Program-made: the position numbers and the translations under genes
Shown: in pieces, positions 1 to 64,000 of the stretch
Position numbering within the stretch: the stretch's first letter is position 1
Layout: each line of letters opens with the position of its first letter
IMG/VR virus record: IMGVR_UViG_2921643360_000001
Coordinates: 1-64,000 of that record
From: a virus
Reading direction: 5' to 3' (one strand)
DNA: 64,000 nt
Notes under the pieces: model-generated
The model's input: the letters and a program-made list of their open reading frames with translations, nothing else
Database searches by the model: none
What the model was told of the DNA's origin: nothing

Positions 1-129
1 CGCGACCACGCCCGCGACGCCTGCCGTCGCGTAGAGCCTGATCAGGCGGCGCAACGCATCGTGATCGACGGCACCGTTTGCGGAAAACGGCGTGACAAGG
101 GGAATCCAGATACCCGAAAAATTGAACAT
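1..129 (-). CDS. DapA/N-acetylneuraminate-lyase family protein, N-terminal fragment (gene runs off left edge); host flank
   Basis: Minus-strand ATG at 129..127 reads MFNFSGIWIPLVTPFSANGAVDHDALRRLIRLYATAGVAGVVA, the 'PLVTPF..G.VD...L..L' N-terminus typical of the DapA family. Absent from the ORF track because it is truncated. Confidence 0.6.
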   Translation of the reverse strand, partial: MFNFSGIWIPLVTPFSANGAVDHDALRRLIRLYATAGVAGVVA

Positions 130-404
130 GACTTTCCTCGAACGCGACCGTACGGGAACCGTTCAGCGGCGAGGAAGCAGGATCGTAAGCGGGAGTTTCG
201 AGGACCGTTGATCGAGGCTGTTCCGTCGCACATCTGACGGAACAGCGGCTCCGGTCAGATGAGCAACTGTTTTTTGGCTTTGGAAGCGGCGCGTGTGAGC
301 ACAGCACGCAAAGGCGTACCCGTTTCCACACGATCACGAAGCAATGAGCCGTTTTCCATGTCCGCAATAATACAGCAATAATTCAAAGTCTTAGGCCAAA
401 TTCC

Positions 405-475
405 GTTCCGCAAACAACCAAATATTGACGGCCTGAAAGCCTTGCCCAACCGGATGTCTTTTATTTTTGCGGAAC
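405..475. repeat. 10-bp perfect inverted repeat GTTCCGCAAA / TTTGCGGAAC in an AT-rich tract just downstream of int
   Basis: Arms at 405..414 and 466..475. This is the lowest-GC stretch of the left junction, so it is a candidate att arm, IHF region or int 3' structure. Confidence 0.35.
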
Positions 476-480
476 ACCTT

Positions 481-1554
481 TCAGCGCGTCGGGCCCACTT
501 TTTCACCTCGGCGCTTCCGAACATAGTGCTCGGTCATGGTAACGGATTCGTGCCCAAGCTGCTTCTGTGCTTCTCGAATGTCGCCCGATGAATCCGCCTT
601 GTCTGTCGCCGCTTTCGCGCGCAAATCGCGTAACTGAAACGAGTTGTCGTCCTTGATGCCCGCCGCCCTTCGGGCGTTCTTGAAGCGCATCTGCATCGCG
701 TTCAGGGTCATCCGTTGGCCCTTCTCGTTGACCACCAGCGCTGTGCTCACGACCTTGTACGACGCCTTGCGGGCTTTGATCCGCTCGATGGCCGTTTTCA
801 GTTCTCCAGCGATCTCCATGCGAATTTTCTTGCCAGTCTTGCCCTGGTCGATCAGAAGGAACCCGTCGCGGATATCTCGCTCGTCAAAATTCAGCGTGTC
901 CTGCGGGCGCTGGCCGGCCAGGTAAGCCAAGTCCATAAAATCCTTGGTCGGCTGGTCGGCCTTCTCATACACGCGCGCAAACAGGTCATCTTCAACGTAG
1001 ACGTCGCGCCCTTCCACCGTGTTCCTCTTGACACCCGTACACGGGTTGGCCGCCTTAGTCAGACCAACTGCGCGAGCCTTGTTGAATATATGGCTGAACA
1101 GCGAGAGTTCCCTGTTAGCGCGCGCATGACCGGCGTTAGGTGGGGCTGCCCTCCCCTTGCTGGCGAACCACTTGACAGACTTCTCATAGCGCCAGCGCAG
1201 ATATGCACTGACATGCATCGGCTCGATCTCGTCGAGGGGTGTGTCGTCTTCGAAGTATTCTTTGAGATTCGCCAACTCCTCCAAGTTGTCTGACTGAGTT
1301 CGCGGCTTCTTGCGGGGCAATTCCTCCCGCAGATAGACGGTCACGGCGTCCCGAAATGTGCTCCCGGCATCTTTCGGCGTATCGGCCTGCTCGATCTCAG
1401 CCCAGCGCGTGACGGCCTTCCGGTAGTCCGTCCCAAGCGACTCCTCGCGTCGAGGTTTGCCGCCGTGGTCGTAGTAATAGTAGATCGTCTCGCCGCGGTG
1501 ACGGGCGCGCATCCCTGGCGGCAAATGAGTGTTGCGCGTCGGCTTCCTGCCCAT
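481..1554 (-). CDS. int: Tyrosine recombinase / phage integrase
   Basis: 357 aa. The C-terminus 'FQLRDLRAKAAT...LGHESVTMTEHYV' fits the R..H-x-x-R..Y catalytic region. It is the terminal gene of the prophage. Confidence 0.9.
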   Translation of the reverse strand: MGRKPTRNTHLPPGMRARHRGETIYYYYDHGGKPRREESLGTDYRKAVTRWAEIEQADTPKDAGSTFRDAVTVYLREELPRKKPRTQSDNLEELANLKEYFEDDTPLDEIEPMHVSAYLRWRYEKSVKWFASKGRAAPPNAGHARANRELSLFSHIFNKARAVGLTKAANPCTGVKRNTVEGRDVYVEDDLFARVYEKADQPTKDFMDLAYLAGQRPQDTLNFDERDIRDGFLLIDQGKTGKKIRMEIAGELKTAIERIKARKASYKVVSTALVVNEKGQRMTLNAMQMRFKNARRAAGIKDDNSFQLRDLRAKAATDKADSSGDIREAQKQLGHESVTMTEHYVRKRRGEKVGPTR

Positions 1555-1558
1555 GTTC

Positions 1559-1795
1559 TTATCCTGCGGCTAGAAACTTCGGTTGCCATTTCTTCTTTGG
1601 CGGCTCGGCCTTGGTCTGCCGCCCTTCAATGGCCGTCCTCGGAATTATCGGACGCCCGCGCGCATTCTGCCAGAACGGGATACCCGACGTCCGCAGCCAT
1701 TCGACCTGTAATTCCTCCCGCGTCTTCCCGCGTCGGCCGATTCGCACGCCAGTAAGTTCGGCGACTTCATCAGCAGACAGAAACGTGTCGCTCAT
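1559..1795 (-). CDS. DUF4224-like small DNA-binding protein (excisionase-position gene)
   Basis: 'FLSADEVAELTGVR...QVEWLRTSGIPFWQNARGRPIIPRTAI' matches the DUF4224 pattern as I remember it. It lies directly upstream of int. Confidence 0.6.
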   Translation of the reverse strand: MSDTFLSADEVAELTGVRIGRRGKTREELQVEWLRTSGIPFWQNARGRPIIPRTAIEGRQTKAEPPKKKWQPKFLAAG

Positions 1796-2091
1796 CCCTT
1801 CTCTCCCATTCTCTTCATCCGCGACAGGTCAAACTCGCACCAACCACCCCGCCGCGACGATATCCAGCAAATCGCCCAAAACGTCCGGTTGCCCTGCATG
1901 GCGCGGATGATGTCTTCGTTACCCGACCAACCGCCAGTAGACAGGTTCAGCACGTCGCCCTCAGTCCACCATCGGTCGGGATAGCTCCATAGCGGCTGCG
2001 TGAACGCCAGCAAGCCAGTCCAATCGGTATGCGGCCACTCTTCGATTCGCTTCAGCGCTTCTTCGGTTGGATAACCGTCGTCATCGAGCAT
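1792..2091 (-). CDS. Hypothetical phage protein (Trp-rich)
   Basis: 4-nt overlap with the downstream gene in the leftward operon. No motif recognised. Confidence 0.55.
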   Translation of the reverse strand: MLDDDGYPTEEALKRIEEWPHTDWTGLLAFTQPLWSYPDRWWTEGDVLNLSTGGWSGNEDIIRAMQGNRTFWAICWISSRRGGWCEFDLSRMKRMGEKG

Positions 2092-2146
2092 TCAATCCTC
2101 CATTCCCTCGCGGTAACCCGCAAAATCCGTTGTAACGCTGCTTCCA

Positions 2147-2461
2147 TCAATCCTCGTATCGCTTGTGTCGCTTCGCCTTTGGCGCCCGTCGCCCTCGCAC
2201 TAATGGCCTCGTCTTGATGCAGTAATAAGACTCGGCGCATTTAAAGAAGGCGATGAAGTCAGCGCAGAACGAGTTGCGACGGGCATAGCGGATCGGTGGC
2301 AGGCGTTCGCTGTGGACAGGCCCGAAGCTGCCGACACCCGGAACACGGTCCAGCACCTTCAGTTGCGCCGCGCTGATGCCAAGCACTCGACACAGACGAA
2401 GACCGCCGACGAACTTGTGCTTGAACCGCAGGAAGCGGTAGATTTGACGATGTGTCTTCAT
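2147..2461 (-). CDS. Hypothetical basic protein
   Basis: Its start overlaps the stop of the upstream ORF (2458). No motif recognised. Confidence 0.45.
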   Translation of the reverse strand: MKTHRQIYRFLRFKHKFVGGLRLCRVLGISAAQLKVLDRVPGVGSFGPVHSERLPPIRYARRNSFCADFIAFFKCAESYYCIKTRPLVRGRRAPKAKRHKRYED

Positions 2462-2727
2462 GCTGGCGCCTCCAAACCTATCGCCCTGCGAACTTGACTC
2501 GTACAGTTCGGGCCGATGTGTTTCGCTATTACGAATAGCGCCTTGAATGTCATTCCTATGGCGTCCTCAAACCTCTCTGTTGAAACATGGCTAGGACAAT
2601 CGGCGCCTTCTAGCGCCTCTAGCGCCCATATGATTGCCGCCTCAGTCCTCGGTCGGTCGCCATTGTTCTCCAGCGCCCATTGCAATTCAGCTTTCAATAC
2701 TTCGAGTTCGGTCATAGTTCGCTCCAT
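2458..2727 (-). CDS. Hypothetical protein
   Basis: Packed into the leftward operon and reads as a protein-like acidic helical sequence. Confidence 0.5.
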   Translation of the reverse strand: MERTMTELEVLKAELQWALENNGDRPRTEAAIIWALEALEGADCPSHVSTERFEDAIGMTFKALFVIAKHIGPNCTSQVRRAIGLEAPA

Positions 2728-2900
2728 CGCACCGCGTCATAACGTCCCGTGAAAACACCCCATGCGAGCCTCAAGCGTCGGCGCAGGCAGATTCCCTTGA
2801 ATCCCATCGGCCTAGCCATGTGCCATATGCCTAGGCGTCCGCATGCCGACATATCCCAATCTTTCAGTTCTCGCGCCCAGAACAGGTTCGGCGTGTTCAT
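2712..2900 (-). CDS. Hypothetical small protein
   Basis: Fills the gap between 2727 and 2904 and starts 3 nt after the upstream stop. Confidence 0.4.
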   Translation of the reverse strand: MNTPNLFWARELKDWDMSACGRLGIWHMARPMGFKGICLRRRLRLAWGVFTGRYDAVRWSEL

Positions 2901-2903
2901 TCC

Positions 2904-3269
2904 TCATCTCCCGAATCCAGCGGACAATGCCGCCCACTCTTCCCCGGCTCGCCATCGCGTAGCTGCGGGCATTGCGAATGGGCGCACTCGCCATCCCGGC
3001 CCGCTGCGCATCCGGTAAGTTTGACGCTCAGCTTTCACTGGCTCGGGGCCATTCGGGCCTTGGCGCAACTCGCGGATAGCCTCGGCATATTCCGTCGCGC
3101 TAAAGTCATGACCGATGCGCTTCTCGCAAGCCTTCGCCGCCTCCTCCAGCGCACCCCGCCTCGCCGCCTCCATCACCTCCCCCGCCACTTCCGCCCAATC
3201 CACGATCTGACCGTTGCAATACTTGATCGCGTGATCGAAGAGGATGTCGCCTGCTTCTGCGTTGGTCAT
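2904..3269 (-). CDS. Hypothetical protein
   Basis: ATGG/4-nt overlap with 3266..3766. Protein-like composition. Confidence 0.55.
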   Translation of the reverse strand: MTNAEAGDILFDHAIKYCNGQIVDWAEVAGEVMEAARRGALEEAAKACEKRIGHDFSATEYAEAIRELRQGPNGPEPVKAERQTYRMRSGPGWRVRPFAMPAATRWRAGEEWAALSAGFGR

Positions 3270-3766
3270 GGGGTCTCCTTGGCGGGAAATGCGGTGAGAG
3301 CGATTCGCGCAACACGCCCAGCCCAGCCAGGGTCAAGCGCCATCTCCACCGGGTCTTGCTTGGCAATGTCTTCGAGTGCTTCGCGTAAAGTCCTGTTCTG
3401 CTCCACTAAATCAGCAATCAACTCGCCGTCTTCGATATCTGCATCGCTGGCGCGCGGAAGGGCTGGTTCGCCCATGTGAGTAGGTCCATTCACAGACGCC
3501 ATGAACTTGCGATTCAGTTCTTCAGCTTCAATCGCGCGCTTCTTCCACCCAAGCAACTCGCACCAATCCTCATGATCGGCATCCATGCCGGGTGCAACAC
3601 TGTTTCCGCATGATTGGCAGCGCCTAGGGGCATCAAGACCGAGAGTTCCCGCATCAAAGGCTGGCTGCGATGCACCCGCAATCGCAACCGCCAGCGCATG
3701 AACGTCCAGGCCGCCGCCGTAGTCGATGTGTTCGCGGATTAGTGCGTCTGCTTCGTCGTAGGTCAT
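3266..3766 (-). CDS. Hypothetical protein (Ea22-like flavour)
   Basis: 166 aa with the C-terminal helical segment 'LIADLVEQNRTLREALEDIAK'. Assigned mainly by position in the operon. Confidence 0.5.
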   Translation of the reverse strand: MTYDEADALIREHIDYGGGLDVHALAVAIAGASQPAFDAGTLGLDAPRRCQSCGNSVAPGMDADHEDWCELLGWKKRAIEAEELNRKFMASVNGPTHMGEPALPRASDADIEDGELIADLVEQNRTLREALEDIAKQDPVEMALDPGWAGRVARIALTAFPAKETP

Positions 3767-3805
3767 GGTGTCCTCATTGGACCCGGAGAACCGGGCCCGC
3801 CTCCG

Positions 3806-4639
3806 TTACTTGCTGAGTTGGATCATCGGCATTGCGCTGCCCATCATGTACTGAGGGTAGTGCCCGTCCCATTTGGCGATCTTCTGTTGCTCGATCAGCG
3901 CGGGGTTTGCCTCAAGCGATTTGCCCGTCAGCTCATTGGCCTTGGCGTTGTTCTCAGCAACCTTCAGCGCTGCCTCAGACTCAACGACGCGCTTTTGCGC
4001 TTCCCACTTCGTCTGGGCAATTTCGTTCTCGACGCGCAATGCGTTCTGCTGGGCGGTGATCTTCGCCTCAATGGCGTCGTTGAACTGCTTGCTAAACTGG
4101 AAGTCAACGATGTTCACCGCCGACACATTCACGCCGATATTCTTGAACCGAGTCAGCAACGCCTCGCGGATCTCCTGACTAACCTGGTCCCGCTTCTGAA
4201 TCAGGTCAGTAGCTTCGTATCGGGCCACGATAGCCTTCACGATGTCATGCACTGCCGGGTCCATGACTTGCGCCCACGGATCGCCGCCGAGATTGGCATA
4301 AACGCCGACTGCCGCAGTCGGAAGAATATTGAAGTTGACGGCGACCTTCATGTCGGCCTGTTGCAGGTCTTTTGAAGAACCCGCGATATCCGATTGCGCC
4401 TTGTACACGCCGATGTAGACCGTGTGCATCGACTGCGAAATCGGCATACGGAAGTGGATGCCGGGCTCGTACACCGTGGCGGATGGAGCGCCGAACGTGG
4501 TCATCACGCCGACGTAGCCCGCTGGCACGGATGCGAACGGCCAGAGGATGAAAAGCGCGATGAGCAATACAACTGCGCCGATAGCGCCGAGGATCAGCTT
4601 GATGCCGCCTCGCGGGACTTCTCTGGATGCAACAGCCAT
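3806..4639 (-). CDS. SPFH / band-7 (prohibitin-like) membrane protein
   Basis: Start moved to the internal ATG at 4639, preceded by SD AAGGAAAA. An N-terminal TM helix (LILGAIGAVVLLIALFILW) is followed by the 'VPAGYVGVMTTFG' SPFH core and a coiled-coil tail. Confidence 0.8.
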   Translation of the reverse strand: MAVASREVPRGGIKLILGAIGAVVLLIALFILWPFASVPAGYVGVMTTFGAPSATVYEPGIHFRMPISQSMHTVYIGVYKAQSDIAGSSKDLQQADMKVAVNFNILPTAAVGVYANLGGDPWAQVMDPAVHDIVKAIVARYEATDLIQKRDQVSQEIREALLTRFKNIGVNVSAVNIVDFQFSKQFNDAIEAKITAQQNALRVENEIAQTKWEAQKRVVESEAALKVAENNAKANELTGKSLEANPALIEQQKIAKWDGHYPQYMMGSAMPMIQLSK

Positions 4640-4795
4640 TTGATTTTCCTTGTGGGTAGAAAAAGAGACCCGAACCGAAGTCCGGGCCTTAAGCGCCGTC
4701 CCAGTGGACCTACTGGCACGGATGGAGAAGAAGTGCCGCTGCCCTTGGTTCATGCGAAACGCGCTAGGCCAATGCATGTGGGCTGCGGCGGTAAG

Positions 4796-5227
4796 TCAGA
4801 ACGGCACATCGTCCGCCATGTCCTCGAAACCACCACCAGCCGGCGCACGTTGCGGCGCTGGACGCTGCTGCGGCTTCGGTGCTGGCGCGGGCGCTTGCTG
4901 CTGCGGCTGACCACCTCCCGCCAGGTCAATTGCAGTGATCCGACCGGCGAGCTTCACGCCTTCGGTGCCGTCCGCTTTCTTGAATGTCTCGATGTGTGTG
5001 TCTTCCAGCGCGACGGTAACAAGCGCGCCTTTCGTGAAGTACGGGGCCAACGCCTCTGCGCGCTTACCCCACAAAGCACCGTCGACCCACTGAACCGGCT
5101 TCTTTCCGTCGTCGCCCTTGCGCCCATAACTGAACGCCAGTGAGACGCTCGCGACGGCATCGCCGCCCGTTGTGTTGCGCACTTCAACATCTCGACCGAT
5201 GCGGGCCAATCCGAAAATTTGAATCAT
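4796..5227 (-). CDS. ssb: Single-stranded DNA-binding protein
   Basis: OB-fold-like N-terminus, a G/P/Q-rich linker and the acidic tail 'FEDMADDVPF'. Confidence 0.9.
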   Translation of the reverse strand: MIQIFGLARIGRDVEVRNTTGGDAVASVSLAFSYGRKGDDGKKPVQWVDGALWGKRAEALAPYFTKGALVTVALEDTHIETFKKADGTEGVKLAGRITAIDLAGGGQPQQQAPAPAPKPQQRPAPQRAPAGGGFEDMADDVPF

Positions 5228-5250
5228 GATTCGCTCTTGTGTAAGGTGGA

Positions 5251-5904
5251 TCAGGCGGCCATCGCCGCAATTTGTTTGTGGGTTGCGTCGACTTCGAACA
5301 GAAACTGACGCAACGCCACTTCGTACTCTTTGATCAGCGCTTCATCACGCTCCCATCGGAAGACGAACAGTTGCAGCTTCTCCGGCATGTCGGGATCGAA
5401 GCTCACAAAGTCGACGAACTCCGCGCCGGTCACCAGCGTGTTGTGCAGTACCTGATTCATGTACGTCGGCGGGATGCGTTTCTCAATCAGATACTTGAAG
5501 TGCGTTTTGGTCTTCGGGCACTTGCCCTCCCACAGACCAAGGCGACCGCCATCGACCAGAAGTCCATCCGGGCTGCAGCCCGCCATCATGTCTTCGCGGT
5601 AGACGAACCCGCATTGCTCGACCGCGATGCCGGTTTGGATCTCGTATCGCATCCTGGCGAATGGCTCTCGGTCATGCCCGCGCTCAGTGTCTGCGCTCGA
5701 AAACTCATCCGCGCACGATTTGCACAGCAATCGCTCAAGAGCCAGTTGCACGCGGTAATCGGCCCGCGTCGCCGCCTCTCCAGAACCGGACCTTGCCTTG
5801 GCGGTGACTGCTGCTGCGTTTGAGCCCGTAACACGTCCGGCGCGGTCAGCCATCCATTCTGGTGTGTTTTGCGGATGCTCCGAGACGATGAAATTCCGCT
5901 TCAT
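5251..5904 (-). CDS. YqaJ-like viral recombinase exonuclease
   Basis: Start set at the internal ATG 5904 (ATGA overlap with the upstream stop). Motifs 'TPEWMADRAGRVTGS', 'GCSPDG' and 'WEGKCP' fit the YqaJ/lambda-Exo fold. Confidence 0.8.
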   Translation of the reverse strand: MKRNFIVSEHPQNTPEWMADRAGRVTGSNAAAVTAKARSGSGEAATRADYRVQLALERLLCKSCADEFSSADTERGHDREPFARMRYEIQTGIAVEQCGFVYREDMMAGCSPDGLLVDGGRLGLWEGKCPKTKTHFKYLIEKRIPPTYMNQVLHNTLVTGAEFVDFVSFDPDMPEKLQLFVFRWERDEALIKEYEVALRQFLFEVDATHKQIAAMAA

Positions 5905-6713
5905 TGCGCACTCCCTCCGATTTCGCCCTTCTTCTTGTCGGCCAAAACCTTGAACTGGTTCCAGCTTGCGACGTCGCCAATCGCCTCGAACGCTGCGCCA
6001 GCCATTGCGCGAATGCGACGAATGTCGTCGGCGGTGGCTGCGGACGTCAACTGGGTTTCCCACTTCATCCAAGTTTCGTCGGCGCTAGGCTTGCCATCAG
6101 ACCCATGGCCGTCGTCGTCGGCCTGATCCTTGGTGGCTAAGCCAACAGCAGCCAGCAGCGAATAGCGCTCCAGGTAGGTCACGGTCGACGACATCGCCTG
6201 GATGCTGTTCTTCCCTCCAGACTGGTCAAGGCCGGCCTCAAGCGTCGTTTCTTCGCTATGGCCCAGCTTGTGTTTGATGACGCACGTGATGGACATCATT
6301 CCGCCTTCGGTGCGACGCGGAATCCAGCGATGACTGAATCCATAGGTCGCTAGCGACGCAACCACCTTTTCCACTACGTTGCCGATGGTGGCGTGGTCGT
6401 ACGCGGTGACCCCGCTGTTCGTCTTGAACTCGACGTGCTTGTCCTTGAGGATCGTCGGCGGGTTCAGCTTGAACTCAGCCATTGATGCGTCAAACGCCTT
6501 CCTCGCCTCGCGGTCTTCCCACTGCATTTGCATCTGCATGAGCCGTTCAAGACGATCAAGGTCGGCACCACTTTCAAGCGCATATCGCACAAGGTCTGCC
6601 GGCGTGGCGGATGCCGCGGTGACAGCGCGCGTCTGTTGAACTGCCGGTGGCTTTGCTGCGATCGGTTCGGCCATCTCAACATCTGTAATGTCTGCCATGG
6701 TTGCGGTTTGCAT
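5901..6713 (-). CDS. ERF-family single-strand annealing protein
   Basis: 'AYDHATIGNVVEKVVASLATYGFS' and 'QAMSSTVTYLERYSLLAAVGLA' resemble the ERF signature. It is paired with the YqaJ exonuclease and SSB. Confidence 0.7.
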   Translation of the reverse strand: MQTATMADITDVEMAEPIAAKPPAVQQTRAVTAASATPADLVRYALESGADLDRLERLMQMQMQWEDREARKAFDASMAEFKLNPPTILKDKHVEFKTNSGVTAYDHATIGNVVEKVVASLATYGFSHRWIPRRTEGGMMSITCVIKHKLGHSEETTLEAGLDQSGGKNSIQAMSSTVTYLERYSLLAAVGLATKDQADDDGHGSDGKPSADETWMKWETQLTSAATADDIRRIRAMAGAAFEAIGDVASWNQFKVLADKKKGEIGGSAQ

Positions 6714-6724
6714 GCTTGCTCCAG

Positions 6725-7924
6725 TTAGTTAGCGGCGACGTTCGCGGCAGCGAAATACTCATCCGCTGCGGCGTAGTCGAATTTCTTCATCCAGCCCATT
6801 ACGTCGCCGATCTCGACGTCGTATTGGTCGGCCAGCAACTTCACAATCTCCACATCACCGGGGCCGTTTGCGGCGAATTGTTCCTGTTCGCGTCGGATTT
6901 GCTCTTGCACGGCGGCTCGGCGCACTGCCTCGATTCGATCAGCTTCGGCGCGTGCGGCGGCGTCAGCCTCTTCCTTCTTACGGCGTTCTTCGGCGGCTAC
7001 TCGCGCGGCCTCGGCGGCAATCGCTTCCTGCTTCTCACGCTCAACGCGGGCTGCTTCATCCGCTTGGCGTTGGCGTTCGGCGTCAATCTCGGCTTGCTGG
7101 CGAGCCATTTCGGCCTGGTGTTCGCGGACCTGCTTTGCGTGCGCCTCTTGTTCCGCCCGCAACTCGGCGGCGGCCTTATCCTGCTCAGCCTTCACGCGGG
7201 CCGCCTCACGTTCGCGGGCCTCACGTGCCAATTGCTCATCAAGCGCGCGCGCCTGTGCGATTTGCCGATCGCGTTCGGCCTGCGCCCGTCGTTCCGCCTC
7301 CAGCGCTGCACGTTCCTCAGCGAGCTTGGCTTGTGCGGCTTCGTGCGCTTGCTGGGCGATCAGCGCTTCGCAAAGTTTCGCCAGCGCGGCCACTTTGGAC
7401 ATCTCCGCTTCACCGGCAAGCTCGGCAAACTCTTCCAGAGTGATTTCGTGTGTCGACAGTTCGTCAATCGCGCCTTGAATCTCGGCGGCGGACTTACCCA
7501 TCGCAAAGACGATCGAATCCTTGATCTGGTCGATCTTGGCGCGGATGCCGTCGACACGTTGTTTCTCGGCGGCGGCTTTGGCGGCTTTCTCGGCCTCACG
7601 TTCCTTATCCCACGCGTCACGCAACGCAAGCAGCCGGGTTTCTTCTGCCGAAATAATCGCGATGCGGCGCTTTACCTCGGCAATCACTGCCTTCTGAAAC
7701 GCGTTCGCATCCTCACGGGCCACTTCGCCGGTCTTGGTCGTCGCGATTCGCGCATTGCCTAATTCCATCGCCGCGGCGTGACATTGCTGGCGCGCGGCTG
7801 GGTTCTTGATCTCCACAATATCGACGTACTTTTTCGATAGCGCGATCAGGGCCTTCTCGCCTTCGTCGGCGCCAAGCGCAAGCGCTGCGCGCTCAGGCAC
7901 CGTCAATTCATTCTTCTCTTCCAC
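6725..7924 (-). CDS. Coiled-coil A/E/R/K-rich phage protein (recombination-module accessory)
   Basis: 399 aa with long heptad-like charged repeats. Sits next to the annealase, as DUF1351-type genes do. Confidence 0.6.
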   Translation of the reverse strand: MEEKNELTVPERAALALGADEGEKALIALSKKYVDIVEIKNPAARQQCHAAAMELGNARIATTKTGEVAREDANAFQKAVIAEVKRRIAIISAEETRLLALRDAWDKEREAEKAAKAAAEKQRVDGIRAKIDQIKDSIVFAMGKSAAEIQGAIDELSTHEITLEEFAELAGEAEMSKVAALAKLCEALIAQQAHEAAQAKLAEERAALEAERRAQAERDRQIAQARALDEQLAREAREREAARVKAEQDKAAAELRAEQEAHAKQVREHQAEMARQQAEIDAERQRQADEAARVEREKQEAIAAEAARVAAEERRKKEEADAAARAEADRIEAVRRAAVQEQIRREQEQFAANGPGDVEIVKLLADQYDVEIGDVMGWMKKFDYAAADEYFAAANVAAN

Positions 7925-7946
7925 ACTCGTTCCCCTTCGTTATTCG

Positions 7947-8159
7947 TTAAATTTCATTCCGCTGCCGTTCGATCCACGCCCACACCATCCGCTTGATTTC
8001 CGCCTCACTCGGCATGTCGCCGGCATTCACATGTGCGTGGATGATTTCGAGCGTTTCAGCTTGTCCGCTGTGTTCGGGCGGCCACACTGCAAAGTTGACG
8101 GTTAGCGTGTCGTCGCGGTCGTCGTCGGTCAGCGGTAGGTCGATCTTCGTTACGATCAT
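7947..8159 (-). CDS. Hypothetical small protein
   Basis: Start overlaps the stop of 8156..8356. Acidic 70 aa. Confidence 0.5.
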   Translation of the reverse strand: MIVTKIDLPLTDDDRDDTLTVNFAVWPPEHSGQAETLEIIHAHVNAGDMPSEAEIKRMVWAWIERQRNEI

Positions 8160-8356
8160 TCGTCATCTCCCGTTGACCACTTCGACTTGTACTCAGCGAT
8201 GAATTCCGGCTCAAAACTGGACTGCCAGCCGCACGCGTGACAACGGAACTGCGCCCCCGTCCACGATGCGCGCGGCCACATGCCTCGGCATTTCTCATTG
8301 CCGCAATACGGCGAGTAGCCGGGTTCGTTCATTAGGTTGTCGCGGACGATGCTCAC
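8156..8356 (-). CDS. Small zinc-ribbon-like protein
   Basis: 'CGNEKC...CHAC' forms two Cys pairs. Linked to both neighbours by 4-nt overlaps. Confidence 0.55.
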   Translation of the reverse strand: MSIVRDNLMNEPGYSPYCGNEKCRGMWPRASWTGAQFRCHACGWQSSFEPEFIAEYKSKWSTGDDE

Positions 8357-8556
8357 AGAATCACTCCCGCATGTCCGTTGAATCGTCGGCGCAAGTCCTT
8401 CAGCGCCTCATCGCGCGAGCCATACCATTTGGCCTCTAGACGCATCCGACCGTCTTCATGGGCACGGACAACCCAATCGTCACCGTGCGGATGACCGGGG
8501 GCGATGTCGCGCTGGATGTACCAGCGACGTTTGGGGTAACGCTTTGCGATGCTCAC
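8353..8556 (-). CDS. Hypothetical small protein
   Basis: Part of the 4-nt overlap chain in the early operon. Confidence 0.5.
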   Translation of the reverse strand: MSIAKRYPKRRWYIQRDIAPGHPHGDDWVVRAHEDGRMRLEAKWYGSRDEALKDLRRRFNGHAGVIL

Positions 8557-8756
8557 GCGGCTCCCCTGATGAATTGAATGTGTTGGTATTGCCGTGCGAT
8601 GCTGGGCGGCACGTATGACTGGCCGATAGCGACGCGCGGCTCAGTCAGTCCAAGTGCTTCGCGCTGGCGGCTGCGGCGGATTTCTTGGCGCTCTGCGTCG
8701 GTCAGTGCCCATCGTGTGTCGATGTGGCGGAGATCATTGAGACCGTTCATGTTCAA
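8553..8756 (-). CDS. Hypothetical small protein
   Basis: Part of the 4-nt overlap chain in the early operon. Confidence 0.5.
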   Translation of the reverse strand: MNMNGLNDLRHIDTRWALTDAERQEIRRSRQREALGLTEPRVAIGQSYVPPSIARQYQHIQFIRGAA

Positions 8757-8959
8757 CCTCCGATCAATTGTTTAAGAACGAGAACAGCGATCACGACTAC
8801 TGCCGCTGCTGTCGTCCACATAAGAATCTCGGCGCGATCCCTGTCTTGCTGGGCAAGGCGCTGCTGTTCTTCGTGCCTCGTGGCGTCGGCGGCGCATGCG
8901 GCCATGCCTTCGTCTGACAGATACGTAACGGCGCCTTCGTGATACTCGATAGTCAGCAT
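8753..8959 (-). CDS. Hypothetical small membrane-anchored protein
   Basis: C-terminal hydrophobic helix 'TTAAAVVVIAVLVLKQLIGG'. Part of the overlap chain. Confidence 0.5.
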   Translation of the reverse strand: MLTIEYHEGAVTYLSDEGMAACAADATRHEEQQRLAQQDRDRAEILMWTTAAAVVVIAVLVLKQLIGG

Positions 8960-9114
8960 GCTTCCCTCGCTTTAATCATGGCATCAGCGATTTCATACGC
9001 CTCCAGTGCGCATTGATTCGCGCCTTGGGTGTGGTACATCCCGGCGCACAGAATCCCCTGAAGCGCCCCCGTCCATAGCTTGCTTGCCGCCCGCCAGTGC
9101 AAACTCCAAATCAC
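8953..9114 (-). CDS. Possible 53-aa ORF (GTG start), below the ORF-track cut-off
   Basis: My own translation gives VIWSLHWRAASKLWTGALQGILCAGMYHTQGANQCALEAYEIADAMIKAREAC. It fills the 8959-9124 gap and its stop overlaps the next start. Confidence 0.3.
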   Translation of the reverse strand: MIWSLHWRAASKLWTGALQGILCAGMYHTQGANQCALEAYEIADAMIKAREAC

Positions 9115-9123
9115 TCGTTTGAC

Positions 9124-9339
9124 TCATCGCCCGACTCCCATCTCATCCCACAAGCGCACCGTTCGCGGCGCTGCGTCCTGCTTGTTCCAACCGTTTTCCG
9201 AGTGGCCGATGTCGAAATCGTCGTCAGAGTAGGATTCGACGCCCTCGAAATACTCGTCCTGCTTGCGGTCTTGCTGGTATTGCCAGTCGCCGTAAGCGCG
9301 TTGTTCCTGCTTGTGCTTTCGTTCGGTTCGATAGCCCAT
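9124..9339 (-). CDS. Hypothetical charged small protein
   Basis: 71-aa ORF in the operon. No motif recognised. Confidence 0.45.
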   Translation of the reverse strand: MGYRTERKHKQEQRAYGDWQYQQDRKQDEYFEGVESYSDDDFDIGHSENGWNKQDAAPRTVRLWDEMGVGR

Positions 9340-9371
9340 GATGTGTAGTCCTATTTGAGAGGGTTACTTCG

Positions 9372-9590
9372 CTACGTCAGCCCGACACCCGAGTTGTTCC
9401 GCCTACGGCTAGCGACGCAATAACGGCTCGGGATTGGGCTGCATCCGCTTTCACCCTGGCGAATCAGCCGATCCACGGTCGATTCGTCAGGGCTCAGGGC
9501 ATCCCACCCTGAATGAACCTCTTCAGCCGGTCTGGCTTCGTTCGCTTGCTGAAGGCGAGACACTTCGGTTCGGCTCTGTGCGATCGACAC
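9372..9590 (-). CDS. Questionable ORF (GTG start, no SD)
   Basis: 72-aa ORF with only moderate third-position GC and no ribosome-binding site seen. Confidence 0.25.
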   Translation of the reverse strand: MSIAQSRTEVSRLQQANEARPAEEVHSGWDALSPDESTVDRLIRQGESGCSPIPSRYCVASRRRNNSGVGLT

Positions 9591-9607
9591 GCGGCACCAG
9601 CGGGGTA

Positions 9608-9730
9608 CTACCAGAACTTCGCGATGAAGTGAAAGATTGCGTAGACGCCAAGCCCAACGAATCCGAGCCAGAAAAGCGTGAACAGAACCGCCATCAGTTC
9701 AACCGTTGTAAATCCCTTTTGCTTCTTCAT
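9608..9730 (-). CDS. 40-aa prepilin-like peptide (class III signal / N-methylation motif)
   Basis: My translation is MKKQKGFTTVELMAVLFTLFWLGFVGLGVYAIFHFIAKFW. 'KGFTTVE' plus 14 hydrophobic residues fits the type IV pilin N-terminal motif. SD GGAGG lies 5 nt upstream, and the start overlaps the upstream stop (ATGA). Confidence 0.6.
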   Translation of the reverse strand: MKKQKGFTTVELMAVLFTLFWLGFVGLGVYAIFHFIAKFW

Positions 9731-9858
9731 GCTTCCTCCCTCACTCCGATACGAAGCCTTTCATCGCGACGCTCGACCATCGAACCGCCTCGGCAGAGCG
9801 CCCAGGCGATCAGGCAGACGCCAGCCCAGACGGCGGCTATGATTTGAATGGTGGTCAT
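9727..9858 (-). CDS. 43-aa membrane peptide
   Basis: My translation is MTTIQIIAAVWAGVCLIAWALCRGGSMVERRDERLRIGVREEA. It is translationally coupled to both neighbours. Confidence 0.45.
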   Translation of the reverse strand: MTTIQIIAAVWAGVCLIAWALCRGGSMVERRDERLRIGVREEA

Positions 9859-9859
9859 G

Positions 9860-10240
9860 TCAAACCTCGATTTCGATGGGGACGGCGATAGCCAGAAGCT
9901 TCAACCGGTTGCCATCAGCGTTGCTCAGCGCCTCGGCCTCAGTCTGAAATGCGCCAGCATCAAGCGCGATCGAGTCTTCCGCCTGAGCGTCGTACACATT
10001 TACGAAAACAATCCGCTTTGGCTTGGATGCCATGCGCAGGCGATCAGCACTGAAACCTCGCGTACAGCCGGCATTGTCTTCGGCCCAGATGGTTTCGTGA
10101 CTGTCGATGCCTACATACACGACTGGATAACAATCGCCAAGATCTCCGGCCGGGGTTGCCATGATCGGCTCGCCGCGCTTGGCGGCTTCAAGGTTGAATG
10201 GCTTCAAGTCAGACTCCGGGTATGTTCGGTAGACCAGCAA
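9860..10240 (-). CDS. Hypothetical protein (start uncertain; TTG at 10240 or ATG at 10162)
   Basis: 126-aa ORF with protein-like sequence. Confidence 0.5.
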   Translation of the reverse strand: MLVYRTYPESDLKPFNLEAAKRGEPIMATPAGDLGDCYPVVYVGIDSHETIWAEDNAGCTRGFSADRLRMASKPKRIVFVNVYDAQAEDSIALDAGAFQTEAEALSNADGNRLKLLAIAVPIEIEV

Positions 10241-10340
10241 TCCCCTGTTCCTGCCATTGCATGAACGAGCTACGGGTCAAGGTCGGGTGGACGAAGACGA
10301 TCATCGCGGCGCCATACCGCATGCGATAGAGTTGGTTCAT
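10209..10340 (-). CDS. Possible 43-aa ORF
   Basis: ATG preceded by GGAG. Reads MNQLYRMRYGAAMIVFVHPTLTRSSFMQWQEQGIAGLPNIPGV and fills a gap. Confidence 0.3.
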   Translation of the reverse strand: MNQLYRMRYGAAMIVFVHPTLTRSSFMQWQEQGIAGLPNIPGV

Positions 10341-10349
10341 TGTCATCTC

Positions 10350-10502
10350 CTACGCCCAGACAACGCTGTCAAGGCTCACATAAACCGAATCCAGCACCCT
10401 TCCCGTCCGGGTTACCCGGTCGATGCGGTAGACGAATCCAAGGTGCTGCAACTTCTCCTGGGCTATCGTCATCAATCTGTGCACTGCGCGTTGGGGGTTC
10501 AT
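10350..10502 (-). CDS. Possible 50-aa ORF
   Basis: ATGA overlap with the upstream stop. Reads MNPQRAVHRLMTIAQEKLQHLGFVYRIDRVTRTGRVLDSVYVSLDSVVWA. Confidence 0.4.
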   Translation of the reverse strand: MNPQRAVHRLMTIAQEKLQHLGFVYRIDRVTRTGRVLDSVYVSLDSVVWA

Positions 10503-10852
10503 GATTGGCTCGCTAGCAATGCTTCGATCCGATCAGCCACTTCTCCGGGCGTTGTGCGGTCGCCATTCGGATAATGCGGCGAATAGAACAGGTCGCTTGA
10601 TACAGGGCCACTCAGTTCGAAGAACTCTTCGACCGCGTCCCACGATTCGTACCCGTTGAAATTCGGAACATCGTCGACCAACTTCAAACCTTGGTCTGTG
10701 AAAACCTTGTTGAAGCACGCATGGCCTACGGCGCAAGCCGTTGTTCCGCATGAGTTTTCATCGTCATGCCAACGGGCAAGATCGAACCTGATGGCGTCTT
10801 CCGGCAGGTTTCGCAGCATGGTCACCATTTGCTGCAAGCGTTCACGGTTCAT
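10499..10852 (-). CDS. Hypothetical phage protein
   Basis: Start placed at the second ATG (MNRERLQQ), which has GGAGG 6 nt upstream. Conserved-looking 'CGTTACAVGHA' segment. Confidence 0.55.
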   Translation of the reverse strand: MNRERLQQMVTMLRNLPEDAIRFDLARWHDDENSCGTTACAVGHACFNKVFTDQGLKLVDDVPNFNGYESWDAVEEFFELSGPVSSDLFYSPHYPNGDRTTPGEVADRIEALLASQS

Positions 10853-10956
10853 TTCAGCCTCCATGCATCCATCGCCTCAACAGCGATAATCGCTAGCAGA
10901 GCGAAAGTGGTGGGGAGTAGTTCGAGGTGGGTGAAGAGGGACATGGCGGCGGCCGG

Positions 10957-11334
10957 TTAGGCGGCTTTCTTGAACGTCCGGACGACCACCATCTTTTCTT
11001 CCTCGGTGACGTCCAGGTTGTAGGCCTCATCCATCCAGTCGATAGCCTCGGGCTCGCCGTGCTTGCCACCGCCGTACCAGTATGTCCAGCCTACCCATGA
11101 GCCGTCTGGAGCCTTAGCGGCTACCGACTTGCTCTCGTAGTGCCGCGACGACTGGCAGGGAAGTTTCGTTTCAACTTCGCCTTCGCGAACCTCGTAGATC
11201 GCGTCCCACTTGTCCTCGCACTCGTCGTACAGATCGTCGATGTTGTCGGCGGTCACTTCGACTTCAATCGGCGTCTCGGCCCAGTCGGCGATTCTGGCGA
11301 GGATGATGTGTTTGATCTTTTGTTCGGGCGTCAT
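10957..11334 (-). CDS. Hypothetical acidic phage protein; first convincing gene of the PL operon
   Basis: Start at the internal ATG 11334 (MTPEQKIKHII...), with a GGAG-containing leader. Confidence 0.55.
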   Translation of the reverse strand: MTPEQKIKHIILARIADWAETPIEVEVTADNIDDLYDECEDKWDAIYEVREGEVETKLPCQSSRHYESKSVAAKAPDGSWVGWTYWYGGGKHGEPEAIDWMDEAYNLDVTEEEKMVVVRTFKKAA

Positions 11335-11939
11335 GTCTGCTCCAATAGTTGTCCTAACCGCATTGCACAAAATACTGACGGGAGGGCGCTGTTACTGTGC
11401 CGCCGACTTCGGCTAACCTACTGCACCGCCATGCGCATGTTTCAGCGATGGGCTAACGTGGCTCAGTTTCGCGGGTACTCGTCGTTGGCAGGGAGCCCAG
11501 CGGGCCCTTTCGTCAATACTCGTCTCATGGAACGGGGCCGGCGGTTTCCATCTGATCCGGCTTGGGGCGTGGCACTGATTCCCCGCTTGTACGGCATATG
11601 CCGCTCATACCACCTATCACCGGAAGTTCGCGCCATTTAGGTCGTTCGACCGCAGGACTACCAGAGCCGGTTTCGATCTTGCTGCCCGTCACCACCGGGC
11701 TACCCGTTCCATCAAACTGCTTCTTCGGACCCATCCGGCTACACCTGGCAGGCCAGCTCCGGCCTGGGTCCGTCCTACTCCTCCACCAACCGCGCAACTC
11801 ACAAGGTCACGCGACTGCCGCAGGTGCGTTCGCTTTCTACTCGAGCGAACAGCTTTGTTCCGAGCTGCGAAAAGAAACCCCGCAGAATGGTTGGCTTAAC
11901 TACGCCTTTTGCGCACCATGGGCGCGACGTACTGTGAAG

Positions 11940-11951
11940 TTGTTAAAGAGC
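11940..11951 (-). promoter_or_regulatory. rrn-type boxA-like element (GCTCTTTAACAA) about 45 nt downstream of the predicted PL start
   Basis: The minus strand reads GGCTCTTTAACAACTTC. This matches 12 of the 13 nt of E. coli rrn boxA (TGCTCTTTAACAA) and sits where lambda carries nutL. Confidence 0.5.
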
Positions 11952-12000
11952 CCTCAGACTGCGAGGTGCGCCGTTGCGCGGTGTTGCTGGTATGGATAGA

Positions 12001-12029
12001 ACGATAGCAAACGCTCTCGAAGAACGCAA
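12001..12029 (-). promoter_or_regulatory. PL early-left promoter (-35 TTGCGT, 17-nt spacer, -10 TATCGT)
   Basis: Same hexamers, spacing and embedded operator as the PR copy at 12979..13007. Confidence 0.6.
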
Positions 12030-12038
12030 GCAAAAGCT
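12006..12038. promoter_or_regulatory. OL operators (AGCAAACGCT, AGCAAAAGCT; 23-bp spacing)
   Basis: Each is one mismatch from the OR motif AGCAAATGCT. The 23-bp phasing is identical to OR sites 2 and 3. Confidence 0.55.
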
Positions 12039-12081
12039 ATCGTTGATCGATAAATTTTTTTAGCGCTAGTGTTGCGCAGAA

Positions 12082-12106
12082 ACAAAAAAGCCCGCCGAAG
12101 CGGGCT
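12082..12106 (-). terminator. Rho-independent terminator after the repressor gene
   Basis: Minus strand reads GCCCGCTTCGGCGGGC followed by TTTTTTGTTT, 22 nt after the stop. Confidence 0.8.
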
Positions 12107-12127
12107 GAACAAGCGTTTGAGTGTTTT

Positions 12128-12910
12128 TCAGGTGCTGCGATACATGCCGGATCCGCGCGGCACGATGGCGCCTACACGATGGATAGACACGATATCGGCC
12201 AGCGACCTCGTGATTGGAGGAATGCCATTGTTGATCGAACCAAGGCTGACTTCCTCATCACGGATCCACAACAATTCTTTGACGACAGCGCTGCCGTCGA
12301 CAAACTTGACCACCACATCATCACCCGGAAGAGCTTCGACGCCGGGTTCCACAACGATGTGTTCGCCACTCTTTATGCGCGGCCTCATGCTATCGCCGCG
12401 CACCTTCAAACCATAGGCCGTTGGGTCTGGTGAATGGATGTTGAGCCATCCATGGCCGTGACCTGGCGGATAGTCGTCGATACTGATAAACCCATCCGGC
12501 CCACCCTGCACTTCCCCGACCACGGCTATATCCCTCCCAGCCTTTAGTTCCAATCGCTCGCCAACGTTTGCTTCTGCTCGTGGCAGGCCTTCGATACTAG
12601 CCCCACCTTTCGGGACCGAAGGCGCAATCATGCCTGACTTTTGCCGGTTCTTCGAGATATCAGTGTCCGCTGAAATGTGGTTGCCGGTGACGCCCAAATC
12701 GAAGTAGAGAGTCGGCAAGCCAAGTTCGGACTCGAGTCGCCGCGCAGCTCCTTCGCCGAACCCGCGTCCCTCCCGATAGTTCGGGTTCAGCAGTTGTCGG
12801 ATCCGAGCCGCATCCTGGTTGTGCAGTCGAGCGAATTCAGCGGCGACCCCTCCCGCCTCCCTGTCCACTAGTTCCTGTAGCCGCTTACGGCGGTGCGCAT
12901 GTATGTCCAT
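12128..12910 (-). CDS. CI-like repressor with LexA/S24 peptidase C-terminal domain
   Basis: Start at ATG 12910 (MDIHAHRRK). The C-terminus 'GLKVRGDSMRPRIKSGEHIVVEP...VVKEL' is the S24 Ser/Lys autocleavage fold. Transcribed divergently from the cro-like gene. Confidence 0.85.
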   Translation of the reverse strand: MDIHAHRRKRLQELVDREAGGVAAEFARLHNQDAARIRQLLNPNYREGRGFGEGAARRLESELGLPTLYFDLGVTGNHISADTDISKNRQKSGMIAPSVPKGGASIEGLPRAEANVGERLELKAGRDIAVVGEVQGGPDGFISIDDYPPGHGHGWLNIHSPDPTAYGLKVRGDSMRPRIKSGEHIVVEPGVEALPGDDVVVKFVDGSAVVKELLWIRDEEVSLGSINNGIPPITRSLADIVSIHRVGAIVPRGSGMYRST

Positions 12911-12932
12911 GGCGGAATTAGAACCGAAAACT

Positions 12933-13002
12933 AGCATTTGCTGTGAAAGCAGAATTTATCATTTCAGCACGCAAATGCTTGCGTTTAGCGGAAGCATTTG
13001 CT
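12933..13002. promoter_or_regulatory. OR operators: three copies of AGCATTTGCT / its complement
   Basis: Sites at 12933..12942, 12970..12979 (complement, 9/10) and 12993..13002, in the 103-bp divergent intergenic region. Confidence 0.7.
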
Positions 13003-13007
13003 ATCGT
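12979..13007 (+). promoter_or_regulatory. PR early-right promoter (-35 TTGCGT, 17 nt, -10 TATCGT)
   Basis: The -10 ends 6 nt before the cro ATG (13014), which implies a leaderless or near-leaderless cro mRNA. Confidence 0.55.
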
Positions 13008-13013
13008 TTGTCC

Positions 13014-13343
13014 ATGGATACCTTTCGCACCTACTTCAAAGGGCTGACCAAGGCCGAACGCGACGCGCTCGCCAAACAGGTCGGTACGACGGCTGCCTAT
13101 CTCTGGCAGATCGCCTACAAACAGCGTCGCTGCAACGAGTCGATGGCTATCGAGATTGAGAAAGCATCGCAGCGCGCGGTGACGGTCGAAGACCTTCGTC
13201 CCGATGTCGACTGGGCGTACGTCCGGAACTCGGCTCAGTCGATTGCCGATAGTGAAATTGTAGACCGCGCGCAGGCGAGCGACGACGCGCAACCGCCTGT
13301 AGGTCGCGGGAGCGCAGCTAGACACAAAAAAAGCAGTCAATAA
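13014..13343 (+). CDS. Cro/YdaS-like HTH regulator
   Basis: Internal ATG of ORF 12819..13343. 'LAKQVGTTAAYLWQIAYKQRRCNESMAIEIEKAS' is a YdaS/Cro-type HTH. Divergent from the repressor. Confidence 0.75.
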   Translation: MDTFRTYFKGLTKAERDALAKQVGTTAAYLWQIAYKQRRCNESMAIEIEKASQRAVTVEDLRPDVDWAYVRNSAQSIADSEIVDRAQASDDAQPPVGRGSAARHKKSSQ

Positions 13344-13351
13344 CAGGCCGT

Positions 13352-13372
13352 CACCCCTCACGGCGAGGGGTG
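13352..13372 (+). terminator. GC-rich hairpin after cro (tR1/nutR-position structure; no U-tract)
   Basis: CACCCCTC-acggc-GAGGGGTG, an 8-bp stem 9 nt after the stop. Confidence 0.35.
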
Positions 13373-13429
13373 CATACAACGATTTCACCAAGAGCATGTG
13401 GGGTTCATAGGGCTAGTAGTAGTTGAAAA

Positions 13430-13468
13430 ATTTTACGTTGCATCCGAGCGGTTAGCGGATGGGTTAGC
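13430..13468 (-). promoter_or_regulatory. PRE-like leftward promoter: direct repeats GCTAACC-N5-GCTAACC plus TAAAAT
   Basis: Minus strand reads GCTAACCCATCCGCTAACC, then 14 nt, then TAAAAT. It lies between cro and the cII-position gene and points antisense to cro toward the repressor. Confidence 0.35.
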
Positions 13469-13491
13469 AAAATTTTCGATACGAGGCACTT

Positions 13492-13842
13492 ATGGACGAC
13501 GAACTGGCAATGGTTGGCGGGATGGTGAAGCGGCCTGATTTCCTGCCTGACGAAGTGATTGATGCCTGCAAGAGCTACCGCGATGCGGTCAGGGTCTCGT
13601 GGGAATACCGAAGGATCAAGCAGATGCACCGCTGCACGCTGGCAGAAAGAATCGATCGGAAGGCGCAGCACGTTTCCGATTACCTCGCGCAGGATGACGA
13701 GCCACATCGGCGGAATCTTCCTGCCGATTCTCTCGATCTGTGGGCGTGTGCTGTTGGCAATTTCGGCGTCCAGCAATGGCTTAACCGCCAGTCACGCTTG
13801 ACGATTCTCGAGGAAGTGATTGCGGAGAGGGCTGCAGCATGA
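13492..13842 (+). CDS. CII-position regulatory protein (putative)
   Basis: 116 aa, the first gene after cro, with an HTH-like segment 'CTLAERIDRKAQHVSDYL'. Assigned mainly by position. Confidence 0.4.
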   Translation: MDDELAMVGGMVKRPDFLPDEVIDACKSYRDAVRVSWEYRRIKQMHRCTLAERIDRKAQHVSDYLAQDDEPHRRNLPADSLDLWACAVGNFGVQQWLNRQSRLTILEEVIAERAAA

Positions 13843-14012
13843 CGCTACACAAACGCAACGAACTCCAGCGCGCCCAATGGGATGCGTATCTGGCCCGTCA
13901 GGACGTGTCGGTATTCGAACGCGTCTTGCGGTCGCCCATCACGTTCGGAATCGCCATGGCGGCTCTCTGTGCGCTGCCAGTCGTGGTCGTAGTTCTCTTG
14001 CTGGAGTGCTGA
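13839..14012 (+). CDS. 57-aa membrane-anchored peptide
   Basis: ATGA-coupled to the upstream gene. C-terminal TM 'FGIAMAALCALPVVVVVLLL'. Confidence 0.45.
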   Translation: MTLHKRNELQRAQWDAYLARQDVSVFERVLRSPITFGIAMAALCALPVVVVVLLLEC

Positions 14013-14013
14013 G

Positions 14014-14202
14014 ATGCGCGCTGACCAACGAGTAATTGATGACGCCCGTGAGGCTCGAATCGGCGAGTTGGCAGCGCGCATTGACGCCGCCGATACGGCA
14101 GAGGCGCGAGCAATCCTGTTTAGACAGATGAGAGATGAGATTAGACAGCGAAGCATCGAGCAAGTGTGCCGGATGGAAGCTGAGAAGGGGCTGAATCGAT
14201 AG
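14014..14202 (+). CDS. Hypothetical helical small protein
   Basis: 62-aa ORF that starts 1 nt after the upstream stop. Confidence 0.45.
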   Translation: MRADQRVIDDAREARIGELAARIDAADTAEARAILFRQMRDEIRQRSIEQVCRMEAEKGLNR

Positions 14203-14479
14203 AGACAGCGCCTTTCGTCCGGGCGAACAAATGCAACTGGGCCTGATTGGGCTGGCAGACGAGAAAACAACCGGGTGGCGAGCCCCGTAAAGCGCGCAGG
14301 ATCGGTCGGGGCGCTTGCAGGGGGCCTCGGGGTTAGGCGGACACAGACGCCAGCCAGGAACGACGCGAGATAGGGGTGACGCCGGGGACGGTGGAGACAG
14401 ATTGGCCTTCTGGAGTTGACGGGCAGCGTTCGATGACGACTGATTTTGCGAAACGTGTCACTGGTTATGCGGATTAAGA

Positions 14480-14493
14480 GTGCAACGTTGCAC
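14480..14493. repeat. Perfect 14-bp palindrome GTGCAACGTTGCAC
   Basis: Seen directly in the ORF-free tract 14203..14610 upstream of the replication genes. Confidence 0.5.
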
Positions 14494-14610
14494 GCTTTTC
14501 GACGCCGCATAGTACTCCTCACCGCCGCAGGCGGCCGGTCCGGAGCTTTCACCCCAACCCCTGCATTAGTCGGGGTCCGTCCTGACAAAACGGAGGGGAA
14601 GGTGAAAAGG

Positions 14611-14709
14611 ATGCTGAAGAAGATTCTGATCTGGCTGTACTGCCGCGGCGTGTTGAGCATGACAACAGTGGCGCGGATGTTTGAACGTTTCGACTTGAGA
14701 GGGCTGTAA
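14611..14709 (+). CDS. Possible 32-aa peptide
   Basis: ATG preceded by GGAGGGGAAGGTG. Reads MLKKILIWLYCRGVLSMTTVARMFERFDLRGL. Confidence 0.35.
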   Translation: MLKKILIWLYCRGVLSMTTVARMFERFDLRGL

Positions 14710-14710
14710 C

Positions 14711-15556
14711 TTGATTACTGAATTGCAACTGCATCCGCTCTGCACTCTCTTCCCGAGAATTGTCGGTGCGGAATTTGAGGCGTTGAAGGCGGACATCGTC
14801 GCCAATGGCCTGCGTCAGCCGATTGTGGTCCACGACGGCATGATCCTGGACGGCGGCAATCGCTATCGTGCCTGTATCGAGGCTGGAATCGAACCGTCTA
14901 CGGTTGAATTTGATGGCGGCAATCTGGTGTCGTTCGTCCTGTCGGCCAATCTGCATCGCCGCCACCTGTCAGAAGGCCAGCATGCCGCAATCGTCGCGAG
15001 CGCCCAGCAATGGGAGTCCGCGCAATCGCAAGGGAGACCGAAGAAAACCGGTAACGTTACCGGATTATCGACAGTGGCAGAGAGACGGGCGGTATCTGGC
15101 GCAAGCGATAAGACGCAGCGCATGGCGGACAAGGTGGCGAGAGAGTCACCGGAACTCGCAAAGAAAGTCGCGCAAGGCGAAGTCAGCCTTCCTAAAGCAA
15201 TCAAGCAGCTCGCGCCTGCAAAGGCCGCCCCAGTAGCGGAACCTGAGCCCGAACAGGTCGAGGCCGCAGAGGAGGAGTTTGGCCCTAGCGCGGAAGAGAT
15301 CGCATTTCTTGAGGCGACCGAACAGGCCGACAGAGACGCCTATAACAACCTTGTCGAGATCGCAGCGGCTGACGACAAACTCGCCGAGGCGCTTGCACTG
15401 GTCGTCACGCAAACCCATGAGATCGCACGACTCAGGGCGCTTGTTCGTGTCGTAGAAGAGTCGCGCGACGGCAAGATGATGACGATCAACGAGCAGATCC
15501 GCACGATCAAATCATTGCAGCGAAAACTCGAAAAATTCGAAAGGACTGCGGCATGA
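14711..15556 (+). CDS. ParB/Srx N-terminal (ParB-like nuclease) domain protein
   Basis: TTG start. 'LRQPIVVHDGMILDGGNRYRACIEAG' is the ParB-N core. Confidence 0.75.
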   Translation: MITELQLHPLCTLFPRIVGAEFEALKADIVANGLRQPIVVHDGMILDGGNRYRACIEAGIEPSTVEFDGGNLVSFVLSANLHRRHLSEGQHAAIVASAQQWESAQSQGRPKKTGNVTGLSTVAERRAVSGASDKTQRMADKVARESPELAKKVAQGEVSLPKAIKQLAPAKAAPVAEPEPEQVEAAEEEFGPSAEEIAFLEATEQADRDAYNNLVEIAAADDKLAEALALVVTQTHEIARLRALVRVVEESRDGKMMTINEQIRTIKSLQRKLEKFERTAA

Positions 15557-17085
15557 ATCACGTTCTCTTTGAAGATCGGCCCAACTACGAGACTGTTAGC
15601 TTCCCTAAGCCGCGACCGTTCCAGACTTCGGCGCACGACCGGCTTCGCGAAGGACGGCGCGCAGGACACAAGAATCAACTCGTGATGGCTCCGACTGGCG
15701 CCGGCAAATCTTATCTTGGTCTCCGCATCGCTCATGAAGCATTGGCGAAGGGGCGCAAGGCGATTTTCGTTTGCGACCGCGAGGCGTTGATCGACCAGAC
15801 TAGCGAGGTCGCAGACAAATATGGCCTAAGCGCGCATGGAGTCATCAAGGCGAATCACTGGCGCGTAAATCGCGATATGCCATTCCAGATCGCGAGCGCG
15901 CAGACGTTGGCTCGTCGCGGATGGCCCGAAGATATGGACGTGATCATCATCGATGAAGCGCACACCCAGTACACGGTATGGCGAGATTACATCCCGAACT
16001 GCCGCGCGTCCGTCATTGGATTGTCTGCAACTCCGTTTTCAGATGGTCTAGGAAAGCTTTTTAGCAATCTGATCAATGCCACGACTATGCACGACCTCAC
16101 CGAATCCGGCGTGCTTGTGCCGATGCGCGTGTTCTCGTGCAAGAAAACCAATATGGACGGCGCTGCAACTCGCGGTGGCGAGTGGACCGATTCCGCCGCC
16201 GAGGAGCGCGGCATGGAAATCGTCGGTGATGTGGTGGCCGAATGGATGAAGCTTGGCGAAGGCCGCAAGACAATCGTCTTTGGTTCCACGATCAAGCATT
16301 GCGAGGAATTGTGCCGGGAATTCAATGCCGCTGGCGTGATGGCCGCCGTGTTCACATCTGAAACGCCGCCCGAACAGCGCAAGCCGCTCCTTGAGGAATA
16401 CCGAAAGCGTAACTCAGTGTTGCGCGTGCTGATTAGCGTTGAGGCTCTGGCGAAGGGATTTGATGTGCAGGATGTTGGCTGCGTTGTCGACTGTCGGCCT
16501 CTCCGCAAGTCTCTAAGCACGGCAATCCAAATGTGGGGAAGAGGCCTGCGTTCGTCGCCGGAAACTGGTAAGCAAGATTGCCTGCTTCTTGATCATAGCG
16601 GGAACATCACCCGGTTTTTGGATGACTACACCGACATTTTCTATAACGGCCTCGACGCGTTGGATGCTGGTGAAAAGCTGGATAAGGCGGTGCGCAAGGA
16701 GCCTGAAGAGAAGGAGGTGGTCGCCTGCCCTTCATGCGGCTATAAGCCTTTCGGACGGCGCTGCATGTCGTGCGGATTCGAGCCGAAATCTTCAGCCCTT
16801 GTGGAGGCCGTACCCGGTGAAATGCAGGAGGTCGTTATAGGAAAAAGGAAATTGGCCGACGACAAACGGCACCTATATGCGCAGATCTGCACATATGCGC
16901 GCTCCCATAGTGACCCAGACAAGCAGCGTGGGCGGGCGGCGCACCTTTATCGAAAAATCATGGGCGATTGGCCGCCACGTGACTTCGTGTTCGAGAAGAC
17001 GGAGAACGTCACCATCGAGCGCAACACACTGAACAAGATCAAATCAACCAACATTGCTGCGGCAAAGGCGCGCTCAAATGGCTGA
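15553..17085 (+). CDS. SF2 DEAD/DEAH-box DNA helicase
   Basis: Motif I 'APTGAGKS', motif II 'IIIDEAHT' and a C-terminal Zn-ribbon 'CPSCGYKPFGRRCMSCG'. Confidence 0.85.
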   Translation: MNHVLFEDRPNYETVSFPKPRPFQTSAHDRLREGRRAGHKNQLVMAPTGAGKSYLGLRIAHEALAKGRKAIFVCDREALIDQTSEVADKYGLSAHGVIKANHWRVNRDMPFQIASAQTLARRGWPEDMDVIIIDEAHTQYTVWRDYIPNCRASVIGLSATPFSDGLGKLFSNLINATTMHDLTESGVLVPMRVFSCKKTNMDGAATRGGEWTDSAAEERGMEIVGDVVAEWMKLGEGRKTIVFGSTIKHCEELCREFNAAGVMAAVFTSETPPEQRKPLLEEYRKRNSVLRVLISVEALAKGFDVQDVGCVVDCRPLRKSLSTAIQMWGRGLRSSPETGKQDCLLLDHSGNITRFLDDYTDIFYNGLDALDAGEKLDKAVRKEPEEKEVVACPSCGYKPFGRRCMSCGFEPKSSALVEAVPGEMQEVVIGKRKLADDKRHLYAQICTYARSHSDPDKQRGRAAHLYRKIMGDWPPRDFVFEKTENVTIERNTLNKIKSTNIAAAKARSNG

Positions 17086-17941
17086 CTTCATTAGTTTTGC
17101 ACTTTCGCATGGCGTTGTTATCAACCGCTTGGATGACAGCGGGCGTATCAAACGCTGCGGCACGGTCGATCACCCGAAATCCACCAACGGCGCATACATG
17201 TGGGACGGGCAGCGTGGTTTTGCATTCGCATGGGACGCGGACGCAGAGCCGAAGTGGTTCAACGATCCGCACGCGAAGCCGTGGACCGAAGAGGAAAAGC
17301 GAGCGTTCGCAACGCGGCAAGACGCTGAGCGCCGCAAGAAAGTTGGGCGCTATCAGCAGGCAGCGAGGAATGCAGCGGAACTGATGAAGACGGCAGTTAT
17401 GGGCGAGCACAACTACTTCCATTACAAGGGTCTGCCCTTGGCTCGCGGTCTGGTGTTGCCTGATGGCGGTCTGTTCGTGCCGATGCGCGGTCTGAGTGGC
17501 GGTCTGCAGGGCGCGCAGACGATCCGATGGGATGCAGAGAACCGCACGTACGAAAAGAAGATGCTGTCGGGCATGCGGGCGAAAGGCGCCGTGCTGAAGC
17601 TTGGCCCGGCCCGATCGAACGAGACGGTGCTGTGTGAAGGCTACGCGACCGGCCTGTCGATCGAAATGGCAATCCGCCAGATGCGCCTGAATACTCAAGT
17701 GCTGGTGTGCTTCTCGGATTCAAACATGGCTTTCGTCGCGTCGAGCGTGAATGGTCGCAAGTTCGTGTTTGCCGATAACGATAAGTCTGGCGCTGGTGAG
17801 CGTGCGGCAAAGCAAACCGGCCTGCCCTATTGCATGAGCGAACAACTTGGAGAGGACGCTAATGATATGCACGTTCGGTCTGGCCTGATGGCGGTCTGTC
17901 AGAAAGTGATGGCGCTTAGACGAATGGATAAGGCGGCATGA
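17078..17941 (+). CDS. Toprim-domain primase-like protein
   Basis: Start at the internal ATG (MADFISF). 'VLCEGYATGLSI...FADNDKSGAGERAA' gives the Toprim E...DxD signature. Confidence 0.65.
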   Translation: MADFISFALSHGVVINRLDDSGRIKRCGTVDHPKSTNGAYMWDGQRGFAFAWDADAEPKWFNDPHAKPWTEEEKRAFATRQDAERRKKVGRYQQAARNAAELMKTAVMGEHNYFHYKGLPLARGLVLPDGGLFVPMRGLSGGLQGAQTIRWDAENRTYEKKMLSGMRAKGAVLKLGPARSNETVLCEGYATGLSIEMAIRQMRLNTQVLVCFSDSNMAFVASSVNGRKFVFADNDKSGAGERAAKQTGLPYCMSEQLGEDANDMHVRSGLMAVCQKVMALRRMDKAA

Positions 17942-18105
17942 TCCACGACCCAGCCAGATTACGCGAGGTCATCGAAGAAATCGCCGCTTGGCCCCTCGAC
18001 AAACGTCGCGAATACATCCGGCAAATCGAAGAGGCAAACGGAAAGTCCGCAGCAGATCAACTGCGAGCGGGGTTGGTGGAATTGTGGCGGGAACGGGATA
18101 AGTAG
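17938..18105 (+). CDS. 55-aa hypothetical protein
   Basis: ATGA-coupled. My translation is MIHDPARLREVIEEIAAWPLDKRREYIRQIEEANGKSAADQLRAGLVELWRERDK. Confidence 0.45.
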   Translation: MIHDPARLREVIEEIAAWPLDKRREYIRQIEEANGKSAADQLRAGLVELWRERDK

Positions 18106-18120
18106 AGGGGAAGCGAGAAA

Positions 18121-19539
18121 ATGCAACGAAGAGCAAACGTAGAGTTGAGGACTGCTTACAACGCTTTCATTGAAAGCAAGCGCATGTCCGATCCGGCATC
18201 GGGGTTGACGGAAATCCCGGCGCTGAATCAAACGCTCAAGCCGCACCAGCACGACATTGTGACGTGGGCTCTCCGTCGCGGTCGGGCTGCCGTGTTCGCC
18301 GGAACTGGCCTGGGCAAGAGTTTCATGCAACTGGAATGGGCTCGCTGTGTCGCTGAGGCAACGGATATGCCCGTGCTAATCCTGGCGCCGCTCGCTGTGG
18401 CCGCGCAAACGAAGCGAGAAGGCGAAAAGTTCGGGATTGAGGTCAAGCACTGCCGAGAGCAATCGGAAGTTGGCGATGCATCGATCGTCGTCACGAACTA
18501 TGACCGGCTGCAGAAATTCGACCTTGAGCATTTCGCAGGCGTCGTGCTGGATGAGTCGAGCATCCTCAAGGCATCAGACGGCAAGACCCGCACGGCAATC
18601 ATCGAGGCATTCAAGGATTACCGATTCCGGCTCGCCTGCACCGCTACGCCGGCGCCGAACGATTACATGGAGCTCGGCAACCACGCGGAATTCCTTGGCG
18701 TGATGACGCAGGAAGAAATGCTGGCGATGTTCTTTATTCACGACGGTGGCGAGACGCAGAAATGGCGCCTCAAGGGCCATGCAGAAAGCGAGTTCTGGAA
18801 ATGGATGTGCTCGTGGGCCGTGATGCTGCGCAAACCGTCCGACCTTGGCTATCCGAACGACGGCTACGATCTGCCGCCGCTGGCTATCGAGCAAATCACG
18901 GTTGGTGTCGACCATGACCGCGCGCAAGACACGCTTTTCGTGATGCAAGCCGCGACGCTGCAGGACCGGATCAAAGAGCGGCGCGAGACCGTCGAGGAGC
19001 GCTGCCGTGCTGCCGTCGAAATCATCGCCCGTAAGCCCGATACGCCGTGGCTTGTGTGGTGCAACCTGAACAGCGAAGCGGAACTCATGACGAAGCTGAT
19101 CGCGGATGCCGTTGAGGTTCGCGGTTCCGACAAGGTCGAAGACAAGGAACGCAAGCTTCTCGGCTTCACGGACGGCCAGATTCGCGTCATGACGACCAAG
19201 CCAAGCGTAGCCGGATTTGGGATGAACTGGCAGCACTGCGCAGACATGGTTTTCGTCGGCCTCAACGACTCATACGAGCAACTGTTTCAGGCAATTCGCC
19301 GTTGCTGGCGCTTCGGGCAGACGAAGCCAGTGAATGTCTATCTCGTGGCTGCTGAGACCGAAGGCGCAGTCGTGGCGAATCTGCATCGCAAAGAGGCTGA
19401 CGCCGAGCGCATGGCTGAGCAGATGGTCGCTCACATGCAGGACATTACCGTCGCCACGATTCGCGGCACGTCCCGAACCAAGACCGAATACAACCCGTCC
19501 GTCGAAATGACGATCCCCCAATTTCTGGAGGCTGCATGA
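18121..19539 (+). CDS. SNF2-related / DEAD-like helicase (methylase-associated)
   Basis: 'FAGTGLGKS' (motif I) and 'VVLDESSILK' (motif II). Translationally coupled to the downstream MTase. Confidence 0.75.
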   Translation: MQRRANVELRTAYNAFIESKRMSDPASGLTEIPALNQTLKPHQHDIVTWALRRGRAAVFAGTGLGKSFMQLEWARCVAEATDMPVLILAPLAVAAQTKREGEKFGIEVKHCREQSEVGDASIVVTNYDRLQKFDLEHFAGVVLDESSILKASDGKTRTAIIEAFKDYRFRLACTATPAPNDYMELGNHAEFLGVMTQEEMLAMFFIHDGGETQKWRLKGHAESEFWKWMCSWAVMLRKPSDLGYPNDGYDLPPLAIEQITVGVDHDRAQDTLFVMQAATLQDRIKERRETVEERCRAAVEIIARKPDTPWLVWCNLNSEAELMTKLIADAVEVRGSDKVEDKERKLLGFTDGQIRVMTTKPSVAGFGMNWQHCADMVFVGLNDSYEQLFQAIRRCWRFGQTKPVNVYLVAAETEGAVVANLHRKEADAERMAEQMVAHMQDITVATIRGTSRTKTEYNPSVEMTIPQFLEAA

Positions 19540-20417
19540 AAGTTTTGAATGAAAAGATCGGCGCCGACTACGCCATGTATCACGCAGATTGCGTGGAAGG
19601 CGTATCGGGCCTGCCGGATGAATCCGTGGGGTTCTCGGTATTCAGCCCGCCATTCGCAAGCTTGTACACGTACAGCAACAGCGATCGCGACATGGGCAAT
19701 TCGAAAGACGATGGCGCGTTCGATGTTCACTTTCAGTTTCTGGTGAAGGAGCTGTATCGAGTTCTCAAGGCTGGCCGCCTGGTGTCGTTCCATTGCATGA
19801 ACCTGCCGACCAGCAAAGCGCATCACGGCTTCATCGGCATCCGGGACTTCCGCGGTGACCTGATCCGCATGTTCGAGAAGGAAGGTTTCATTTTCCATAG
19901 CGAGGTATGCATCTGGAAAGACCCGGTTACGGCGATGCAGCGCACGAAAGCACTTGGGTTGCTGCACAAGACGATCCGCAACGATTCGAGCATGAGCCGA
20001 CAGGGTATCCCCGATTACCTGGTGACGATGCGCAAGCCGGGCAAGAATCCTGAGCCGATCGCGCACACGCACGAAGAGTTCCCCGTCGAGCTGTGGCAGC
20101 AATACGCGTCTCCCGTGTGGATGGACGTAAATCCTAGCGACACGCTGACATTCCGCGAAGCTCGCGATGAAGAAGATGAGAGACATATCTGCGCTTTACA
20201 GCTCCCCGTCATCGAGCGCGCGCTGAAGCTTTGGAGCAATCCGGGCGACGTGGTGCTGTCCCCGTTCGGCGGGATTGGCTCAGAGGGATATGTCTCACTG
20301 CAAATGGGGCGCAAGTACATCGGCTTCGAGCTCAAGGAATCGTACTGGAAAGTTGCTTGCAAAAATCTTGAGTCGGCAAAGGCAAGCATGGGCGACATGT
20401 TCGCGGAGGTGGCGTAA
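19536..20417 (+). CDS. DNA methyltransferase (N6-A/N4-C, beta-class order)
   Basis: The catalytic 'SPPF' motif precedes the AdoMet motif 'VLSPFGGIGSEG'. Confidence 0.85.
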   Translation: MKVLNEKIGADYAMYHADCVEGVSGLPDESVGFSVFSPPFASLYTYSNSDRDMGNSKDDGAFDVHFQFLVKELYRVLKAGRLVSFHCMNLPTSKAHHGFIGIRDFRGDLIRMFEKEGFIFHSEVCIWKDPVTAMQRTKALGLLHKTIRNDSSMSRQGIPDYLVTMRKPGKNPEPIAHTHEEFPVELWQQYASPVWMDVNPSDTLTFREARDEEDERHICALQLPVIERALKLWSNPGDVVLSPFGGIGSEGYVSLQMGRKYIGFELKESYWKVACKNLESAKASMGDMFAEVA

Positions 20418-20912
20418 ATGCCCGGTAACAGCAAGAAACGCAAAAAGTACAGCCCGAGCCGCTCCGTTCATCGCATCGTCGCATGGGCCGAACGCAAGGT
20501 AGGCGAGCGCCCTATCCGTCAGGATGCCCAGCGCGACATCGGTATCGCCGCACACATCGCTTTCGAGCGCCTGCGTAATGGCGCCGACAAGGATTCGCTC
20601 TACATCATCGCGACCACTTTCGATGTCGCTTACGAGTTGGCCGTGAAGGGTTGCGGCGCCGAATACCTGGGCGAAATCAAAGCTGGCATGGCCGCTCTCG
20701 TCCGTGCCAAGAAAGACGCGAACCTGACCGGCAAGTGGATCGTTACTGGCGACGACACCGAAGCGGTGCGTACGGCGCTAGAGGTGCATGACGCGCAACT
20801 CGAAGTCGCCGCACGCGCTGTCGTCGTGAAGGCGCTTAACGACGTGATGAAACGTATTGAGACAGGTTCAAACGAAACTGAATTCGAAACGATGCTTTTG
20901 GAGGCTGCGTGA
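20418..20912 (+). CDS. Hypothetical phage protein
   Basis: 164-aa ORF that abuts the MTase stop. No motif recognised. Confidence 0.55.
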   Translation: MPGNSKKRKKYSPSRSVHRIVAWAERKVGERPIRQDAQRDIGIAAHIAFERLRNGADKDSLYIIATTFDVAYELAVKGCGAEYLGEIKAGMAALVRAKKDANLTGKWIVTGDDTEAVRTALEVHDAQLEVAARAVVVKALNDVMKRIETGSNETEFETMLLEAA

Positions 20913-21361
20913 TGTCAAACCGAGAAAAACCATCCATGAAAACCGTGATCGAGTTCATCGGGAAATTCGGCCCGCTAGAGACGGATCAACTAAAGCTAAT
21001 GCTGCCAATGTCGGAAACCGCCATCTACAAGGCGTGCAAGAGCGGAGTCGACGAGGGATATCTCAGGGTAGACCGCGCCAAAAAGAAAGGCGTATGCGGA
21101 CGCCGGCATTGCATCTACACGCGCACGGACAAGCCTTATATCGCACCGCAGGTTTGCCACAAGACGATCATTAATCGCATCTACAGGGAGCGAATGCTGA
21201 CTATGGATAAAGTTCCAGATAACAGGGTTGTCCCATTCAGGCATTGGATGGATTCGGCGCTTTTCGGCTCTTACCCGACGCCTATTGAGCCGCAGATCAA
21301 GGAAGGTCGCATCTACAGACAGCCAATGAACGTTCGCGATGACGAGGAGCTTGCAGCATGA
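20909..21361 (+). CDS. Hypothetical phage protein (possible wHTH)
   Basis: 150 aa, with a 4-nt overlap to the neighbour. Confidence 0.55.
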   Translation: MMSNREKPSMKTVIEFIGKFGPLETDQLKLMLPMSETAIYKACKSGVDEGYLRVDRAKKKGVCGRRHCIYTRTDKPYIAPQVCHKTIINRIYRERMLTMDKVPDNRVVPFRHWMDSALFGSYPTPIEPQIKEGRIYRQPMNVRDDEELAA

Positions 21362-21582
21362 ACATCCGCGATATAGCAGGCATATCCAGCCAGCAGGAAC
21401 TGTACGAACTGGCGTCGAACTTCAATGTTCACGTCGGCAGCATGGACAAGCTGATCCGATTCGCCGGCGAACTCCAAAAGCGCGCCCTAGCCGACCACGC
21501 AAAGCGCGAGCTGGCGATGGATCGACTTGTTGAGGATGCGGAAGAGCTCGGACTTTATAACGAACCGGAGAAAGCAGCGTGA
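21358..21582 (+). CDS. Hypothetical small protein
   Basis: 74 aa, part of the overlap chain. Confidence 0.5.
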   Translation: MNIRDIAGISSQQELYELASNFNVHVGSMDKLIRFAGELQKRALADHAKRELAMDRLVEDAEELGLYNEPEKAA

Positions 21583-22199
21583 AGAAACTGATTCTCAAGA
21601 AACTGTTGCGGGTGCATTCCAACGCCTGCTCTACGCCCTACTACCACCTGTCCGGCTACATGCTACGCGACTGGATTCTCGGTTACCGCAGCCCGGATCG
21701 AAACGCCGATAACCCAGCATGGAAAGCGGGCTTTAGCCCGAAGTCGTCGGCGCTCTATCGCTGGATCTGCCGCAACGTCGCTATCCGCGCTCACACGATC
21801 CTGCGCAGCGACAACGACCGTCACTTGCACGACCATCCGTCGTGGTCGCTGTCGATCGTGCTGTCGGGCGGGTATTGGGAAGTGTGCGAGCCGACCGAAT
21901 GGGCGAAGCAATTCGGAGCAACGTACCGCCGAATCGTCGACGGACTCGACCGGGGAATGATCGACAACGAAGACAGTTACGAACTCGACTACGTTGCACG
22001 GTTCGGAATCTTCTGGCGCGGACCCGGCGCGATCGTCCTGCGTCGCGCTACTGACTTCCATCGCCTGATCCTGCCACGTGGCACGGTCGCCAAGTCAATA
22101 TTCGTCATGGGCAAGAAAACCAACAGTTGGGGCTTCCTGACGCCTAACGGCAAGGTCTACTGGCGCACGTATCTCGGTCTCGACAAGGAACAAGCATGA
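21579..22199 (+). CDS. Hypothetical protein with 'HLHDHP' metal-site-like motif
   Basis: 206 aa. 'DRHLHDHPSWSLSIVLSGGYWE' resembles a cupin-type His cluster. Weak call. Confidence 0.5.
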   Translation: MKKLILKKLLRVHSNACSTPYYHLSGYMLRDWILGYRSPDRNADNPAWKAGFSPKSSALYRWICRNVAIRAHTILRSDNDRHLHDHPSWSLSIVLSGGYWEVCEPTEWAKQFGATYRRIVDGLDRGMIDNEDSYELDYVARFGIFWRGPGAIVLRRATDFHRLILPRGTVAKSIFVMGKKTNSWGFLTPNGKVYWRTYLGLDKEQA

Positions 22200-23266
22200 C
22201 TCTCGAACACTCGCAGACAGGCGGAATCGGAGACGTCAATTCCAGCGAGCGCGGCTCCGGAGCGAGATACAACACGGGCAAGGTTGCTATCGAGTTGATC
22301 CCTCTGCGTCTGATCGCGGAACAACTTGAACACGCCACGTCGGAAGACGATCCGCAAAACACGCTTATCGGCGCCCTGTGGAATCTCGCGTTGTTTCAGG
22401 AAGGCGGCGAGGCGCATTACCTGCGCGCGGCAATCGAAAACGTCGGATCGGCATGGGACGAATGCGCGGCGGTATTCGACTACGGGCGGAAGAAATATAG
22501 CAAGCGAGGTGATTGCACATGCAGTGCGGGCGATGCGGTACGACTGAACCTGAGCGGTTCTATCTATACACCTACAAAGGCGCAAACATCCGAAAGTTGC
22601 TCAAGGGATTTTGCAAGCCTTGCTACGACAAAGACCTCAAAGAGCGGAATCCAGGGTATCGGAAGCGACAAACCGAAAACCATCGAAAGTGGCTCGCAAA
22701 CCCTGAGAACAGAGAGCGAGCGCGCGCATCTGAACGGAAGCGATCTGCAAAGCGAAAGCTGGACCCAAATTACAAGGAGCAATCCAAGCTCTACCGAATC
22801 AAGCAGGAATACGGACTCACGCCTGAGCAGTACGACACCCTCATCGCGGCAGGATGCGCAATCTGCGGAAGCTTCGATCGATTGCATGTCGACCATTGCC
22901 ACGACAAAGGACACGTCAGAGCAGCGTTATGCCATTCCTGCAACATTGGCCTTGGATTTGTCGAAAGGCCTAACGGCTGGCTTGAGCGCGCACTCGAATA
23001 CCTGCGGCGTACATCAGACGCCGGGGCACACGGGTAACTGGAACTGGGCCAAGGGAATGGCGTGGAGCGTTCCCCTCGCCTGCGCTGCCCGCCATCTGAT
23101 CTTCGGCATGATGGCCGGTGAAGAACTCGACCCTGAATCGGGCCTGCCCCATCGCGGTCACTTCCTCTGCAATCTCGTGATGCTGCTGACGTTCATGCGG
23201 ACCTATCCGGAGGGAGATGATCGTCCGTCGCAATGGTTGGCTACGCCGACACAGGAAGCCGCATGA
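22196..23266 (+). CDS. dATP/dGTP-diphosphohydrolase-like (DUF5664) protein carrying a 178-codon in-frame insertion
   Basis: The flanks 'NTGKVAIELIP...YGRKKY' and 'GNWNWAKGMAWS...ARHL...DPESGLPHRGHFLCNLVMLL' match the family. The middle is S/T-rich shadow translation of the HNH gene. Confidence 0.6.
   Translation: MTLEHSQTGGIGDVNSSERGSGARYNTGKVAIELIPLRLIAEQLEHATSEDDPQNTLIGALWNLALFQEGGEAHYLRAAIENVGSAWDECAAVFDYGRKKYSKRGDCTCSAGDAVRLNLSGSIYTPTKAQTSESCSRDFASLATTKTSKSGIQGIGSDKPKTIESGSQTLRTESERAHLNGSDLQSESWTQITRSNPSSTESSRNTDSRLSSTTPSSRQDAQSAEASIDCMSTIATTKDTSEQRYAIPATLALDLSKGLTAGLSAHSNTCGVHQTPGHTGNWNWAKGMAWSVPLACAARHLIFGMMAGEELDPESGLPHRGHFLCNLVMLLTFMRTYPEGDDRPSQWLATPTQEAA
22499..23032 (+). mobile_element. 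534-bp homing-endonuclease insertion between the Y and G codons of the host KYG-NW motif
   Basis: Boundaries inferred from where the DUF5664-like sequence stops and resumes. Confidence 0.55.
22519..23037 (+). CDS. Endonuclease VII-type HNH homing endonuclease
   Basis: 'LHVDHCHDKGHVRAALCHSCNIGLG' is the Endo VII/HNH core, with an N-terminal CxxC..CxxC. SD AGGTG lies 7 nt upstream. The ORF is in the -1 frame relative to the host ORF. Confidence 0.8.
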   Translation: MQCGRCGTTEPERFYLYTYKGANIRKLLKGFCKPCYDKDLKERNPGYRKRQTENHRKWLANPENRERARASERKRSAKRKLDPNYKEQSKLYRIKQEYGLTPEQYDTLIAAGCAICGSFDRLHVDHCHDKGHVRAALCHSCNIGLGFVERPNGWLERALEYLRRTSDAGAHG

Positions 23267-23406
23267 AACATTCCCTCATTCTTTTCCTGCTCCTTCTGCC
23301 GATCAGCCTTTCTCTCGCCACACGCCGCATCGGTGTGCGCAACTGGCAATACTGGGCGGTCGTTTTCACTGCGGCGATCATGTTTGAGGCGGGGAGATAC
23401 GTATGA
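23263..23406 (+). CDS. 47-aa membrane peptide
   Basis: ATGA-coupled. Reads MKHSLILFLLLLPISLSLATRRIGVRNWQYWAVVFTAAIMFEAGRYV. Confidence 0.45.
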   Translation: MKHSLILFLLLLPISLSLATRRIGVRNWQYWAVVFTAAIMFEAGRYV

Positions 23407-23747
23407 CCGACGAAGGCGAGATCAATATTTTTCGGGCGCTAGACTTCATCCGAGATCAAGCGCCCGCCTACGCCCAAGCCAAGGCCCAACGAGTCTACCT
23501 GGAGAATTTCAGGAAGAGCAAGAAGGCGCTGCTGATGCGCGCCGCGGAACTCAAGGGCCACAAGACGGCGGCCATCCAAGAGCGCGAGGCGTACGCAGAC
23601 GACGGCTATATCGAGATCCTTGCGGCACTCCAAGCGGCAACCGAGGAAGAAGAACGGCTGCGCTGGATGATCGTCGCGGCAGAGGCAAAGATTGAATGCT
23701 GGAGAACGATCGAGGCGAACCGGCGTGCGGAGGCGAGGACTCTATGA
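23403..23747 (+). CDS. Hypothetical helical phage protein
   Basis: 114 aa, part of the overlap chain. Confidence 0.55.
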   Translation: MTDEGEINIFRALDFIRDQAPAYAQAKAQRVYLENFRKSKKALLMRAAELKGHKTAAIQEREAYADDGYIEILAALQAATEEEERLRWMIVAAEAKIECWRTIEANRRAEARTL

Positions 23748-23881
23748 GCACCGCCACCTACTACTCAATCCTCGCCACGATCTGCCTCACGCGAGTGGTG
23801 CCTAGGTGGGCTTGCATCGCCAGCGGGATCGTCTATCTCGGGCTTGCGGTTGCTCTTGACATGGGGTGGTTTGCACGATGA
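23744..23881 (+). CDS. 45-aa membrane peptide
   Basis: ATG overlaps the upstream TGA. Reads MSTATYYSILATICLTRVVPRWACIASGIVYLGLAVALDMGWFAR. Confidence 0.4.
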   Translation: MSTATYYSILATICLTRVVPRWACIASGIVYLGLAVALDMGWFAR

Positions 23882-24489
23882 ACCGTCTCCCCAGAAAAAA
23901 GAAGTGCGCAGCTTGCAAGACGGTTTTCGAACCAGCGCGCTCACTCCAGAAAGTGTGTAGCCCCAAGTGTGCCGCCGATTTTGCAGCGAAACAGAAAGCG
24001 CAGAAGTTGGCGAGGGCGAATCGGGAGGAGAGGAAGTCCCTCGCAGAGCGTAAAGCCAAGCTCAAGACTCGCCGCGAGTGGATTGCCGAGGCTCAGGCGG
24101 CATTTAACGCATACGTGCGTGAGCGAGATTACGGGAAGCCATGCATAAGTTGCGGCATCCCGCCGAGGGAAGCTTTCGGCGGCGCTGTTGATTGCGGTCA
24201 TTATCGAAGTGTTGGCAGCGCTTCTCAGCATCGCTTCAATTTAAAAAATTGCGCTGCACAATGTGTCAAATGCAATAGATATTTAGGATCTAATGCCGTC
24301 GAAATGAGGAAAGGACTTATAATTAAGATTGGTCTAGAAGAATTGGAAAATCTAGAGTCAGACCAGACCATCAAGAAGTTCAACATCGAATACCTCGCTC
24401 GCATCAAGCGAGTCTTCCTCAAGAAAGCGCGGCGAGCTAAGGCCCGGAGAAATCATGAGCATAACGAAATGGAATATGCAGCCGGGTGA
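23878..24489 (+). CDS. ninG: NinG/Rap-like recombination protein
   Basis: N-terminal 'KKCAACKTVFEP...VCSPKC' and central 'CISCG...DCGHYRSVG...NCAAQCVKCNRYLGSN' fit lambda NinG. Confidence 0.75.
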   Translation: MNRLPRKKKCAACKTVFEPARSLQKVCSPKCAADFAAKQKAQKLARANREERKSLAERKAKLKTRREWIAEAQAAFNAYVRERDYGKPCISCGIPPREAFGGAVDCGHYRSVGSASQHRFNLKNCAAQCVKCNRYLGSNAVEMRKGLIIKIGLEELENLESDQTIKKFNIEYLARIKRVFLKKARRAKARRNHEHNEMEYAAG

Positions 24490-25264
24490 CCGGTTTTGTC
24501 GGCTGACCTTCAAGAGTGAAGGCGACGGTCGTAAAAATCGGGCGAGATATGGAATCTTCATCTGCGATTGTGGTACCGAGAAAGATGTGGCGTTCTCGCA
24601 CGTTGTTTCGGGAAAAATAAAAAGTTGTGGATGCCTCAAAGCGGAAGATGCCGGTAACAGGCTTCGCACTCATGGGATGCATGGTTCGCCAGAATATACG
24701 GTGTGGCAAGACATGTGGCAGCGCTGCACCAATCCAAAGACGGACAGATATCCGAATTACGGCGGACGGGGCATATCCGTCTGCGAGCGGTGGAAGTCGT
24801 TCGAGAACTTCTTTGCAGACATGGGTCAGCGCCCAGAAGGAACGTCGATAGAGCGAAAGGAGACGAACGGCAACTACGAGCCAAGTAACTGTCGTTGGGC
24901 CACGCCCAAGGAGCAAGGAAGGAATAGAACCAACAACCGTTTTATCGAATACAACGGGGAGAGGAAATGTGTTTCTGAATGGAGCGAGCAATTCGGCATA
25001 CCTCATTCAACGATTAACAATCGACTTCGGCTAGGGTTATCGTTAGATCAGGTTTTTGATGCAAGTGCAGATGGGTTTAAAAAGAAGTCAATCGTTGTCG
25101 ATGGTGTATCGAAGTGCACCAACGAATGGATGCGTGATGCTGGCATACCGATTTCGTCCTTCTATCACTTCCGGCGAAAGGGGCTGACTGAAGAAGAGAT
25201 CGTCAGGAAGTATCTGGCGCGCAAGCAACCCTACTCTCAAACGAATAACGAGGAAGCAGCCTAA
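24455..25264 (+). CDS. HNH-like (degenerate HNH_3-type) free-standing endonuclease paralog 1
   Basis: 'YPNYGGRGISVCERW..FENFFADMGQRPEGTSIERKETNGNYEPSNCRWATPKEQGRN' plus two C-terminal HTH-like repeats. Overlaps the ninG 3' end. Confidence 0.65.
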   Translation: MSITKWNMQPGDRFCRLTFKSEGDGRKNRARYGIFICDCGTEKDVAFSHVVSGKIKSCGCLKAEDAGNRLRTHGMHGSPEYTVWQDMWQRCTNPKTDRYPNYGGRGISVCERWKSFENFFADMGQRPEGTSIERKETNGNYEPSNCRWATPKEQGRNRTNNRFIEYNGERKCVSEWSEQFGIPHSTINNRLRLGLSLDQVFDASADGFKKKSIVVDGVSKCTNEWMRDAGIPISSFYHFRRKGLTEEEIVRKYLARKQPYSQTNNEEAA

Positions 25265-25459
25265 ATGCTATTCGCACTCGCTGGAATCATTCTCTGTGGC
25301 CTGAAGATCGCGGGCGTGACGATCGTTGCAACGTGGCCGTGGTGGCTGGTCACGCTGCCCTTCTGGATCGGCATTGCCATGTTCTTCGCAATGCTGCTGA
25401 TTGGTGGCGGCTTGTTCGCGCTCGCCGCGGCGTTTATTGCGTGGGTGGATCGCAAATGA
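25265..25459 (+). CDS. 64-aa polytopic membrane protein
   Basis: Almost entirely hydrophobic, with two or three TM helices. Confidence 0.55.
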   Translation: MLFALAGIILCGLKIAGVTIVATWPWWLVTLPFWIGIAMFFAMLLIGGGLFALAAAFIAWVDRK

Positions 25460-25848
25460 CTATCAACCTAGACGAAATCGAGAGGCTGGCGAAGGCGGCT
25501 GGCGGTGACAAGTGGACGGCATCTGACGGCGTTGTCTGGTTTGATGATGGCGACTCGGCGTTGCAAGTCATGAATCCGGTTCCTGCGTTCATTGCACACG
25601 ATAACCTCGGAACGTGGCCAGATGCGATAGACCGAGAAGATGTGGCGCTGTTCGCTGCTGCGGTCAACCCAGCCGCCATCCTCGCCCTGATCGCAGAGGT
25701 GCGGGCGCTTCGGGAGGATGCGTATAGGTATCGGTGGCTGCGAGAACAGAATTCCGACTACAAAAGCGCATGGTGTGTCGAGAATATCTACAACTGGGTC
25801 GGTGAAGATCTGGACGCCGAAATCGATAAAGCGCGAGGTGCCGCATGA
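25456..25848 (+). CDS. Ead/Ea22-like protein
   Basis: Internal ATG (MTINLDEIERLAKAAGGDKW...). 'NPAAILALIAEVRALRED' is typical of the family. Confidence 0.5.
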   Translation: MTINLDEIERLAKAAGGDKWTASDGVVWFDDGDSALQVMNPVPAFIAHDNLGTWPDAIDREDVALFAAAVNPAAILALIAEVRALREDAYRYRWLREQNSDYKSAWCVENIYNWVGEDLDAEIDKARGAA

Positions 25849-26060
25849 CCTTCATTGCTTTCGGCGTCGGCATGATATTCGCCTATGGGTCTGTTCTGGA
25901 GGTCCTACTTATTATGCCGGGGCGTAAGCCGCCCGCTCCGCCGCCTACCAAGTTTCGACGCAAGTATCGAGACCTTCCCGTTGCCGACATTCCGCCGCCG
26001 TGGGAGAGAGTCGAAGGCATCGATTACAAATGGATAAACATTGCGGGAGAGCAGGAATGA
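25845..26060 (+). CDS. Small membrane-anchored protein
   Basis: 71 aa with an N-terminal TM. Part of the overlap chain. Confidence 0.45.
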   Translation: MTFIAFGVGMIFAYGSVLEVLLIMPGRKPPAPPPTKFRRKYRDLPVADIPPPWERVEGIDYKWINIAGEQE

Positions 26061-26317
26061 ACAAGCCTTCAGAACACTTTCTGCGAATGATGGTCGCGGC
26101 GTTTTACGAACTGCCGGGAAATTGCGTAGGCGGTTGTCTGCGCATCGTCCTCGATGATGACAACCTCGAAGACCATCACGTCCGCTGGTGTCGGGAGGAG
26201 GCGCAAAAGCGAAACGACCAGGATGCGATGTTTATGTGTGACGTGCTGATGCTCTACACCGAGGACGAGCGATTCGAGATTCTGGAGACTCGCGGGCTTC
26301 CACCGTACGAAGAGTAA
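26057..26317 (+). CDS. Hypothetical small protein
   Basis: Internal ATG (MNKPSEHFL...), ATGA-coupled. Confidence 0.5.
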   Translation: MNKPSEHFLRMMVAAFYELPGNCVGGCLRIVLDDDNLEDHHVRWCREEAQKRNDQDAMFMCDVLMLYTEDERFEILETRGLPPYEE

Positions 26318-26321
26318 AAGT

Positions 26322-26365
26322 GTTGTCCTCGCGTGCGCATAGCACACCATAGCGCGTAGGACAAC
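26322..26365 (+). terminator. Long hairpin (GTTGTCCTCGCG...CGCGTAGGACAAC) without U-tract, followed by an AT-rich tract
   Basis: A roughly 12-bp stem seen directly. It separates the nin-like genes from the Q-like gene. Confidence 0.35.
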
Positions 26366-26432
26366 GAAATTTATGATACTATTAGTAGGTTAACAAGCGT
26401 TGTTTTCCACAATAGATTGTGCGGGGTTCAAG

Positions 26433-26831
26433 ATGACGCAAGAACAATCCGATGAAGTTGAGCATTTGCTGAGAACATGGTTTGAGTGGCAATGTCGCCA
26501 GTCCATCGCCATGCACGCGAAGATGTATTACCGCCCTGCCGATTCTATGGGTCGCCAATCGATCACGAATCGCACGTGCGAAGAGGACGATGAAGTCGCG
26601 TATCAATGGGCGGACGATCAGCAATCGGAGCAAGTCCAACTCTGCGTCGACGAACTCACGATCGACCAGCGAGCGGCGATATCAACATCGATGCGTAATA
26701 AGGCTAGCGACGCGTCAGTGTGGAGATCAGTGCGCGTTGGCGATCAGCACGCCGTCTATCAGTCGGCAAAGTCTGACCTTATCCCGATGCTGGCTGCGCG
26801 GCACCTTATTCGGATGGAGATGGCGGTATGA
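26433..26831 (+). CDS. Q-like late antiterminator (putative)
   Basis: 'LLRTWFEWQ' N-terminus and 'LIPMLAARHLIRMEMAV' C-terminus resemble Phage_antitermQ proteins. Positioned before the late region. Confidence 0.5.
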   Translation: MTQEQSDEVEHLLRTWFEWQCRQSIAMHAKMYYRPADSMGRQSITNRTCEEDDEVAYQWADDQQSEQVQLCVDELTIDQRAAISTSMRNKASDASVWRSVRVGDQHAVYQSAKSDLIPMLAARHLIRMEMAV

Positions 26832-27553
26832 GCTTCGTTCAACGCTTCGAGCGCAACAAGGTCGGTAGGGACTTCGCAGTTGGCGACATTCACGGCCATT
26901 TCCGCGCGCTCTGGACTGTTCTGGGAAGCATTGGCTTCGACCGAGAGAAAGACCGCCTGTTTAGCGTTGGCGATCTGGTCGACCGTGGGCCCGATTCGGA
27001 GATGGCTCTGGATTGGATCGACGAACCGTGGTTCCATGCCGTGCGCGGCAATCACGAGGATATGGCTATTCGCTGGCCCAGCGGCAACATGGATGCGGCG
27101 CACTATGCGGCCAATGGCGGAGGCTGGAATGTGTCGAACCCTCGCCATGCGCAGTTAGCGTTCTCGTGGGCGTTCAACGCCCTGCCAATCGCCATCGAGG
27201 TAGAGACGGAGGACGGAAAGGTCGGCATCGTGCATGCGGACTGCCCTTTCCCGACGTGGCGCGATTTCGTTGTGTCGCTGGATGACGCCAGCATGTCGAA
27301 CAAGATGCGCAAGGCGGTATTCGAGGCGGCGCTCTGGTCGCGTGAGCGGATTCAGGATGAGGACCGCTCCGGCGTGCCGGACATTCGCGCGCTGATTGTC
27401 GGTCATACGCCGCTCAAGAAACCCGCCGTGCTTGGCAATGTGCATTACATCGACACTGGCGGCTGGTTCCGTGACGGCTATTTCACGCTAATCAATCTGG
27501 CAACGCTGGAGACGATCCCGCCGATGCCTGAGCAATTGGATTGTGCGGCTTGA
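26828..27553 (+). CDS. Lambda-type Ser/Thr protein phosphatase (metallophosphoesterase)
   Basis: 'VGDIHGHF', 'GDLVDRGP', 'RGNHE' and 'VGHTP' motifs. Confidence 0.85.
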   Translation: MSFVQRFERNKVGRDFAVGDIHGHFRALWTVLGSIGFDREKDRLFSVGDLVDRGPDSEMALDWIDEPWFHAVRGNHEDMAIRWPSGNMDAAHYAANGGGWNVSNPRHAQLAFSWAFNALPIAIEVETEDGKVGIVHADCPFPTWRDFVVSLDDASMSNKMRKAVFEAALWSRERIQDEDRSGVPDIRALIVGHTPLKKPAVLGNVHYIDTGGWFRDGYFTLINLATLETIPPMPEQLDCAA

Positions 27554-27554
27554 A

Positions 27555-27605
27555 AAATATTTGAGAAAAGTGCTTGCGCAACGATTCTAGCTGTGGCATT
27601 GTTCG
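27555..27605 (+). promoter_or_regulatory. Candidate late (PR'-like) promoter region
   Basis: AT-rich tract with TTGAGA / TTGCGC -35-like and CATTGT -10-like hexamers just upstream of a terminator. The hexamers are weak. Confidence 0.3.
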
Positions 27606-27629
27606 GGGTAGGGGCCTTGCGCCCAAATC

Positions 27630-27665
27630 AGCCCGATCCAGCGAAAGCCGGTCGGGCTTTTTCAT
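27630..27665 (+). terminator. Rho-independent terminator (tR'-like)
   Basis: AGCCCGA...TCGGGCT stem followed by TTTTTCATTT. Confidence 0.7.
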
Positions 27666-27902
27666 TTGGTCTCCGTGATGCGCTCAACTGCCCTTCCCTC
27701 TAGTCACTACCGCGACCCGATGGAGGTCGCTATTGCGAATCAGGAGCGCGAAGCCAGAGAGAAGCGCCGAGCCGAAGAGAAGCCCCGACGTCCAATCCTG
27801 ACATTGAAGGAATCGGATGCCGAGAAAGCGAAGCGCTCTCGCGCCGCGCGAGAGGCAGCCGAAGAATTATTCGAAATCCCGCCGCGACTCGGAAGGTCAT
27901 GA
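27666..27902 (+). CDS. Questionable K/R/E-rich ORF (start unclear)
   Basis: TTG/ATG starts without SD. Low-complexity charged sequence. Confidence 0.3.
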   Translation: MVSVMRSTALPSSHYRDPMEVAIANQEREAREKRRAEEKPRRPILTLKESDAEKAKRSRAAREAAEELFEIPPRLGRS

Positions 27903-27973
27903 GTTGCACCAAGCCCGCAGCAAGCAGCGCAATACTGCTCTCGCCGGTTCGCCGGCCAGAATTCGGAGTGTGA

Positions 27974-28213
27974 ATGACCGTCTACTACCTTGCGCAAGCC
28001 GATAACGGCAGGATCACGCTCGACCGCGAATGCCACGGTAGCCTGATAAAGGCGATCACGGTCAACGATCCGCCCATTATTCGGCGCGAGATTGACGGCG
28101 AGATGGTGGATTGTCCGCAGTATTGGGAAAGCTACGCCGAAGCCCGCCAGCAAGTGAACGCAAGTGAGTTCGATCATGTGCGTGGCGAAGGCTACTTTGC
28201 GAGGAAGCAGTGA
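27974..28213 (+). CDS. Hypothetical small protein
   Basis: 79-aa ORF with protein-like sequence. Confidence 0.5.
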   Translation: MTVYYLAQADNGRITLDRECHGSLIKAITVNDPPIIRREIDGEMVDCPQYWESYAEARQQVNASEFDHVRGEGYFARKQ

Positions 28214-28315
28214 TGGGCTGGAATCCAGTAGCAGCGTGGCTGATGTGGCTCGCGACCTGGAACATGGGTGCAACCCAGATGCTTCTAGACATGGCGGATC
28301 GGATGGAAGGCGACG

Positions 28316-28522
28316 GTGATTGACCGAATTGGCGTAGAGCCGAAAGTCTACCCGCGCGTGCATTGCTCGCCAGACATTCTGGTAGAGCGCTCCGCGACAT
28401 TCTTAACCGCTGGCCAAGTCGTGACAATGATCTGGTCGGAGCGCGATAAGGTTTTCAAGATGCCTGAGCCACGCAGCGAGGCTGTCGAGAAGTTGCGGCG
28501 ACAACTACTGGCGCAACGCTGA
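28316..28522 (+). CDS. Hypothetical small protein (GTG start)
   Basis: 68-aa ORF. A possible 36-aa ORF (28213..28323) precedes it. Confidence 0.45.
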   Translation: MIDRIGVEPKVYPRVHCSPDILVERSATFLTAGQVVTMIWSERDKVFKMPEPRSEAVEKLRRQLLAQR

Positions 28523-28526
28523 GCTT

Positions 28527-28582
28527 TGTACGACTTTTCACCCGCGTACGCATTTCTCGTACACCACCAGAAACCGTACGCA
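28527..28582. repeat. Four phased (C/T)GTAC(G/A)C boxes
   Basis: TGTACGAC at 28527, CGTACGCA at 28545, CGTACACC at 28558 and CGTACGCA at 28575. Confidence 0.5.
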
Positions 28583-29034
28583 AAGTTCCGCAGAAAGCCG
28601 GAAGAATGCCGCCAGGCAAGGCTCTGAGCGGGATAGTTCTGATGGAACAGGAATAAAGACGGGGTTGATCGCCCGTCATGCGCCCGATGCGTCGGGGGTC
28701 GCAATGGCAGCAGCCAGGAAGCAAAGGAGTGAAGCCGCTCCGCCCATTGGGTGCCTGGCTAGGGTGTTGCATGGACTGAGTAGTTGCATGCTGCCGGTCG
28801 CTCCACGAAACGGAGTGCTTTCGTTTATGCTGCCCGGTCCGAACTGGCATGGGTAAAGAGTACGGCGCAAAGAACCTTCCAGGAGGGCCGCCGTTAAATC
28901 GCACGTAGCAGCCTACCAAGGCGGCATAAACGAAGGTGAAACAGAGTCAGCAGCGCGCGCCGATAGGCGGGTATATGCCCATGCGGGCTGAGCGTGAATC
29001 CTTCACCCCTCCCCACGACGACACCCTCGTCGCT

Positions 29035-29059
29035 GCCCGCGCTGATGCGGGCTTTTTTT
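29035..29059 (+). terminator. Strong rho-independent terminator
   Basis: GCCCGC-gctgat-GCGGGC followed by TTTTTTT, 15 nt before the next ATG. Confidence 0.8.
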
Positions 29060-29073
29060 ATTCTGGTGCGACC

Positions 29074-29460
29074 ATGCCGCGCAAACCTAAGACGGCACCG
29101 GTCGAATGGCTTGAGATTCCCGTTTTCCCGATTCCGATTTATGCCGGCAAGGTCCTCTTGTGTGTAACTCGTGATGAATGGTCGAGCGTCGCGCATGCCT
29201 ACGATAGCGACCCGGACACGGACGGATGCAAAGGGCTGGCGATTCGCCACCTGAACGACGACGGACGTACGTATGTGATCGGCGTCTTCGATGGCGCAAC
29301 AGACACGTTTGTCCACGAGCTGGCACACACGGTATTTCATCTGCTGGGCGATGTCGGAATACCGGTTGAATCCGGCGAAGCGAATGAGGCGTTCACATAT
29401 CTGATTGGCTGGCTAATGCGCGAGGTGTTTCCAGTATTCCTCGCCAGAACGAAAACTTAA
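29074..29460 (+). CDS. Small HExxH metallopeptidase-like protein
   Basis: Internal ATG (MPRKPKTAPVEW...) with the 'FVHELAHTVFH' motif. Confidence 0.55.
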   Translation: MPRKPKTAPVEWLEIPVFPIPIYAGKVLLCVTRDEWSSVAHAYDSDPDTDGCKGLAIRHLNDDGRTYVIGVFDGATDTFVHELAHTVFHLLGDVGIPVESGEANEAFTYLIGWLMREVFPVFLARTKT

Positions 29461-29469
29461 GGGGAAAGC

Positions 29470-30648
29470 ATGCCTATCGCGCGCCAGTACGACGAACGGT
29501 TAAAAGAGTTTGCCGACAGCCGCGAGGCCGAATTCCTCAGTGCTGTGCTGGAGCATGGTTCGCCCAATGCGGCGGCCAAAGCGCTCGGGAAGCATCACAG
29601 CACCGTCATTCGGGCGCTGGACAGTTTAGAAGCGCGCGCCGCACGCATGGGTTATGCGCCGGCCTACGACATGACGCGTCCATGCCCGCCGGGGTTCCGG
29701 TCGCGCGGCACGTCGACACTCGTCAAGGCTGACGGCTCCATTGCCATGCAATGGGTGAAGACGGAAGCCGACAAGTCACAAGACGAAGCGATTCTCCGCG
29801 AGTTTGCCCAATCGCTGGCGGATGGCGTGAAGGGCTTGGCACCGATTACGCCCGCGCCGGCGCACGTTGTTTCCGATCTGCTGTGTGTCTATCCTCAAGG
29901 TGACCCACACGTCGGTTTGCATAGCTGGTGGGCTGAAGCCGGAGAAGACTTCGACCTGAAGATTGCCGAACGCCTGATGTGCGCCGCGGTTGATCGACTC
30001 GTCGCAACCGCGCCAGCAGCCGAAACCGCCCTGCTCCTAAATTTAGGAGATATGTTCCATGCTGACAATCAGAAGAACGAAAGCCAGTCGGGACATAAAT
30101 TAGACGTCGACGGACGCTGGGCAAAGGTTCAGCAGGTAGGATTGCGCGCGATGCTGCACTGTGTGCGCCGCCTGCTTGAAAAGCATAAGCGCGTGATTCT
30201 CCGCATCAACCGCGGCAATCACGACGGCCATTCGTCGTATGCGTTGGCGCTGATGATCTCGTGCTACTTCCACAATGAGCCGCGCGTGGAGGTCGACTTG
30301 TCACCCGCCGTCTGCTGGTATCACCAGTTCGGCGGCAACCTGATTGGATCGACGCACGGCGACACGATCAAAGGCCCGAATCTGCTGCCCGTCATGGCAG
30401 CGGACGTCCCCGAGATGTGGGGCGCAACAAAGCATCGCATGTGGTTCGTGGGTCACGTCCACCATCAGGACATCAAGGAATACCCGGGCGGCACGGTGGA
30501 GTACTTCCGCACGCTGGCCGCTCGTGATGCGTGGCACGCCGGGCAGGGATACCGCGCCGGACGCGACATGCGCCTGATTGTGCTGCACCGTGAGCACGGC
30601 GAGATCGAGCGGCACCGCGCAGACATTGGAATGCTGGAGGCGGCATGA
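29470..30648 (+). CDS. LysR-type-HTH-like N-terminus fused to a calcineurin-like metallophosphoesterase
   Basis: 'SAVLEHGSPNAAAKALGKHHSTVIRALDSLE', then 'GDPHVG', 'LGDMFHADN', 'RGNHDGH' and 'GHVHH'. Confidence 0.6.
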   Translation: MPIARQYDERLKEFADSREAEFLSAVLEHGSPNAAAKALGKHHSTVIRALDSLEARAARMGYAPAYDMTRPCPPGFRSRGTSTLVKADGSIAMQWVKTEADKSQDEAILREFAQSLADGVKGLAPITPAPAHVVSDLLCVYPQGDPHVGLHSWWAEAGEDFDLKIAERLMCAAVDRLVATAPAAETALLLNLGDMFHADNQKNESQSGHKLDVDGRWAKVQQVGLRAMLHCVRRLLEKHKRVILRINRGNHDGHSSYALALMISCYFHNEPRVEVDLSPAVCWYHQFGGNLIGSTHGDTIKGPNLLPVMAADVPEMWGATKHRMWFVGHVHHQDIKEYPGGTVEYFRTLAARDAWHAGQGYRAGRDMRLIVLHREHGEIERHRADIGMLEAA

Positions 30649-30959
30649 AAGCGATGACCAGCGGCGAGAAGGTCGCCCAGCTTGAGGCGCGCATTGCAGA
30701 GTTGGAGCGCTTGGTTGGCATTCTGACGCGTGAGCGCGATTCGAAGCCGCCTGCGGTGTACGGACCGCTCGACAGGACGCCAACACTTCCGGGCTGGCCG
30801 ATGGACCCAAAGCCGTTCGAGCCGGTATTCCCGCTGCCGGGAGCCATGCCAACGTGCGGTAAGTGCGGCATTACGCTGTCGCCGGTCATGGGCTATTGCT
30901 GCTCTCGCACTGATTGCCCGTGCGGGCTTGGCGGCGTCACTTGCACGACGACGGCATGA
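30645..30959 (+). CDS. Coiled-coil / Cys-rich small protein
   Basis: 104 aa. 'VAQLEARIAELERLV' is followed by a C-terminal CGKCG..CC..C.C cluster. Confidence 0.5.
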   Translation: MKAMTSGEKVAQLEARIAELERLVGILTRERDSKPPAVYGPLDRTPTLPGWPMDPKPFEPVFPLPGAMPTCGKCGITLSPVMGYCCSRTDCPCGLGGVTCTTTA

Positions 30960-31029
30960 TCACCCCCAACACTCTTTTCCTCGCCTACACCATATTTGTT
31001 GCGTGTTGTGTGATTGTGGCGGGGAGAGG

Positions 31030-31368
31030 TTAAACGCTTCCGGAGCGGCGCACCTTCACATTGATCGTGCGCTTTCCTGATGCGTCGACTGACGTGCTGG
31101 GCCGATCGAACTTTGCCGTGCGAGGGCGCTCCTGATTCAGCGTCTCCGCAGCTTGCGCCAGCGACTCCAGCGCGAACTGTTCCGGGTAAGTCATCTCGAC
31201 GTCAGTAGTCTTGCCGTCGACCTCGCGCGAGCCGGCTATCAGGTAACGCAACCGGCGCTCGCTGATACCGATCGTGGTTGCAATCCAGAACTGAGATTTG
31301 CCGATGCGCTCGACCAGCTTGCGAACGGTTTCGGCGCGCGGGTCGTGGTTGTCTGAGTTAGGTGTCAT
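31030..31368 (-). CDS. XRE-like HTH protein (third gene of the reverse operon)
   Basis: 'SQFWIATTIGISERRLRYLIAG' HTH. ATGA overlap with the upstream peptide gene. Confidence 0.6.
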   Translation of the reverse strand: MTPNSDNHDPRAETVRKLVERIGKSQFWIATTIGISERRLRYLIAGSREVDGKTTDVEMTYPEQFALESLAQAAETLNQERPRTAKFDRPSTSVDASGKRTINVKVRRSGSV

Positions 31369-31505
31369 AGCTTGCGGTAGATGATTGCTTCGGGATACGA
31401 GTTACGCAGGCAGCGCAAAGCGCTTTCTACGTCTCGCGGTTTGTTTGAATCGACGGTAATGGTGCAAACCAATTTGCCGTTGAGGAAGGCGCCGTAGGTG
31501 ACCAT
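31365..31505 (-). CDS. 46-aa peptide
   Basis: My translation is MVTYGAFLNGKLVCTITVDSNKPRDVESALRCLRNSYPEAIIYRKL. It fills the gap and is translationally coupled. Confidence 0.4.
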   Translation of the reverse strand: MVTYGAFLNGKLVCTITVDSNKPRDVESALRCLRNSYPEAIIYRKL

Positions 31506-31513
31506 GGCTCGCC

Positions 31514-31813
31514 TCAAAGAACGATGCTGGAGATTTCTGCTGCGCGCTTCGCGGCGGCGATCGCCTTATCTGCTGCGTGGGCTGCGGCACGTTGTGCATC
31601 GGCGATGAGTTCTTTTGCCTCGGCAACGGTGATCTTCTCGACGCCGTTGTGCGGGACAAACTTGTAGATCTGTGTGCCAGCCTTGTTGACGAGGATGTAT
31701 GCGTCGGGTGCAAAGTCGCCGGGAGTGGCGATTGCAGCCTTTACGGTGAGGCTCAGGAAGCCAACCTTAACGGTTGCGCCGATGGACCAATCTTGCTTGC
31801 TCTTCGTGATCAT
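31514..31813 (-). CDS. 99-aa hypothetical protein (first gene of the reverse operon)
   Basis: Internal ATG 31813 preceded by GGAGAAACGAA. Reads MITKSKQDWSIGATVKVGF... Confidence 0.55.
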   Translation of the reverse strand: MITKSKQDWSIGATVKVGFLSLTVKAAIATPGDFAPDAYILVNKAGTQIYKFVPHNGVEKITVAEAKELIADAQRAAAHAADKAIAAAKRAAEISSIVL

Positions 31814-31860
31814 TTCGTTTCTCCGGGTTCGCCTTCCACGTTGTGTGGCGGCATGTGTGA

Positions 31861-31889
31861 ATCTTAGGTGAGGCACACTGTGCCGTCAA
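31861..31889 (-). promoter_or_regulatory. Sigma70-like promoter (TTGACG-17-TAAGAT) with palindromic operator GGCACAGTGTGCC in the spacer
   Basis: Read directly from the minus strand. Extra half-sites are TGTGCC at 31907 and GGCACA at 31933. Confidence 0.6.
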
Positions 31890-31991
31890 GCGTTATTTAG
31901 GATATTTGTGCCTCAGAATAACGAGCGGATACGGCACACATCGGCAAACACCCTGATTTTCCGGAAACTCCCCCATGAATGAGGTGCAGGT

Positions 31992-32648
31992 ATGGCCCTT
32001 TGCGGAGCCAAAAACCGCAGCGGTCAGCCTTGCAAACGCCACGCAACGGTAGGAGCCAAGCGCTGCAAGTTGCACGGCGGCAACAACAAGCCGGCGAAGA
32101 AGGGTAACGCGTACGCATCCAAGCCTGGTTCGCTCTACAGCAAGTACCTAACCGACGACGAGCGCGCTATTGCCGCGTCGCTTGAACTCGGCGGCGTCGA
32201 CGAAGAGTTGCGCCTTACCCGCATCCGCCTGATGCGCGCCCTGCAGCGTGAGGCCGACAAGGGCGACACACCGGAGCTTGACGAGCAGGTTGAGCGCGAA
32301 GGCGCCGAGAACGTCACGGCCAAGAGCGAGACCAAGTACAAGGTTCGCGACTACGTGACGATGATCGACCGGCTGACGGCTCGCGTCGAGTCCCTGGAGG
32401 CGCGTCGTGCTGTCCTGCTCCAGCAGCAGACGGACATCGAACTGAAGCGCAATGCTGATCGCCGCGCCGAAGAGATGCACGACATCGAGGCGCAGGTTAA
32501 GCGTCTTGATATCCAGCGCAAACAGAAAGAAGCCGCGCTGACGAATGTCGAGATCACGAACAACATCATGCCGGTTCCGACCGCTGACAGCGTCGATAGC
32601 TGGGAGCAGGTTGCATCGGCGCAGCAAGACAAGTCGCTGGGGCGGTAA
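31992..32648 (+). CDS. terS: Terminase small subunit (putative)
   Basis: Basic N-terminus 'GAKNRSGQPCKRHATVGAKRCKLHGG' and a coiled-coil C-terminus. Its stop overlaps the terL ATG. Confidence 0.55.
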   Translation: MALCGAKNRSGQPCKRHATVGAKRCKLHGGNNKPAKKGNAYASKPGSLYSKYLTDDERAIAASLELGGVDEELRLTRIRLMRALQREADKGDTPELDEQVEREGAENVTAKSETKYKVRDYVTMIDRLTARVESLEARRAVLLQQQTDIELKRNADRRAEEMHDIEAQVKRLDIQRKQKEAALTNVEITNNIMPVPTADSVDSWEQVASAQQDKSLGR

Positions 32649-34207
32649 TGGCCTACAACGTCGTTTGGAAGCCGCTCCCTGGCTCGCAATCGCTGGCGCT
32701 GTCGTGTCCGTGCAATGAGATCCTGTACGAAGGGACTCGTGGGCCTGGCAAGACGGCTGCTCAGCTTGCCCGATTCCGTCGCAACGTTGGCCGCGGTTAC
32801 GGCTCGTTCTGGCGCGGAATCATCTTCGACATCGAGTATAAGAACCTCGCCGACATCATCACGCAGAGCAAGCGGATGTTTCGCCTGTTCAACGATGGCG
32901 CTCGGTTTCTGTCGTCTGCATCCGAACTGAAGTGGGTTTGGCCCACTGGCGAGGAACTGCTGTTCCGGTTCGCGAAGGACGAGGACAAGTATTGGGACTA
33001 TCACGGGCAGGAATTCCCGTTCATCGGCTTTAACGAGCTGACGAAGCAGACGAGTAGCGCCTTTTACGAGGCGATCATGTCGTGCTTGCGGTCGTCTTTT
33101 AGGCCGCAGGACTATCCGCGCCCAGATGGCTCGCTGTTGCCGAATATCCCGCTTGAGATGTTCAGCACGAGCAACCCGTTTGGCGTCGGACATGCGTGGG
33201 TGAAGAAGCGTTTCATCGAACCAGTGCCGCGCGGTCGCGTTCTGCGTACGAAGCAGGTTGTGTTCAACCCGCAGACGAAGCAGGACGAGGAAATTACCCT
33301 CACTCGCGTGGCGATTCACGGCAGTTACAAGGAAAACCCGTTCCTTGACCCGGTGTACGTCGCGACGCTGATGAATATCCGCGATCCGAACAGGCGCAAG
33401 GCTTGGGTAGAAGGATCGTGGGATGTGACGAGCGGCGGACGGTTCGACCATCTCTGGCGCGAATCGACGCACGTCATCAAGCCGTTTCAGATTCCGGCAT
33501 CGTGGCACGTCGATCGTTCGCACGACTGGGGCGAATCGAAGCCATTTGCCAATCTCTGGTGGGCGGAATCAGATGGTTCGGCTGTCGCGATAAACGGTCG
33601 GCATCGCGTATTCCCCAAGGGGACGCTGTTCCTGATCGGCGAATGGTACGGTTGCCCTCCCGGTGAGTTGAATACTGGCCTGAATATGTCGTCTACGGAC
33701 GTCGCAAAGGGCGTCAGGTGGATCGATGCACGTCTGGCTGGTCAAACTGCGGAGATGCCGGCGAGCTTGAATCAAGGCCAGGTCAATATCATGCCCGGCC
33801 TGTGCTCGAAGGTGGCGCCCGGCCCTGCCGATTCGTCAATCTTCAACACTGGCGACCATGAGTTGTCTATCGCCGAGAAGATGAGAAAGCAGGGCGTGTC
33901 GTGGCGCGAGTCTGACAAGCGTCCTGGCAGCCGCAAAAACGGCGCATCGCTCTTCTGCGACATGCTCGAAGCGGCGCTCAACGGGCAAGTATCCGAATCC
34001 GGCCAGCCGGAGGAGCCCGCTTTCTACGTTTTTGAGCATTGCCGCGGATGGATCAGCCGAATCCCGATTCTGCCGCGCGACTCGAAAGACCCTGACGACG
34101 TCGATACCAGCGCCGAAGACCACGATTGGGACGCGACGCGTTATCGAGTCCTAGTCAAGCGCGGTACTGCATCGCATCAGGCAAGCGTCCCCCACATGCA
34201 CAGGTGA
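32648..34207 (+). CDS. terL: Terminase large subunit
   Basis: Walker A 'EGTRGPGKT'. 519 aa, located upstream of the portal. Confidence 0.85.
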   Translation: MAYNVVWKPLPGSQSLALSCPCNEILYEGTRGPGKTAAQLARFRRNVGRGYGSFWRGIIFDIEYKNLADIITQSKRMFRLFNDGARFLSSASELKWVWPTGEELLFRFAKDEDKYWDYHGQEFPFIGFNELTKQTSSAFYEAIMSCLRSSFRPQDYPRPDGSLLPNIPLEMFSTSNPFGVGHAWVKKRFIEPVPRGRVLRTKQVVFNPQTKQDEEITLTRVAIHGSYKENPFLDPVYVATLMNIRDPNRRKAWVEGSWDVTSGGRFDHLWRESTHVIKPFQIPASWHVDRSHDWGESKPFANLWWAESDGSAVAINGRHRVFPKGTLFLIGEWYGCPPGELNTGLNMSSTDVAKGVRWIDARLAGQTAEMPASLNQGQVNIMPGLCSKVAPGPADSSIFNTGDHELSIAEKMRKQGVSWRESDKRPGSRKNGASLFCDMLEAALNGQVSESGQPEEPAFYVFEHCRGWISRIPILPRDSKDPDDVDTSAEDHDWDATRYRVLVKRGTASHQASVPHMHR

Positions 34208-34210
34208 CAC

Positions 34211-34387
34211 ATGGCAATCAAGATCAATCCCGCGCACAAGGGCGACCTTCACCGCGCGCTGGGCATCCCGCAAGACAAGCCGATTCCGGCGAAGAAACTG
34301 GAGTCGGCAACGAAATCCAGCAACGAACACGTACGCCAGATGGCGGATTTTGCAAAGAACGCACGCGGCTTCAAACACGGAAAGTAA
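34211..34387 (+). CDS. 58-aa basic protein
   Basis: My translation is MAIKINPAHKGDLHRALGIPQDKPIPAKKLESATKSSNEHVRQMADFAKNARGFKHGK. It abuts the portal start. Confidence 0.45.
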   Translation: MAIKINPAHKGDLHRALGIPQDKPIPAKKLESATKSSNEHVRQMADFAKNARGFKHGK

Positions 34388-35839
34388 ATGCTGAAGACAC
34401 TCCAGAAGTCGCTGCCGCAGGACAAGGACTTCCCGGAGCGCACATTCCGCGTCCAGATGCTGCAGCGCGTGCTGAACGGCACGCTATACGACGAACTGCC
34501 GCACGCTTTCCATGAGGAAAAGACGGACGCGGATGAATATGTTCCCCTGCGTGATCGGCGCCCATGCGTCAAGACGAACCTCTGCCGCACGGTAGTGGAC
34601 GATTCGGTCGCGTTGCTGTTCGCCGAAGGCCATTTCCCTTCTGTCGAGATTGAGGGTGCTGATCGCAAGGCCGCACTCGCGAAGTTGCTCAAAGAGATTC
34701 GCCTCAATGAGGTGATGATCAATGCGGCGACGCGCGGCTCAGTCGGCTCGGTCGCGGTCCAGTTCAAGGTGCTCCAGAAGCGCGTCTTTCTGGACGTGCT
34801 GGATACGGACTATCTGACGCCGAAGTGGAATCCGGAAGCGCCCGACACGCTGCTTTCCGTGACCGAGAAGTACAAGGTCAAAGGTTCCGCTCTCGCCGAA
34901 CAGGGTTACACGATCAAAACGGACGAGTTGGGCGCATCGTTCTGGTTTCAGCGCGTGTGGGACGAAAACGCGGAAACGTGGTTCACGCCATGGAAGGTGG
35001 CTGACGAAAACCAGACGCCCGTGGTTGACAACGGCAAGACGGTCAAGCACGAATTAGGCTTCGTGCCGATCGTGTGGATTCGCAATCTACCCGGCGGTGA
35101 CGCGGTGGATGGTCTGCCGACATTTCCCAATGAGGCAATCGAGACGCAGATCGAGATCGACTATCAGCTTTCGCAGGCTGGGCGCGGGCTGAAGTACACA
35201 TCCGATCCGACGTTGCTCATCAAGGAACCGGCATTCGGCGGAGAAGGCCCGACCGTTAAGGGCGCAGCCAATGCAATCAAGGTCAGCGAGAACGGCGACG
35301 CGAAGTTGCTGGAAATCAATGGCACGGGCGCCGCTGCTGTACTCGAATACGTCAAGCATCTGCGTGAAATCGCGCTCGAGACGATGCACGGCAACCGGAC
35401 GAGTCCCGAGAAGATGGCGACGGCGCAGTCTGGCCGGGCGATGGAAATGATGCAAATGGGCCTGGTATGGCTGGCTGACCGGCTCCGCATCTCATACGGC
35501 GAGTACGCGATTCTCGAAATCGTTTCGATGATCGCAAAGGCGTCGAAGAAGTTCAAACTCACGTTCAAGAATGGCGAGAAAGTCGGCGATTTCGATCCTG
35601 CCAAAGACGCATCACTGCGCTGGCCGGCATGGCACGCACCGACCGTCTCCGATCTGCAGACGATGGCGAATACGCTGCGCACGCTTTGTGATGCCGGCCT
35701 GATGTCCCGCGAAACGGCAATCAAGGTGCTGGCTGATGCATACGACATCGAGGACGCCGCAGCAGAGAAGGCGCTCGCAGATGCCGACATGGCCGAAAGA
35801 AACGCCGACGCTCAGAAGAAGGTCGCGATCAACGAATAA
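34388..35839 (+). CDS. Portal protein
   Basis: 483 aa, located directly after terL. Confidence 0.7.
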   Translation: MLKTLQKSLPQDKDFPERTFRVQMLQRVLNGTLYDELPHAFHEEKTDADEYVPLRDRRPCVKTNLCRTVVDDSVALLFAEGHFPSVEIEGADRKAALAKLLKEIRLNEVMINAATRGSVGSVAVQFKVLQKRVFLDVLDTDYLTPKWNPEAPDTLLSVTEKYKVKGSALAEQGYTIKTDELGASFWFQRVWDENAETWFTPWKVADENQTPVVDNGKTVKHELGFVPIVWIRNLPGGDAVDGLPTFPNEAIETQIEIDYQLSQAGRGLKYTSDPTLLIKEPAFGGEGPTVKGAANAIKVSENGDAKLLEINGTGAAAVLEYVKHLREIALETMHGNRTSPEKMATAQSGRAMEMMQMGLVWLADRLRISYGEYAILEIVSMIAKASKKFKLTFKNGEKVGDFDPAKDASLRWPAWHAPTVSDLQTMANTLRTLCDAGLMSRETAIKVLADAYDIEDAAAEKALADADMAERNADAQKKVAINE

Positions 35840-35874
35840 CCGCATTACCCCGGCTTGATGCCGGACGTCAAACC

Positions 35875-35902
35875 AGGCCGCTCGATGCGGCCTTTTTCTT
35901 TT
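35875..35902 (+). terminator. Rho-independent terminator/attenuator
   Basis: AGGCCGC-tcgat-GCGGCCT followed by TTTTTCTTTT. Confidence 0.65.
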
Positions 35903-35913
35903 GTGAGGGCTAG

Positions 35914-36534
35914 ATGCCTAACCTGCTTCGCCAGTTGATGCTGCAAAACCGTCTGATGTCGCCTGAAGGTGACGATGGCGGCGGCGGTCCGCCCGCAACG
36001 CCTCCGACTACCCCGCCGATCCAGGGCAAAGAGACGTTCTCCCGCGAATACGTGCAGGAACTCCGGCAGGAAAACGCCAGTTACCGCACCCGCGCCATCG
36101 AAGCAGAACGCAAGGCTCAGGAAGCCGAGACGAAAGCGACGAAGGCTGCGGAAGAGGCTGAAGCCAGGGCAAAGAAAGCCTCGGACGATGCTGACGCGAA
36201 GGTGAGGGAGAGCCACACCGCATCCGAGCAGCGGATCATCCGCGCCGAACTCAAGGCAGAAGCCCTGAAGGCCGGCATGGTGGATCTGGACGGCCTGAAA
36301 CTGGCCGACCTGTCGAGCATCAAGATCGACGACAAGGGTGAAGTAACGGGCGCTACCGAACTGATGGCGGCGCTCAAGGAATCGAAGCCGTATCTCTTTA
36401 AGGAAGCGTCCAGCTCAAGCAGCACGCAAACGCCCCCTCCGAAAGAAAAAGCCAAGCCTTTCGACGCGCGCACCGCGACGCCGGAAGAGCGAGCAGCCAA
36501 GGCCCGCGAGATGGGCCTGCACATCAAGCAGTAA
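35914..36534 (+). CDS. Scaffolding protein
   Basis: A/E/K-rich coiled coil between the portal and capsid genes. Confidence 0.65.
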   Translation: MPNLLRQLMLQNRLMSPEGDDGGGGPPATPPTTPPIQGKETFSREYVQELRQENASYRTRAIEAERKAQEAETKATKAAEEAEARAKKASDDADAKVRESHTASEQRIIRAELKAEALKAGMVDLDGLKLADLSSIKIDDKGEVTGATELMAALKESKPYLFKEASSSSSTQTPPPKEKAKPFDARTATPEERAAKAREMGLHIKQ

Positions 36535-36614
36535 CCGCATTAGCAACGCCCCGTGAGTCCTGACGACGAGGGGAAGCGAAAGCAATTTCCCTTTTCCGAT
36601 AGGACTCACTCATC

Positions 36615-37976
36615 ATGGCATTGAACAATCTGCCGGCAGCGCTGCAAAGCGTTATTCAAACCGGCTTCCTTGAGCATCAATTCGGTCTCCCGCTGAAGGC
36701 CAAGCTCGGCTTCCGCGCGATCGCTGACCGCGTGCCGTTCACGGCGAACATCGGTGAAACGATCACCAAGACGCGTACCGGTCTGCTTCAGGCTGTCACC
36801 ACGCCGATGGCGCCGGCCGCAAACAGCGACATCACGTCGGGCCTCACGCCGCAGAACTACTCGATCGAGCAGTACATTCTCTCGGTCGCGCAGTACGCTG
36901 CGAACATGCAACTGAACATCGTGACGCAGAAGGTTGCGATCTCGGATCTGTTCCTGCGCAACGCATACGCGCTCGGCGAACAGGCTTTCCGCTCGGTCGA
37001 CACGATCGCCCAGCAAGCACTGTTCAACACGTACCTCGGCGGCAACACGCGCGTTCGCACGACCCTGGGTGCGCCGGCTGCGACGATCAACGTCGACGAC
37101 ATCCGCGGCTTCCAGCAAACGCTGAACAGCGCCGGTCAGGTCGTCGCTGTGTCGGGTTCGAATCCGGTCAACGTGACGGTCGGCTCGAACGTCTACTCGC
37201 TAACGGGCTTCGCTGCTGACGGCTCGAACGTGTCGACGACGCCTGGCGGTGTTTCTGGCACGCTGACGTTCTCTGGCAACGTGACGGTGGCTGACGGCAC
37301 GGCGCTCAACGCTGTCGTGTCGGCGGTCGCCCCGTACGTGATCCGTCCGAGCCTGACGTCGAACAACACGATGGCCGCGACGACTGCCGCTATCTCGGCG
37401 ACGAACGACATCAACAGCGGTCGCCTGACCATGCAGATGGTCCTGCAAGCCAAGGCCACGATGCAGGCCAACGCTGTGCCGGTCGTGGACGCAACGGGCA
37501 TGTATCACCTGTACGTCGACCCGATGCAGGCTACCGGTCTGTACGCTGACCCGGCATTCCAGCAGTTCTTCCGCGGTCAGATCACCAGCGAAGAATACCG
37601 CCAAGGCGTGATCGCCGAAATGCTCGGCGTTCGCATCGAGGAAACCAACCTCAACCCGGTGCAGACGCTGGCTGGGGTGGGCACGGTTCGCCGCGGTCTG
37701 CTGGTCGGTCAGGGCGCACTCGTCGAAGGCCAGTTCACCAACGAAGCCTACAGCGAAGCACTCGCGACGGTCGACAAGGATGAGCTGATCACCATCATCG
37801 AAGGCATCGCGCACGTGACCCGCGAACCGCTCGACGCGCTCAAGCAGGTTGTGACGCAGACGTGGTCGTACATCGGCGGCTTTGTTGTTCCGACGGATGT
37901 AACGACGAACCCCAACACGATCCCGACCGCGACGAACTCGGCGGCCAAGCGCGGCATCATGTTGGAATCGCTGTAA
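36615..37976 (+). CDS. Major capsid protein
   Basis: 453 aa after the scaffold gene and followed by a strong terminator. High-expression codon bias. Confidence 0.7.
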   Translation: MALNNLPAALQSVIQTGFLEHQFGLPLKAKLGFRAIADRVPFTANIGETITKTRTGLLQAVTTPMAPAANSDITSGLTPQNYSIEQYILSVAQYAANMQLNIVTQKVAISDLFLRNAYALGEQAFRSVDTIAQQALFNTYLGGNTRVRTTLGAPAATINVDDIRGFQQTLNSAGQVVAVSGSNPVNVTVGSNVYSLTGFAADGSNVSTTPGGVSGTLTFSGNVTVADGTALNAVVSAVAPYVIRPSLTSNNTMAATTAAISATNDINSGRLTMQMVLQAKATMQANAVPVVDATGMYHLYVDPMQATGLYADPAFQQFFRGQITSEEYRQGVIAEMLGVRIEETNLNPVQTLAGVGTVRRGLLVGQGALVEGQFTNEAYSEALATVDKDELITIIEGIAHVTREPLDALKQVVTQTWSYIGGFVVPTDVTTNPNTIPTATNSAAKRGIMLESL

Positions 37977-37986
37977 TTGGCGACGC

Positions 37987-38010
37987 GGGAGGGTTCGCCC
38001 TCCCGTTTTT
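37987..38010 (+). terminator. Rho-independent terminator after the capsid gene
   Basis: GGGAGGG-ttcg-CCCTCCC followed by GTTTTT. Confidence 0.75.
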
Positions 38011-38022
38011 CTGAGGACATGT

Positions 38023-38232
38023 ATGGCTCGCAAACCCAATGCCCTGCCCGTCGCTGACGAGGGCGAAGCCGAACAGAAACCAGTCAAGTATGTGCTGAAG
38101 CGAAACGCCGGCTTGATTCTGGATGGACGTCAGAACCTGTTTTTCCCCGCTGGCACCGTATTCGATGCTGAGAGTGACGCGCCGATGATTTCCGCGCTCT
38201 TTCAACTCGGCGAAATTCTTGAGCAACAGTAA
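38023..38232 (+). CDS. Small head-associated protein
   Basis: 69-aa ORF in the head module. Confidence 0.5.
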   Translation: MARKPNALPVADEGEAEQKPVKYVLKRNAGLILDGRQNLFFPAGTVFDAESDAPMISALFQLGEILEQQ

Positions 38233-38628
38233 ATGCCATTCACACCGTACGTTTTCACGTCCGCGCAGTTGGTGGATATCCGCAGACATACCGGGTATCC
38301 AGCGTATGGCGATGGTGCTGTCGTGTTCCCGGCGCCATGGCTGCAGCGCAACTATCTGGCGCTCGAATACCGCCTGCAGCACATGAGCACGGACGAGGGA
38401 AGCGTGGTGGTGAATACGTACCTGGCGAATCTGACGACGCTGGAAAACGCCATCCCGACGACGAGCGACAACCTCGACACCGATCAGGCTGCGGTATGGA
38501 CCCACAACAAAAACGAACTTCGCGATAGAGAGGCGCTGTTCGATTCGTGGCGCCGACGCCTGTGTAACTTCCTGGGCGTGCCGCGAGGCCCTCAGTTCGG
38601 CGGGCCCTCGAATAGTCTGGTGGTTTGA
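38233..38628 (+). CDS. Head-tail connector/completion protein (putative)
   Basis: 131 aa. Assigned by position only. Confidence 0.45.
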   Translation: MPFTPYVFTSAQLVDIRRHTGYPAYGDGAVVFPAPWLQRNYLALEYRLQHMSTDEGSVVVNTYLANLTTLENAIPTTSDNLDTDQAAVWTHNKNELRDREALFDSWRRRLCNFLGVPRGPQFGGPSNSLVV

Positions 38629-39269
38629 TGGATGCAGCGAAACTGCAGGCGAAGGTCTGGAAGGGCTATAGCCTTGCCGCCAAACGCATCGGCCCCGCCT
38701 ACAACCTATTCCGCCCGATCGCCGCGATCAACCCGTTCTCAAACGGCCCAATCGCAACGCTGAACGCCTCGTTCAATGCCGAGGACATGACTTACGGCAG
38801 GCCGAACAAGTACGGCAAGCCGACGTGGTTTGCGTTGGTTGACGGATCGCAGACGCAGGTCGGCGACTACCTCAGCAACAACGATCAGACGTTCTTCATC
38901 GCGGCAATGCAACCGATCCTTCCGATTCTGGCGGTCGACTGTAATCGGACGATCAATGTTTTGAGGCCGCAGCAGCAATCCGGATTCGGCGCACAGCCTT
39001 ACGGCGGCGACACCGCTGCCGGCGAGACTGCGCTGATGACTGGCTGGCCCGCTTCAGTGCTTCAAGGCACGAAGGGCGAGAAGAATGAAGTCAATTTGCC
39101 TGGTGACGTGCGTAATCCGTGGTGGCAGATCCTGATGCCGGCATTCCCCGGCGTCGTTATCGGCACCGCGGACATTCTGACGGACGATTTGCAACGACGC
39201 TACTCCGTCTCGAGCGCTGAAGCCACAGATTTGGGGTGGCGAATCACAGCGATGCAGGCCCAGACATGA
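38625..39269 (+). CDS. Head/neck structural protein (putative)
   Basis: 214 aa with a 4-nt overlap. Assigned by position only. Confidence 0.45.
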   Translation: MMDAAKLQAKVWKGYSLAAKRIGPAYNLFRPIAAINPFSNGPIATLNASFNAEDMTYGRPNKYGKPTWFALVDGSQTQVGDYLSNNDQTFFIAAMQPILPILAVDCNRTINVLRPQQQSGFGAQPYGGDTAAGETALMTGWPASVLQGTKGEKNEVNLPGDVRNPWWQILMPAFPGVVIGTADILTDDLQRRYSVSSAEATDLGWRITAMQAQT

Positions 39270-39281
39270 TGGATACACGCA

Positions 39282-40133
39282 ATGGCTGATATCGGCGACG
39301 TCTACGACTCAGTTTCGGCGCTGATTGCCGGCGTGATCTACCCGAACGGCACAAGTCAGCCCCCCGTCAACGGCATTCAGACGCGCATTTATGGCGGCTG
39401 GCCCGTCAAGGCGCAACTCGATGCTGACCTCCTGGCAGGCAACGCACATATCACGGTCTACGGACGCGAATCCCGCAACACGACGCGTTATCAGACAGTC
39501 CCGCTTGACATCGCCGTCACGCCTCCGACGCTCACGCTGACGATCAACGCAAACACGGTCACGGTCGACGGCACGGTTGCGGCGGGCGTGAATACAGCCA
39601 TTCTCGCCGGCACGAAGGCGTATCTCTACCAGACCGTCGCGAACGACACGCCGAGCACGATCGCAGCGGCTCTTGCGACCCTGATCAACGCCGATTTCCC
39701 CGGCACATCGGCGACTGGTCCAGTAATCACCCTCCCTGCTACCGCGACCATTGCCGCGGCGCGCGTCGGCGGAAGCGGCTCGCAAGTCACCGAGGTTGGC
39801 CGCGTCGAGCAGGTATTTCAGATCACCATCTGGACCAACACGCCCGCCAATCGCAAGTCGATCGCTAGCCTGATCGTGCCGCAACTGATGAATAGCCGCT
39901 TTCTGACGCTGGCTGACGGCAGCGCAGCACGGATGATCCTGCAAGGCCAGCGCGACGATGACATGCCGCAGAAAGAACTGCTGTATCGCCGCGACATCAT
40001 GGCGAAGATCGAATACGCCGAGACGATCACGAACACCTCAACGACGGTTGTCGACATCGTCGAGAACATCGCTGTCGGCGTGAATGGCTACAACGGCGGC
40101 ACTTACCCGAACACGACCACCATCAACATTTGA
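39282..40133 (+). CDS. Structural protein (putative neck/tail terminator region)
   Basis: 283 aa. Assigned by position only. Confidence 0.45.
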   Translation: MADIGDVYDSVSALIAGVIYPNGTSQPPVNGIQTRIYGGWPVKAQLDADLLAGNAHITVYGRESRNTTRYQTVPLDIAVTPPTLTLTINANTVTVDGTVAAGVNTAILAGTKAYLYQTVANDTPSTIAAALATLINADFPGTSATGPVITLPATATIAAARVGGSGSQVTEVGRVEQVFQITIWTNTPANRKSIASLIVPQLMNSRFLTLADGSAARMILQGQRDDDMPQKELLYRRDIMAKIEYAETITNTSTTVVDIVENIAVGVNGYNGGTYPNTTTINI

Positions 40134-40140
40134 GGCGCAC

Positions 40141-40275
40141 ATGGAATTCCATCTGACCGTCGTCGAGCCATTCGGCGGCTACAAGAAAGGCGACGAAATC
40201 ACCGATCCGGAGAAAGTCGCCGAGATCCTGTCCGGCGAGAACGAGCATCACGTCGTCAAGCGCGTCGCCGAATAA
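40141..40275 (+). CDS. 44-aa acidic peptide
   Basis: Reads MEFHLTVVEPFGGYKKGDEITDPEKVAEILSGENEHHVVKRVAE and is followed by a terminator. Confidence 0.4.
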   Translation: MEFHLTVVEPFGGYKKGDEITDPEKVAEILSGENEHHVVKRVAE

Positions 40276-40290
40276 ATCCCCTCCCCGCTT

Positions 40291-40323
40291 CGCCCGAAGG
40301 CCTGCCATTGCGCGGGCCTTTTT
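40291..40323 (+). terminator. Rho-independent terminator
   Basis: GCCCG...CGGGC stem followed by CTTTTTTATT. Confidence 0.6.
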
Positions 40324-40358
40324 TATTGGCCTTTGGCCCAATCACTCTGTGAGAAACC

Positions 40359-40868
40359 ATGAATCAACTGACATTCGAAAATCAGCCGATGACGCTCATC
40401 GAACACGACGGGCGCCTGTGGTTGAAGTCTGCCGATATAGCCAGGGCACTCGGATATGCGCGGACAGACAAACTGACGCGCGTCTATGACCGGCATGAAT
40501 CGGAATTTACCGGTTCGATGACGTGTGTTGTCGAGACCCCCACTTTGGGGTTCCCGAACCTGACGTCAGAAACCCGCATGTTCAGCCTCCGCGGCGCTCA
40601 TTTGCTTGGCATGTTTGCGCGCACGGCGAACGGCATGAAGTTCCGCAAGTGGGTGCTAGACCAACTTGACGCGATTGAGGAGCAGCGCGTCGCCAATCGC
40701 TCGCTGATGTCGGAGTGGTACGACGCGAAAGCCGCGCTCGACAACCAGAACAGGTTTGCAAGTCTGTGCGGTCGCGGTCTGAATGACCACAAACGGCAAA
40801 AGCCGCCGCTTATGCAGCGAATAGCGCTGATCGCAGAAAAGATACAGCCCTCCCTCTCGTTTTCTTAG
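40359..40868 (+). CDS. Bro-N domain protein (antirepressor-like moron)
   Basis: 'LTFENQPMTLIEHDGRLWLKSADIARALGY...FSLRGAHLLGMFARTANGMKFRKWV' matches Bro-N. Confidence 0.75.
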   Translation: MNQLTFENQPMTLIEHDGRLWLKSADIARALGYARTDKLTRVYDRHESEFTGSMTCVVETPTLGFPNLTSETRMFSLRGAHLLGMFARTANGMKFRKWVLDQLDAIEEQRVANRSLMSEWYDAKAALDNQNRFASLCGRGLNDHKRQKPPLMQRIALIAEKIQPSLSFS

Positions 40869-40894
40869 CCCGCTTCGGCGGGCTTTTTCTTTTG
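40867..40894 (+). terminator. Rho-independent terminator
   Basis: AGCCCGC-ttcg-GCGGGCT followed by TTTTCTTTT. Confidence 0.8.
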
Positions 40895-40905
40895 GAGCCC
40901 CCACG

Positions 40906-42432
40906 ATGACCCAAATTGTCCAATACGGACAGGTCAACACGACAGCGCTGATCGTTCCAGACCTGATCGTGCAGATCATTGCGCCCCAGGTCGCACAGCT
41001 TAACGGCGTGCCCACGAACGTAGCCGGTTTTGTTGGCACGGCGACGTGGGGCCCGGTTAATTCGCCGACCATCGTCGGCAGCATGGCGGATTACGCGCGC
41101 AACTTCGGCGCAATCCAGAACCGCCTGTACGACATGGGCACGGCAGTCGCTGCCGCTGTCCTGCAAGGCGCGAACAACTTCCGCTGTGTCCGCGTGACGG
41201 ACGGCACGGATACGGCTGCTTCGATCCTGGTTCAGTCGACCTGCATCACGTTCACATCGAAGTACACGGGCACGCTCGGTAACTCGACGCAAGTGCAGAT
41301 TGCCACCGGGTCCGCAGCGAACACCTTCAAAGCGATCGTTTCGATGCCCGGTCAAACGCCGGAAGTGTTCGACAACATCGGCGGTACGGCTAACGCGCTG
41401 TGGGTCAACATGGCTGCAGCGATCAACGGCGGCCAGGTCGGTGCGCGCGGCCCCTCGCAACTGATCGTTGCAACCGCTGGCGCAGGCACGACGGCGCCGA
41501 CGCCTGCGACCTACACGCTGGCAAGCGGTACGGATGGCGCAACCACGATCACGGGCTCGGTTCTCATCGGCCAGGACACGCTTCCTCGCAAGGGCATGTA
41601 CGCACTTCGCGGCACGGGCGCATCGGTTGCCGCTCTCGTCGACTGCTCGGACACGACGACGTTCTCAACGCAGGTCTCGTATGGCCTGTCCGAGGGCACG
41701 TACATGATCGGCGTCTCGCCGGTTGGCGACACGATCACCAACGCCGTGACGGTCAAGGCAACGGCCGGCATCGATTCGTATGCGTTCAAGTACATGTTCG
41801 GCGACTGGGTCTACTTCCTCGATCCCGTTAATGGCGGCACGCGACTGATCTCGCCGCAGGGTTACGTGGTCGGCGTGCTGGCGAACCTCGCTCCGCAAAA
41901 CTCGTCGTTGAACAAGCAACTGTATGGCGTGGTCGGCACGCAGAAGTCGTATCAGAACCAGCAGTACTCGAGCGCGGAGCTTCAAACGCTGGCTCAGGCC
42001 GGTATCGACGTCATCACGAACCCGATCCCAGCTGGCAATCAGTTCGGCTGCCGCATCGGTCACAACAGTTCGTCGGACAGCACCCGCAACGGCGACAACT
42101 ACACGCGGATGACCAATTACCTCGCGGCCACGACGGCGCAGGGCATGGGCATCTACGACGGGCGCCTGCAATCGGTGCAGCCGACCGATCCGCTGCGTCG
42201 TGCAGTCAAGGCCACGCTGGACAACTTCTATCTGAACCTGCAGCAGCAAGGCCAGATCGACGACTTCACGGTCCAGTGCGACCTGAACAACAACCCGGCA
42301 TCGCGCATCGCGCTTGGCTACCTGCAAGCCGATGTCCGCGTGCGCTACCTAGCTGTCGCCGAAAAGATCCTGATCAACCAGGAAGGCGGCCAGTCCGTGA
42401 CGATCTCGCGCCAGCAAGTCGCTTCGTTCTAA
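40906..42432 (+). CDS. Tail sheath protein
   Basis: 508 aa, the first gene of the tail module and followed by the tube. The N-terminus is typical of Mu/P2-like sheaths. Confidence 0.7.
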   Translation: MTQIVQYGQVNTTALIVPDLIVQIIAPQVAQLNGVPTNVAGFVGTATWGPVNSPTIVGSMADYARNFGAIQNRLYDMGTAVAAAVLQGANNFRCVRVTDGTDTAASILVQSTCITFTSKYTGTLGNSTQVQIATGSAANTFKAIVSMPGQTPEVFDNIGGTANALWVNMAAAINGGQVGARGPSQLIVATAGAGTTAPTPATYTLASGTDGATTITGSVLIGQDTLPRKGMYALRGTGASVAALVDCSDTTTFSTQVSYGLSEGTYMIGVSPVGDTITNAVTVKATAGIDSYAFKYMFGDWVYFLDPVNGGTRLISPQGYVVGVLANLAPQNSSLNKQLYGVVGTQKSYQNQQYSSAELQTLAQAGIDVITNPIPAGNQFGCRIGHNSSSDSTRNGDNYTRMTNYLAATTAQGMGIYDGRLQSVQPTDPLRRAVKATLDNFYLNLQQQGQIDDFTVQCDLNNNPASRIALGYLQADVRVRYLAVAEKILINQEGGQSVTISRQQVASF

Positions 42433-42444
42433 CCTGGAGAAAAC

Positions 42445-42876
42445 ATGGCAATCGGCCCTTTCAATACCGGGCGGGACGTAGTGCTTGACGTGACGACCCC
42501 GACCGGCCCGCTGCGCCTACCCACGACGACCACGTCATGGGAAGCCAAGCCGAAGTACAAGGAAATCGAGTCGGTCTCGATCAGTGGCGAGAACAACCAC
42601 GCGTCTATTCCTATCGGCTGGACCGGGACTATCGGTCTGGACCGCACGGATAACTCGGTGGATGCTTTCTTCGCCACGCTTGAGGCGAACTACTACGCCG
42701 GCATCAACATCGGCTACGCGACGATCACCGAGACGATCTCGGAAGGCAATGGCTCGGTGAGCCAGTACCGCTACACGAAAGTGTCGCTGCGCCTCGAGGA
42801 GCACGGCAAGTTCGTCGGTGATGACCGCGTGCAAGTGACGATCGGCTTCTCGGCGTCGCGTCGCGTCCCGCTGTAA
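42445..42876 (+). CDS. Tail tube protein
   Basis: 143 aa, directly after the sheath. Confidence 0.65.
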   Translation: MAIGPFNTGRDVVLDVTTPTGPLRLPTTTTSWEAKPKYKEIESVSISGENNHASIPIGWTGTIGLDRTDNSVDAFFATLEANYYAGINIGYATITETISEGNGSVSQYRYTKVSLRLEEHGKFVGDDRVQVTIGFSASRRVPL

Positions 42877-42976
42877 TGCTTCAAAGACCGCAGATAGGCC
42901 GGCCAGCCGACAAGCACGCTTCCCGGGCGTGTTTCTGTGGTCCCCGCACCCGGGTATCTGCGGGAGATATCCCTAA

Positions 42977-43342
42977 ATGACGAAGAAACCAACGCTGGAA
43001 CTGAATGCGGCAACGGTCGAGCAGCCCGCTCCGATCGCCGACAATCTAATCACCGACGCAAAAGGTCGCGTGCTGAAGGTGGTCGAGCCTGACATCCTGG
43101 CGGAAAGCCGACTGATGCGCCTGGTCGGCCCCGAAGCGGCGCTGAATCCGGCCTACATGCGTCTGTACGTGCTGCCGGCCGTCTCGGTAGTCGAGATCGA
43201 CGGCGAGGAAATGCCGTTTCCGATGAGCCAGCGTGAAGTCGACGCGGCAATCAAGCGACTCGATCACGATGGCATCAACGCTGTCATCCAGTATCAGGCG
43301 AAAAAGCGCAAGGACGAAGAAGACGCGGCAGTAAAAAACTAG
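42977..43342 (+). CDS. Tail assembly chaperone (short form)
   Basis: 121 aa. The ORF ends in the slippery heptamer A_AAA_AAC followed by TAG. Confidence 0.7.
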   Translation: MTKKPTLELNAATVEQPAPIADNLITDAKGRVLKVVEPDILAESRLMRLVGPEAALNPAYMRLYVLPAVSVVEIDGEEMPFPMSQREVDAAIKRLDHDGINAVIQYQAKKRKDEEDAAVKN

Positions 43343-43539
43343 CGCGGAACCCTGCTTTTCAGGAAGCCTGCTGGCTGATGAAGAATGGGGTTCCGTTTCA
43401 TAGCGCGTTCGGCATGCCGGCGTCGCGTGACTGGCGGATCGACAAGATCGAGCGTCGCGCGATGGCAATCACGTTCTCGTGCTTTAACGGTGCGGAATAC
43501 GACTGGGAAGCGATGCGCTTCAAGGATCCGCCGAGATGA
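42977..43539 (+). CDS. Tail assembly chaperone, -1 frameshift-extended form
   Basis: A -1 shift at 43333..43339 opens a 67-codon extension (..KKLARNPAFQEACWLMKNGVPFHSAFGMP...KDPPR). Confidence 0.6.
43333..43339 (+). promoter_or_regulatory. Programmed -1 ribosomal frameshift slippery site A_AAA_AAC
   Basis: Canonical X_XXY_YYZ heptamer in the zero frame GTA AAA AAC TAG. Confidence 0.65.
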
Positions 43540-44009
43540 AATTCAACAGTTTCAGCGCCTTCGCCAATCATCTTCAGAAACTCGCTGTGACGACGCCGGA
43601 AGTGACGCATGAGATGGTGAAGTCCGGCGCCAAAGAGATCGAGGATACGGCGAAGGGCATGATCGGGTTCTATCAGACCGACATCGCGCCTTATCCGACT
43701 TGGGCGCCGCTAAGCGAGAAGTACGAAGCCGCCAAGGTTGCGGCTGGATTTGAGCCGGATGCACCATTGCTGCGGACTGGCGAAATGCAGAAGAGCATCA
43801 GATCGACCGCTGAACGCAACGAGGCGGCGACGGGCTCGAATGACAAGGTGCTGGAGTATCACGAGTTCGGCACGCCGAATATGCCGCCGCGCCCTGTTCT
43901 CGGTCCTGCGGCACATCACAGTACGCCACGAATCATCTCCAGCATGGCTGCGACGACGTTTTATTTCCTCTCCGGGAAGGGCTGGCGCGCTCAGCTACGC
44001 CGGAAGTAG
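43536..44009 (+). CDS. HK97-gp10-like tail/virion completion protein
   Basis: 'VLEYHEFGTPNMPPRPVLGPA' resembles the gp10-family motif. Confidence 0.55.
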   Translation: MKFNSFSAFANHLQKLAVTTPEVTHEMVKSGAKEIEDTAKGMIGFYQTDIAPYPTWAPLSEKYEAAKVAAGFEPDAPLLRTGEMQKSIRSTAERNEAATGSNDKVLEYHEFGTPNMPPRPVLGPAAHHSTPRIISSMAATTFYFLSGKGWRAQLRRK

Positions 44010-44239
44010 AAGAACAGAAACACGATGGCGAGCACAGCAAGATAGACGCCAATGTATGGCACAAACAGCAGCATCGACGGCATGAACAGCGCACACAGTT
44101 TCGGTATGTGCGGTCGTGTTGCCCAGCGTGCCTTCCAGCCGTGAGCATGACCGCTCAGGCTTTTCACATTCGGCTTCGGGTACTGAATAAAGCTGACGCG
44201 ATCCGCCAGCCATTCGTGGATTCGGTAGGCGATGCCCAT
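43991..44239 (-). CDS. Reverse-oriented 82-aa membrane protein (moron inside the tail operon)
   Basis: GGAG lies 6 nt before the ATG. C-terminal double TM 'LCALFMPSMLLFVPYIGVYLAVLAIVFLFFYF'. It fills an otherwise non-coding 265-bp gap. Confidence 0.55.
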   Translation of the reverse strand: MGIAYRIHEWLADRVSFIQYPKPNVKSLSGHAHGWKARWATRPHIPKLCALFMPSMLLFVPYIGVYLAVLAIVFLFFYFRRS

Positions 44240-44274
44240 AGAAACTCCAGTAAGTTATTGAGTATACGACGGAA

Positions 44275-46180
44275 ATGATCAACGTCTACGAAATCGGCAC
44301 GACGCTCAAGCTGAATGACCTGATCACGCCGCAACTGCTCAAGTTGTCGGACGAGTTCCGCAAGGTCGATGCGATCGCACTGCAGATCAACAAGCGCCTG
44401 AAGTCGATGGGCGCCGAGATCGTAGGCATTCGGAATCTTGCGGGCGCAACGAAAGGCCTGGCCGCCAGCATGAAAGCGATCAAGGACGAGTCGGCGCTGG
44501 CAGAAAAGAATCTGTTTGCGCTGCGCATGGCGTTGCCCAGTGGCGGTCTCGGACTCGAAGCCGAACTGATCGCGGCGAACGTGCAGGCTCGCACGCTGCG
44601 CGACGCTGGCTGGCATTCGTGGCGGCGGCCGCTTGCCTCCCGGTGGCGGCGGTGGTCATCTGCCGTCTCCTGGCGGTGCGGGTGGCGGTCGTCGCGGTGG
44701 CGGTCACATTCACGGCGGCAACATCCATGTTGGCTCAGGCGGAATCGGTATCGGCGGAATCGGCATGGGACTGATGAGCGATGCTCTGATCCCGCTCGGC
44801 GCGGGCATGGTCACCTACTACGTCGGCAAGCAGTTCTACGAAGGCGCGAAGGACTATCAGGACGCCTTCATGCGCTTCAAATCGCTGAATCTCGGCGATC
44901 AGGTCAATGCTGAGGCTGACAAGTTCGTCAAGGCGACGAAAGTCTACGGCGTCTCGCAGACCGAACTGATGAAGGCGCTGGGCGAATCGGTTGGCCTGTT
45001 CGGTTCGTTCGATGAGGCGAAGAAGTTCACGCCCGACCTGCTGACGCTCGGTAAGGCCAACTCGGCGGTATTCGGCGACAAGAACGGGCATCTCGACGAT
45101 GAGGGGTTGAAAAGCCTGCTCAAGTTCATCGATCGCCGCGGTGGATTCAAGGACGAAGCGACATTCAAGCGCAATCTTGACCTCGCAGAAAAGATGGTCA
45201 CAGGCTCATCCGGGTTCTTGAAGTTTAACGACCTCGGCGCATTCTCCCAGAACGCAGGCACGGCATTCCGCACGCTTTCCGATGAGGGTTTGCTGGAAAT
45301 GGAGGGCCTGCTGATCGAACAAGGCGGCCAGAAAGCGGGTACGGCGTGGATGAGCCTGTATCAGAACCTGGTCGCTGGCCGCACGCCGAAAAAGACGATG
45401 GGTCTGCTGCAAGACCTTGGTCTCGGGACGCTCCAGATGCAGGAGCATGGTTCTGTCGGCGGCAAGCCCCTGAAGTCTCTTGTCATGGCGGATATCAAGG
45501 AGTCCGCGCTACTCCAGTCGAATCCGCCAAAGTGGATGCGCGACGTTCTGATCCCGACCATGCAGGCGCATGGGATTACGTCAGAGGCTCAGCAGTTGAA
45601 AGCGGTGAACGACATTCTGTCGAACCGTACAGCGTCTGGTCAGGGTTCCATCATGACGACGCAGCAGTTCCAGCTTTTGCGGGACTTTCACCTTGCCAGG
45701 GGCGCTATGGGCGCAGACAAGGTGTCCGGCATGTTCAAGGACTCCGCATCGGGCGCTGAAGCCGATTTCGACGCTGCGTGGACGGATTTCAAGAAGCAGT
45801 TCGGCACTACGATGCTGCCACAGATCACGAGCATGCTGAAGACCGGAACAGACCTGCTGCGCTCGCTGGCAAGCATCACGGAAAGCGAGAACTTCAAGTC
45901 GTTCATGAGTTTCGCATCAAAGGTCAACGGCACCTTCGGCTGGCTGCCAAAGCAGTTTTTCGGCTCAGCCAATGCGGCTGAACCCGGACAAAGCCCGAAC
46001 GTTAAGACGGGCACGCCACAGCCTTTCAAGCTGAGTACGACTATCAACCTCGACGGCAGAAAGATCGGCGAGGCGGCGACGGACTACATCCTGAATGGCA
46101 TGGGCAAGCCCCAATCCACCAGTTCCGGCTTCGATTTCACACGCGCAGCACCGCCAATCGGCCACTCTTTCGCACGCTAA
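44275..46180 (+). CDS. Tape measure protein; reading frame broken (net +1 shift needed near 44606-44632)
   Basis: The N-terminal part lies in the frame of 44275 and the remainder in the frame of 44633..46180. The 44275 frame degenerates into W/R-rich nonsense after about 44612. Confidence 0.7.
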
Positions 46181-47134
46181 ATGGCAACCAATCTCTCTCT
46201 CGGCGATGTCCTGTTCGCGGATCTCGAAATCCCTGAACACATCACGTTCGGCGGCGAACAGCGGCTGACGGTGCATGAACTGGTCGGCGGCACGCGCATT
46301 ATCGACGCGATGGGCCGCTCGGACATGCCGCTTGACTGGTCGGGCTGGTTCATGGGTCAGAATGCGCTGGCTCGTGCGCAATATCTCGAGGCGCAGCGCA
46401 TCGCCGGCACATCGGTGCCGCTGGTCTGGTCCGAACTGTTCTACGACGTTGTCATCCAGCGATTCGAGGCGGATTTCCAGCGCGAGTGGATGATCCCTTA
46501 TCGGATCACCTGCGTTGTGGTTGCGAATCATGCGCAGCCGCAGACGTCGCTTGCTGGACCGTCGATCAACGACCTGATGGCGTCGGACCTGTCGAGCGCC
46601 AACCTGCTTGCGAGCCAGATCGGCAATAGCACGCTGACCGGTCTGATGGGCACGGTCAATTCGGCTATCTCCACAGTATCGAGCTTCGCCAGCGCTACGG
46701 CCAGCACGATCAATAGCGTTCTTCAGCCGATCAATGCGGTACAGCAGCAGGTTGCGACGCTGATCGGGCAAGCGGCAAACACGATGGCGAACGTGACGAC
46801 ACTGGGCGGCATCCTGCCAAATAACCCGATCTCGACATCGGTGGCGAACATCGCGGCACAAGTCACGGCGTATCAGCAATCTCCCCTGCTCTACAACCTC
46901 CAGTCCGTCATGGGGCGTATGTCGATCAACCTCGGCAACGTCACAGGTGCGACGCAGCAGATCACGACGGCTGGCGGCAACCTGATGGATCTGGCCGCCA
47001 AGGTCTACGGCAAGGCTGAAGCATGGACGGGCATTGCAAAGGCTAACGGCCTGAGAGATCCCGTTGTGCAGGGCGTTCAAACACTCAACATTCCGGTCAC
47101 GCCGGATAACAGCGGCGGCGTCCTGACTTCATGA
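46181..47134 (+). CDS. Tail/baseplate protein in the Mu gp43 (DNA-circulation) position, with LysM-like C-terminus
   Basis: Assigned by gene order after the tape measure. C-terminal 'YGKAEAWTGIAKANGLRDPVVQGVQTLNIP'. Confidence 0.5.
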   Translation: MATNLSLGDVLFADLEIPEHITFGGEQRLTVHELVGGTRIIDAMGRSDMPLDWSGWFMGQNALARAQYLEAQRIAGTSVPLVWSELFYDVVIQRFEADFQREWMIPYRITCVVVANHAQPQTSLAGPSINDLMASDLSSANLLASQIGNSTLTGLMGTVNSAISTVSSFASATASTINSVLQPINAVQQQVATLIGQAANTMANVTTLGGILPNNPISTSVANIAAQVTAYQQSPLLYNLQSVMGRMSINLGNVTGATQQITTAGGNLMDLAAKVYGKAEAWTGIAKANGLRDPVVQGVQTLNIPVTPDNSGGVLTS

Positions 47135-48273
47135 CGACACTCAACATCGTTCCTGCGGTCGCCTCCGCACGGCAGCCGCGCGGCATGGTGTTGCTGGGCG
47201 ACCCGAATCAGCCTGGCACGTCGGTTCCGTGGATCGACTGGGACGTCGAGCAGAACGCGTGGCATTCGGCCAGCACGTTTCGCATGCGCCTGCCTATCTC
47301 TGCGCTGAGCGCTCCAATTGATCTGAATTACGTGCTCGGCACAAACCCGATCCAGGCGCAGATCTTCGCAGGCTTTCCGGGCAACCCCGATAGCTACGGA
47401 ACAGCCGATCTCCAGCAACTCATCACGGGCAACGTCGACCAGATCCAGTTTGGGCCGGCGAGGCGCTGGATTGAACTGAGCGGACGCGATTACACGTCGC
47501 TGCTGATCGATGCGAAAACGTTCGACCGCTGGACCAACCAGACGGCGAGCGAGATTGCGGCGACGCTGGCGAATCGTCATGGTCTGAAGCCGCAAGTTAC
47601 TGCGACGACGGGCGCAGTCGGCAAGATCTACGAAATCGACAAGATCCACGATCGGCACGGCAGCACCGAATGGGAATTGCTCACGTGGCTGGCAGGCATC
47701 TATGACTTCGTGGTCTATGTGCAGGGCATGACGCTGTACTTCGGGCCGAAGCCTGACCCGACGACGGCGACGCCCTACGCGCTCCAGTGGAAGAACCCGG
47801 ATGCGCTGACGACTACGACGTTCCAGGGCAATGTGCTCGACATGTCGTTCTCACGCACGCTGACGGTCGGAAAGGGTGTGACGGTTCAGGTTCACAGCTT
47901 AAATCACAAGCAGAAAACCGGATTCACCGTCACTTATCCCGAAAGCAAAGCCAAGGGAATCAAGCCCGGTTCGGCGACCGCGCCCGCTCAGGTCTACAGC
48001 TACATCATCGCCAATCTGACGCAGCAGGATGCACAGCAGCGCGCGAAACAGATCTACGACGACATCATCCACCACGAACTCAAGATGAGCGCCGAACTGC
48101 CAGGCGACAACATTTTGACGCCAAACACGATGGTGAGTGTTTCCGGGACCGAAACACCATTCGACACGATGTATTACGTTGAATCCGTCAGTCGGCGCAT
48201 GAGCATCGATTCAGGTTATTCAATGTCGATGCGCGGCAAGAATCACTCGCTCGACACTACAGTCATTCCATGA
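47131..48273 (+). CDS. Baseplate hub protein (Mu gp44 / P2 gpD-like)
   Basis: 380 aa. 'TASEIAATLANRHGLKPQV' is a gpD-like segment, supported by order. Confidence 0.6.
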   Translation: MTTLNIVPAVASARQPRGMVLLGDPNQPGTSVPWIDWDVEQNAWHSASTFRMRLPISALSAPIDLNYVLGTNPIQAQIFAGFPGNPDSYGTADLQQLITGNVDQIQFGPARRWIELSGRDYTSLLIDAKTFDRWTNQTASEIAATLANRHGLKPQVTATTGAVGKIYEIDKIHDRHGSTEWELLTWLAGIYDFVVYVQGMTLYFGPKPDPTTATPYALQWKNPDALTTTTFQGNVLDMSFSRTLTVGKGVTVQVHSLNHKQKTGFTVTYPESKAKGIKPGSATAPAQVYSYIIANLTQQDAQQRAKQIYDDIIHHELKMSAELPGDNILTPNTMVSVSGTETPFDTMYYVESVSRRMSIDSGYSMSMRGKNHSLDTTVIP

Positions 48274-48920
48274 TCGACAACCTTCTCAACCAGATACGCG
48301 CTCACGCCCAGATGGCCCAGGGCGAGAAGACGACGCATCGGGTCGGCCAGGTGACGGCATATGACCCAAGCAAGTATTCGGTCAAGGTCAAGATGTGGCC
48401 GGACACGCAGGAATCGCTGGGCTGGATTCCGCTTGCGTCGACCTACATCGGGAATGGATGGGGACTCGTCGCGGGGCCATCCATCGGCGATCAGGTGATG
48501 ATCGCATTCGATCGCGAGGATCAGGATGCGGGCGTCGTGGTTGGCAGGTTCTTCACGGATGTGGAGCAGCCCCCGGCCGCCCCATCCGGGGACTTCTGGC
48601 TGGTGCATAAGTCGGGCTCGCTGCTGAAGTTTCACGGCGATGGCTCGGTCGAATTGACAGCCAATGCGACACTGACCTACCGCGCCGCTCAGCATCACTT
48701 CATTGGGCCTGTGCAGATGGATGCCACCCTCAACGTGAATCAGGCGATCAGCGGCGAGGGAGGAATGTCGATCTCTGGCGACAACGGCAGCGGCCACGCG
48801 TCGACCGTCACTGGCAACACGAACTTTGTCGGCGGTGTGACCGCAAACGGTCACGACATCGGCAGCACGCATCAGCACATCAATTCAGGCGGCTCTGGCC
48901 TCGGTGGGGTTCCGCAATGA
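48270..48920 (+). CDS. Baseplate spike / assembly protein V-like (Mu gp45)
   Basis: 'GWIPLASTYIGNGWGLVAGPSIGDQVMIAFDREDQDAGVVVGRFF' is the gpV OB-fold pattern. Confidence 0.7.
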   Translation: MIDNLLNQIRAHAQMAQGEKTTHRVGQVTAYDPSKYSVKVKMWPDTQESLGWIPLASTYIGNGWGLVAGPSIGDQVMIAFDREDQDAGVVVGRFFTDVEQPPAAPSGDFWLVHKSGSLLKFHGDGSVELTANATLTYRAAQHHFIGPVQMDATLNVNQAISGEGGMSISGDNGSGHASTVTGNTNFVGGVTANGHDIGSTHQHINSGGSGLGGVPQ

Positions 48921-49318
48921 CAACGCAATCTCTCAATGACCTGAATCAGTTGTGGTCCCAGGATATCGTCCCGAGCCCGACTGGCGATCTCGGCATAGCA
49001 ACCGACGCGACCCGCAGCCAGCAGCGCGTCATCCGGCGCCTGTTGACAAACCCGCTTGACGCGAACGGACCTCCTGACTATCCGCTCCATCCTACCTACG
49101 GCGCAGGACTAGCCCGGTACGTCGGCCAAAACGTCGACCTCGCCAAGATGCGCACGCTGATCCGCGGGCAGATGCTGCTCGAGGATTCTGTCTCGAAGAA
49201 TCCGCAGCCGCAAGTCACCGTGAAGCTGGTTGATCCGACAACCCTATCCGTCTACATCAGGTACACCGTCGCCGGGTCGGGATCGCCAGCCGTCTTGCAA
49301 TTCAACGTCAATAACTGA
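48917..49318 (+). CDS. Baseplate wedge protein (gp25/GPW/Mu gp46-like)
   Basis: 133 aa, assigned by size and position. Confidence 0.55.
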   Translation: MTTQSLNDLNQLWSQDIVPSPTGDLGIATDATRSQQRVIRRLLTNPLDANGPPDYPLHPTYGAGLARYVGQNVDLAKMRTLIRGQMLLEDSVSKNPQPQVTVKLVDPTTLSVYIRYTVAGSGSPAVLQFNVNN

Positions 49319-49337
49319 CGCATCGACATTCAATCTG

Positions 49338-49359
49338 AGCCACCTTCGGGTGGCTTTTT
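49338..49359 (+). terminator. Rho-independent hairpin within the baseplate operon
   Basis: AGCCACC-ttcg-GGTGGCT followed by TTTTG. Confidence 0.6.
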
Positions 49360-49374
49360 GCATTTCAGGACGCT

Positions 49375-50502
49375 ATGGCATCGATCAACCAATGGAGTTT
49401 GAGCCAGGCGATCGGCAACATGGTCGCGTCTACGCAGGCCAAGGCAAAGGTTCTGCTCGACTTCACCGTTGGCTCGGTCAATCTGGCGATCATTGAGGCC
49501 GTCGCTCAGGTGGTGATCTGGCTTGAGGGCTTAATCCTCACGCTGCTCGCTGTCACGCGAGCCGCAACGTCGAGTGGCTCCGATCTTGACTCGTGGATGG
49601 CGGATTACGGCCTGACGCGGCTTGCGGCTACCTCGTCGACCGGGCAAGTCACCTTCTCACGATTCACGCCGACGTATCAGGCGGTCGTGCCAGTCGGAAC
49701 TGTTGTGCAAACGGCGGACGGGACGCAGCAATTCACCGTCATCGCCGATACGACGCAGACGGCCTACAACGCGACGCTCGGCGGCTATGTCATCGCTGCG
49801 GGCATCTCTGGCGCCGTCGCAACAGTCCAGGCGGTCAACGCCGGCACGCAGACCAACGTCCTCGCCAATACGGTCACGACGCTGACGCAGGCGGTGCAAT
49901 ACGTCGATACGGTCACGAACGCAAATCCGTTCGCTAACGCCGTCGACACCGAGACTGACACTGCGTTTCGGGCGCGGTTCGTCACTTACATCAACTCACT
50001 GTCGAAGGCGACGAAAAGCGCAGTCGGCAATGCGATCCTCGCGGTTCAGCAAGGACTGTCCTATGTGCTGGTGGAAAACCAGACGTATGGCGGTGCCACG
50101 CAAATGGGCTACTTCTACGCCGTCGTCGCACTGAATGGCGCGGTGCCCGGATCGACGCTACTCAATTCGATCGCCAATGCGGTCGACGCGGTTCGGCCAA
50201 TTACCTCGACGTTTGGCGTGTTCGCCGCTGCTACCGTCAACGCGAATATCGCGATGACTATCACGACGTCGTCCGGTTACACACATTCGGCAGTGGTCAC
50301 GCAGGTTCAGACGGCTCTGCAAAGCTACATCGCCACGCTGGGCATCGGTCAGACGTTGGCCTATACCCGCCTCGCGCAAGTCGCGTATGACGCATCACCT
50401 GGCGTGACTGGAGTCAGCGCAATCACGCTCAACGGCGGCACGTCAGATCTCACCGCTACGCAGCAACAACTGATCGTCAGCGGCACGCTGAGCATCACGT
50501 AA
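49375..50502 (+). CDS. Baseplate J-like protein (Mu gp47)
   Basis: 375 aa, assigned by order and size. Confidence 0.6.
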   Translation: MASINQWSLSQAIGNMVASTQAKAKVLLDFTVGSVNLAIIEAVAQVVIWLEGLILTLLAVTRAATSSGSDLDSWMADYGLTRLAATSSTGQVTFSRFTPTYQAVVPVGTVVQTADGTQQFTVIADTTQTAYNATLGGYVIAAGISGAVATVQAVNAGTQTNVLANTVTTLTQAVQYVDTVTNANPFANAVDTETDTAFRARFVTYINSLSKATKSAVGNAILAVQQGLSYVLVENQTYGGATQMGYFYAVVALNGAVPGSTLLNSIANAVDAVRPITSTFGVFAAATVNANIAMTITTSSGYTHSAVVTQVQTALQSYIATLGIGQTLAYTRLAQVAYDASPGVTGVSAITLNGGTSDLTATQQQLIVSGTLSIT

Positions 50503-50511
50503 GGAGGCGCC

Positions 50512-51228
50512 TTGTCGATTGGAGATAGCAACGACGTCTTCGGGCGCCTGAAAGCCGCCCTGCCGCAGCGATGGTTTGGGTCGACTTCGGATTCGATGCC
50601 GGTTGTCGATTCGATCCTGGCAGGACTCGGAACCGGGTTGACGTTCATCTATTCGCTGTATGCCTACGCCAAGGCACAAACAAGACTTTTAACCTGTTCG
50701 GATGGCTTTCTCGATATTTTCGCCAGCGACTTCTTCGGGTCGTCGATACAGCGCAAGGCAAACCAGTCTGACGCCTCATTCAGGGGAGTCATCCAGGCAA
50801 ATCTATTCGCCGAGAAGGCCACACGCAAAGGCGTCGTCAACGTCCTTACGACCATCACCGGGCGAGCGCCAGTCGTATTCGAGCCCAACCGCGTTGGTGA
50901 CGTCGCAATTATGGGCGTGCCAACGGCAGGCGGACAGAACTACATGGGCATTCAGACGAGCATGTATGTCGGGCCTGCGCGCATGGCGTCCACGGCGACA
51001 CCCTACCAGGCTTTCATCATCGCATACCGCCCACAGGCAACGGGCGGATCGGCTGGCGGTGCTTTTACGGATGCGCCCACTCAAGCCGCACTGAATACGC
51101 CCCTCGCCAAGTCATACACCAATTCCCTGTCATTGCTGACGTCAAGCGCAACCGACGCCGACATCTACGCAGCAGTGGACGCTACGCGCCCGGTCGGAAC
51201 CATTCTCTGGGTAAGCATTTCGAACTGA
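50512..51228 (+). CDS. Baseplate/tail protein (Mu gp48 / P2 gpI-like)
   Basis: TTG start, 238 aa, assigned by order. Confidence 0.5.
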   Translation: MSIGDSNDVFGRLKAALPQRWFGSTSDSMPVVDSILAGLGTGLTFIYSLYAYAKAQTRLLTCSDGFLDIFASDFFGSSIQRKANQSDASFRGVIQANLFAEKATRKGVVNVLTTITGRAPVVFEPNRVGDVAIMGVPTAGGQNYMGIQTSMYVGPARMASTATPYQAFIIAYRPQATGGSAGGAFTDAPTQAALNTPLAKSYTNSLSLLTSSATDADIYAAVDATRPVGTILWVSISN

Positions 51229-51261
51229 CAAGCATGTCTAATCTATTTCGGCTAAAATAGC

Positions 51262-51297
51262 GAGACCCGCTCGGTGCGCTAACACCTTGCGGGCCTC
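51262..51297 (+). promoter_or_regulatory. Conserved leader hairpin of cassette 2
   Basis: GAGACCCGC..GGTG-cgctaa-CACC..GCGGGCCTC, which covaries with the copy at 58737..58773. Confidence 0.55.
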
Positions 51298-51328
51298 TAA
51301 CCACCATCTGCTTTCGAGGAGCAAAACG

Positions 51329-51952
51329 ATGGCTACCAAAGATTTTACCTCAGTTGGCGCAGTATTTTCCCGCCTTACCGTGATAGGTTCGCCAGAGAAG
51401 CGCGACCAGCGCTGGTTCGCGCCCTGCCGTTGCGAATGCGGGGCCGAGAAGTTTGTGCAATGCAAGCATCTTGTGTCCGGCGCGACGGTTTCCTGCGGTT
51501 GCGTGAAAAAGGGGCGACCCAACCTGAAGAATCGGACCCATGGCAATTGCGTTGGCGAGAGCAAGGCTTCTCCAACGTATCTAAGCTGGGTTGCTGCCAA
51601 ATCGCGTTGCGATGATGCCAAGGACCGAGACTATGCGAATTACGGCGGTCGGGGCATTCGCATGTGCGATCGCTGGCGCAATGATTTCTCGACGTTTCTC
51701 GCCGACATGGGCGAGCGGCCCGTTGGCATGACGCTAGACCGCTTCCCGGACACGGACGGCCACTACGAGCCGGGCAATTGCCGCTGGGCGACGAACCGCG
51801 AGCAACAGAATAACCGCCGCAATAATGTCCTCATTGAGCACGGCGGCCAGATGAAAACATGCACGCAGGTCGCCCGCGAATATGGAATCCGCCCCAGTGT
51901 GTTCATTGGCCGCATACGACGAGGATGGTCGGTAGAACGCGCCACATCCTAA
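51329..51952 (+). CDS. HNH-like (degenerate HNH_3-type) endonuclease paralog 2
   Basis: 'YANYGGRGIRMCDRW..FSTFLADMGERPVGMTLDRFPDTDGHYEPGNCRWATNREQQNN'. N-terminal Cys cluster CRCECG..CGC. Confidence 0.65.
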   Translation: MATKDFTSVGAVFSRLTVIGSPEKRDQRWFAPCRCECGAEKFVQCKHLVSGATVSCGCVKKGRPNLKNRTHGNCVGESKASPTYLSWVAAKSRCDDAKDRDYANYGGRGIRMCDRWRNDFSTFLADMGERPVGMTLDRFPDTDGHYEPGNCRWATNREQQNNRRNNVLIEHGGQMKTCTQVAREYGIRPSVFIGRIRRGWSVERATS

Positions 51953-51988
51953 CCTGTCGGCAAATAGATAGCTGACGCTAAAACACCA

Positions 51989-52043
51989 AGCCCGCTAAAC
52001 GCGGGCTTTTTCATTTTCTGGCCCGCCATCGTGCGGGCTTTTT
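51989..52043 (+). terminator. Two tandem rho-independent terminators
   Basis: AGCCCGC-taaac-GCGGGCTTTTT at 51989..52011 and GGCCCGC-catcgt-GCGGGCTTTTT at 52020..52043. Confidence 0.8.
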
Positions 52044-52060
52044 GCATTTCTGGAGCCTAA

Positions 52061-53704
52061 ATGGACCGTGTGATTACGTATGTAGGGATGAGCGTATACG
52101 AATGGCTCTTTTCTAAACAAGCGCAAAGCTCGATGGTCGGGCTCTCGAAGCTGTCGGCCGCCATGTTCGGTTCGAATACCGTGGCCAATGGTCTTTCCTG
52201 CGTACCGACCGGCCCCGCTTCGCTGCAAGTCGTCATCAACCCCGGCGAAATCTACTCGTTCGCCAACCTCGAGAACAGCGTCTGCGGAACGCTGCCGACT
52301 GATTCTCACAGCATCATGAAGCAAGGCGTCCTGCTGGATGCTTTTACGACGACTGCTGGTGCGCTTCCCGCGCCAGGCACGGCTGGACAGTCGGTGAACT
52401 ATCTCATCGAAGCCCAGTACGCAGATTCAGACGTCTCGGTCGATCCGACGACGGGCAGCGCGCCTGTCGTGCTTCAGTTCTATAACTCTTCGAATCCCGG
52501 CTCGCCTTGGAGCGGTCCTGGCGGCCTCGGCGGCACGAGCAACACGTTCCGTAAGGGCGTTGTGTCGCTCCAGATCAAGGCAGGTGCCGCGGCAACGACG
52601 GGCAGCCAGACGACGCCCTCACCTGATGCTGGCTGGACTGGGCTGTGGGTCGTGACGGTCGCCAATGGGCAGACACAGATCCTCGCGGGCAACATCACGC
52701 AATACGCAGGCGCGCCAATCCTGCCGTCGTCGATTCTTTCGTCGATCCAAAGCGGAAATATGTCGTATGCGGTCGCAACCGGGTCGGCTAACGCTCACAC
52801 GATCGCCTTGACGCCGGCTCTCACGTCGCGCGTCGACGGCATGATGATCCGCTACAAGGCTCCTGCCGCCAACACGACAGCCGTGACGCTGAACGATGGC
52901 GTCGGAACGGCCAACGTTCTCGGCGCGAACCACGCGGCACTCCAGGGCGGCGAATACATCACCAACGGTGACGCCATTGTCGTCTGGAATAGCTCGATCA
53001 GCGGCGGTTCGTACATCCTCATCGAATGCACTGGCGGCGCCCTCCAAATCCCCCCCGCCACTCAGAGCCAGCATGCTGTGCAGTTGGGGCAGGTGCAGCA
53101 GAACTATGCGTGGAATGGCGGGTTCCAGGCCGTTAGCGCAACCGGGAACTTTACAGTTCCGGCCGGCGTTTATAGATTGCGTTACCGCGTATGGGGTGGC
53201 GGTGGCGGCTCAGGCGGATGTGGGTCGACTGGCCAGACAGCAGGGGGCGCTGGCGGTGGCGGCTACTCCGAGGGAGTCGCTAGCGTAACTCCTGGTCAAA
53301 CTGTGTCATGCACTATTGGAGCAGCAGGTACCGCCGGGGGGGCAGGTGGCTCCGGTGGTACAGGCGGCACTACGTCGTTCACTGCAGGCGCTTTGACGGT
53401 TTCCGCTACCGGCGGGTCTGGAAGTTCAAACGGCATAGGGTCTGGCGGGAATGGAGCAGCCGGTGGCACCGGATCTGGTGGGCAAAACAACCTGACTGGT
53501 GCCGGCGGCTGCTCGGGTTCGGGCTCGACGGGCGGCCCTGGGGGCATGGGTGGTTCGGCCCCCCAAGGCGGTGGCGGTGGCGGTGGCGCAACTGGGACCG
53601 CCCAGTCCGGGCAGACGCCTGGCGGCGGCGCAGGAGGGCCTGGTGCGGCTGGAGCCAACCCGGGCGCCATTGGCGGAGCTGGTCGCATTGTTTTTGAATG
53701 GTGA
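52061..53704 (+). CDS. Tail fibre protein with C-terminal glycine-rich domain
   Basis: 547 aa after the baseplate. C-terminal 'WGGGGGSGGCGSTGQTAGGAGGGGYSEG...GAGRIVFEW'. Confidence 0.7.
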   Translation: MDRVITYVGMSVYEWLFSKQAQSSMVGLSKLSAAMFGSNTVANGLSCVPTGPASLQVVINPGEIYSFANLENSVCGTLPTDSHSIMKQGVLLDAFTTTAGALPAPGTAGQSVNYLIEAQYADSDVSVDPTTGSAPVVLQFYNSSNPGSPWSGPGGLGGTSNTFRKGVVSLQIKAGAAATTGSQTTPSPDAGWTGLWVVTVANGQTQILAGNITQYAGAPILPSSILSSIQSGNMSYAVATGSANAHTIALTPALTSRVDGMMIRYKAPAANTTAVTLNDGVGTANVLGANHAALQGGEYITNGDAIVVWNSSISGGSYILIECTGGALQIPPATQSQHAVQLGQVQQNYAWNGGFQAVSATGNFTVPAGVYRLRYRVWGGGGGSGGCGSTGQTAGGAGGGGYSEGVASVTPGQTVSCTIGAAGTAGGAGGSGGTGGTTSFTAGALTVSATGGSGSSNGIGSGGNGAAGGTGSGGQNNLTGAGGCSGSGSTGGPGGMGGSAPQGGGGGGGATGTAQSGQTPGGGAGGPGAAGANPGAIGGAGRIVFEW

Positions 53705-53708
53705 GCTT

Positions 53709-53891
53709 ATGGTCCAAAACTACGCATTAGTCGCAAGCGGCGTCGTCGCTAATACCATCATTTGGGATGGCGACACTGAAAACTGGCAGCCCCCCGATGG
53801 TCAAGTGGTCGTGTTGATACCCAGTGACGCGGGGCCGGTGTCGATTGGCTGGAAATGCGACGGCTCGGCATTCACGTTACCTGAATTGTAA
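53709..53891 (+). CDS. 60-aa tail-fibre-adjacent protein
   Basis: Reads MVQNYALVASGVVANTIIWDGDTENWQPPDGQVVVLIP..., a pattern I recall recurring next to phage fibre genes. Confidence 0.5.
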   Translation: MVQNYALVASGVVANTIIWDGDTENWQPPDGQVVVLIPSDAGPVSIGWKCDGSAFTLPEL

Positions 53892-53895
53892 AGAC

Positions 53896-53904
53896 TGGTA
53901 ATAT
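53896..53904 (+). promoter_or_regulatory. Extended -10 promoter (TGgTAATAT) for the radical-SAM gene
   Basis: Lies 25 nt upstream of the ATG. The SD AAGGAG sits in the loop of a GCGCG/CGCGC hairpin. Confidence 0.4.
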
Positions 53905-53928
53905 GCGCGTCTATAAGGAGCGCGCAGA

Positions 53929-55242
53929 ATGCTTATTTCGAAAATCGGCGGGGCGGTAAATAAGGTAGCGATGTCGGTCAAGCATCGCGTCGTCGGGCGG
54001 GCGATCTCTACGCTAGAGAAACCTCATCAGGCAGTTCCCGATGTCGCGATTCCCGATGTTCCCGAGACGGATGAGTCTGTTCTCGCTCGATCCGAGTCTA
54101 TTATTTCCCGGGCAATTTCTGCTGGCCGATCTGGCAAGCTGACCGTTGTTCCTGAGATGATCTCCGTCGCGGCCACGGAAAACTGCAATCTTAAGTGTGT
54201 TATGTGCCCAGGTCATGCGGGTATGAGCGGTCCGAAACTCTCAGTCAATGAGGCCGAAATGCTATTCGCCTCGCTCGCTGTTGAAGGCCCGCATTTTGGG
54301 TCGCCGAAGATCCTAGACATGACATCTGGTGAGCCCACGCTCAACCCCGACCTAGGGCCAATTTACGGCCGATTCAAAGAACTTTTCCCCGATTCGAAGA
54401 TTTCGATGATAAGCAACGGGACGATCCCCGTTCGCGGTCGAACCCGTGAAGCATTCGAACATGCTGACCGCATCGGTCTTTCGATGGACGGCGCGACGCA
54501 GGAGACGTATGAGCGGATCCGTCAAGGGTCGATATGGAAGAACGTCATTCGCAATGTGATGGACGTTGCTGAAATCAAGAAGTTGGGTGAGAACTGCGAG
54601 ACGTTGCAGATCATGATGGTTGTTATGGACCAGAATATCCATGAACTACCTGAAATGATCCGCCTCGCACATTCCCTTGGAATTCCGCAAGTGTTCGCGC
54701 AGGTTTCTGAGATTCGTACTACCCCCTTCAATATCGCAGGGCAGAACGTTTCGCTTACTCTCTCAAAGGAAAAACTCGCCCCTATAGTACACGAGGCGAA
54801 GCAGGAGGCTCAGCGACTCGGCTTGGATTTGACTCTTACGGCGCATCTGGAAAATTCACTCGTTCCGGATGAGCCAAAGCAACCAGCGACTGCTCAGATG
54901 ACACATGACGAGCGCGCGTTGAGTGTCGCGATTCGAACGTGTAATGTGCCGTGGATGCATGCACCGCGCATTTCGCAAAATCACGATGGGATCTACCCCA
55001 CAACGGTTTGCTGCCATATGCCGAATGTCCATGGCGCTGGCAATTTGGCACGCCGGGAGGAGTTCCGCGGGAAGTCGATCAACGAAATCTTCAACTCGCC
55101 ATACTATTGGGAAATTCGGGCTGGGTTGATGGATGGATCGCTTGCCAATGATGCATGCAAGGGTTGCCAGTATCACCAGATGACGCAGTGGACGGCCACC
55201 CAATTGCGCGAATTGGAAGAGGCCGTCGATGCATCAGTTTGA
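53929..55242 (+). CDS. Radical SAM enzyme with SPASM/twitch-like Cys-rich C-terminus
   Basis: 'ENCNLKCVMCPG' (CxxxCxxC), 'SGEPTLNP' and 'SNGT'. C-terminal Cys pattern CNVPW..VCCH..ACKGC. Visibly lower GC than the flanks. Confidence 0.8.
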   Translation: MLISKIGGAVNKVAMSVKHRVVGRAISTLEKPHQAVPDVAIPDVPETDESVLARSESIISRAISAGRSGKLTVVPEMISVAATENCNLKCVMCPGHAGMSGPKLSVNEAEMLFASLAVEGPHFGSPKILDMTSGEPTLNPDLGPIYGRFKELFPDSKISMISNGTIPVRGRTREAFEHADRIGLSMDGATQETYERIRQGSIWKNVIRNVMDVAEIKKLGENCETLQIMMVVMDQNIHELPEMIRLAHSLGIPQVFAQVSEIRTTPFNIAGQNVSLTLSKEKLAPIVHEAKQEAQRLGLDLTLTAHLENSLVPDEPKQPATAQMTHDERALSVAIRTCNVPWMHAPRISQNHDGIYPTTVCCHMPNVHGAGNLARREEFRGKSINEIFNSPYYWEIRAGLMDGSLANDACKGCQYHQMTQWTATQLRELEEAVDASV

Positions 55243-55605
55243 TTGATTCAGGGACGGGGATAACGACGGCGCCTCGCCACATTCGTTTTCGGCTAGTCCC
55301 TGCTCGTCTACAGGTCGGTCAGGAAAGCTCATAGGCGCTCGCATTCCGATCAGTGCCGTGAGTTTTCCGAAGAAGGACCGCTTGTGCGTCTCCAGTCCGA
55401 ACTCTCGTGCGCTTCGCTGGAAGTTGTCGACCTCCCCGGAGCAGAAGCAGGCGACATACCGGTAGGTCTCTCGTCGTCGATTCAGAAGGGCGAAATACGC
55501 ATAGACAGGCTGATCGAATTTCTTGATCTCTCCCACCTGTAAGCGCTCAACAAATGCTTTGTCCTGCTCCGGCATGTGCCGCGTAGTCAAAAGTATCGTC
55601 TGCAC
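55234..55605 (-). CDS. 123-aa hypothetical protein (GTG start, strong SD GGAGG)
   Basis: Converges on, and overlaps by 9 nt, the radical-SAM 3' end. No motif recognised. Confidence 0.55.
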   Translation of the reverse strand: MQTILLTTRHMPEQDKAFVERLQVGEIKKFDQPVYAYFALLNRRRETYRYVACFCSGEVDNFQRSAREFGLETHKRSFFGKLTALIGMRAPMSFPDRPVDEQGLAENECGEAPSLSPSLNQSN

Positions 55606-55706
55606 TTCGATCCTCCGTCTCTGGGTTATTTAGGATCGCGCTGAATGTTCAGGGGATTGCGTTGTTTTTCAATTCGTTACCCCTGTAACGACCGCCGATA
55701 ATACAC

Positions 55707-56504
55707 CTAAAATTTTATTTTCAGCTCCAGCGCATCGGCATCATTCCACAGTGGCGGAATTTCGCGCTTGTTGCTGTTGATGCTCATGAAGTAATGCCTG
55801 TAGCTCAAGGTGAGGCGACCGTTTCCTACGGACAGCCCAGCAACGGGCGCGACGGACCAGTAGGCATCGGAAACGCTGATGTCCTGTGCCGTCTGCGTTG
55901 GCCACGCCTTCCACCCGGCGACGTGCTCGGACCACGAGTCACGATGCACATAGGCGCCGACTTCTGCGCCGACGCGGACGCCGTAGACCCAGTAGTACGG
56001 CTCAAGCGTCAGCGCGACACCTTGTGATCGTCCTTCGCCCGTGAAATACGCCTGCGGTACGTCAACCTTACGCGTGTAAGAGTGCGACGATGGGTCGTAA
56101 TTCGCGTCATTCGGCGTGCATGAGCAGTCGGCTGCAGCGCGACCAAGATTGACGTATTCGGCGTGCCAGTCGACGCCCCATTTGCCGCGAGTGATGAGCG
56201 GACCAGTGAAGCCAGCAGAGAAAGCCGGCGGCTTGCTCGTCAGCTTTGAGCCGCCCGGAATGCCCTCCTGGTACCAGCGACCATCGGTCGTGGTGTACTT
56301 GGCCGCGCCAATGCCCAATTCGACCTGAACGTAATCGTTGATGTAATCAGCATGCGCCGACGCAGCGGCACAGCCCAAACTCATCGCAACAGCCGCCGCA
56401 CGCCACCGCGACCCAACGCGGCGATTCGTGCGTGAAGCCGTAACCTGTTGGCGCGGAACTCGGCGACCGCGTGAAGCCTGAACCACCCGATTTTGCGTGT
56501 GCAT
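55707..56504 (-). CDS. Outer-membrane beta-barrel protein (Lom/Ail-like moron)
   Basis: Signal peptide '..AAVAMSLGCAAASAHA|DY', alternating aromatic beta-strands and a C-terminal '...LELKIKF'. Confidence 0.7.
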   Translation of the reverse strand: MHTQNRVVQASRGRRVPRQQVTASRTNRRVGSRWRAAAVAMSLGCAAASAHADYINDYVQVELGIGAAKYTTTDGRWYQEGIPGGSKLTSKPPAFSAGFTGPLITRGKWGVDWHAEYVNLGRAAADCSCTPNDANYDPSSHSYTRKVDVPQAYFTGEGRSQGVALTLEPYYWVYGVRVGAEVGAYVHRDSWSEHVAGWKAWPTQTAQDISVSDAYWSVAPVAGLSVGNGRLTLSYRHYFMSINSNKREIPPLWNDADALELKIKF

Positions 56505-56506
56505 TT

Positions 56507-57187
56507 TTATTCTCCGAGCGCAACTGTCAAATTAGCTGCGTGATTTGCTGTCCAGACGGTTGCGAAAGCTTGCAGCGATGCTTTGCGCTCGTCATAGTCC
56601 TTGCCCAAGCCGATCATTACGGCGTTGCGCTCTTCCAGTCTTGCCAGAAGATCGAGCGCAGTCGTTGACAGGCTGTCGCGCTCAAGAGATTGAAACTTGC
56701 CTGATGCGGCCCAGTTGACCAGCCGCGCCTCATTGGAAAAATGATGCGGAGCGCATGTCTTGCCGATGGCCTCGCGGCTCAATTGCACAATCTGCGACAT
56801 GACCTTGTATGACGCTGCGGCTTCGTGGCGAAGACGTTTCTGGTCAAAGTGCGGATGCTGGCGTGTGATGAGCGCACGAATTTGCCGATCGCACCAGATA
56901 GCGAAGCGCACGTCCAGCCATCGGGCGAATCCAACCGCAAGATCGGGATGAAGCCAAGTTCCGCCGCTCTTGCCGCGCAAGGTGCGAATCCAATTACCAG
57001 ATTCTCCGGTATTTAAGGATTCATCCAAGGCAGCGATGTATTCCTGTGTGGCAGGAAGGGCGAGCCAGTCATTCGGACGCTTGCCGAATTGCGAGGCGAT
57101 GGCTGTCGCATTGAACCAACCTTCGTCAGTAAATGAGACGGCCACGCCTTGGTAGTCTGCGACGATGATTTGCTGTTTGGGGGCCAT
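56507..57187 (-). CDS. KilA-N domain protein
   Basis: 'VSFTDEGWFNATAIASQFGKRPNDWLALPATQEYI...GTWLHPDLAVGFARWLDVRFAIWCD' matches KilA-N. Confidence 0.75.
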   Translation of the reverse strand: MAPKQQIIVADYQGVAVSFTDEGWFNATAIASQFGKRPNDWLALPATQEYIAALDESLNTGESGNWIRTLRGKSGGTWLHPDLAVGFARWLDVRFAIWCDRQIRALITRQHPHFDQKRLRHEAAASYKVMSQIVQLSREAIGKTCAPHHFSNEARLVNWAASGKFQSLERDSLSTTALDLLARLEERNAVMIGLGKDYDERKASLQAFATVWTANHAANLTVALGE

Positions 57188-57212
57188 TACCGCGCTCCCA
57201 TGCTGAATGATG

Positions 57213-57493
57213 CTACTGCGTGTCTTCTCCAGCGGCCTCCGACATGTCCATCGTGGCGCCGACTTTGCGCATTTCGTCGATCACGGCTTCGATATCCCGC
57301 TGCTTGAGCACGAGTTTCGCCATAGCGAAAAACAGCATTTGCGCGCTGATCTTCCTCGGCTCCTTCCCGCCCGTATATTTCCTGAATTGCTTGTCGTCCG
57401 ATACACCGAACAACTCGGCCATCTGGGAGCCGGTATATCCAAGCCGCGCCTTGAGTCGCGCTAGGTCTTCTGGGGTCGGTGCTTCGTAGCGCA
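57213..57493 (-). CDS. XRE-like HTH regulator
   Basis: 'GYTGSQMAELFGVSDDKQFRKYTGG'. ATG at 57493 is preferred over the TTG at 57509. Confidence 0.6.
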
Positions 57494-57595
57494 TTGAGGA
57501 ATCGTCCAAGGCTGCGCGAAAAATCGCGAAATGTTCTTCTCATGATTCTTCCTTTCGGAGTTGTCGGGTTGCCGGATGGCCGCCCTGTGATTGGA

Positions 57596-57625
57596 AGTAT
57601 CAGCCCCGAAGGGGGCATTTGTCAA
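57596..57625 (-). promoter_or_regulatory. Sigma70-like promoter (TTGACA-18-GATACT) for the HTH/KilA-N/OMP operon
   Basis: Read from the minus strand. The spacer contains the hairpin GCCCC-ttc-GGGGC. Confidence 0.5.
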
Positions 57626-57649
57626 CAACTAAATTCGACCAACCAACCT

Positions 57650-57676
57650 GCCCGCCACGAGCGGGCTTTCTGCTTT
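57650..57676 (+). terminator. Terminator-like hairpin upstream of the lysis genes
   Basis: GCCCGC-cacga-GCGGGC followed by TTTCTGCTTT. No plus-strand gene lies directly upstream. Confidence 0.4.
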
Positions 57677-57691
57677 AACGGGGCTTACTGA

Positions 57692-57976
57692 ATGGACAAC
57701 ACGGTCCTCTACATTGGCGGCGCTGTAGCTGGCGCTATCGGCACGGTTGCCTGGTGGGCTGTTCGTGCGATGCACGCGCGCATCAACGAGAACGCTAAAG
57801 ACCTCTCCGACTACAAGCTCTACGCGGAAAAGCGTTTCGTGACATCCGACGAACTGACGAAGGCCATCGGAAATCTCGAAGGATCAATCGAGCGCCTGAT
57901 TGAATCAGTCGATACCAACGCCAAGGAAATGCGCGAGTGGTTCCGGCTGCTCCAGCAGACGAAGGCAGATAAGTAA
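57692..57976 (+). CDS. Membrane-anchored coiled-coil protein (holin-position gene)
   Basis: N-terminal TM 'VLYIGGAVAGAIGTVAWWAV'. Lies directly upstream of the endolysin. Confidence 0.45.
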   Translation: MDNTVLYIGGAVAGAIGTVAWWAVRAMHARINENAKDLSDYKLYAEKRFVTSDELTKAIGNLEGSIERLIESVDTNAKEMREWFRLLQQTKADK

Positions 57977-58014
57977 CCGCTTTATCCCCTGCAACACCGC
58001 TCTAAGGTATAGCC

Positions 58015-58629
58015 ATGCAACTCACAGCACAGATTGTCGCGTCAGGGTGTGGCTCAGCGCTTCTTCGGGCGGCGCAGTGGGTCGCCCCGCTCCAATCCGC
58101 CTGCGACCGCTACCACATCGACACGCCTCTGCGCGTCGCGGCCTTCCTGTCGCAGATCGGCGTCGAGTCTGCCCGCCTCACCGCCCTCGTCGAAAACCTG
58201 AATTACTCGGCAGAGGGTTTGCTCGCAACCTTCCCGAAGTACTTCAACGCAGTGCAGGCGGCGCAGTACGAGCGACAGCCGCAGCGCATCGCGAATCACG
58301 TCTACGCGAATCGGTACGGCAATGGTGACGAGGCGAGCGGAGATGGATTTCGATTTCGCGGCAGAGCGTTGCTCCAGATAACCTTTAGAGACAACTATGC
58401 CTCATGCGGTAAGGCGATTGCGCTGCCTCTCGACTCACATCCTGAGTTGCTTGAGCAACCATGCAATGCGGCGCTCGCGGCTGGCTGGTATTGGGACTCG
58501 CGCAACCTTAACCCGCTGGCCGATGCCGGTCGATTCGAGGGCATCACGCGCGCTATCAACGGCGGGCTCGCAGCGTATTCCGAACGCCTCGCTCTCTATA
58601 GCGCTGCAAAGAAGTCACTCGGTATCTGA
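58015..58629 (+). CDS. Endolysin, glycoside hydrolase family 19 (chitinase-like)
   Basis: 'FLSQIGVESARL...NLNYSAEGL...YANRYGNGDEASGDGFRFRGRALLQITFRDNY...INGG' matches GH19 endolysins. Confidence 0.85.
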   Translation: MQLTAQIVASGCGSALLRAAQWVAPLQSACDRYHIDTPLRVAAFLSQIGVESARLTALVENLNYSAEGLLATFPKYFNAVQAAQYERQPQRIANHVYANRYGNGDEASGDGFRFRGRALLQITFRDNYASCGKAIALPLDSHPELLEQPCNAALAAGWYWDSRNLNPLADAGRFEGITRAINGGLAAYSERLALYSAAKKSLGI

Positions 58630-58736
58630 TTATCCCCTCGCATCCCTCGCTAAGGGATAGCGGCCAAACGGGTAATTTCACGATAACTGCGACACGCGTA
58701 GCTCGATCGTAGTCCGAAATTTTGAGGTAAAATAGC

Positions 58737-58773
58737 GAGAGCGGAAAGGTACTTGCGATACCGATCCGCTCTC
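58737..58773 (+). promoter_or_regulatory. Conserved leader hairpin of cassette 3
   Basis: GAGAGCGGA..GGTA-cttgcga-TACC..TCCGCTCTC, a perfect 9-bp outer stem plus a 4-bp inner stem. Confidence 0.55.
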
Positions 58774-58803
58774 TAACCAAAGCCTGCTTACAAGGAGCAA
58801 ACT

Positions 58804-59472
58804 ATGGCTATCCGCAAGTATATCGCATCTGGCGAAATCCTCCATGGTTGGGTCTACGTCCGAGAGGGCGTGGATCGCGGCAGGACTCGGCACATCTTCG
58901 CAATGTGCCCCTCATGCAAAAACGAAGTCGAAGTAAATGCGACTGAGGTGCGGACTGGAAAAAAGAAAATGTGCCGTCCATGTGCCGACAAATTCAACGG
59001 GGCGAGATGCCTGGTTCATGCAGAAAAGTGGGCGACGCACAGGATGTCAGGTTCGACAACTTACGAATCATGGCGGTCTATGATGAAGCGTTGCTACTTA
59101 GAAAGTGCAACGTTCTATCAATACTACGGCGGAAAAGGGGTCAAAGTTTGCGACCGTTGGCGGGATTCGTTCGCCAATTTCTTTGCTGATATGGGAGAGC
59201 GCCCTGAAGGCATGACCTTGGACAGATACCCCGACAAGAACGGTGACTACGCGCCGGGTAACTGCAGATGGGCAACGCCAACGGAACAGATTCGCAACAG
59301 AAATACCACGGTGTATATTGAGTTCCGGGGGTTGCGCAAAACGATGAAGGAATGGGCGGATGAAATTGGTGTCGCCTACAAGACATTACGCGCAAGGATA
59401 GTTGACCAAGGATGGCCAATAGACCGCGCACTTACTACGCCGCTGCGGATCCACAGAAAGCACGTCCCATAA
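58804..59472 (+). CDS. HNH-like (degenerate HNH_3-type) endonuclease paralog 3
   Basis: 'YQYYGGKGVKVCDRW..FANFFADMGERPEGMTLDRYPDKNGDYAPGNCRWATPTEQIRN'. N-terminal CPSC..CRPC. Confidence 0.65.
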   Translation: MAIRKYIASGEILHGWVYVREGVDRGRTRHIFAMCPSCKNEVEVNATEVRTGKKKMCRPCADKFNGARCLVHAEKWATHRMSGSTTYESWRSMMKRCYLESATFYQYYGGKGVKVCDRWRDSFANFFADMGERPEGMTLDRYPDKNGDYAPGNCRWATPTEQIRNRNTTVYIEFRGLRKTMKEWADEIGVAYKTLRARIVDQGWPIDRALTTPLRIHRKHVP

Positions 59473-59497
59473 ATCAAAGAAGTCGCTGCGACTGACA

Positions 59498-59526
59498 AGC
59501 CCGCCATTGTGCGGGCTTTTTGTTTT
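59498..59526 (+). terminator. Rho-independent terminator of cassette 3
   Basis: AGCCCGC-cattgt-GCGGGCT followed by TTTTGTTTT. Confidence 0.8.
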
Positions 59527-59546
59527 CCATCCATTGAAGATTACGC

Positions 59547-59993
59547 ATGCCAACACCTCTACTCCGTGACGCGGGGTCAAGCGGCAGTGTGACCGGCGCG
59601 AATGCTATTGCCAACAACGCCTATTCCAATAGCGCGGACAAGTTGCGGATTCAGTTAAGCGCGATCGGAACAAACTATCTGCTGGCTGATTTCCGGCTTA
59701 CTTCTGCCACATTCGCCAGCGCTCCGACGACTGGCGTTATCCAGCTTGCAAAAGTCCCGCGCGACTTCAGCGGAAACGCAGGGCCGACGCCCTCTGCTTC
59801 GATGCTGGCGACGCAGATCTATACGATGGGACCCGCCCCCTCAACCGGGAACGCCTCAACAAGCTGGGTCATGTCCGTCGATTCGGTCCCGCTCGATGCT
59901 GATGCGGACTACTGGGTCTTCAACAACGCAACCGGCGTTTCTCTCAACTCGGGATGGGTGCTTACCTATGTCCCGTGGTCACCTGGAACGTAA
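59547..59993 (+). CDS. Hypothetical structural-type protein
   Basis: 148 aa, S/T/A/N-rich beta-type sequence. First gene of the distal cluster. Confidence 0.5.
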   Translation: MPTPLLRDAGSSGSVTGANAIANNAYSNSADKLRIQLSAIGTNYLLADFRLTSATFASAPTTGVIQLAKVPRDFSGNAGPTPSASMLATQIYTMGPAPSTGNASTSWVMSVDSVPLDADADYWVFNNATGVSLNSGWVLTYVPWSPGT

Positions 59994-59999
59994 TCACAC

Positions 60000-60215
60000 A
60001 TGGCACTCATCAACGTTGCGCTTCCCGGCGCATCTGAAATCACGCAGATGGACGACGCTGACCTTCACAAGCTCGAAGGCAGTTACGAGAATGAAAACGA
60101 GATCGTTGGCTGGGTCCAATACCACCTCAAGACAACCGGCGACCTCGTGCATCGCAGCGTGAATATGCACCTGAAGACGGTTCCGGCAGAACTCGCGCAA
60201 GCACTCATTGGATAA
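60000..60215 (+). CDS. Hypothetical small protein
   Basis: 71-aa ORF. Confidence 0.45.
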   Translation: MALINVALPGASEITQMDDADLHKLEGSYENENEIVGWVQYHLKTTGDLVHRSVNMHLKTVPAELAQALIG

Positions 60216-60227
60216 CGGAGATTACAA

Positions 60228-60677
60228 ATGGCGAACACGCAAGGGCTCGCAAATTCTTTCAAAAATGAGGTTCTTCTCGGCCTCCACCAGTTCGGTTCGG
60301 CGACGCTCACATCGCGCGGCAGTCTGACGACTCCGACGACAGACACGTTCAAGGCGGCTCTGTATCTGGCGTCCGGCTCACTCGGCGCAGGGACGACCGC
60401 CTATAGCGCGACCAGCGAAGTATCAGGCACGAACTACTCGGCGGGCGGCGTCACGGTGACGAATGCCAACGCACCGAGCGGCGGCCAGTGGACGCCCTCC
60501 GCCTCCATCGTCTACACGAACGTTACGCTCTCGACATCTTTCGATACGGTCCTGATCTACAACTCGACGCAGGGCAATCGCGCGGTCGGAACTTTTGTAT
60601 TCGGAGCGCAGACGATCACCGCCGGCACCCTCACGCTAACCATGCCCGGTTCGGGCGGACTCATCGCGATTAACTAA
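60228..60677 (+). CDS. Hypothetical structural-type protein
   Basis: 149 aa, T/S/G-rich beta-type sequence with a good SD. Confidence 0.5.
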   Translation: MANTQGLANSFKNEVLLGLHQFGSATLTSRGSLTTPTTDTFKAALYLASGSLGAGTTAYSATSEVSGTNYSAGGVTVTNANAPSGGQWTPSASIVYTNVTLSTSFDTVLIYNSTQGNRAVGTFVFGAQTITAGTLTLTMPGSGGLIAIN

Positions 60678-60682
60678 CTGCC

Positions 60683-62419
60683 ATGGGCGCGCCAGACCTC
60701 TCAAACTGGATCTGGCCGGACGCGGATCTACAGCGCCAGCCTCAGGGCGTGGTCACGGTCAACCCTCAGGTTTTCCCCAGCGCGGTACGCTGCTTTGTCG
60801 GTGGCCGCGATGTGTTGACGAACATCAACCTGGCGCTCCCGCTCATCCAGACGCCAGCCGGAACGGGATATACAAACACCAGCAACTCGGCCGCCGCCAA
60901 GCAACTGTCGAGCACTCTAGCCACTTCGTCCGGCGCGGGCGCAGGTGATTTCACGATCATCTGTGTACACAATCTGGCGGCAAGCGGGTCTCAGAATTCG
61001 GTCGCCTGGGCGATTGACGCTAACAAGGCCGCCCCTGGCTTCTATGTCCAGATGAACGCCGACACGTCGGGTGCCTTGGCATCTGGCGATATGACGTTTG
61101 GGGACTTTAATAACGCGGGGATCGCGCTGACCGGGGCGGTTGACGGCAAAAGTCACGCAGTCATTTTCACGCGGCGCGGCACGACGCTCTATGCCTTCAT
61201 GGATGGGGCGCTGAAGTCTACGCTCGCCTCCTACACTTATGCCCTGCCCGCGTCGGGCAATGCGGAGTGGGTGGGAGGGTCAGGGTGGGCTAACACCGGC
61301 GTCGTCGGGGGTGGCGTCCCGCTTATCGCGGTGTCCAACCGGGGGTTGACGATTGCCGAGGGCGTGGCGCTCTCTGCTAACCCCTGGCAGATTTTCAAGC
61401 CGGCGACGATGGCGCTGTATATGCCAGCGGCTGCGGGCGGCGTGACGGTTGGGCTGTCTCAGGTAGCGGGTGCGGGTAGTGTCGGTGCTGTCGGCATCGC
61501 AACGGGGCTCTCGGCAACGGGCGTATCTGCGACTGGTGCGACGGGTTCTGCCGGATATGGCGAAGGTTATGCGATCACTGGTGCGGCGGCCACTGGCAGC
61601 ACGGGTATTGCTACGCCCGCCTCGTCTCCAGTTCTGGCAGGTGCCAGTGCGACAGGCTCGATGGGCACCGCTGCGCCTTCGATCACCGCAGCGCTGACCG
61701 GCGTATCGGGTGCATCGTCTGTCGGTAGCGTAACCCCCGGCACTTCGGCGGCCCTGACGCAAGTCGCCGCAACGGGATCGACGGGCTCGGTAAGTGAGGG
61801 TATTTCACTGGCCCTGTCTGGCGTCGCGGGAACGGGATATGTCGGCACCGTCTCATCTGGCGGCAACATCACGCAGGCGCTGTCCGGGGCCCCTGCTACT
61901 GGCGCTGTCGGCTCCGTATCCCCTTCCCTGTCGCTGGTTAGTTCTGGCGTCTCGGCAACGGGCAGCACGGGCTCTCTCGCTCCGACTCGCGCGCTATCCG
62001 GCGTATCTGGAGCCAGCACGACTGGCGCCGTCACGCAGTCGATATCGCCTACCCTCGTCGGCTCAAGCGCAGCCGGGTCAACAGGCGCTATCTCTGCGGG
62101 CGCGGACAAGAATGCAGCTCTGACTGGTGCTGCGGCAACGTCTTCCGTTGGCAGTGTTGGCACGAACGTCTCGATCGGTCTGGCTGGCATTTCCGCGACG
62201 GCATCGACCGGCGTTCTCGCGTCGAGCCTGACTTATGGACTGGTTGGAAATGCGTCGGCAACAAGCGTTGGATCGATTCTGGCCGTCACTCCAAAATCCA
62301 TCGCGGCCCCGCCTGTCACGTTCCCGATCTACCGAGAGCGGCGCGTGTTCAGCATTCCATCTGAAAGTCGCATATCGCCCGTTCCTGCCGAGAGGCGAAT
62401 CATCAAAGTCGCAGCCTAG
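60683..62419 (+). CDS. LamG/concanavalin-A-like lectin domain protein with about 13 tandem ~20-aa G/S/T/A repeats
   Basis: 'DGKSHAVIFTRRGTTLYAFMDGAL' is a LamG-type core. The C-terminal half consists of 'ALSGVSATGSTGSV...' units. Confidence 0.6.
   Translation: MGAPDLSNWIWPDADLQRQPQGVVTVNPQVFPSAVRCFVGGRDVLTNINLALPLIQTPAGTGYTNTSNSAAAKQLSSTLATSSGAGAGDFTIICVHNLAASGSQNSVAWAIDANKAAPGFYVQMNADTSGALASGDMTFGDFNNAGIALTGAVDGKSHAVIFTRRGTTLYAFMDGALKSTLASYTYALPASGNAEWVGGSGWANTGVVGGGVPLIAVSNRGLTIAEGVALSANPWQIFKPATMALYMPAAAGGVTVGLSQVAGAGSVGAVGIATGLSATGVSATGATGSAGYGEGYAITGAAATGSTGIATPASSPVLAGASATGSMGTAAPSITAALTGVSGASSVGSVTPGTSAALTQVAATGSTGSVSEGISLALSGVAGTGYVGTVSSGGNITQALSGAPATGAVGSVSPSLSLVSSGVSATGSTGSLAPTRALSGVSGASTTGAVTQSISPTLVGSSAAGSTGAISAGADKNAALTGAAATSSVGSVGTNVSIGLAGISATASTGVLASSLTYGLVGNASATSVGSILAVTPKSIAAPPVTFPIYRERRVFSIPSESRISPVPAERRIIKVAA
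61430..62290 (+). repeat. Imperfect tandem coding repeats (~57-60 bp unit)
   Basis: Seen in the translation as xLxGVxATGSxGSVxxxxSx repeated about 13 times. Confidence 0.6.
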
Positions 62420-62442
62420 CCCCGCAAGGGGCTTTTTCTTTT
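62418..62442 (+). terminator. Rho-independent terminator
   Basis: AGCCCC-gcaa-GGGGCT followed by TTTTCTTTT. Confidence 0.75.
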
Positions 62443-62454
62443 GGAGCGCGCCAT

Positions 62455-62781
62455 ATGGCGACACCAAACCTTACGAAAGACCCGGGTGCAACGCTCGATT
62501 TCGGATTCGATTTGAGCCCGAACGTTACGCCGCTCTATGCGCCTTGGCTGGCTGCCGGCGAGCAAGTTGTATCGCTCAACGTCACCGCCGACCCAGGCAT
62601 CACGATCGGTTCTTCGAGCATTGTGCCGAACGCGGGCGGCATTGCTGGCGCGCTGGTTACCGCATGGATTAGCGGAGGTACTGCAGGGAATTCCTACGCA
62701 GTGCATTTCGCCTTCACCACGAACTCAACCCCTCCCCGCACCGACGTTCGCTCGATGCAGATCGTTGTTCAAAGTAGGTAG
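62455..62781 (+). CDS. Phage fibre-tail adaptor-like protein
   Basis: 'TKDPGATLDFGFDLSP...WISGGTAGNSYAVHFAFTT...RTDVRSMQIVV' fits the 'KDP..LDY..DW...GG..G..Y.V...T..GR.D.RS' family as I remember it. Confidence 0.5.
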   Translation: MATPNLTKDPGATLDFGFDLSPNVTPLYAPWLAAGEQVVSLNVTADPGITIGSSSIVPNAGGIAGALVTAWISGGTAGNSYAVHFAFTTNSTPPRTDVRSMQIVVQSR

Positions 62782-62783
62782 CC

Positions 62784-63290
62784 ATGTCCGTTCAAGATAC
62801 CCACGAGCTGAAAGACACACTCGTAGCAGATTACTTCGTGCCGGGTCATGAGGCGCGCACCACCACCGCCCTTTTCGAGCGCACGCGAAAGATCCTCATC
62901 GAACGCGAAGGTGGCCGCTGCTTCGTCACCAACATGACCGCTGAAGAACTCGGCGCGCCGTTGCAGGCTCATCACCATCCTGTCGAGCGCTGCTTTGCGA
63001 CCGCATGGGACTGGCCGCGCTTTGCCGATGACTGCAAGGCTGGAAAGTGGGGGCCGCACGCGCAGGAATTCGATTGGGATTCGTTCCTTTCCGCAAAGCC
63101 GTTTGACCCTTACCGCTTTGTCGATGACATGACCGTCAACGGCATGTTGCTCGGCGCCGGGCCGCACATCGGGAAAGACCAAGGTTTGCACAGGTTGCCG
63201 TTTCCTGTGTGGTTGTTCACCAAATACGCCGTTGAGGGCTATCGCTTCAGCCCAACCGAAACCATCCATCACGACCCGGAACATCTATGA
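62784..63290 (+). CDS. Hypothetical protein with 'C...HHHP' HNH-like half-motif
   Basis: 168 aa. 'GGRCFVTN...LQAHHHPVER'. Weak call. Confidence 0.45.
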   Translation: MSVQDTHELKDTLVADYFVPGHEARTTTALFERTRKILIEREGGRCFVTNMTAEELGAPLQAHHHPVERCFATAWDWPRFADDCKAGKWGPHAQEFDWDSFLSAKPFDPYRFVDDMTVNGMLLGAGPHIGKDQGLHRLPFPVWLFTKYAVEGYRFSPTETIHHDPEHL

Positions 63291-63496
63291 ATACCTCACC
63301 CGTCCAAACCGGCGCGGTCGGCGCCGTCACTGCAGCGGTTTATACGCTGGTTTCCGCGTTCGCCAAGCACTACAACATCGACATCACTCCTGATGCACAG
63401 ATGTCGGTCGCTGTCGGAATAGTTGCCTCGGCGCACTGGATTGGCCAGCAATTCGCCGCCCGTTCCGCCGCCAAGGCTCCCGCCACTCCGCAATGA
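63287..63496 (+). CDS. Small two-TM membrane protein (holin-like?)
   Basis: Hydrophobic segments 'GAVGAVTAAVYTLVSAF' and 'MSVAVGIVASAHWIG'. ATGA-coupled to the lipoprotein gene. Confidence 0.45.
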   Translation: MNTSPVQTGAVGAVTAAVYTLVSAFAKHYNIDITPDAQMSVAVGIVASAHWIGQQFAARSAAKAPATPQ

Positions 63497-63609
63497 AGCG
63501 CCTCACCCTAATCGCCGCCCTGCTTCTCTCTGGCTGCGTCTCTGTCTGCACTGGTAGTGCTGGCTCAATGAACTGTCGCGTTGTGCCGGTTCATTTCCAG
63601 TTCGACTGA
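63493..63609 (+). CDS. 38-aa lipoprotein
   Basis: My translation is MKRLTLIAALLLSGCVSVCTGSAGSMNCRVVPVHFQFD, with the lipobox LLSGC. Confidence 0.5.
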   Translation: MKRLTLIAALLLSGCVSVCTGSAGSMNCRVVPVHFQFD

Positions 63610-63616
63610 CTCCCGA

Positions 63617-63943
63617 ATGTTCTCACCCATGAAACTACTCGTCGCACTTGTGCTGGCCGGGTTGCTGACGGCGTGCGCGGGCAGCGCGACATTTTCGGTG
63701 CGCCCCTTCCATGACGACACGACCGGCAAGATGGAGTGCTGCGAGTTTCGCGCGATGGACTGGCGCGACATCGGCGCACTGACCATCGATGCATCCAAGT
63801 CGGCTGACGGCTCGATCGTCGTTCACTACTCCGCCAATGCAATCGGCGCTACGGCTCCGATCAATGCGCAAGGCGCCGTCATCTCCAACGTAGCAACAGC
63901 GGCCGGCAATACGGCTGCTGCCATCGTCAAACTCGCCCCCTAG
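63617..63943 (+). CDS. Lipoprotein (alternative start at 63629)
   Basis: 'MKLLVALVLAGLLTAC' is a signal peptide with a lipobox. Confidence 0.6.
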   Translation: MFSPMKLLVALVLAGLLTACAGSATFSVRPFHDDTTGKMECCEFRAMDWRDIGALTIDASKSADGSIVVHYSANAIGATAPINAQGAVISNVATAAGNTAAAIVKLAP

Positions 63944-63952
63944 GACTCCCCC

Positions 63953-64000
63953 ATGAAAGCGCTTTTCATTGCCGCTGCTGCGGCAGGCTTCGCCATGCTC
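63953..64000 (+). CDS. 5' end of a secreted/membrane protein gene (truncated by the window)
   Basis: ATG at 63953 reads MKALFIAAAAAGFAML... Confidence 0.35.
   Translation, partial: MKALFIAAAAAGFAML

Follow-up and report, generated by a model that had tools for sequence, protein, structure and literature searches.

A host-type boxA downstream of PL in a Pseudomonas-type prophage and a possible N-independent route to early-left antitermination

Described antitermination systems

Antitermination of the early operons is a textbook feature of lambdoid phages, and to our knowledge it is known in only two forms, N acting at nut sites and the put RNA of HK022. The lambda nut boxA is the short CGCUCUUA, and in lambda a weak boxA is made up for by N. 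N proteins, which are small and disordered and evolve quickly, are hard to detect by homology. No N homologue was reported for YA3, a lambdoid phage of Pseudomonas (PMC7326022). put is described as an RNA of ~70 nt with two stems that acts on the polymerase by itself (PMC9378689).

The ribosomal antitermination complex comprises NusB, NusE, NusA, NusG, SuhB and S4, and complexes of the rrn type counter mainly Rho. In rrn antitermination boxA alone is essential and sufficient, boxB and boxC being dispensable (PMC6614797). GYTCTTTAANA is the gamma-proteobacterial boxA consensus, and in Pseudomonas a boxA also lies upstream of ribH-nusB (Baniulyte et al. 2017, PMC5725501). Rho targets untranslated RNA, and CRISPR arrays, which are long and untranslated, are shielded from it by boxA (Stringer et al. 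2020, PMC7665894). It is already known that boxA can bring about Nus antitermination on RNA of this kind, and the Pseudomonas phage PL described here would be a new instance. Framing the locus against lambda overstates its oddity, because the phage is not lambda and boxA-only Nus sites have been described. A boxA near PL is expected by analogy with lambda; what is informative is that N, boxB and nutR are lacking and that the class is broad.

The immunity region and the early-left operon

The window (the whole 64-kb stretch analysed) belongs to contig MWML01000013.1 of GCA_004334975.1. Its DNA matches in the phage collection are exclusively to Pseudomonas phages. Megablast of the immunity region against phage genomes gave no match, and the distant mode returned only a 66-nt module. 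A tRNA scan of the window found none, and Rfam returned nothing relevant for the whole window at the gathering threshold or for 10900-13400 at E<=10.

The region is organized around a cI-like repressor gene of 269 aa (12128..12937, minus strand) with a C-terminal S24 peptidase domain (Pfam Peptidase_S24, 1.1e-13), assigned by PHROG to transcriptional repressor / CI-like repressor and read in the same direction as PL. An exact look-up of the protein returned no identical record. The repressor transcript would end just upstream of PL at a strong intrinsic terminator found by a terminator scan, AGCCCGCTTCGGCGGGCT followed by TTTTTGTTT (12080..12106, minus strand), with a stem at 12106..12089 of seven pairs, six of them GC, plus a T-run.

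The PL promoter/operator region (12001..12060, minus strand) was read from the sequence. It consists of a -35 element TTGCGT (12029..12024), a 17-nt spacer and an extended -10 element TGcTATCGT (12009..12001; -10 hexamer 12006..12001), with the operator inverted repeats CGATAGC/GCTATCG. A generic promoter consensus scan did not call PL, so the start at ~11993 is predicted rather than mapped. The assignment of PL itself is sound, because the core TTGCGT-17-TGcTATCGT recurs at PR (12979..13007, plus strand) and in 11 further loci that belong to the same immunity type and have related repressors.

On the opposite side, PR and a cro-like gene occupy 12979..13343 on the plus strand (PR read from the sequence; Pfam YdaS_toxin HTH, 7.8e-12; PHROG transcriptional repressor). 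The PR -10 hexamer TATCGT lies at 13002..13007 and the cro ATG at 13014, only 7 nt past it, so the cro mRNA looks leaderless.

The PL transcript begins very differently from this, with ~660 nt of predicted 5' untranslated RNA. The leader beyond the boxA (11335..11939, minus strand, ~605 nt) is a mosaic of RNA modules with no credible open reading frame; neither of its two frames, 57 and 90 aa long, matches a Pfam or PHROG family. It holds no minus-strand intrinsic terminator, the first strong one lying at 4689..4666. The first credible early-left gene (10957..11334, minus strand) encodes an acidic protein of 125 aa with no assigned function, which matches phrog_25120 (1.6e-38 over residues 1-123) and starts at an ATG at 11334 with an SD-like GGAG 9 nt upstream. 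Genes for an Erf-like annealing protein and a RecE-like exonuclease lie further along the early-left operon, with an integrase at 481-1554.

The boxA downstream of PL

The minus strand of the window carries the 12-mer GCTCTTTAACAA at 11951..11940, within the surrounding read GAGGGCTCTTTAACAACTTCACAG. As a boxA, GCUCUUUAACAA (11940..11951, minus strand) matches GYTCTTTAANA perfectly, as an rrn-type boxA does. The earlier note had placed it about 45 nt downstream of PL, which agrees with the distances counted here: ~49 nt from the -10 hexamer and ~43 nt from the predicted start. With that start at ~11993, the boxA falls at ~+43..+54 of the ~660-nt 5' UTR. The 12-mer is single-copy in the 64-kb window with one mismatch allowed; 0.10 matches are expected, and at least one occurs in 10 of 100 shuffles, so uniqueness in the window is by itself only suggestive.

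Across 87 related leaders listed from IMG/VR (described below), folding predictions leave the AU-rich part of boxA mostly unpaired, with pairing probabilities of 0.1-0.3. In the minimum free energy (MFE) fold of the window's own leader the boxA is partly paired, a fold no better than those of shuffles. That fold also contains a small 5' hairpin upstream of the boxA, GCGC-AACG-GCGC (11968..11979, minus strand), which is weak and not conserved; the 44 nt 5' of the boxA have a folding z of +0.78 against shuffles. The earlier note set the boxA in the loop of a 7-bp stem. The arms exist (GCGCACC at 11971..11965, GGTGCGC at 11917..11911), but the stem they could form is at the level expected by chance and was rejected as a meaningful feature: it is missing from the MFE and centroid folds, 7.5% of shuffles have an enclosing stem of equal length, and just 2% of the 87 listed related leaders have one past the 5% shuffle level.

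Identity with the ribosomal leader boxA

Host sequences were represented by 120 Pseudomonadaceae rrn loci (804 kb) from a genome-collection scan. The 12-mer occurs 101 times in this DNA, always 170-190 nt upstream of the 16S 5' end, and was found nowhere outside the 16S leader on either strand of the 804 kb around these loci. Since all 101 copies of this rrn-locus sample lie in rrn leaders, the 12-mer is not scattered through Pseudomonad DNA. Within this sample of Pseudomonadaceae DNA, that answers the concern that it might be frequent at random positions in the host. The earlier note proposed a comparison with the host's own rrn leader boxA; against Pseudomonad leaders the outcome is identity: the exact 12-mer is present in 71 of 79 complete Pseudomonad rrn leaders, and the exceptions looked at have GTTCTTTAACAA. 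The commonest Pseudomonad rrn context is ccGCTCTTTAACAACTg (also written ccGCTCTTTAACAACTgaatc), with which the window shares 14 consecutive nucleotides (GCTCTTTAACAACT). The resemblance first remarked on, 12 of 13 nt shared with the E. coli rrn boxA, is also correct; a 51-mer from the rrn leader that includes TGCTCTTTAACAA is present at 100% identity in 5426 of 5426 complete E. coli genomes, at a median of 7 places per genome.

The likeness to rrn leaders therefore extends over an identical 12-nt boxA, and over 14-15 nt with the Pseudomonad context. The spacing is similar as well: the -10 element precedes boxA by ~37 nt in Pseudomonad rrn P2 leaders (counted from sequences), compared with 49 nt here and 45-53 nt in related phages, and in both settings boxA heads a long untranslated RNA. 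Unlike an rrn operon, the locus is a phage early operon under repressor control. No boxC-like GUGUGGG follows the phage boxA and no conserved boxB-like hairpin precedes it. The phage boxA is also single, with no spacer copy, and the RNA to be protected is an mRNA leader followed by protein genes rather than rRNA.

Conservation across phages and prophages

The same arrangement appears in characterized Pseudomonas phages. The D3-like FBPa47, found through the unrelated 66-nt match, has a gene end, a terminator, an operator-flanked promoter, ~45 nt and then GCTCTTTAACAA. D3 and PMG1 have cI, a small ORF, a terminator, the annotated PL, 47 nt, GCTCTTTAACAAC, an unannotated leader of ~300 nt and orf68. 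Although the D3 operators, the pE promoter and a CII site are annotated, neither boxA nor nut appears in the GenBank annotation of D3 or PMG1. No description of boxA or nut in Pseudomonas phages was found in the literature covered; the original D3 papers (Farinha 1994, Kropinski 2000) lie outside that coverage, and an earlier mention is possible.

Scanning IMG/VR with CCGCTCTTTAACAAC and GGCTCTTTAACAAC gave at least 103 distinct GC-rich copies. At least 87 of those listed have stops in all six frames across -120..+200, and in 60 of these 87 boxA loci a sigma-70-like promoter lies no more than 120 nt away. Among the listed loci the -10 element and boxA are mostly 45-53 nt apart. Among listed matches in the CC context, 62 of the 89 GC-rich ones are promoter-proximal. 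As a boxA finder the GGCTCTTTAACAAC scan was rejected, its matches being mostly chance hits in AT-rich coding sequence, and it was used as a background control: listed matches in the GG context, mostly AT-rich, have a promoter-like site in only ~11%. The layout of promoter, boxA and long untranslated leader is thus found in at least about 57-87 distinct GC-rich prophage loci of IMG/VR, a census that is biased, having been picked by exact 14/15-mers, and whose members are related by descent and recombination and so are not independent.

Little else unites these loci. The listed boxA promoters are flanked by many unrelated operator repeats, which points to many immunity types. BLAST of the window leader against the 87 listed boxA leaders found no other common sequence, leaving boxA as the only element that these leaders share. 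The flanks diverge while the boxA is kept, and beyond ~15 nt they are unlike rrn leaders too. Downstream, with gene starts called by a simple SD+ORF rule, the first genes of the listed loci fall into 62 unrelated clusters among 83 genes; they are mostly acidic and begin at a median of ~270 nt from the boxA.

Association with long untranslated leaders

Two samples of PL regions relate boxA to leader length. Sample A comprises 12 distinct PLs that share the promoter and operator motif of the window. Nine have short leaders, running ~41-56 nt straight to an SD and ATG, and none of the nine has a boxA. The other three have long leaders, and all three carry a boxA or near-variant: the window has GCTCTTTAACAA, and its two closest long-leader relatives, L002 and L004, have the degenerate forms GATCTTTAACC and GCTCTGTAACC, respectively. 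The exact probability of this split, with boxA on the long leaders, is 1/220. A more distant relative, L006, has GGTCTTTAACAAC behind the same hairpin as L002.

Sample B was picked through the upstream terminator sequence and so independently of boxA. Of its 31 long leaders, 25 have the GCTCTTT core within 120 nt of the -10 element, as do 4 of its 10 short leaders (Fisher p = 0.04). The exact 13-mer is present 12 times, and the variants GCTCTTTCACAAC and GCTCTTTCGACAA five times each; many D3-like PLs carry one of these two variants, and GCUCUUUCACAA and GCUCUUUCGACAA are natural boxA variants. boxA is frequent and not universal, the core being missing from 6 of the 31 long PL leaders.

Confinement to PL

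The earlier note had found no second copy downstream of PR and cro and had proposed that PL and PR are regulated asymmetrically. The first point is confirmed, and the second is supported by the sequence. The plus strand past PR and cro lacks GYTCTTTAANA at up to one mismatch, and the GCTCTTT core is absent from the plus strand between PR and 38196. Over the 87 listed loci (807 kb) no further consensus boxA was found, each locus having one boxA, on the PL side only. In 47 loci with at least 3.5 kb of PR-side sequence, the relaxed boxA core occurs there at chance level, and a second site on the PR arm of D3 was sought and not found.

A rationale for the asymmetry, missing from the earlier note, can be suggested from the two transcripts: PL would produce ~660 nt of untranslated RNA and PR none. 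PR would have no need of a boxA, because its transcript begins directly with translated, leaderless cro.

Proposed mode of action

The element is very probably a selected Nus-binding boxA. On balance we favour a functional rrn-type boxA that lets the PL polymerase cross the leader without a phage N, a reading that is probable rather than firm; action independent of N is its less secure part and seems modestly probable. Once the repressor is lifted, polymerase would start at PL (~11993) and transcribe the boxA at ~+43. The host NusB-NusE(S10) dimer would then bind the single-stranded GCUCUUUAACAA, and NusA, NusG and SuhB would join to form a termination-resistant elongation complex of the rrn type. 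This complex could carry transcription over the ~660 nt of untranslated leader, which would be exposed to Rho, as far as the early-left genes: the unknowns, the Erf-like annealing protein, the RecE-like exonuclease and eventually the integrase. Neither a lambda-N-like phage protein nor a boxB hairpin would be needed. Because the leader has no intrinsic terminator, only termination of the Rho type would have to be overcome.

What the sequence shows directly is the boxA itself, where it lies, that it equals the host rrn boxA, that it is conserved, that it goes with long leaders and that PR has none; that it binds Nus factors, that the leader is sensitive to Rho and that no phage factor is needed are points that we infer. 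All the sequence evidence gathered agrees with the suggestion, hedged in the earlier note, that the early-left operon may use the host's rRNA-type Nus machinery. The layout is common to dozens of related phages, D3 among them, and the phage therefore probably borrows that machinery.

Among described systems, the element would appear to work most like the boxA-only sites of CRISPR arrays, which head a long untranslated transcript and block Rho, as is proposed here (Stringer et al. 2020, PMC7665894). The boxA of the suhB 5' UTR is another boxA-only site outside rRNA, but a repressive one near the start codon (PMC5725501). Unlike either of these, the window element sits on a mobile element, would serve phage early genes and is known from sequence alone. 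HK022 put offers a different likeness, as an RNA that acts in cis directly downstream of the PL of a lambdoid phage and does so without a phage protein (PMC9378689); whereas put is on both arms, the window has a linear 12-mer boxA on one arm only, and since cro is leaderless the PR arm has no room for a put. Rfam gave no relevant match in the window, and some leader modules are structured.

Alternative explanations

The comparison with lambda bears most directly on the alternative that this is a true nut site, in which boxA would act with an undetected, fast-evolving N-like protein and a nearby hairpin to give timed, phage-controlled antitermination. The layout is lambdoid, with cI, PL and PR with shared operators, cro and recombination genes. 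The boxA lies a few tens of nucleotides after PL, the position of lambda nutL, and presumably binds the same Nus factors; the weak and variant boxAs of relatives also recall lambda. Unlike lambda, the locus lacks a boxB, an N-like gene and a nutR equivalent, and its boxA is the full host consensus, as in rrn, rather than a weakened form. Here N would not set the timing, and control would be constitutive from the firing of PL onward.

The 5' 44 nt of the 87 listed leaders fold more strongly than shuffled sequence does (mean z -1.15), a point in favour of a nut site, and a hairpin lies directly 5' of the boxA in 45% of them, a mild enrichment over the 33% seen in shuffles. RNAalifold on a MAFFT alignment of the leaders nevertheless found no consensus structure, and a conserved boxB-like hairpin 5' of boxA was rejected on both counts. 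On the 3' side no conserved boxB hairpin was found either (mean z -0.52 with varied sequences over the 87 listed leaders). Neither flank of boxA therefore has a hairpin whose sequence or position is conserved.

The search for an N-like protein was likewise negative. No conserved N-like (arginine-rich) protein is encoded by the first PL genes; that of the window is the acidic phrog_25120 protein, and those of the listed loci are unrelated and mostly acidic. No antiterminator was matched in Pfam or PHROG. The 57- and 90-aa frames in the window leader were rejected as N candidates, having no family match and overlapping modules that elsewhere differ by a frame-breaking indel. A basic ORF of 48-54 aa in the D3 leader was also rejected: it is not conserved, its start being lost in relatives, and its internal hairpin covaries (gcgcaatgcgc versus acgcaatgcgt). 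A negative search is weak evidence in itself, because N proteins are small, disordered and fast-evolving. The lack of a second PR-arm site in the window, in D3 and in the 47 loci with at least 3.5 kb also speaks against a nut site, and we regard this reading as unlikely.

It is quite improbable that the boxA instead serves the leader RNA, with structured and perhaps put-like modules as the active part and Nus factors as a folding chaperone or joint actor. The modules are shared mosaically among prophages and show compensatory changes, and the put RNAs of HK022 occupy the same place after PL (PMC9378689). The modules vary by locus, however, with none common to most boxA leaders, and they have neither an Rfam family nor an assigned function. 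The whole window leader folds like shuffles (z -0.5). HK022 also has put on both arms, and the paper never mentions boxA (PMC9378689).

A repressive role of the suhB kind, in which bound Nus factors would lower expression of the downstream gene as a damping that depends on host state, is very improbable. boxA-dependent repression is documented for suhB and has been proposed for many genes, but that study chose boxA sequences within 50 nt of a start codon (PMC5725501). Here the start codon is ~605 nt away, against the ~50 nt typical of the suhB type, and the median in the listed related loci is ~270 nt. Lastly, although one 12-mer per 64-kb window is only suggestive, it is hardly credible that the element lacks an RNA function, whether as a match due to chance, a piece captured from a host rrn leader or a site bound by protein at the DNA level, given its constant spacing from PL in dozens of leaders that are unrelated in other respects, its invariable place on the transcribed strand, flanks that differ from rrn leaders past ~15 nt, and the restriction of the 12-mer to the rrn leader in Pseudomonad DNA near rrn operons.

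Implications

If the favoured reading of an N-independent rrn-type boxA is true, Nus antitermination through boxA alone, described for rRNA and CRISPR arrays, would also operate in the early operons of phages. A boxA identical to that of the host at the head of PL leaders would also explain how polymerase passes through long untranslated leaders. More speculatively, many lambdoid phages of Pseudomonas, including D3, might use rrn-type antitermination of the early-left operon free of any phage factor, with a boxA identical to the host's in front of a long non-coding leader built of structured modules and with the Nus complex doubling as an anti-Rho device and a chaperone of those modules. Expression of the left operon, and with it recombination and excision, would then be tied to the state of host ribosome synthesis through free NusB and S10, and lambdoid phages would have a third, N-independent form of early antitermination in addition to N/nut and put. 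We put this broader scheme forward only tentatively and consider it somewhat doubtful as a whole.

Two practical uses follow. The order of terminator, operator-flanked promoter and ccGCTCTTTAACAAcc at ~+45 provides an annotation rule for the PL of Pseudomonas prophages, and D3 on PAO1 is a ready test system.

Composition and RNA modules of the leader

Only the first ~78 nt of the window leader are C-rich and G-poor, and its middle is G-rich (C/G ~0.5), so the leader is not an obvious Rho loading site. A Rho-loading signature was accordingly set aside as not decisive, C-richness being confined to that first stretch. Unusual thermodynamic stability of the leader was also rejected, with z values of -0.2 and -0.5 against shuffles.

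The PL leader is built of RNA modules that are mosaically common to prophages (L006, L004, FBPa47), and such leaders form a reservoir of conserved, unexplained RNA modules. Two were followed in the window, at 11620..11538 and 11771..11727, and neither matches an Rfam family; a further module lies at 11865..11813. The module at 11620..11538 has three helices and a possible 7-bp pseudoknot; in an alignment of five sequences, 99% of its cells are paired and four pairs are changed on both sides. In FBPa47 and L469 it precedes an intrinsic terminator. In the module at 11771..11727 the outer stem is fully exchanged in L004.

Conserved modules of the PL leader

A structured RNA module conserved across loci lies inside the PL leader, the ~660-nt untranslated start of the early-left operon (window 11620..11538, - strand). 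Further copies occur in phage FBPa47 (L001 3001-3090) and four prophage loci (L469 5886; L475(-) 2579; L484(-) 130; L517(-) 9165). Its elements, in order, are GUGAUAGGUGGUAUG, hairpin P1, ACAAG, P2 and hairpin P3. The P2 loop, AAUCAGUGCCAC, is invariant, and its stem covaries (GGGG/CCCC, UCGG/CCGA, GCUGG/CCAGC, GCGG/CCGC); 99% of cells are paired (five sequences). A 7-bp pseudoknot (GUGGUAU/GUGCCAC) is possible, yet its sequence does not vary. An Rfam search of region 10900-13400 matched no family to the module. The copies in FBPa47 and L469 each have an intrinsic terminator ~35 nt downstream.

A second hairpin module, with conserved core CCGGAGCUGGCcUGCCAGGUGUAGCCGG, is found at window 11771..11727 (- strand) and at ~4140-4190 of L004, a relative with a long PL leader. 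Its outer stem is fully swapped between the two loci (GGACCCA/UGGGUCC in the window versus CGUCCCCG/CGGGGACG in L004), an exchange more indicative of RNA structure than of coding. Another relative, L006, has a leader unlike that of the window apart from a 53-nt segment with 92% identity (window 11865..11813, - strand; L006 5544-5596), which contains hairpin GUUCGCUCGAGUAGAAAGCGAAC.

boxA in rrn and phage leaders

Across 120 Pseudomonadaceae rrn loci (L136-L255), the exact boxA 12-mer (window 11951..11940, - strand) occurs in the 16S leader only and is absent between 16S and 23S. Hairpin GGUUGAGAcgaaagaUCUUAACC sits directly 5' of this rrn boxA and GUGUGGGUG ~16 nt 3' of it, while GTTCTTTAACAA replaces the exact 12-mer in a few genomes.

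In D3-like prophages, PL leaders carry natural boxA variants (GCTCTTTCACAAC, GCTCTTTCGACAA, GCTCTTTACACAA, GCTCTTTCACATT) at an unchanged position, preceded by the same 5' segment (L583, L589, L607, L587, L596, L605, L611, L660, L568, L622, L635, L653). Downstream sequence switches immediately 3' of the element, which thus often marks a recombination junction in these leaders. The long PL leaders (160-470 nt) of L576, L582, L602, L666, L625 and L669 contain no boxA core. The FBPa47 promoter is also present in L576, L582 and L602, and L576-type and L666 leaders have a different 5' motif in common (..caagccggag/atc..). Such leaders may be an alternative type, or may have other means of coping with Rho.

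Among the matches listed in the IMG/VR look-up of boxA with a CC flank (CCGCTCTTTAACAAC), open frames are also missing in 17 of 21 low-GC matches, and eight low-GC matches are promoter-proximal, so the promoter-then-boxA layout may also occur in phages of other hosts. L356 is one of the AT-richer matches.

Gene calls, cro and a terminator in the left operon

Two hypothetical CDSs annotated in FBPa47 (ON857940), FBPa47_0058 and FBPa47_0059 (L001 709-1601, strand opposite the PL leader), overlap boxA. Both calls are probably spurious, since the homologous region carries no annotation in the related phages D3 and PMG1. The PR region (window 12979..13016, + strand) has the core TTGCGT-17-TGcTATCGT, as in PL. 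The cro start ATG (13014) lies 7 nt downstream of the PR -10, so a leaderless cro mRNA is probable.

ORF 3806..4777, a long call for a lipoprotein-like gene, contains a strong intrinsic terminator near its 5' end (window 4689..4666, - strand; 10 pairs + CTTTTTC). The phrog_200 match to the ORF begins at residue 58; the true start is probably downstream of the terminator, which may end the stretch of the left operon that holds the recombination genes.

Follow-up and report, generated by a model that had tools for sequence, protein, structure and literature searches.

An Endo VII-type HNH nuclease gene nested out of frame in a prophage DUF5664 gene: a probable translated-through homing-endonuclease cassette

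The viral DNA analysed here, a stretch of 64,000 nucleotides from IMG/VR record IMGVR_UViG_2921643360_000001 that we refer to as the window, contains an Endo VII-type HNH homing-endonuclease gene that lies out of frame within a gene predicted from its sequence to encode a DUF5664 dNTP pyrophosphohydrolase (Table 1). We consider it probable (about 0.7) that this is a 'translated-through' cassette of the ShiLan type, in which the insert is kept as a disordered loop of the host protein. Homing endonucleases survive in conserved genes by three accepted routes, that is in introns, in inteins or by splitting the host gene. This locus and its relatives speak for one more route, put forward as recently as 2025, by which a cassette is translated through as a disordered loop. 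Out-of-frame insertion of an HNH gene was published in that year (PMC11855218; bioRxiv 10.1101/2025.01.02.630785) and the arrangement is thus already described; new here are the host gene family, DUF5664, and the proteobacterial prophage setting.

Table 1. Features of the interrupted DUF5664 gene and of the nuclease gene nested in it (positions in the window)
Feature	Position	Strand	Basis or remark
DUF5664/dGTP_diPhyd_N-type dNTP pyrophosphohydrolase gene (predicted), interrupted	22196..23266	+	single stop-free 356-codon frame
N-terminal host segment, residues 1-101, ending ..FDYGRKKY	22196..22498	+	full-length alignment to uninterrupted homologues
534-nt insertion, 178 host codons	22499..23032	+	absent from 67 aligned homologues
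Shine-Dalgarno sequence GAGGTGAT of nested ORF	22506..22513	+	read from sequence; ends 5 nt before ATG
Endo VII-type HNH homing-endonuclease ORF, 172 aa + TAA	22519..23037	+	host frame +2
Four-cysteine zinc-ribbon-like region (C3, C6, C32, C35)	22525..22623	+	invariant, four-sequence alignment A3
Putative HNH catalytic core CAICGSFDRLHVDHCHDKGHVRAALCHSCN	22855..22944	+	invariant residues, modelled fold
C-terminal host segment, G-N-WNWAKGM... to stop	23033..23266	+	alignment to uninterrupted homologues

The uncut host ORF matches PF18909 (dGTP_diPhyd_N) at an E-value of 3.6e-18 (65.8 bits, curated cutoff 27 bits), with the C-terminal part alone being aligned. Upon deletion of the 534 nt, a product of 178 residues results for which the match rises to 5.7e-23 (81.2 bits) and which shares 92% identity over 100% of its length with the uninterrupted 178-residue protein P0001, encoded by a gene (L001) that is exactly 534 nt shorter than that of the window. 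A total of 1456 homologues was found for the host protein, 67 of which were aligned with it. The insert is missing in all 67, and the window sequence retains each of the 31 columns that are invariant in the alignment of 68 sequences. These results bear out an earlier note on this DNA, which had described an ORF that is DUF5664-like at both ends and interrupted by exactly 178 codons. Two of its details need adjustment. The site does lie in a conserved motif with the KY..NW flanks, but the motif of the family is K-Y-x-x-[W/F]-N-W and not KYG-NW; the uninterrupted site in L001 reads ..GGGAGGCGTAAATACGCCGAGTTCAATTGGGCAAAG.. and the insert of the window follows ..YGRKKY. The borders that had been given as exact, 22499..23032, are one possibility, but they slide by up to 6 nt (seven possible positions) as far as 22505..23038, in which case the insert ends with TAAC. 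Activity as dATP/dGTP pyrophosphohydrolase has been demonstrated for other members of the DUF5664 family (PMC12884076). When the host protein without its insert was compared with PDB sequences, spurious EBNA1 matches alone came up, and a blastn search of phage genomes with a 3-kb region revealed no close relative. Neither a promoter-like site nor a terminator within the gene was found between 21300 and 23800.

The product of the nested ORF matches PF02945 (Endonuclease_7) at 2.7e-16 (59.7 bits, cutoff 23.6) over residues 95-165 and phrog_2914 at 3e-32, in line with the earlier assignment as an out-of-frame Endo VII/HNH protein. An identical protein, BZM27_05910 from Paraburkholderia steynii, is on record at NCBI. 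ATG 22519 is the likely start codon, with TTG 22513 as an alternative, and is located 15-21 nt inside the 5' border of the insert. That the ORF has a Shine-Dalgarno sequence of its own had been recognized before; the sequence, given there as AGGTG, is GAGGTGAT and reads R-G-D in the host frame. At the equivalent position, the related locus L005 carries GAGGAG. The stop codon TAA (23035-23037) falls across the host codons GGT-AAC, just as had been noticed earlier, and the next base is a C. Residues C113, C116, D125, H126, H128, C138, C141 and N142 of the putative core are invariant. In an AlphaFold2 model with a mean pLDDT of 81.7, the resulting CxxC...D-H...CxxC-N motif is placed on a beta-beta-alpha element spanning residues 122-144 (strands 122-126 and 133-138, helix 139-144). 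A beta hairpin is modelled at residues 14-27 in the four-cysteine region, which may well bind metal. Foldseek did not retrieve a significant match for the nuclease model in the PDB, with Hpy99I appearing at E = 0.21.

Not a single stop codon interrupts the host frame within the 178-codon insert, and the peptide that it encodes consists of 33% Ser+Thr and 15% hydrophobic residues; the open frame and the S/T-rich character had both been pointed out in the earlier note. The GC content of the insert is 0.54 compared with 0.59 for the flanks. Pfam searches with the host-frame insert peptide and with the minus-strand and other shadow ORFs of the region yielded no matches. AlphaFold2 modelling of the complete host protein resulted in pLDDT values of 88-98 for the N-terminal flank (helices 37-47, 55-68, 73-83 and 87-103) and of 91-97 over residues ~291-340 of the C-terminal flank (helices 291-305 and 319-336). 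For residues 106-282, pLDDT values are below 50 and a four-residue helix (249-252) is the sole secondary structure. The insert, which sits between helices 87-103 and 291-305 in the model, is thus predicted to be disordered in the host frame. A Foldseek comparison of the host-protein model with the PDB did not reveal any significant structural match.

The established routes do not account for this arrangement, a conclusion already drawn in the earlier note. The cmscan search that had been proposed there was run against Rfam over 21800-23700 with permissive thresholds and found no match at E<=10 and no group I ribozyme core (P3-P9). As the Shine-Dalgarno sequence and the ORF together occupy 22506..23037 of the 534 nt, leaving no more than about 7 nt at the 5' and 1 nt at the 3' side, there is no space for an intron core, and a group I intron was rejected on these two grounds. 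An intein was likewise rejected: the host-frame insert peptide, whose junctions read KY/SK.. and ..GN/W, does not match any Hint/intein domain in Pfam, it is encoded in the less conserved of the two frames and it is predicted to be disordered. A faint resemblance of the stretch CSAGDAV.. to intein block A was dismissed as well. The stretch is the shadow of the CxxC of the nuclease, and reading it as an intein start would leave the exteins with residues that are absent from uninterrupted homologues. Splitting of the host gene into two cistrons does not apply to one continuous frame of 356 codons. Bypassing as in T4 gene 60 was discarded since the host frame has no stop codon and the gap would have to span 534 nt. 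A -1 frameshift that fuses the host N-terminus to the nuclease is incompatible with a TGA that shortly precedes the start of the HNH ORF in the same frame. We also considered a zinc 'clasp' formed by host-frame CxC..(C)TCG motifs that recur at both insert ends. Here, shadows are the simpler explanation: the 5' motif arises from the Shine-Dalgarno sequence and the ATG when these are read in the host frame, and the 3' motif arises in like manner from the conserved [DE]-Y-L-R terminus of the nuclease.

Nine further distinct sequences (L002, L005, L007, L031, L040, L119, L122, L123 and L124) carry an HNH homologue within a DUF5664 gene, nested at the same KY/NW site, and with the window included the host frame is stop-free in ten out of ten. 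The nucleases from L002, L005 and L007 share 46-50% identity with that of the window. Six of the nine sequences have a GC content of just 33-39%; identity to the window nuclease is 32% in this AT-rich group, as given by the single value measured (L040). The site is fixed across hosts and the presence or absence of the insert is polymorphic. More widely, 25 of 146 distinct HNH relatives are nested in long open frames and the open frame is always HNH frame +1. Sites beyond DUF5664 include two in SNF2-like helicases, one in a terminase and one in a terminase intein (L153), where the nuclease cassette lies inside a genuine intein that is readily detected. Overall, the same arrangement is present in the nine DUF5664 sequences and at no fewer than 15 loci in other host genes, with GC contents down to 33%. 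Free-standing relatives with 20-40% GC contain 5.7 stops per 100 codons in the corresponding frame. Two free-standing HNH genes, in L011 and L095, are located directly downstream of uninterrupted DUF5664 genes.

How much weight an open host frame carries depends on base composition. The window has a GC content of 58% and features many long shadow ORFs, and the earlier note had therefore warned that openness alone is weak evidence. For the host frame over the nuclease ORF, the probability of being stop-free is 0.018 when estimated by synonymous permutation and 0.015 when codons are resampled; empirically, 1.6% of 172-codon windows are stop-free when the 17 long stop-free plus-strand frames of the window are taken as genes. 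Once the condition that the length of the insert be divisible by three is added, the single-locus probability is about 0.005. By itself, the open frame of the window is suggestive, and as far as sequence comparison goes the nested relatives make the case decisive. It is the six AT-rich relatives with an open host frame that answer the caveat: five AT-rich sequences were subjected to synonymous permutation, four of which gave P values of 0.002-0.03, compared with 0.18-0.69 for the GC-rich relatives, where the test is weak. With the AT-rich relatives, there is strong statistical support for selection on the open frame. In nine out of ten pairs of nested elements, including the near-identical L122/L124, differences are most frequent at HNH codon position 3, followed by positions 1 and 2; in the exception, L002 versus L005, positions 1 and 2 are swapped. 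Identity is higher in the HNH frame than in the host frame in all pairs except the near-identical one, and dN/dS for the nuclease is 0.2-0.44 where computable. These alignments show that the HNH frame is under selection, whereas within the insert the host frame is selected only for the absence of stops. The host exons, too, remain under purifying selection. Compared with the uninterrupted L001, dN/dS for the window is 0.09, with 0.056 for the N-terminal segment (91.8% DNA identity) and 0.146 for the C-terminal segment. Values of 0.11-0.23 (dS above 1) were obtained between the invaded alleles L119, L122 and L123, and the three values computable among GC-rich invaded alleles are 0.26, 0.30 and 0.74, the last one for L002 versus L005. 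Low exon dN/dS could in part originate from repeated re-invasion of functional alleles and not from function while invaded.

We propose that the minimal mobile unit comprises a Shine-Dalgarno sequence, an Endo VII-type HNH ORF and a stop codon, and that it entered a loop after a helix, at the K-Y-x-x-W-N-W site of a prophage DUF5664 gene. The nuclease would be produced by initiation within the host gene, at ATG 22519 and in host frame +2, whereas ribosomes translating the host gene would read through the 534 nt, which are a multiple of three and stop-free. The host protein would then be made up of two intact helical-fold halves and a hydrophilic disordered 'shadow' loop of ~178 residues, without any splicing, and this loop would be retained in the functional mature protein. 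The nuclease is expected to be active and site-specific and would cut insert-free DUF5664 alleles at the site, with the cassette being copied in by recombinational repair, i.e. by homing. The fixed site, the polymorphic presence of the insert and the free-standing relatives beside intact DUF5664 genes lend this indirect support. A loop of 178 residues in the most conserved motif of the family might be harmful. It is conceivable, albeit rather unlikely, that the host enzyme is dead and that the frame is kept open merely for the passage of ribosomes, so that Rho-type polarity would be avoided and the downstream genes would stay translationally coupled. Indeed, coupling is evident on either side of the host ORF, which shares ATGA with the stop of the upstream gene (22196-22199) and overlaps with its own stop the downstream ATG at 23263, and the same ATGA overlap is present at the stop of the uninterrupted L001; furthermore, DUF5664 is an accessory, non-core phage function (PMC12884076). 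However, every family-invariant residue is kept in both exons, and the dN/dS values of 0.06-0.15 against the uninterrupted allele and of 0.11-0.23 between invaded alleles argue against a dead enzyme. Stopping and restarting would preserve coupling just as well, yet none of the ten DUF5664-nested sequences exhibits such an arrangement.

Of the two options offered in the earlier note, a tolerated overprinted loop and a removal step that has escaped recognition, the former is favoured, because selection for an open frame would serve no purpose with the insert excised from the RNA, and the frame is open in ten distinct DUF5664-nested sequences. Atypical self-splicing or host-assisted RNA excision, ribosomal bypass and excision or cleavage of the loop at the protein level are, taken together, highly unlikely in our view. 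With the earlier borders the 5' exon ends with U and the insert with G, which is group I-like, a weak hint given seven border positions, and proteases could plausibly attack a long disordered loop, leaving an enzyme of two fragments. This is countered by the Rfam result and the lack of space described above, by a selection for openness that is strong and would be unnecessary with RNA excision, and by the missing take-off site of the T4 gene 60 type in a frame with zero stop codons. At the protein level, the host-frame peptide is the less conserved one, lacks a Hint/intein match and is predicted to be disordered; the authors describing ShiLan likewise report no intron or intein signal (PMC11855218). 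We give very little credence to the related idea that the shadow segment of ~178 residues is cut or removed without a conserved ribozyme or Hint domain and that the open frame is needed transiently. Examples would be excision of the RNA with the help of host factors, directed by the ends of the cassette, or loop excision assisted by a protease or by the nuclease protein. That the arrangement arose by chance, as a recent damaging insertion that happens to be in frame and stop-free through high GC, or by an assembly error, is extremely improbable. The many long shadow ORFs of the window and a single-locus probability that is small but not minute would be in keeping with chance, but the arrangement recurs in nine other DUF5664 sequences and at 15 or more loci in other host genes, down to 33% GC, and identity of the HNH protein with an independently annotated NCBI record speaks against an artefact.

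The translated-through cassette proposed here resembles the ShiLan domain, a hidden out-of-frame HNH nuclease within the DNA methylase of a mycobacteriophage (Arsenault, Gosselin & Gogarten 2025, Genes 16:178, PMC11855218). A second published case is the insertion in Pacc40 gp60 (PMC11855218). In ShiLan, the HNH gene is in frame 3, it starts about 18 nt into the insert and the insert ends with TAAC (PMC11855218). Both in ShiLan and in the window, the insertion is absent from close homologues, the host frame has no stop and an intron or intein is undetectable. Moreover, the nuclease starts 15-21 nt into the insert and its stop is part of the last four bases TAAC, where the host reads ..T-AAC (Asn); an unstructured loop is predicted for the host-frame peptide and free-standing relatives adjoin uninvaded target genes. 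This likeness is drawn from the architecture as described in PMC11855218, and loop retention was deduced rather than observed in ShiLan, too. The cases differ in the host gene (methylase in ShiLan, DUF5664 dNTP pyrophosphohydrolase in the window), in the organism (actinophage versus Paraburkholderia prophage) and in initiation. The authors found no ribosome binding site for the ShiLan nuclease and proposed leaderless-type initiation at a GTG (PMC11855218), whereas the window has a canonical Shine-Dalgarno sequence and an ATG, providing a simple answer to the question of how a hidden nuclease gets translated.

Out-of-frame Endo VII-like nucleases have already been published for frame 3 of inteins. 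They share with the window the type of nuclease, the frame, the unstructured shadow linker and selection on the nuclease frame, but there the intein removes the whole insert from the protein, while the cassette in the window is devoid of a surrounding splicing domain. The free-standing homing endonuclease MobE, which splits nrdA of Aeromonas phage Aeh1 (PMC3045599), is comparable in that its intron- and intein-less gene resides within a conserved phage nucleotide-metabolism gene. There, nrdA becomes two cistrons whose products reassemble, whereas the host frame is continuous in the window. Group I introns can carry HNH ORFs, as exemplified by I-HmuI and I-TslI. These introns and the T4 gene 60 bypass cassette (bioRxiv 10.1101/2022.08.31.505936) also combine a mobile nuclease with a means of limiting harm to the host gene. 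In contrast to both, the window features neither a ribozyme core nor bypass signals nor an in-frame stop, and damage would be limited at the level of the polypeptide instead of the RNA. Embedding of one phage gene out of frame in another is well established for lambda Rz1 within Rz. As in the window, a different frame of a translated gene accommodates an entire gene that has a start of its own, but Rz1 is neither mobile nor inserted and both Rz/Rz1 frames encode selected proteins.

Gene callers annotate the nuclease alone and lose or truncate the host gene, as was the case in the calls available here, where no called gene on record corresponds to the exact 356-residue product. Should the interrupted proteins prove to be functional, the insertion sites may mark places that tolerate very large loops. 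Helicase, terminase and intein sites also harbour cassettes of this nuclease family, with a frame relation that is constant throughout.

The host gene, which encodes a protein of the DUF5664 family (PF18909, dGTP_diPhyd_N), is read in one uninterrupted frame and carries a 534-nt insert, just as the earlier note had claimed. In its uncut form the ORF matches PF18909 in the C-terminal part only (3.6e-18). Deletion of 534 nt past the Tyr codon 22496-22498 yields a 178-aa product that matches at 5.7e-23 and shares 92% identity over 100% of its length with P0001, an uninterrupted metagenomic protein of 178 aa. We detected 1456 homologues of the host protein; the insert is absent in all 67 that were aligned, and every family-invariant residue is present in the protein from the window. 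DNA alignment with L001, the locus of P0001, gives AAA-TAC-GCC-GAG-TTC-AAT-TGG as the uninterrupted reading at the site and K-Y-x-x-[W/F]-N-W as the family motif. The insertion does lie in a conserved motif, but this is not the KYG-NW proposed before, and the position is not exact, as the borders slide by two codons (22499..23032 or 22505..23038, the second option ending with TAAC). The nested ORF matches Endonuclease_7 (PF02945, 2.7e-16) and phrog_2914 (3e-32), so that both families named from the bare sequence were recovered. It is preceded by its own SD (GAGGTGAT, 22506-22513), its TAA stop spans the host codons GGT-AAC, as described in the note, and NCBI protein BZM27_05910 from Paraburkholderia steynii is identical to its product.

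Features at the interrupted locus, and loci with nuclease relatives nested in helicase-like ORFs
Feature	Position or loci	Strand	Remarks
Cysteine-dioxygenase-like upstream gene	21579..22199	+	phrog_4786 1.3e-30; ATGA overlap with host start
Interrupted DUF5664 host ORF	22196..23266	+	single 356-codon frame
Nested Endo VII-type HNH ORF	ATG 22519 to 23037; alternative TTG 22513	+	host frame +2
Small hydrophobic ORF (MKHSLILFLLLLPISL..)	23263..23406	+	starts at ATG overlapping host stop
Second, free-standing HNH gene, 269 aa	24455..25264	+	phrog_374 6e-66, phrog_3377 1e-60
Helicase-like site A	L042, L062, L071, L073, L131, L137, L139, L141		nested HNH
Helicase-like site B	L107, L121, L130, L150, L158, L063		nested HNH

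Translation of the host gene is coupled to that of both its neighbors. Further downstream, the second HNH gene overlaps the 3' end of a NinG-like gene (23866..24489) by 35 nt and its product has no Pfam match; a stretch of 2.5 kb in the prophage therefore holds two HNH genes or more. In the public annotation of the window's genome and in the compared loci L002-L007, genes are called for the nuclease and for a short piece of the DUF5664 C-terminus, and none of these calls gives the interrupted host gene. Databases are therefore likely to under-report such elements.

When synonymous codons were permuted within the HNH ORF, the host frame was stop-free in 1.8% of trials, and when codons were resampled from the gene usage of the window, in 1.5%. 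Among 172-codon windows of the window's own frames the +1 frame was stop-free in 1.6%, an empirical rate based on 17 long stop-free plus-strand frames treated as genes. By these three concordant estimates from the window alone, evidence for an open host frame beyond chance is moderate; the comparative data settle that it is more than chance. The closest nuclease homologues, P0122, P0123 and P0124, are only 46-50% identical and each is nested at the same KY/NW site of a DUF5664 gene with the host frame open throughout. Screening of 185 loci encoding nuclease relatives with the DUF5664 profile gave L031, L040, L119, L122, L123 and L124 as additional cases, all with a GC content of 33-39%. Free-standing relatives at 20-40% GC have 5.7 stops per 100 codons in the corresponding frame, so about 10 stops are expected over each of these six AT-rich HNH ORFs; none was found in any of them. 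Altogether, long open frames enclose 25 of 146 distinct nuclease relatives. When the set is enlarged slightly to 148, 34 loci have no stop in the +1 frame over the length of the HNH ORF, and only 5 have none in the +2 frame, these 5 all with GC >=0.58. Potential stops in the +1 frame are about half those in the +2 frame, and the fixed frame relation may reflect this lower number, shared ancestry of the cassette, or both.

Differences between nested elements fall on HNH codon positions in the order 3 > 1 > 2 in nine of ten pairs, the near-identical L122/L124 included; in the exception, L002 versus L005, positions 1 and 2 are swapped (66 and 70 differences). Host codon position 2 is therefore the most variable one. 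At the amino acid level, the HNH frame is better conserved than the host frame (identity of, e.g., 0.49 versus 0.36 and 0.64 versus 0.47) in all pairs but the near-identical one (both 0.99), and HNH dN/dS is 0.2-0.44 among pairs where it is computable. By these patterns, the nuclease is the selected product of the insert. Within it, the host frame is constrained solely to remain open. The host exons, in turn, are still under purifying selection, with dN/dS of 0.09 (dS 0.62) for the window versus L001 and 0.11-0.23 among the invaded alleles L119, L122 and L123; the three computable exon comparisons of GC-rich invaded alleles gave higher values (0.26, 0.30, 0.74). Between the window and L001, dN is 0.080 in the C-exon versus 0.038 in the N-exon, and non-synonymous differences are more closely spaced immediately downstream of the insert (23033..23062; GN/AE, W/F and A/K within nine codons). 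This cluster may have been co-converted from the donor.

In the host frame the insert is rich in Ser and Thr (33%), as had been noted, with 15% hydrophobic residues versus 30% in the flanks, and has no Pfam match. AlphaFold2, given the 356-aa sequence and an alignment of 68 sequences, predicts all-alpha flanks (pLDDT 88-98 on both sides) and hardly any secondary structure for residues 106-282 (pLDDT <50). In the model, helix 87-103 leads into the insert, and the NWNWAKGM loop with helix 291-305 comes after it. The HNH-frame model of the same DNA, built from only six sequences, has a mean pLDDT of 81.7 and a beta-beta-alpha element at residues 122-144. Foldseek gave no significant match of either model in the PDB.

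None of the established ways of housing a nuclease gene fits, in agreement with the earlier note. The insert does not look like an intron: the core scan against Rfam gave nothing at E<=10, SD and ORF fill it, and its frame is kept open, while translation running into an intron is normally halted early. For an intein, we found no Hint/intein match, the junctions depart from the canonical pattern, and the peptide read in the host frame lacks conservation and is predicted to be disordered; the same method did detect an intein in the terminase of L153. A split gene is ruled out by the stop-free host frame, a gene 60-type bypass would have to span 534 nt and no take-off codon is followed by a stop, and a frameshift fusion meets a TGA in the HNH frame before the HNH start. 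The host-frame motifs conserved at the two extremities of the insert, RGDCTC.. and ..TCGVH, are shadows of SD plus ATG and of the conserved nuclease end ..[DE]YLR, respectively. Of the two explanations that the note had left for its out-of-frame nuclease in an open gene, an arrangement that our analysis supports, we favor a loop tolerated in the host protein over an unrecognized removal step, with a probability of roughly 0.7 on the basis of sequences and models.

In the mechanism that we propose, a minimal cassette of SD, HNH ORF and stop would have inserted where a helix of the enzyme passes into a loop. Internal initiation would yield the nuclease, and host ribosomes would read through the insert, giving an enzyme with a long, hydrophilic, disordered loop. 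Homing of the cassette into insert-free alleles is suggested because the insert is present or absent between alleles about 90% identical in DNA, because it occupies one and the same site even in highly divergent hosts, and because the nearest free-standing relatives sit just downstream of uninterrupted DUF5664 genes (L011, 8..361 and 423..1028; L095, 2140..2505 and 2447..3001). An endonuclease gene adjoining its intact target is the classic free-standing homing endonuclease arrangement. L011 encodes the closest non-nested relative of the window nuclease, and such a neighborhood may be ancestral to the nested cassette.

The arrangement as such has been published and is not categorically new. 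In the ShiLan domain of mycobacteriophage methylases, the host frame lacks a stop, an HNH is hidden in the third frame starting 18 nt into an insert that ends with TAAC, neither an intron nor an intein was detected, and a loop is the predicted form of the insert (PMC11855218). Endonuclease VII-like nucleases have also been described in frame 3 within actinophage inteins (2025 preprint), as has an out-of-frame nuclease inside a dnaX intein (2026 preprint). Our case differs from ShiLan in residing in a Paraburkholderia prophage and in having a clear SD and ATG; for ShiLan, no RBS could be found by its authors (PMC11855218). What is new is DUF5664 instead of a methylase as the host gene, an experimentally established dATP/dGTP pyrophosphohydrolase family with a role in nucleotide metabolism (PMC12884076); we saw no report of such an element in a DUF5664 gene in a full-text search on the family as such.

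The +1 relation of frames recurs in SNF2/helicase-like ORFs, in which nuclease relatives are nested at two different sites; several of the loci are at 33-45% GC. Full-length ORFs comprise 645-684 codons when upstream read-through is allowed for; in L141 and L063 the contig ends inside the ORF. Nested nucleases group by host gene and site. The nucleases of site A have those of site B among their closest relatives and vice versa, suggesting movement of the cassette between sites. The terminase large subunit of L153 (1455..3899) has a genuine intein (PF14890), and the linker in the middle of this intein corresponds to the shadow frame of an Endo VII-type HNH encoded out of frame; in the terminase of L145 (1374..3914) an HNH is nested between ATPase and nuclease domains without an intein. 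Sinorhizobium phage phiM6 (H39) may provide a further nested case, as a tblastn match of the nuclease at 41084..41509 underlies two annotations, 'endonuclease 7 superfamily protein' and 'putative DNA polymerase'.

What the first reader, a model, noticed from the sequence alone, without database searches (positions are those of the whole stretch)
31030..31889. Autonomous, operator-controlled three-gene reverse operon wedged in front of the terminase genes
Seen: the minus-strand promoter TTGACG-17-TAAGAT has the perfect palindrome GGCACAGTGTGCC filling its spacer. Further half-sites lie upstream (TGTGCC at 31907, GGCACA at 31933). It drives a 99-aa ORF (SD GGAGAAA), a coupled 46-aa ORF and a coupled 112-aa XRE-like HTH protein. 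All are opposite in orientation to the surrounding late genes.

Established: promoter-embedded palindromes are typical of autoregulated toxin-antitoxin, restriction-controller and defence modules. Reverse-oriented morons in late operons are usually lysogen-expressed.

Inference: this is a candidate three-component TA or abortive-infection-like system, or an immunity or exclusion module. Neither the 99-aa nor the 46-aa product resembles anything I recognise.
Basis: partly seen in the sequence, partly recalled or inferred. Interest (0 to 1): 0.5.

Follow-up and report, generated by a model that had tools for sequence, protein, structure and literature searches.

The report
Aca1-controlled anti-defence-type operon in a prophage
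The reverse three-gene unit in front of the terminase genes is an anti-CRISPR-type ("acr-aca1") operon: a known autorepressor, Aca1, sits behind two small uncharacterised proteins that are candidates for switching off bacterial immunity, so it is a counter-defence unit rather than a toxin-antitoxin or defence module.

Summary
The promoter TTGACG-17-TAAGAT, the spacer palindrome GGCACAGTGTGCC, the upstream half-sites and three coupled minus-strand ORFs (99, 46 and 112 aa) are all present.

The 112-aa protein is a homologue of Aca1, the anti-CRISPR-associated repressor of Pseudomonas phage JBD30. A profile of its family hits Aca1 in the PDB at E=5e-10, identity is 39%, and Aca1 chains are the only strong fold matches. 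The palindrome has the same core as the experimentally defined Aca1 operators, with half-site GGCAC. The 5'UTR carries the published Aca1 RNA stem-loop of the Burkholderiaceae cluster.

Related loci keep the promoter, operator, UTR and aca1 gene but swap the cargo: A alone, A+B, X118+A, Y50+A, or 48-aa+B. The 99-aa protein A also sits upstream of Aca10-like, other HTH and ribbon-helix-helix-like regulators. In three lambdoid prophages examined it is the first or second gene behind the CI operators, which makes it immediate-early there.

A, B and C each occur without the others, which argues against a toxin-antitoxin system. A has an SH3/Tudor-like barrel plus a long helix and belongs to 322 clusters at 50% identity. 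A and B match no known family, so their role as anti-defence proteins is inferred and not shown.

This is a new member of a known kind.

The parts
31884..31889 (-). -35 hexamer TTGACG of the operon promoter
   Evidence: Read and found by the scanner. TTGAC(N), or TTGC(N) in two loci, lies at the same position in 8 related loci.
31861..31866 (-). -10 hexamer TAAGAT, with a 17-nt spacer
   Evidence: Related loci have TA(N)(N)AT variants at the same spacing.
31872..31884 (.). Aca1-type operator, palindrome GGCACAgTGTGCC inside the promoter spacer
   Evidence: It is the only copy in the window. The JBD30 Aca1 operators have the same core: IR1 AAGCGGCACACTGTGCCTATT and IR2 ATTAGGCACAATGTGCCTAAT, with half-site GGCAC (PMC8633003). 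It is conserved in L003, L043, L049, L050, L051, L054, L058 and L060, all of which encode a C/Aca1 homologue.
31907..31938 (.). Upstream outward-facing half-sites, TGTGCC-N20-GGCACA when read on either strand, lying between the operon promoter and terS
   Evidence: The same spacing is kept in L043, L049 and L050. This is not a canonical IR1 palindrome and its role is unresolved. Published work finds an extra upstream Aca1 DNA motif in about 40% of aca1 operons (PMC13551039).
31831..31852 (-). 5'UTR RNA stem-loop GCC-g-CCAC-acaac-GTGG-aa-GGC, the Aca1 RNA motif
   Evidence: It is the MFE and centroid structure of the leader. In a 9-locus alignment, 100% of cells pair and 2 of the 7 pairs show compensatory changes (C-G to U-A, A-U to G-C). 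It fits the published description: three conserved lower pairs, up to 2 unpaired bases, a covarying upper stem, a start directly after the TSS and an end about 20 nt before the start codon, with a Burkholderiaceae cluster (PMC13551039).
31810..31854 (-). 14-codon upstream ORF MPPHNVEGEPGETK, starting at the predicted transcription start; its TGA overlaps the ATG of A
   Evidence: Read. The ATG is conserved in 9 loci, but its frame relative to the cargo gene varies. It is probably a by-product of the RNA motif. It is included as a feature and is not claimed to be a gene.
31514..31813 (-). Gene A (99 aa): cargo gene 1, candidate anti-defence or immediate-early protein; SH3/Tudor-like barrel (residues 14-61) plus a long C-terminal helix (63-98)
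31365..31505 (-). Gene B (46 aa): cargo gene 2, a small conserved protein of unknown function
   Evidence: It has 6 homologue clusters at 74-93% identity and is under purifying selection. It follows A in L052 as well. With the same promoter it follows a 48-aa protein and precedes aca1 in L054. It has no PDB or Pfam match.
31030..31368 (-). Gene C (112 aa): aca1 homologue, the HTH autorepressor, with a 30-aa C-terminal tail
   Evidence: A profile of the C family hits Aca1 of phage JBD30 (7c0g, 7fa3) at E=5e-10 over the full length. Identity is 39%. The AF2 model's only PDB hits below E=1e-3 are Aca1 chains, with target-normalised TM 0.77-0.81. Equivalents of the DNA-contact residues R22, S42, R44, R47 and Y48 are invariant or nearly so. 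It also matches phrog_3865.

Best explanation
This is an acr-aca1-type operon, that is, an Aca1-regulated counter-defence operon carried by a lambdoid prophage of Paraburkholderia steynii.

A constitutive sigma70 promoter at 31889-31861 on the minus strand would transcribe A, B and C as one message; no transcription was measured here. C is an Aca1-family HTH protein. Once it has accumulated, it binds as a dimer to the GGCACAgTGTGCC palindrome in the promoter spacer and shuts the promoter down. It probably also binds the conserved stem-loop at the 5' end of the mRNA.

The result would be a short burst of A and B when the DNA enters a cell that holds no C, or on induction, followed by low steady-state expression.

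A and B are interchangeable cargo. The most likely role for them is as immediate-early proteins that neutralise a host defence system, either an anti-CRISPR or another anti-defence function.

Shown by homology and comparison: the identity of C, the operator, the RNA motif and the cargo-swapping architecture. Inferred: actual binding and repression, the expression kinetics and the anti-defence function of A and B.
For: Identity of C:
- A profile of the C family hits JBD30 Aca1 at E=5e-10 over the full length.
- Identity is 39% by BLASTP.
- Foldseek gives Aca1 chains as the top six hits and the only ones below E=1e-3. Antitoxins and R-M controller proteins score E>=0.1.
- Equivalents of the base and backbone contacts R22, S42, R44, R47 and Y48 are conserved.

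Operator:
- The core is identical to the crystallised and ITC-tested Aca1 sites (PMC8633003).
- It lies in the promoter spacer in 9 non-identical loci.

RNA motif:
- The leader hairpin is 100% paired across 9 loci, with 2 compensatory pairs.
- It matches the published Aca1 5'UTR motif, which includes a Burkholderiaceae cluster.

Cargo swapping behind the same promoter, operator and UTR, and in front of aca1:
- A alone in L003, L043, L050, L051 and L058.
- A+B in the window.
- X118+A in L049, Y50+A in L060, and 48-aa+B in L054.

A with other regulators:
- A precedes an Aca10 homologue (7xi5, E=2.5e-10) whose spacer palindrome CACTCAtTGAGTG shares the CTCATTGAG core of the proven Aca10 site.
- A also precedes three XRE-type proteins, two other HTH proteins (the Albius 59-aa type among them) and three ribbon-helix-helix-like types. 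In all, 34 of 99 non-identical loci have such a regulator, of 10 sequence types.

Immediate-early position:
- In lambdoid prophages the CI operator palindromes of the cro-cI region are repeated 40-90 bp upstream of A in L044 and L045.
- In L052 they lie upstream of a 50-aa gene followed by A and B.
Against: - A is unusually conserved for an Acr. The listed homologues are roughly 60-85% identical across Burkholderiales, and about 50-55% identical in Planctomycetota and Acidobacteriota. That suits a protein binding a conserved host component better than a protein in a fast arms race.
- The published work reports that Aca proteins also control genes other than acr genes.
- The JBD30 contact residue R59 is not conserved in C, and loop 3-4 is 4 residues longer.
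- There is no canonical second IR upstream, only split half-sites.
- No expression or binding data exist for this locus.
Confidence: 0.75

Rival explanations
1. It is a toxin-antitoxin or abortive-infection module. A, or A with B, would be a toxin. C would be a HigA/MqsA-like HTH antitoxin that both neutralises the toxin and autoregulates the promoter.
For: The gene order, with a small protein first and an HTH protein last, and the operator inside the promoter resemble reverse-order type II systems such as HigBA. Aca1 is structurally close to HigA2 and MqsA (PMC8633003; MqsA, HigA and HipB appear as weak Foldseek hits). One automatic JGI label on a C homologue reads 'antidote protein VapI'. 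Toxins pairing with varied DNA-binding antitoxin families is a known pattern, and A pairs with many regulator types.
Against: The partners are not obligate. In 65 of 99 A loci no regulator from the panel was found nearby, and A can be the first gene of a CI-controlled early operon. C occurs with other cargo and without A (L054). B occurs without C. Most partner regulators are 52-67 aa and have no room for a neutralising domain. There is no toxin fold or family hit for A or B. C's specific relatives are Aca1 proteins and not antitoxins.
Confidence: 0.07
2. A is a phage developmental regulator and not an anti-defence protein. For example, it could be an N-like or Psu-like factor that acts on RNA polymerase, NusG/NusE or Rho. 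It would be expressed first from the early-left promoter, or from its own Aca-controlled promoter beside the late genes.
Confidence: 0.1
3. It is a lysogenic-conversion or superinfection-exclusion moron. The operon would be expressed at low level from the prophage, and A and B would protect the lysogen against other phages or change host physiology.
For: It has an autonomous sigma70 promoter, lies opposite to the late genes and sits at a classic moron site between the nin region and the packaging genes. Negative autoregulation gives constant low expression in lysogens.
Against: In other prophages A and B lie behind CI operators, which predicts repression in the lysogen. A homologues with a different HTH protein are present at the same site in the cultured Ralstonia phages Albius, Raharianne and Hyacinthe. 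There are no membrane or signal sequences and no PADLOC hits.
Confidence: 0.08

Closest known systems
acrIF1-aca1 operon of Pseudomonas phage JBD30 (Aca1; PDB 7C0G, 7FA3, 7VJM)
   Same: The 3'-terminal gene is homologous (39% identity, E=5e-10). The operator core GGCACAnTGTGCC overlaps the promoter in the same way. A single conserved stem-loop starts the 5'UTR. Small cargo genes lie upstream of aca1. The promoter is autonomous and sits beside virion genes.
   Different: The cargo (A, B) is unrelated to any solved Acr. In place of a palindromic IR1 there are outward-facing half-sites 20 nt apart. C has a longer loop 3-4, lacks the R59 equivalent and carries a 30-aa C-terminal tail. The host is Paraburkholderia, and the operon lies in front of terS in the reverse orientation.
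Burkholderiaceae cluster of acr-aca1 5'UTR RNA motifs (NAR 2026, PMC13551039)
   Same: The layout of promoter DNA motif, transcription start and stem-loop is the same, with a covarying upper stem. The predicted host family is the same. That paper also notes that many Aca-controlled genes are unannotated anti-defence candidates.
   Different: The published cluster holds only 6 motifs. I could not check whether this locus or protein A is among them, because no supplementary files are held.
acrIC7-acrIC6-aca10 operon of Pseudomonas citronellolis (Aca10; PDB 7XI5)
   Same: In L086 and L090, protein A lies upstream of an Aca10 homologue (E=2.5e-10). A 13-nt spacer palindrome there shares the CTCATTGAG core of the proven Aca10 site.
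   Different: This concerns relatives of A and not the window itself. The cargo differs from AcrIC6 and AcrIC7 as far as can be told.
Phage P22 immI region (Pant-arc-ant with Arc and Mnt operators)
   Same: It works alike. A strong autonomous promoter among late genes has its spacer occupied by the operator of a small repressor encoded in the same transcript. This gives a burst followed by shut-off. In L045, A is even preceded by Arc-like genes.
   Different: There is no sequence relationship. The repressor is encoded last and not first, it is HTH and not RHH, and the cargo is not an antirepressor as far as is known.
Reverse-order type II toxin-antitoxin systems (HigBA, MqsRA)
   Same: A small protein is followed by an XRE-type HTH autoregulator that binds a promoter palindrome. 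Aca1 is structurally similar to HigA2 and MqsA.
   Different: The partners are not obligate, there is no toxin family or fold, and the nearest relatives of C are Aca1 proteins.
PipX (cyanobacterial PII/NtcA-binding Tudor-like protein)
   Different: Identity is 11% and rmsd 5.7 A. There is no sequence-profile link, PipX has two C-terminal helices and a different biology. This is a fold resemblance only.

Membership tests
acr-aca1 operon (Aca1-regulated anti-CRISPR/anti-defence operon) | The last gene encodes an Aca1-family HTH protein | tested here: met
   A profile of the C family hits Aca1 in the PDB at E=5e-10 over the full length. BLASTP gives 39% identity over 70 residues. Foldseek's top 6 hits are Aca1 chains (TM 0.77-0.81), and nothing else scores below E=1e-3.
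acr-aca1 operon (Aca1-regulated anti-CRISPR/anti-defence operon) | DNA-contact residues of Aca1 are conserved (R22, S31/Q32, S42, R44, R47, Y48, R59 in JBD30) | tested here: inconclusive
   R16, S25/Q26, S36, R38, R41 and Y42 of C align with R22, S31/Q32, S42, R44, R47 and Y48, and are invariant or nearly so in 26 homologues (residue roles from PMC8633003). R59 aligns with V56, and loop 3-4 carries a 4-residue insertion. Six of the seven positions are therefore kept.
acr-aca1 operon (Aca1-regulated anti-CRISPR/anti-defence operon) | An inverted repeat with GGCAC half-sites (GGCACAnTGTGCC) overlaps the operon promoter | tested here: met
   31872-31884 lies in the -35/-10 spacer. The core is the same as JBD30 IR1 and IR2. 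It is conserved in 8 other loci that encode C homologues.
acr-aca1 operon (Aca1-regulated anti-CRISPR/anti-defence operon) | A conserved single stem-loop RNA motif lies at the start of the 5'UTR | tested here: met
   The hairpin at 31852-31831 is the MFE structure. It is 100% paired across 9 loci with 2 compensatory pairs. It fits the published description.
acr-aca1 operon (Aca1-regulated anti-CRISPR/anti-defence operon) | Small, variable, interchangeable cargo genes lie upstream of aca | tested here: met
   Five cargo combinations sit behind the same promoter, operator and UTR.
acr-aca1 operon (Aca1-regulated anti-CRISPR/anti-defence operon) | At least one cargo gene is a recognisable or proven anti-CRISPR | tested here: not met
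acr-aca1 operon (Aca1-regulated anti-CRISPR/anti-defence operon) | Aca binds the operator and represses the promoter | not testable with these tools
   This needs EMSA or ITC and reporter assays.
Type II toxin-antitoxin system (HigBA/MqsRA-like) | The toxin gene co-occurs obligately with its cognate antitoxin gene | tested here: not met
   A lacks a nearby regulator from the panel in 65 of 99 loci and is the first gene behind CI operators in L044 and L045. C occurs without A in L054. B occurs without C in L052 and L053.
Type II toxin-antitoxin system (HigBA/MqsRA-like) | A recognisable toxin family or fold | tested here: not met
Known anti-phage defence or abortive-infection systems (PADLOC-DB) | At least one protein matches a defence-system model | tested here: not met
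   There are no hits for A, B or C at E<=1.
Restriction-modification controller (C-protein) unit | An HTH C-protein lies next to R and M genes and has C-box operators | tested here: not met
   The neighbours are an exonuclease-like gene, a 104-aa ORF and terS/terL. C-proteins appear only as weak Foldseek hits at E>=0.2.
PipX family (for protein A) | Sequence membership, in addition to a Tudor-like domain and C-terminal helices | tested here: not met

The most novel reading that the evidence does not exclude
Protein A would found a large, previously unnamed family of phage immediate-early counter-defence or host-takeover proteins. The family has 322 clusters at 50% identity and spans Beta- and Gammaproteobacteria, Planctomycetota and Acidobacteriota. 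Its fold is a PipX-like Tudor/SH3 barrel plus a long helix. A is placed either first behind the prophage repressor's operators or under at least ten different Aca-type autorepressors. Its unusual conservation suggests that it blocks a conserved host component, such as a widespread defence system or the transcription or RNA machinery, rather than one CRISPR subtype. The 46-aa protein B would be a second, independent small effector that travels with it.
Probability: 0.45. Interest if true: 0.6.

Novelty: new member of a known kind. Interest (0 to 1): 0.4.

Why it matters
The regulatory unit is textbook acr-aca biology: the Aca1 protein, its operator and its RNA motif are all published, and a Burkholderiaceae cluster has been described. 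On that count the finding is explained and ordinary.

Its value is as a pointer. Genes upstream of aca genes have repeatedly turned out to be anti-CRISPR or other anti-defence proteins. Here the cargo is a very widespread, highly conserved and entirely uncharacterised small protein (A), together with a 46-aa companion (B). A is linked to at least ten regulator types and to the first position of CI-controlled early operons, which makes it a well-supported candidate for functional screening.

Cultured Ralstonia phages (Albius, Raharianne, Hyacinthe) carry a homologue of A, so the test is practical.

Tried and rejected
- Toxin-antitoxin or abortive-infection reading: rejected because the genes are not obligate partners and no toxin or defence model matches.
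- B as a chance ORF in a 145-bp insertion between A and C: one search shows the insertion, and none of the first 51 loci has it. Rejected after finding 6 homologue clusters and a synonymous-dominated substitution pattern.
- B and the 63-65-aa proteins at the same position in L083 and L090 as homologues: hhalign gives no support (probability 0.4%).
- Known-family searches that returned nothing: Pfam, NCBIfam, PADLOC and PHROGs for A and B; PDB by sequence for A, B, X118 and the 65-aa protein; BFVD fold search for A, which returned only an uncharacterised homologue; Rfam for 30000-33000. The Aca1 RNA motif is evidently not in Rfam 15.
- P0195, a 1288-aa protein with 8 apparent repeats of the A domain: judged a low-complexity repeat artefact of a eukaryote-like protein.
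- The afdb50 fold library was unavailable.
- Literature and supplement searches for A-specific peptide strings found nothing. The supplements of the 2026 NAR paper are not held.
- The 57-aa RHH-like regulator has no PDB match, so its relation to the published RHH regulator Aca14 is untested.
- My simple next-ORF picker over-called long spurious ORFs in GC-rich DNA. I replaced it with tblastn of a regulator panel. The figure of 65 loci with no regulator found is therefore an upper bound.
Full report
**1. Observation**

- The promoter is TTGACG (31889-31884), a 17-nt spacer, then TAAGAT (31866-31861).
- The palindrome GGCACAgTGTGCC (31872-31884) fills most of the spacer and shares its first G with the -35 hexamer.
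- Two further half-sites lie at 31907-31912 and 31933-31938.
- Three tightly packed ORFs follow:
  - A is 99 aa (31813-31514) and is preceded by GGAG.
  - B is 46 aa (31505-31365). It starts 8 nt after the stop of A, with GAGG upstream.
  - C is 112 aa (31368-31030). Its ATG overlaps the TGA of B.

The consensus scanner finds this promoter and no other in 30900-32050. The palindrome is unique in the 64-kb window.

The neighbours on the + strand are a phrog_704 exonuclease-like gene with an N-terminal HTH (29470-30648), a 104-aa ORF, terS (31992-32648) and terL (32648-34207).

The window is a lambdoid prophage of Paraburkholderia steynii. A is identical to BZM27_05985 and C to BZM27_05980. The prophage has an integrase at 481-1554, an Erf-like gene at 5901-6713, a CI/S24-type repressor at 12128-12937 and a helicase at 15553-17085.

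**2. What protein C is**

Pfam, NCBIfam and PADLOC are silent for C, and PHROGs gives only phrog_3865, of unknown function.

A database search found 35 homologues. Most are 80-85 aa, that is, the HTH core without the 30-aa tail of the window protein.

- A profile of 26 of these homologues hits Aca1, the anti-CRISPR-associated protein of Pseudomonas phage JBD30, in the PDB at E=5e-10 over the whole length.
- C itself is 39% identical to Aca1 over 70 residues.
- The AlphaFold model of C has pLDDT of about 95 over residues 10-75.
- That model finds Aca1 chains as its six best PDB matches, with TM 0.77-0.81 normalised to the target. These are the only matches below E=1e-3. Antitoxins (MqsA, HigA, HipB) and R-M controller proteins follow at E>=0.1.

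**3. The operator and the leader are the published Aca1 elements**

The crystallographic and ITC study of Aca1 gives the JBD30 operators as IR1 AAGCGGCACACTGTGCCTATT and IR2 ATTAGGCACAATGTGCCTAAT. The half-site is GGCAC, read by R44, R47 and Y48 (PMC8633003).

The window palindrome GGCACAGTGTGCC has the same core. In the C family the equivalent residues R38, R41 and Y42 are invariant. So is S36 (the equivalent of S42), and R16 (the equivalent of R22) is nearly invariant. R59 has no equivalent in C.

A 2026 paper (PMC13551039) describes the conserved upstream architecture of acr-aca1 operons:

- a DNA motif in the promoter;
- a second upstream DNA motif in about 40% of operons;
- a single RNA stem-loop of about 20 nt directly after the transcription start, ending about 20 nt before the start codon;
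- within the stem-loop, three conserved lower pairs, up to two unpaired bases and a covarying upper stem.

That paper sorts the motifs into three clusters, one of them specific to Burkholderiaceae.

I had noticed such a hairpin independently. In the window it is GCC-g-CCAC-acaac-GTGG-aa-GGC at 31852-31831, and it is the MFE and centroid fold of the leader. In an alignment of nine non-identical loci, all 61 cells pair and two pairs change on both sides: CCAC/GTGG against CUGC/GCAG. The two variants probably represent few independent events, so this is consistent with the published motif rather than independent proof of it.

**4. The cassette is modular**

Eight other non-identical loci encode a C homologue: L003, L043, L049, L050, L051, L054, L058 and L060. 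All carry the same -35, palindrome, -10, leader and Shine-Dalgarno region. Their cargo differs:

| Cargo | Loci |
|---|---|
| A alone | L003, L043, L050, L051, L058 |
| A + B | the window |
| 118-aa protein (X118) + A | L049 |
| 50-aa protein (Y50) + A | L060 |
| 48-aa protein + B, with a 67-aa gene after aca1 | L054 |

Where the adjacent DNA is available, the cassette lies divergent from terS. The terminase types differ between loci (Terminase_2, DUF2280, phrog_1889). The phrog_704 gene is usually on the other side.

B arrived in the window as a 145-bp insertion between A and C. It is nevertheless a real gene: it has six homologue clusters and clear purifying selection.

**5. Protein A elsewhere**

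A belongs to a large family. There are 282 hits in the 90%-clustered database, the 120 listed being roughly 60-85% identical. There are 322 clusters at 50% identity, many of which consist of the roughly 60-aa barrel alone.

The family occurs in Burkholderia, Paraburkholderia, Ralstonia, Cupriavidus, Variovorax, Massilia, Stenotrophomonas and Methylococcaceae, and also in Isosphaeraceae and Bryobacterales. It is present in 58 IMG/VR contigs. Among cultured phages it is found only in the Ralstonia phages Albius, Raharianne and Hyacinthe.

Two contexts recur across 99 non-identical loci.

(i) A is followed, often with an ATGA overlap, by a small DNA-binding protein. This holds for 34 of the 99 loci, and the regulators fall into ten sequence types:

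- Aca1-like, in 8 loci.
- Aca10-like, in 2 loci. This type hits 7xi5 at E=2.5e-10. Its promoter spacer holds CACTCAtTGAGTG, which shares the CTCATTGAG core of the proven Aca10 site ATACGCTCATTGAGCGTAT.
- Three XRE types.
- Two other HTH types.
- Three ribbon-helix-helix-like types, for example ...SRPVRMTDEEWAKCKRLGGAAWVRAKI.
- In phage Albius, a 59-aa HTH protein follows A. The promoter there, TTGCTA-17-TATGAT, carries the inverted repeat TGCTATT...AATAGCA.

(ii) In lambdoid prophages A has no regulator of its own and lies just behind copies of the CI operators.

- In L044, the palindromes at 3388-3436 between cro and cI recur at 4910-4958, which is 43-91 bp before A.
- In L045, the palindromes at 3144-3194 recur at 4908-4961.
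- In L052, the palindromes at 3017-3060 recur at 4314-4402, ahead of a 50-aa gene, then A, then B.

In those three prophages A, and B in L052, are therefore predicted to be immediate-early genes that are repressed in the lysogen. About twenty further loci have an S24-type repressor 1.2-1.8 kb upstream of A in the same orientation.

**6. Structure of A**

The AlphaFold model (pLDDT 84) has a five-stranded SH3/Tudor-like barrel (residues 14-61) and one long helix (63-98).

This describes a fold and does not assign a function.

**7. Mechanism**

The best-supported reading is an acr-aca1-type operon.

- An unrepressed promoter fires when the DNA enters a cell that lacks C.
- A and B are made first.
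- C accumulates, binds the spacer palindrome and probably the leader RNA, and shuts expression down to a low level.

The following are established by homology, by comparison with experimentally defined elements and by nine-fold conservation: the identity of C, the operator, the RNA motif and the cargo-swapping architecture. The following are inferred: actual binding, the expression kinetics and the function of the cargo.

The anti-defence role of A and B rests on association only. A lies upstream of two validated Aca families and eight other small regulator types, and it occupies an immediate-early position in CI-controlled operons. Against that, A is far more conserved than typical anti-CRISPR proteins. 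The published work also stresses that Aca proteins control other kinds of genes.

**8. Rival explanations**

- A toxin-antitoxin or abortive-infection module is unlikely. None of the three genes needs the others, and most partner regulators are too small to carry a neutralising domain.
- An N-like or RNAP-directed developmental regulator is conceivable from the position and fold of A. It fits poorly with A being dispensable cargo.
- A lysogen-expressed exclusion moron is contradicted by the CI-operator contexts.

**9. Novelty**

The regulatory unit is already known, including a Burkholderiaceae cluster of such operons. This locus is a new member of that kind.

What is new is the cargo: the large uncharacterised family A and the small protein B. 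I rate overall interest as moderate (0.4), because the explanation is largely ordinary while the locus supplies a specific and well-supported candidate for anti-defence screening.

Noticed in passing
window 31810-31854 (minus strand): A 14-codon upstream ORF, MPPHNVEGEPGETK, starts exactly at the predicted transcription start, 7 nt after the -10 hexamer. It ends in an ATGA overlap with the start of gene A. The ATG is conserved in all nine Aca1-type promoters, but its frame relative to the cargo gene varies, and some gene callers fuse it to A (P0030, P0037). It is probably a by-product of the RNA motif. Leaderless translation has not been tested.
   Followed up: partly
window 31907-31938; L043, L049, L050 upstream regions: The two upstream half-sites face outwards (TGTGCC-N20-GGCACA) and do not form a palindrome. 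They keep this spacing in four loci. One Aca1 dimer cannot span them. They could be a titration site, a control element for the divergent terS operon, or a hairpin. This remains unexplained.
   Followed up: partly
window 31030-31125 (C residues 82-112); P0145, P0147, P0148: The window Aca1 homologue has a 30-aa basic C-terminal tail of low model confidence, shared only with three close relatives. Homologues of the B. pseudomallei type instead carry an extra C-terminal domain of about 80 aa. Most family members stop right after the HTH core.
   Followed up: no
P0280, P0223, P0003, L052 4606-4992, L090 5001-5354: The A domain occurs in fusions. In P0280 a domain like the 50-aa cargo protein of L060 precedes the A barrel. 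In P0223 a 270-aa coiled-coil region precedes it. Several A homologues carry a conserved C-terminal extension, ...FVGMVEDGGETFAVYRTSTI.
   Followed up: no
L083 5328-5525, L090 5371-5562: In loci with XRE67-type or Aca10-like regulators, a 63-65-aa protein (MATYTYTVLYQGAEIA...) lies between A and the regulator, which is the position B holds in the window. It has no detectable homology to B.
   Followed up: partly
L002, L063, L064, L069, L071, L092, L098, L006, L007, L009, L011, L019, L020: Many A homologues are followed, with an ATGA overlap, by 52-75-aa proteins that have a basic N-terminal arm and a ribbon-helix-helix-like core (...VRMTDEEWAKCKRLGGAAWVRAKI, or ...LPPWAVAALRLLGGGS...). They may be relatives of the recently described RHH regulator Aca14. 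I could not compare them because I did not have its sequence.
   Followed up: no
window 29470-30648 (+): A 392-aa phrog_704 'DNA repair exonuclease' with an N-terminal HTH (weak hit to HTH_1) is the conserved neighbour on the aca1 side of the cassette in L043, L049, L050, L054 and L060. Its role, whether a late regulator or a nuclease, is unknown.
   Followed up: no
L054 4521-4703 (minus) and 3829-4524 (minus): In L054 the cassette is flanked upstream by a divergent 60-aa XRE HTH gene and a 231-aa HNH-like protein lying between it and terS. This locus therefore has a second small regulator facing the Aca1-controlled promoter.
   Followed up: no
L052 3894-4253, L053 4212-4571: A 119-aa lipoprotein (Pfam Sap1) lies directly after the CI repressor gene and before the OL-like operators. 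This is the position expected for a lysogen-expressed exclusion gene, and it contrasts with A and B, which lie beyond the operators.
   Followed up: no
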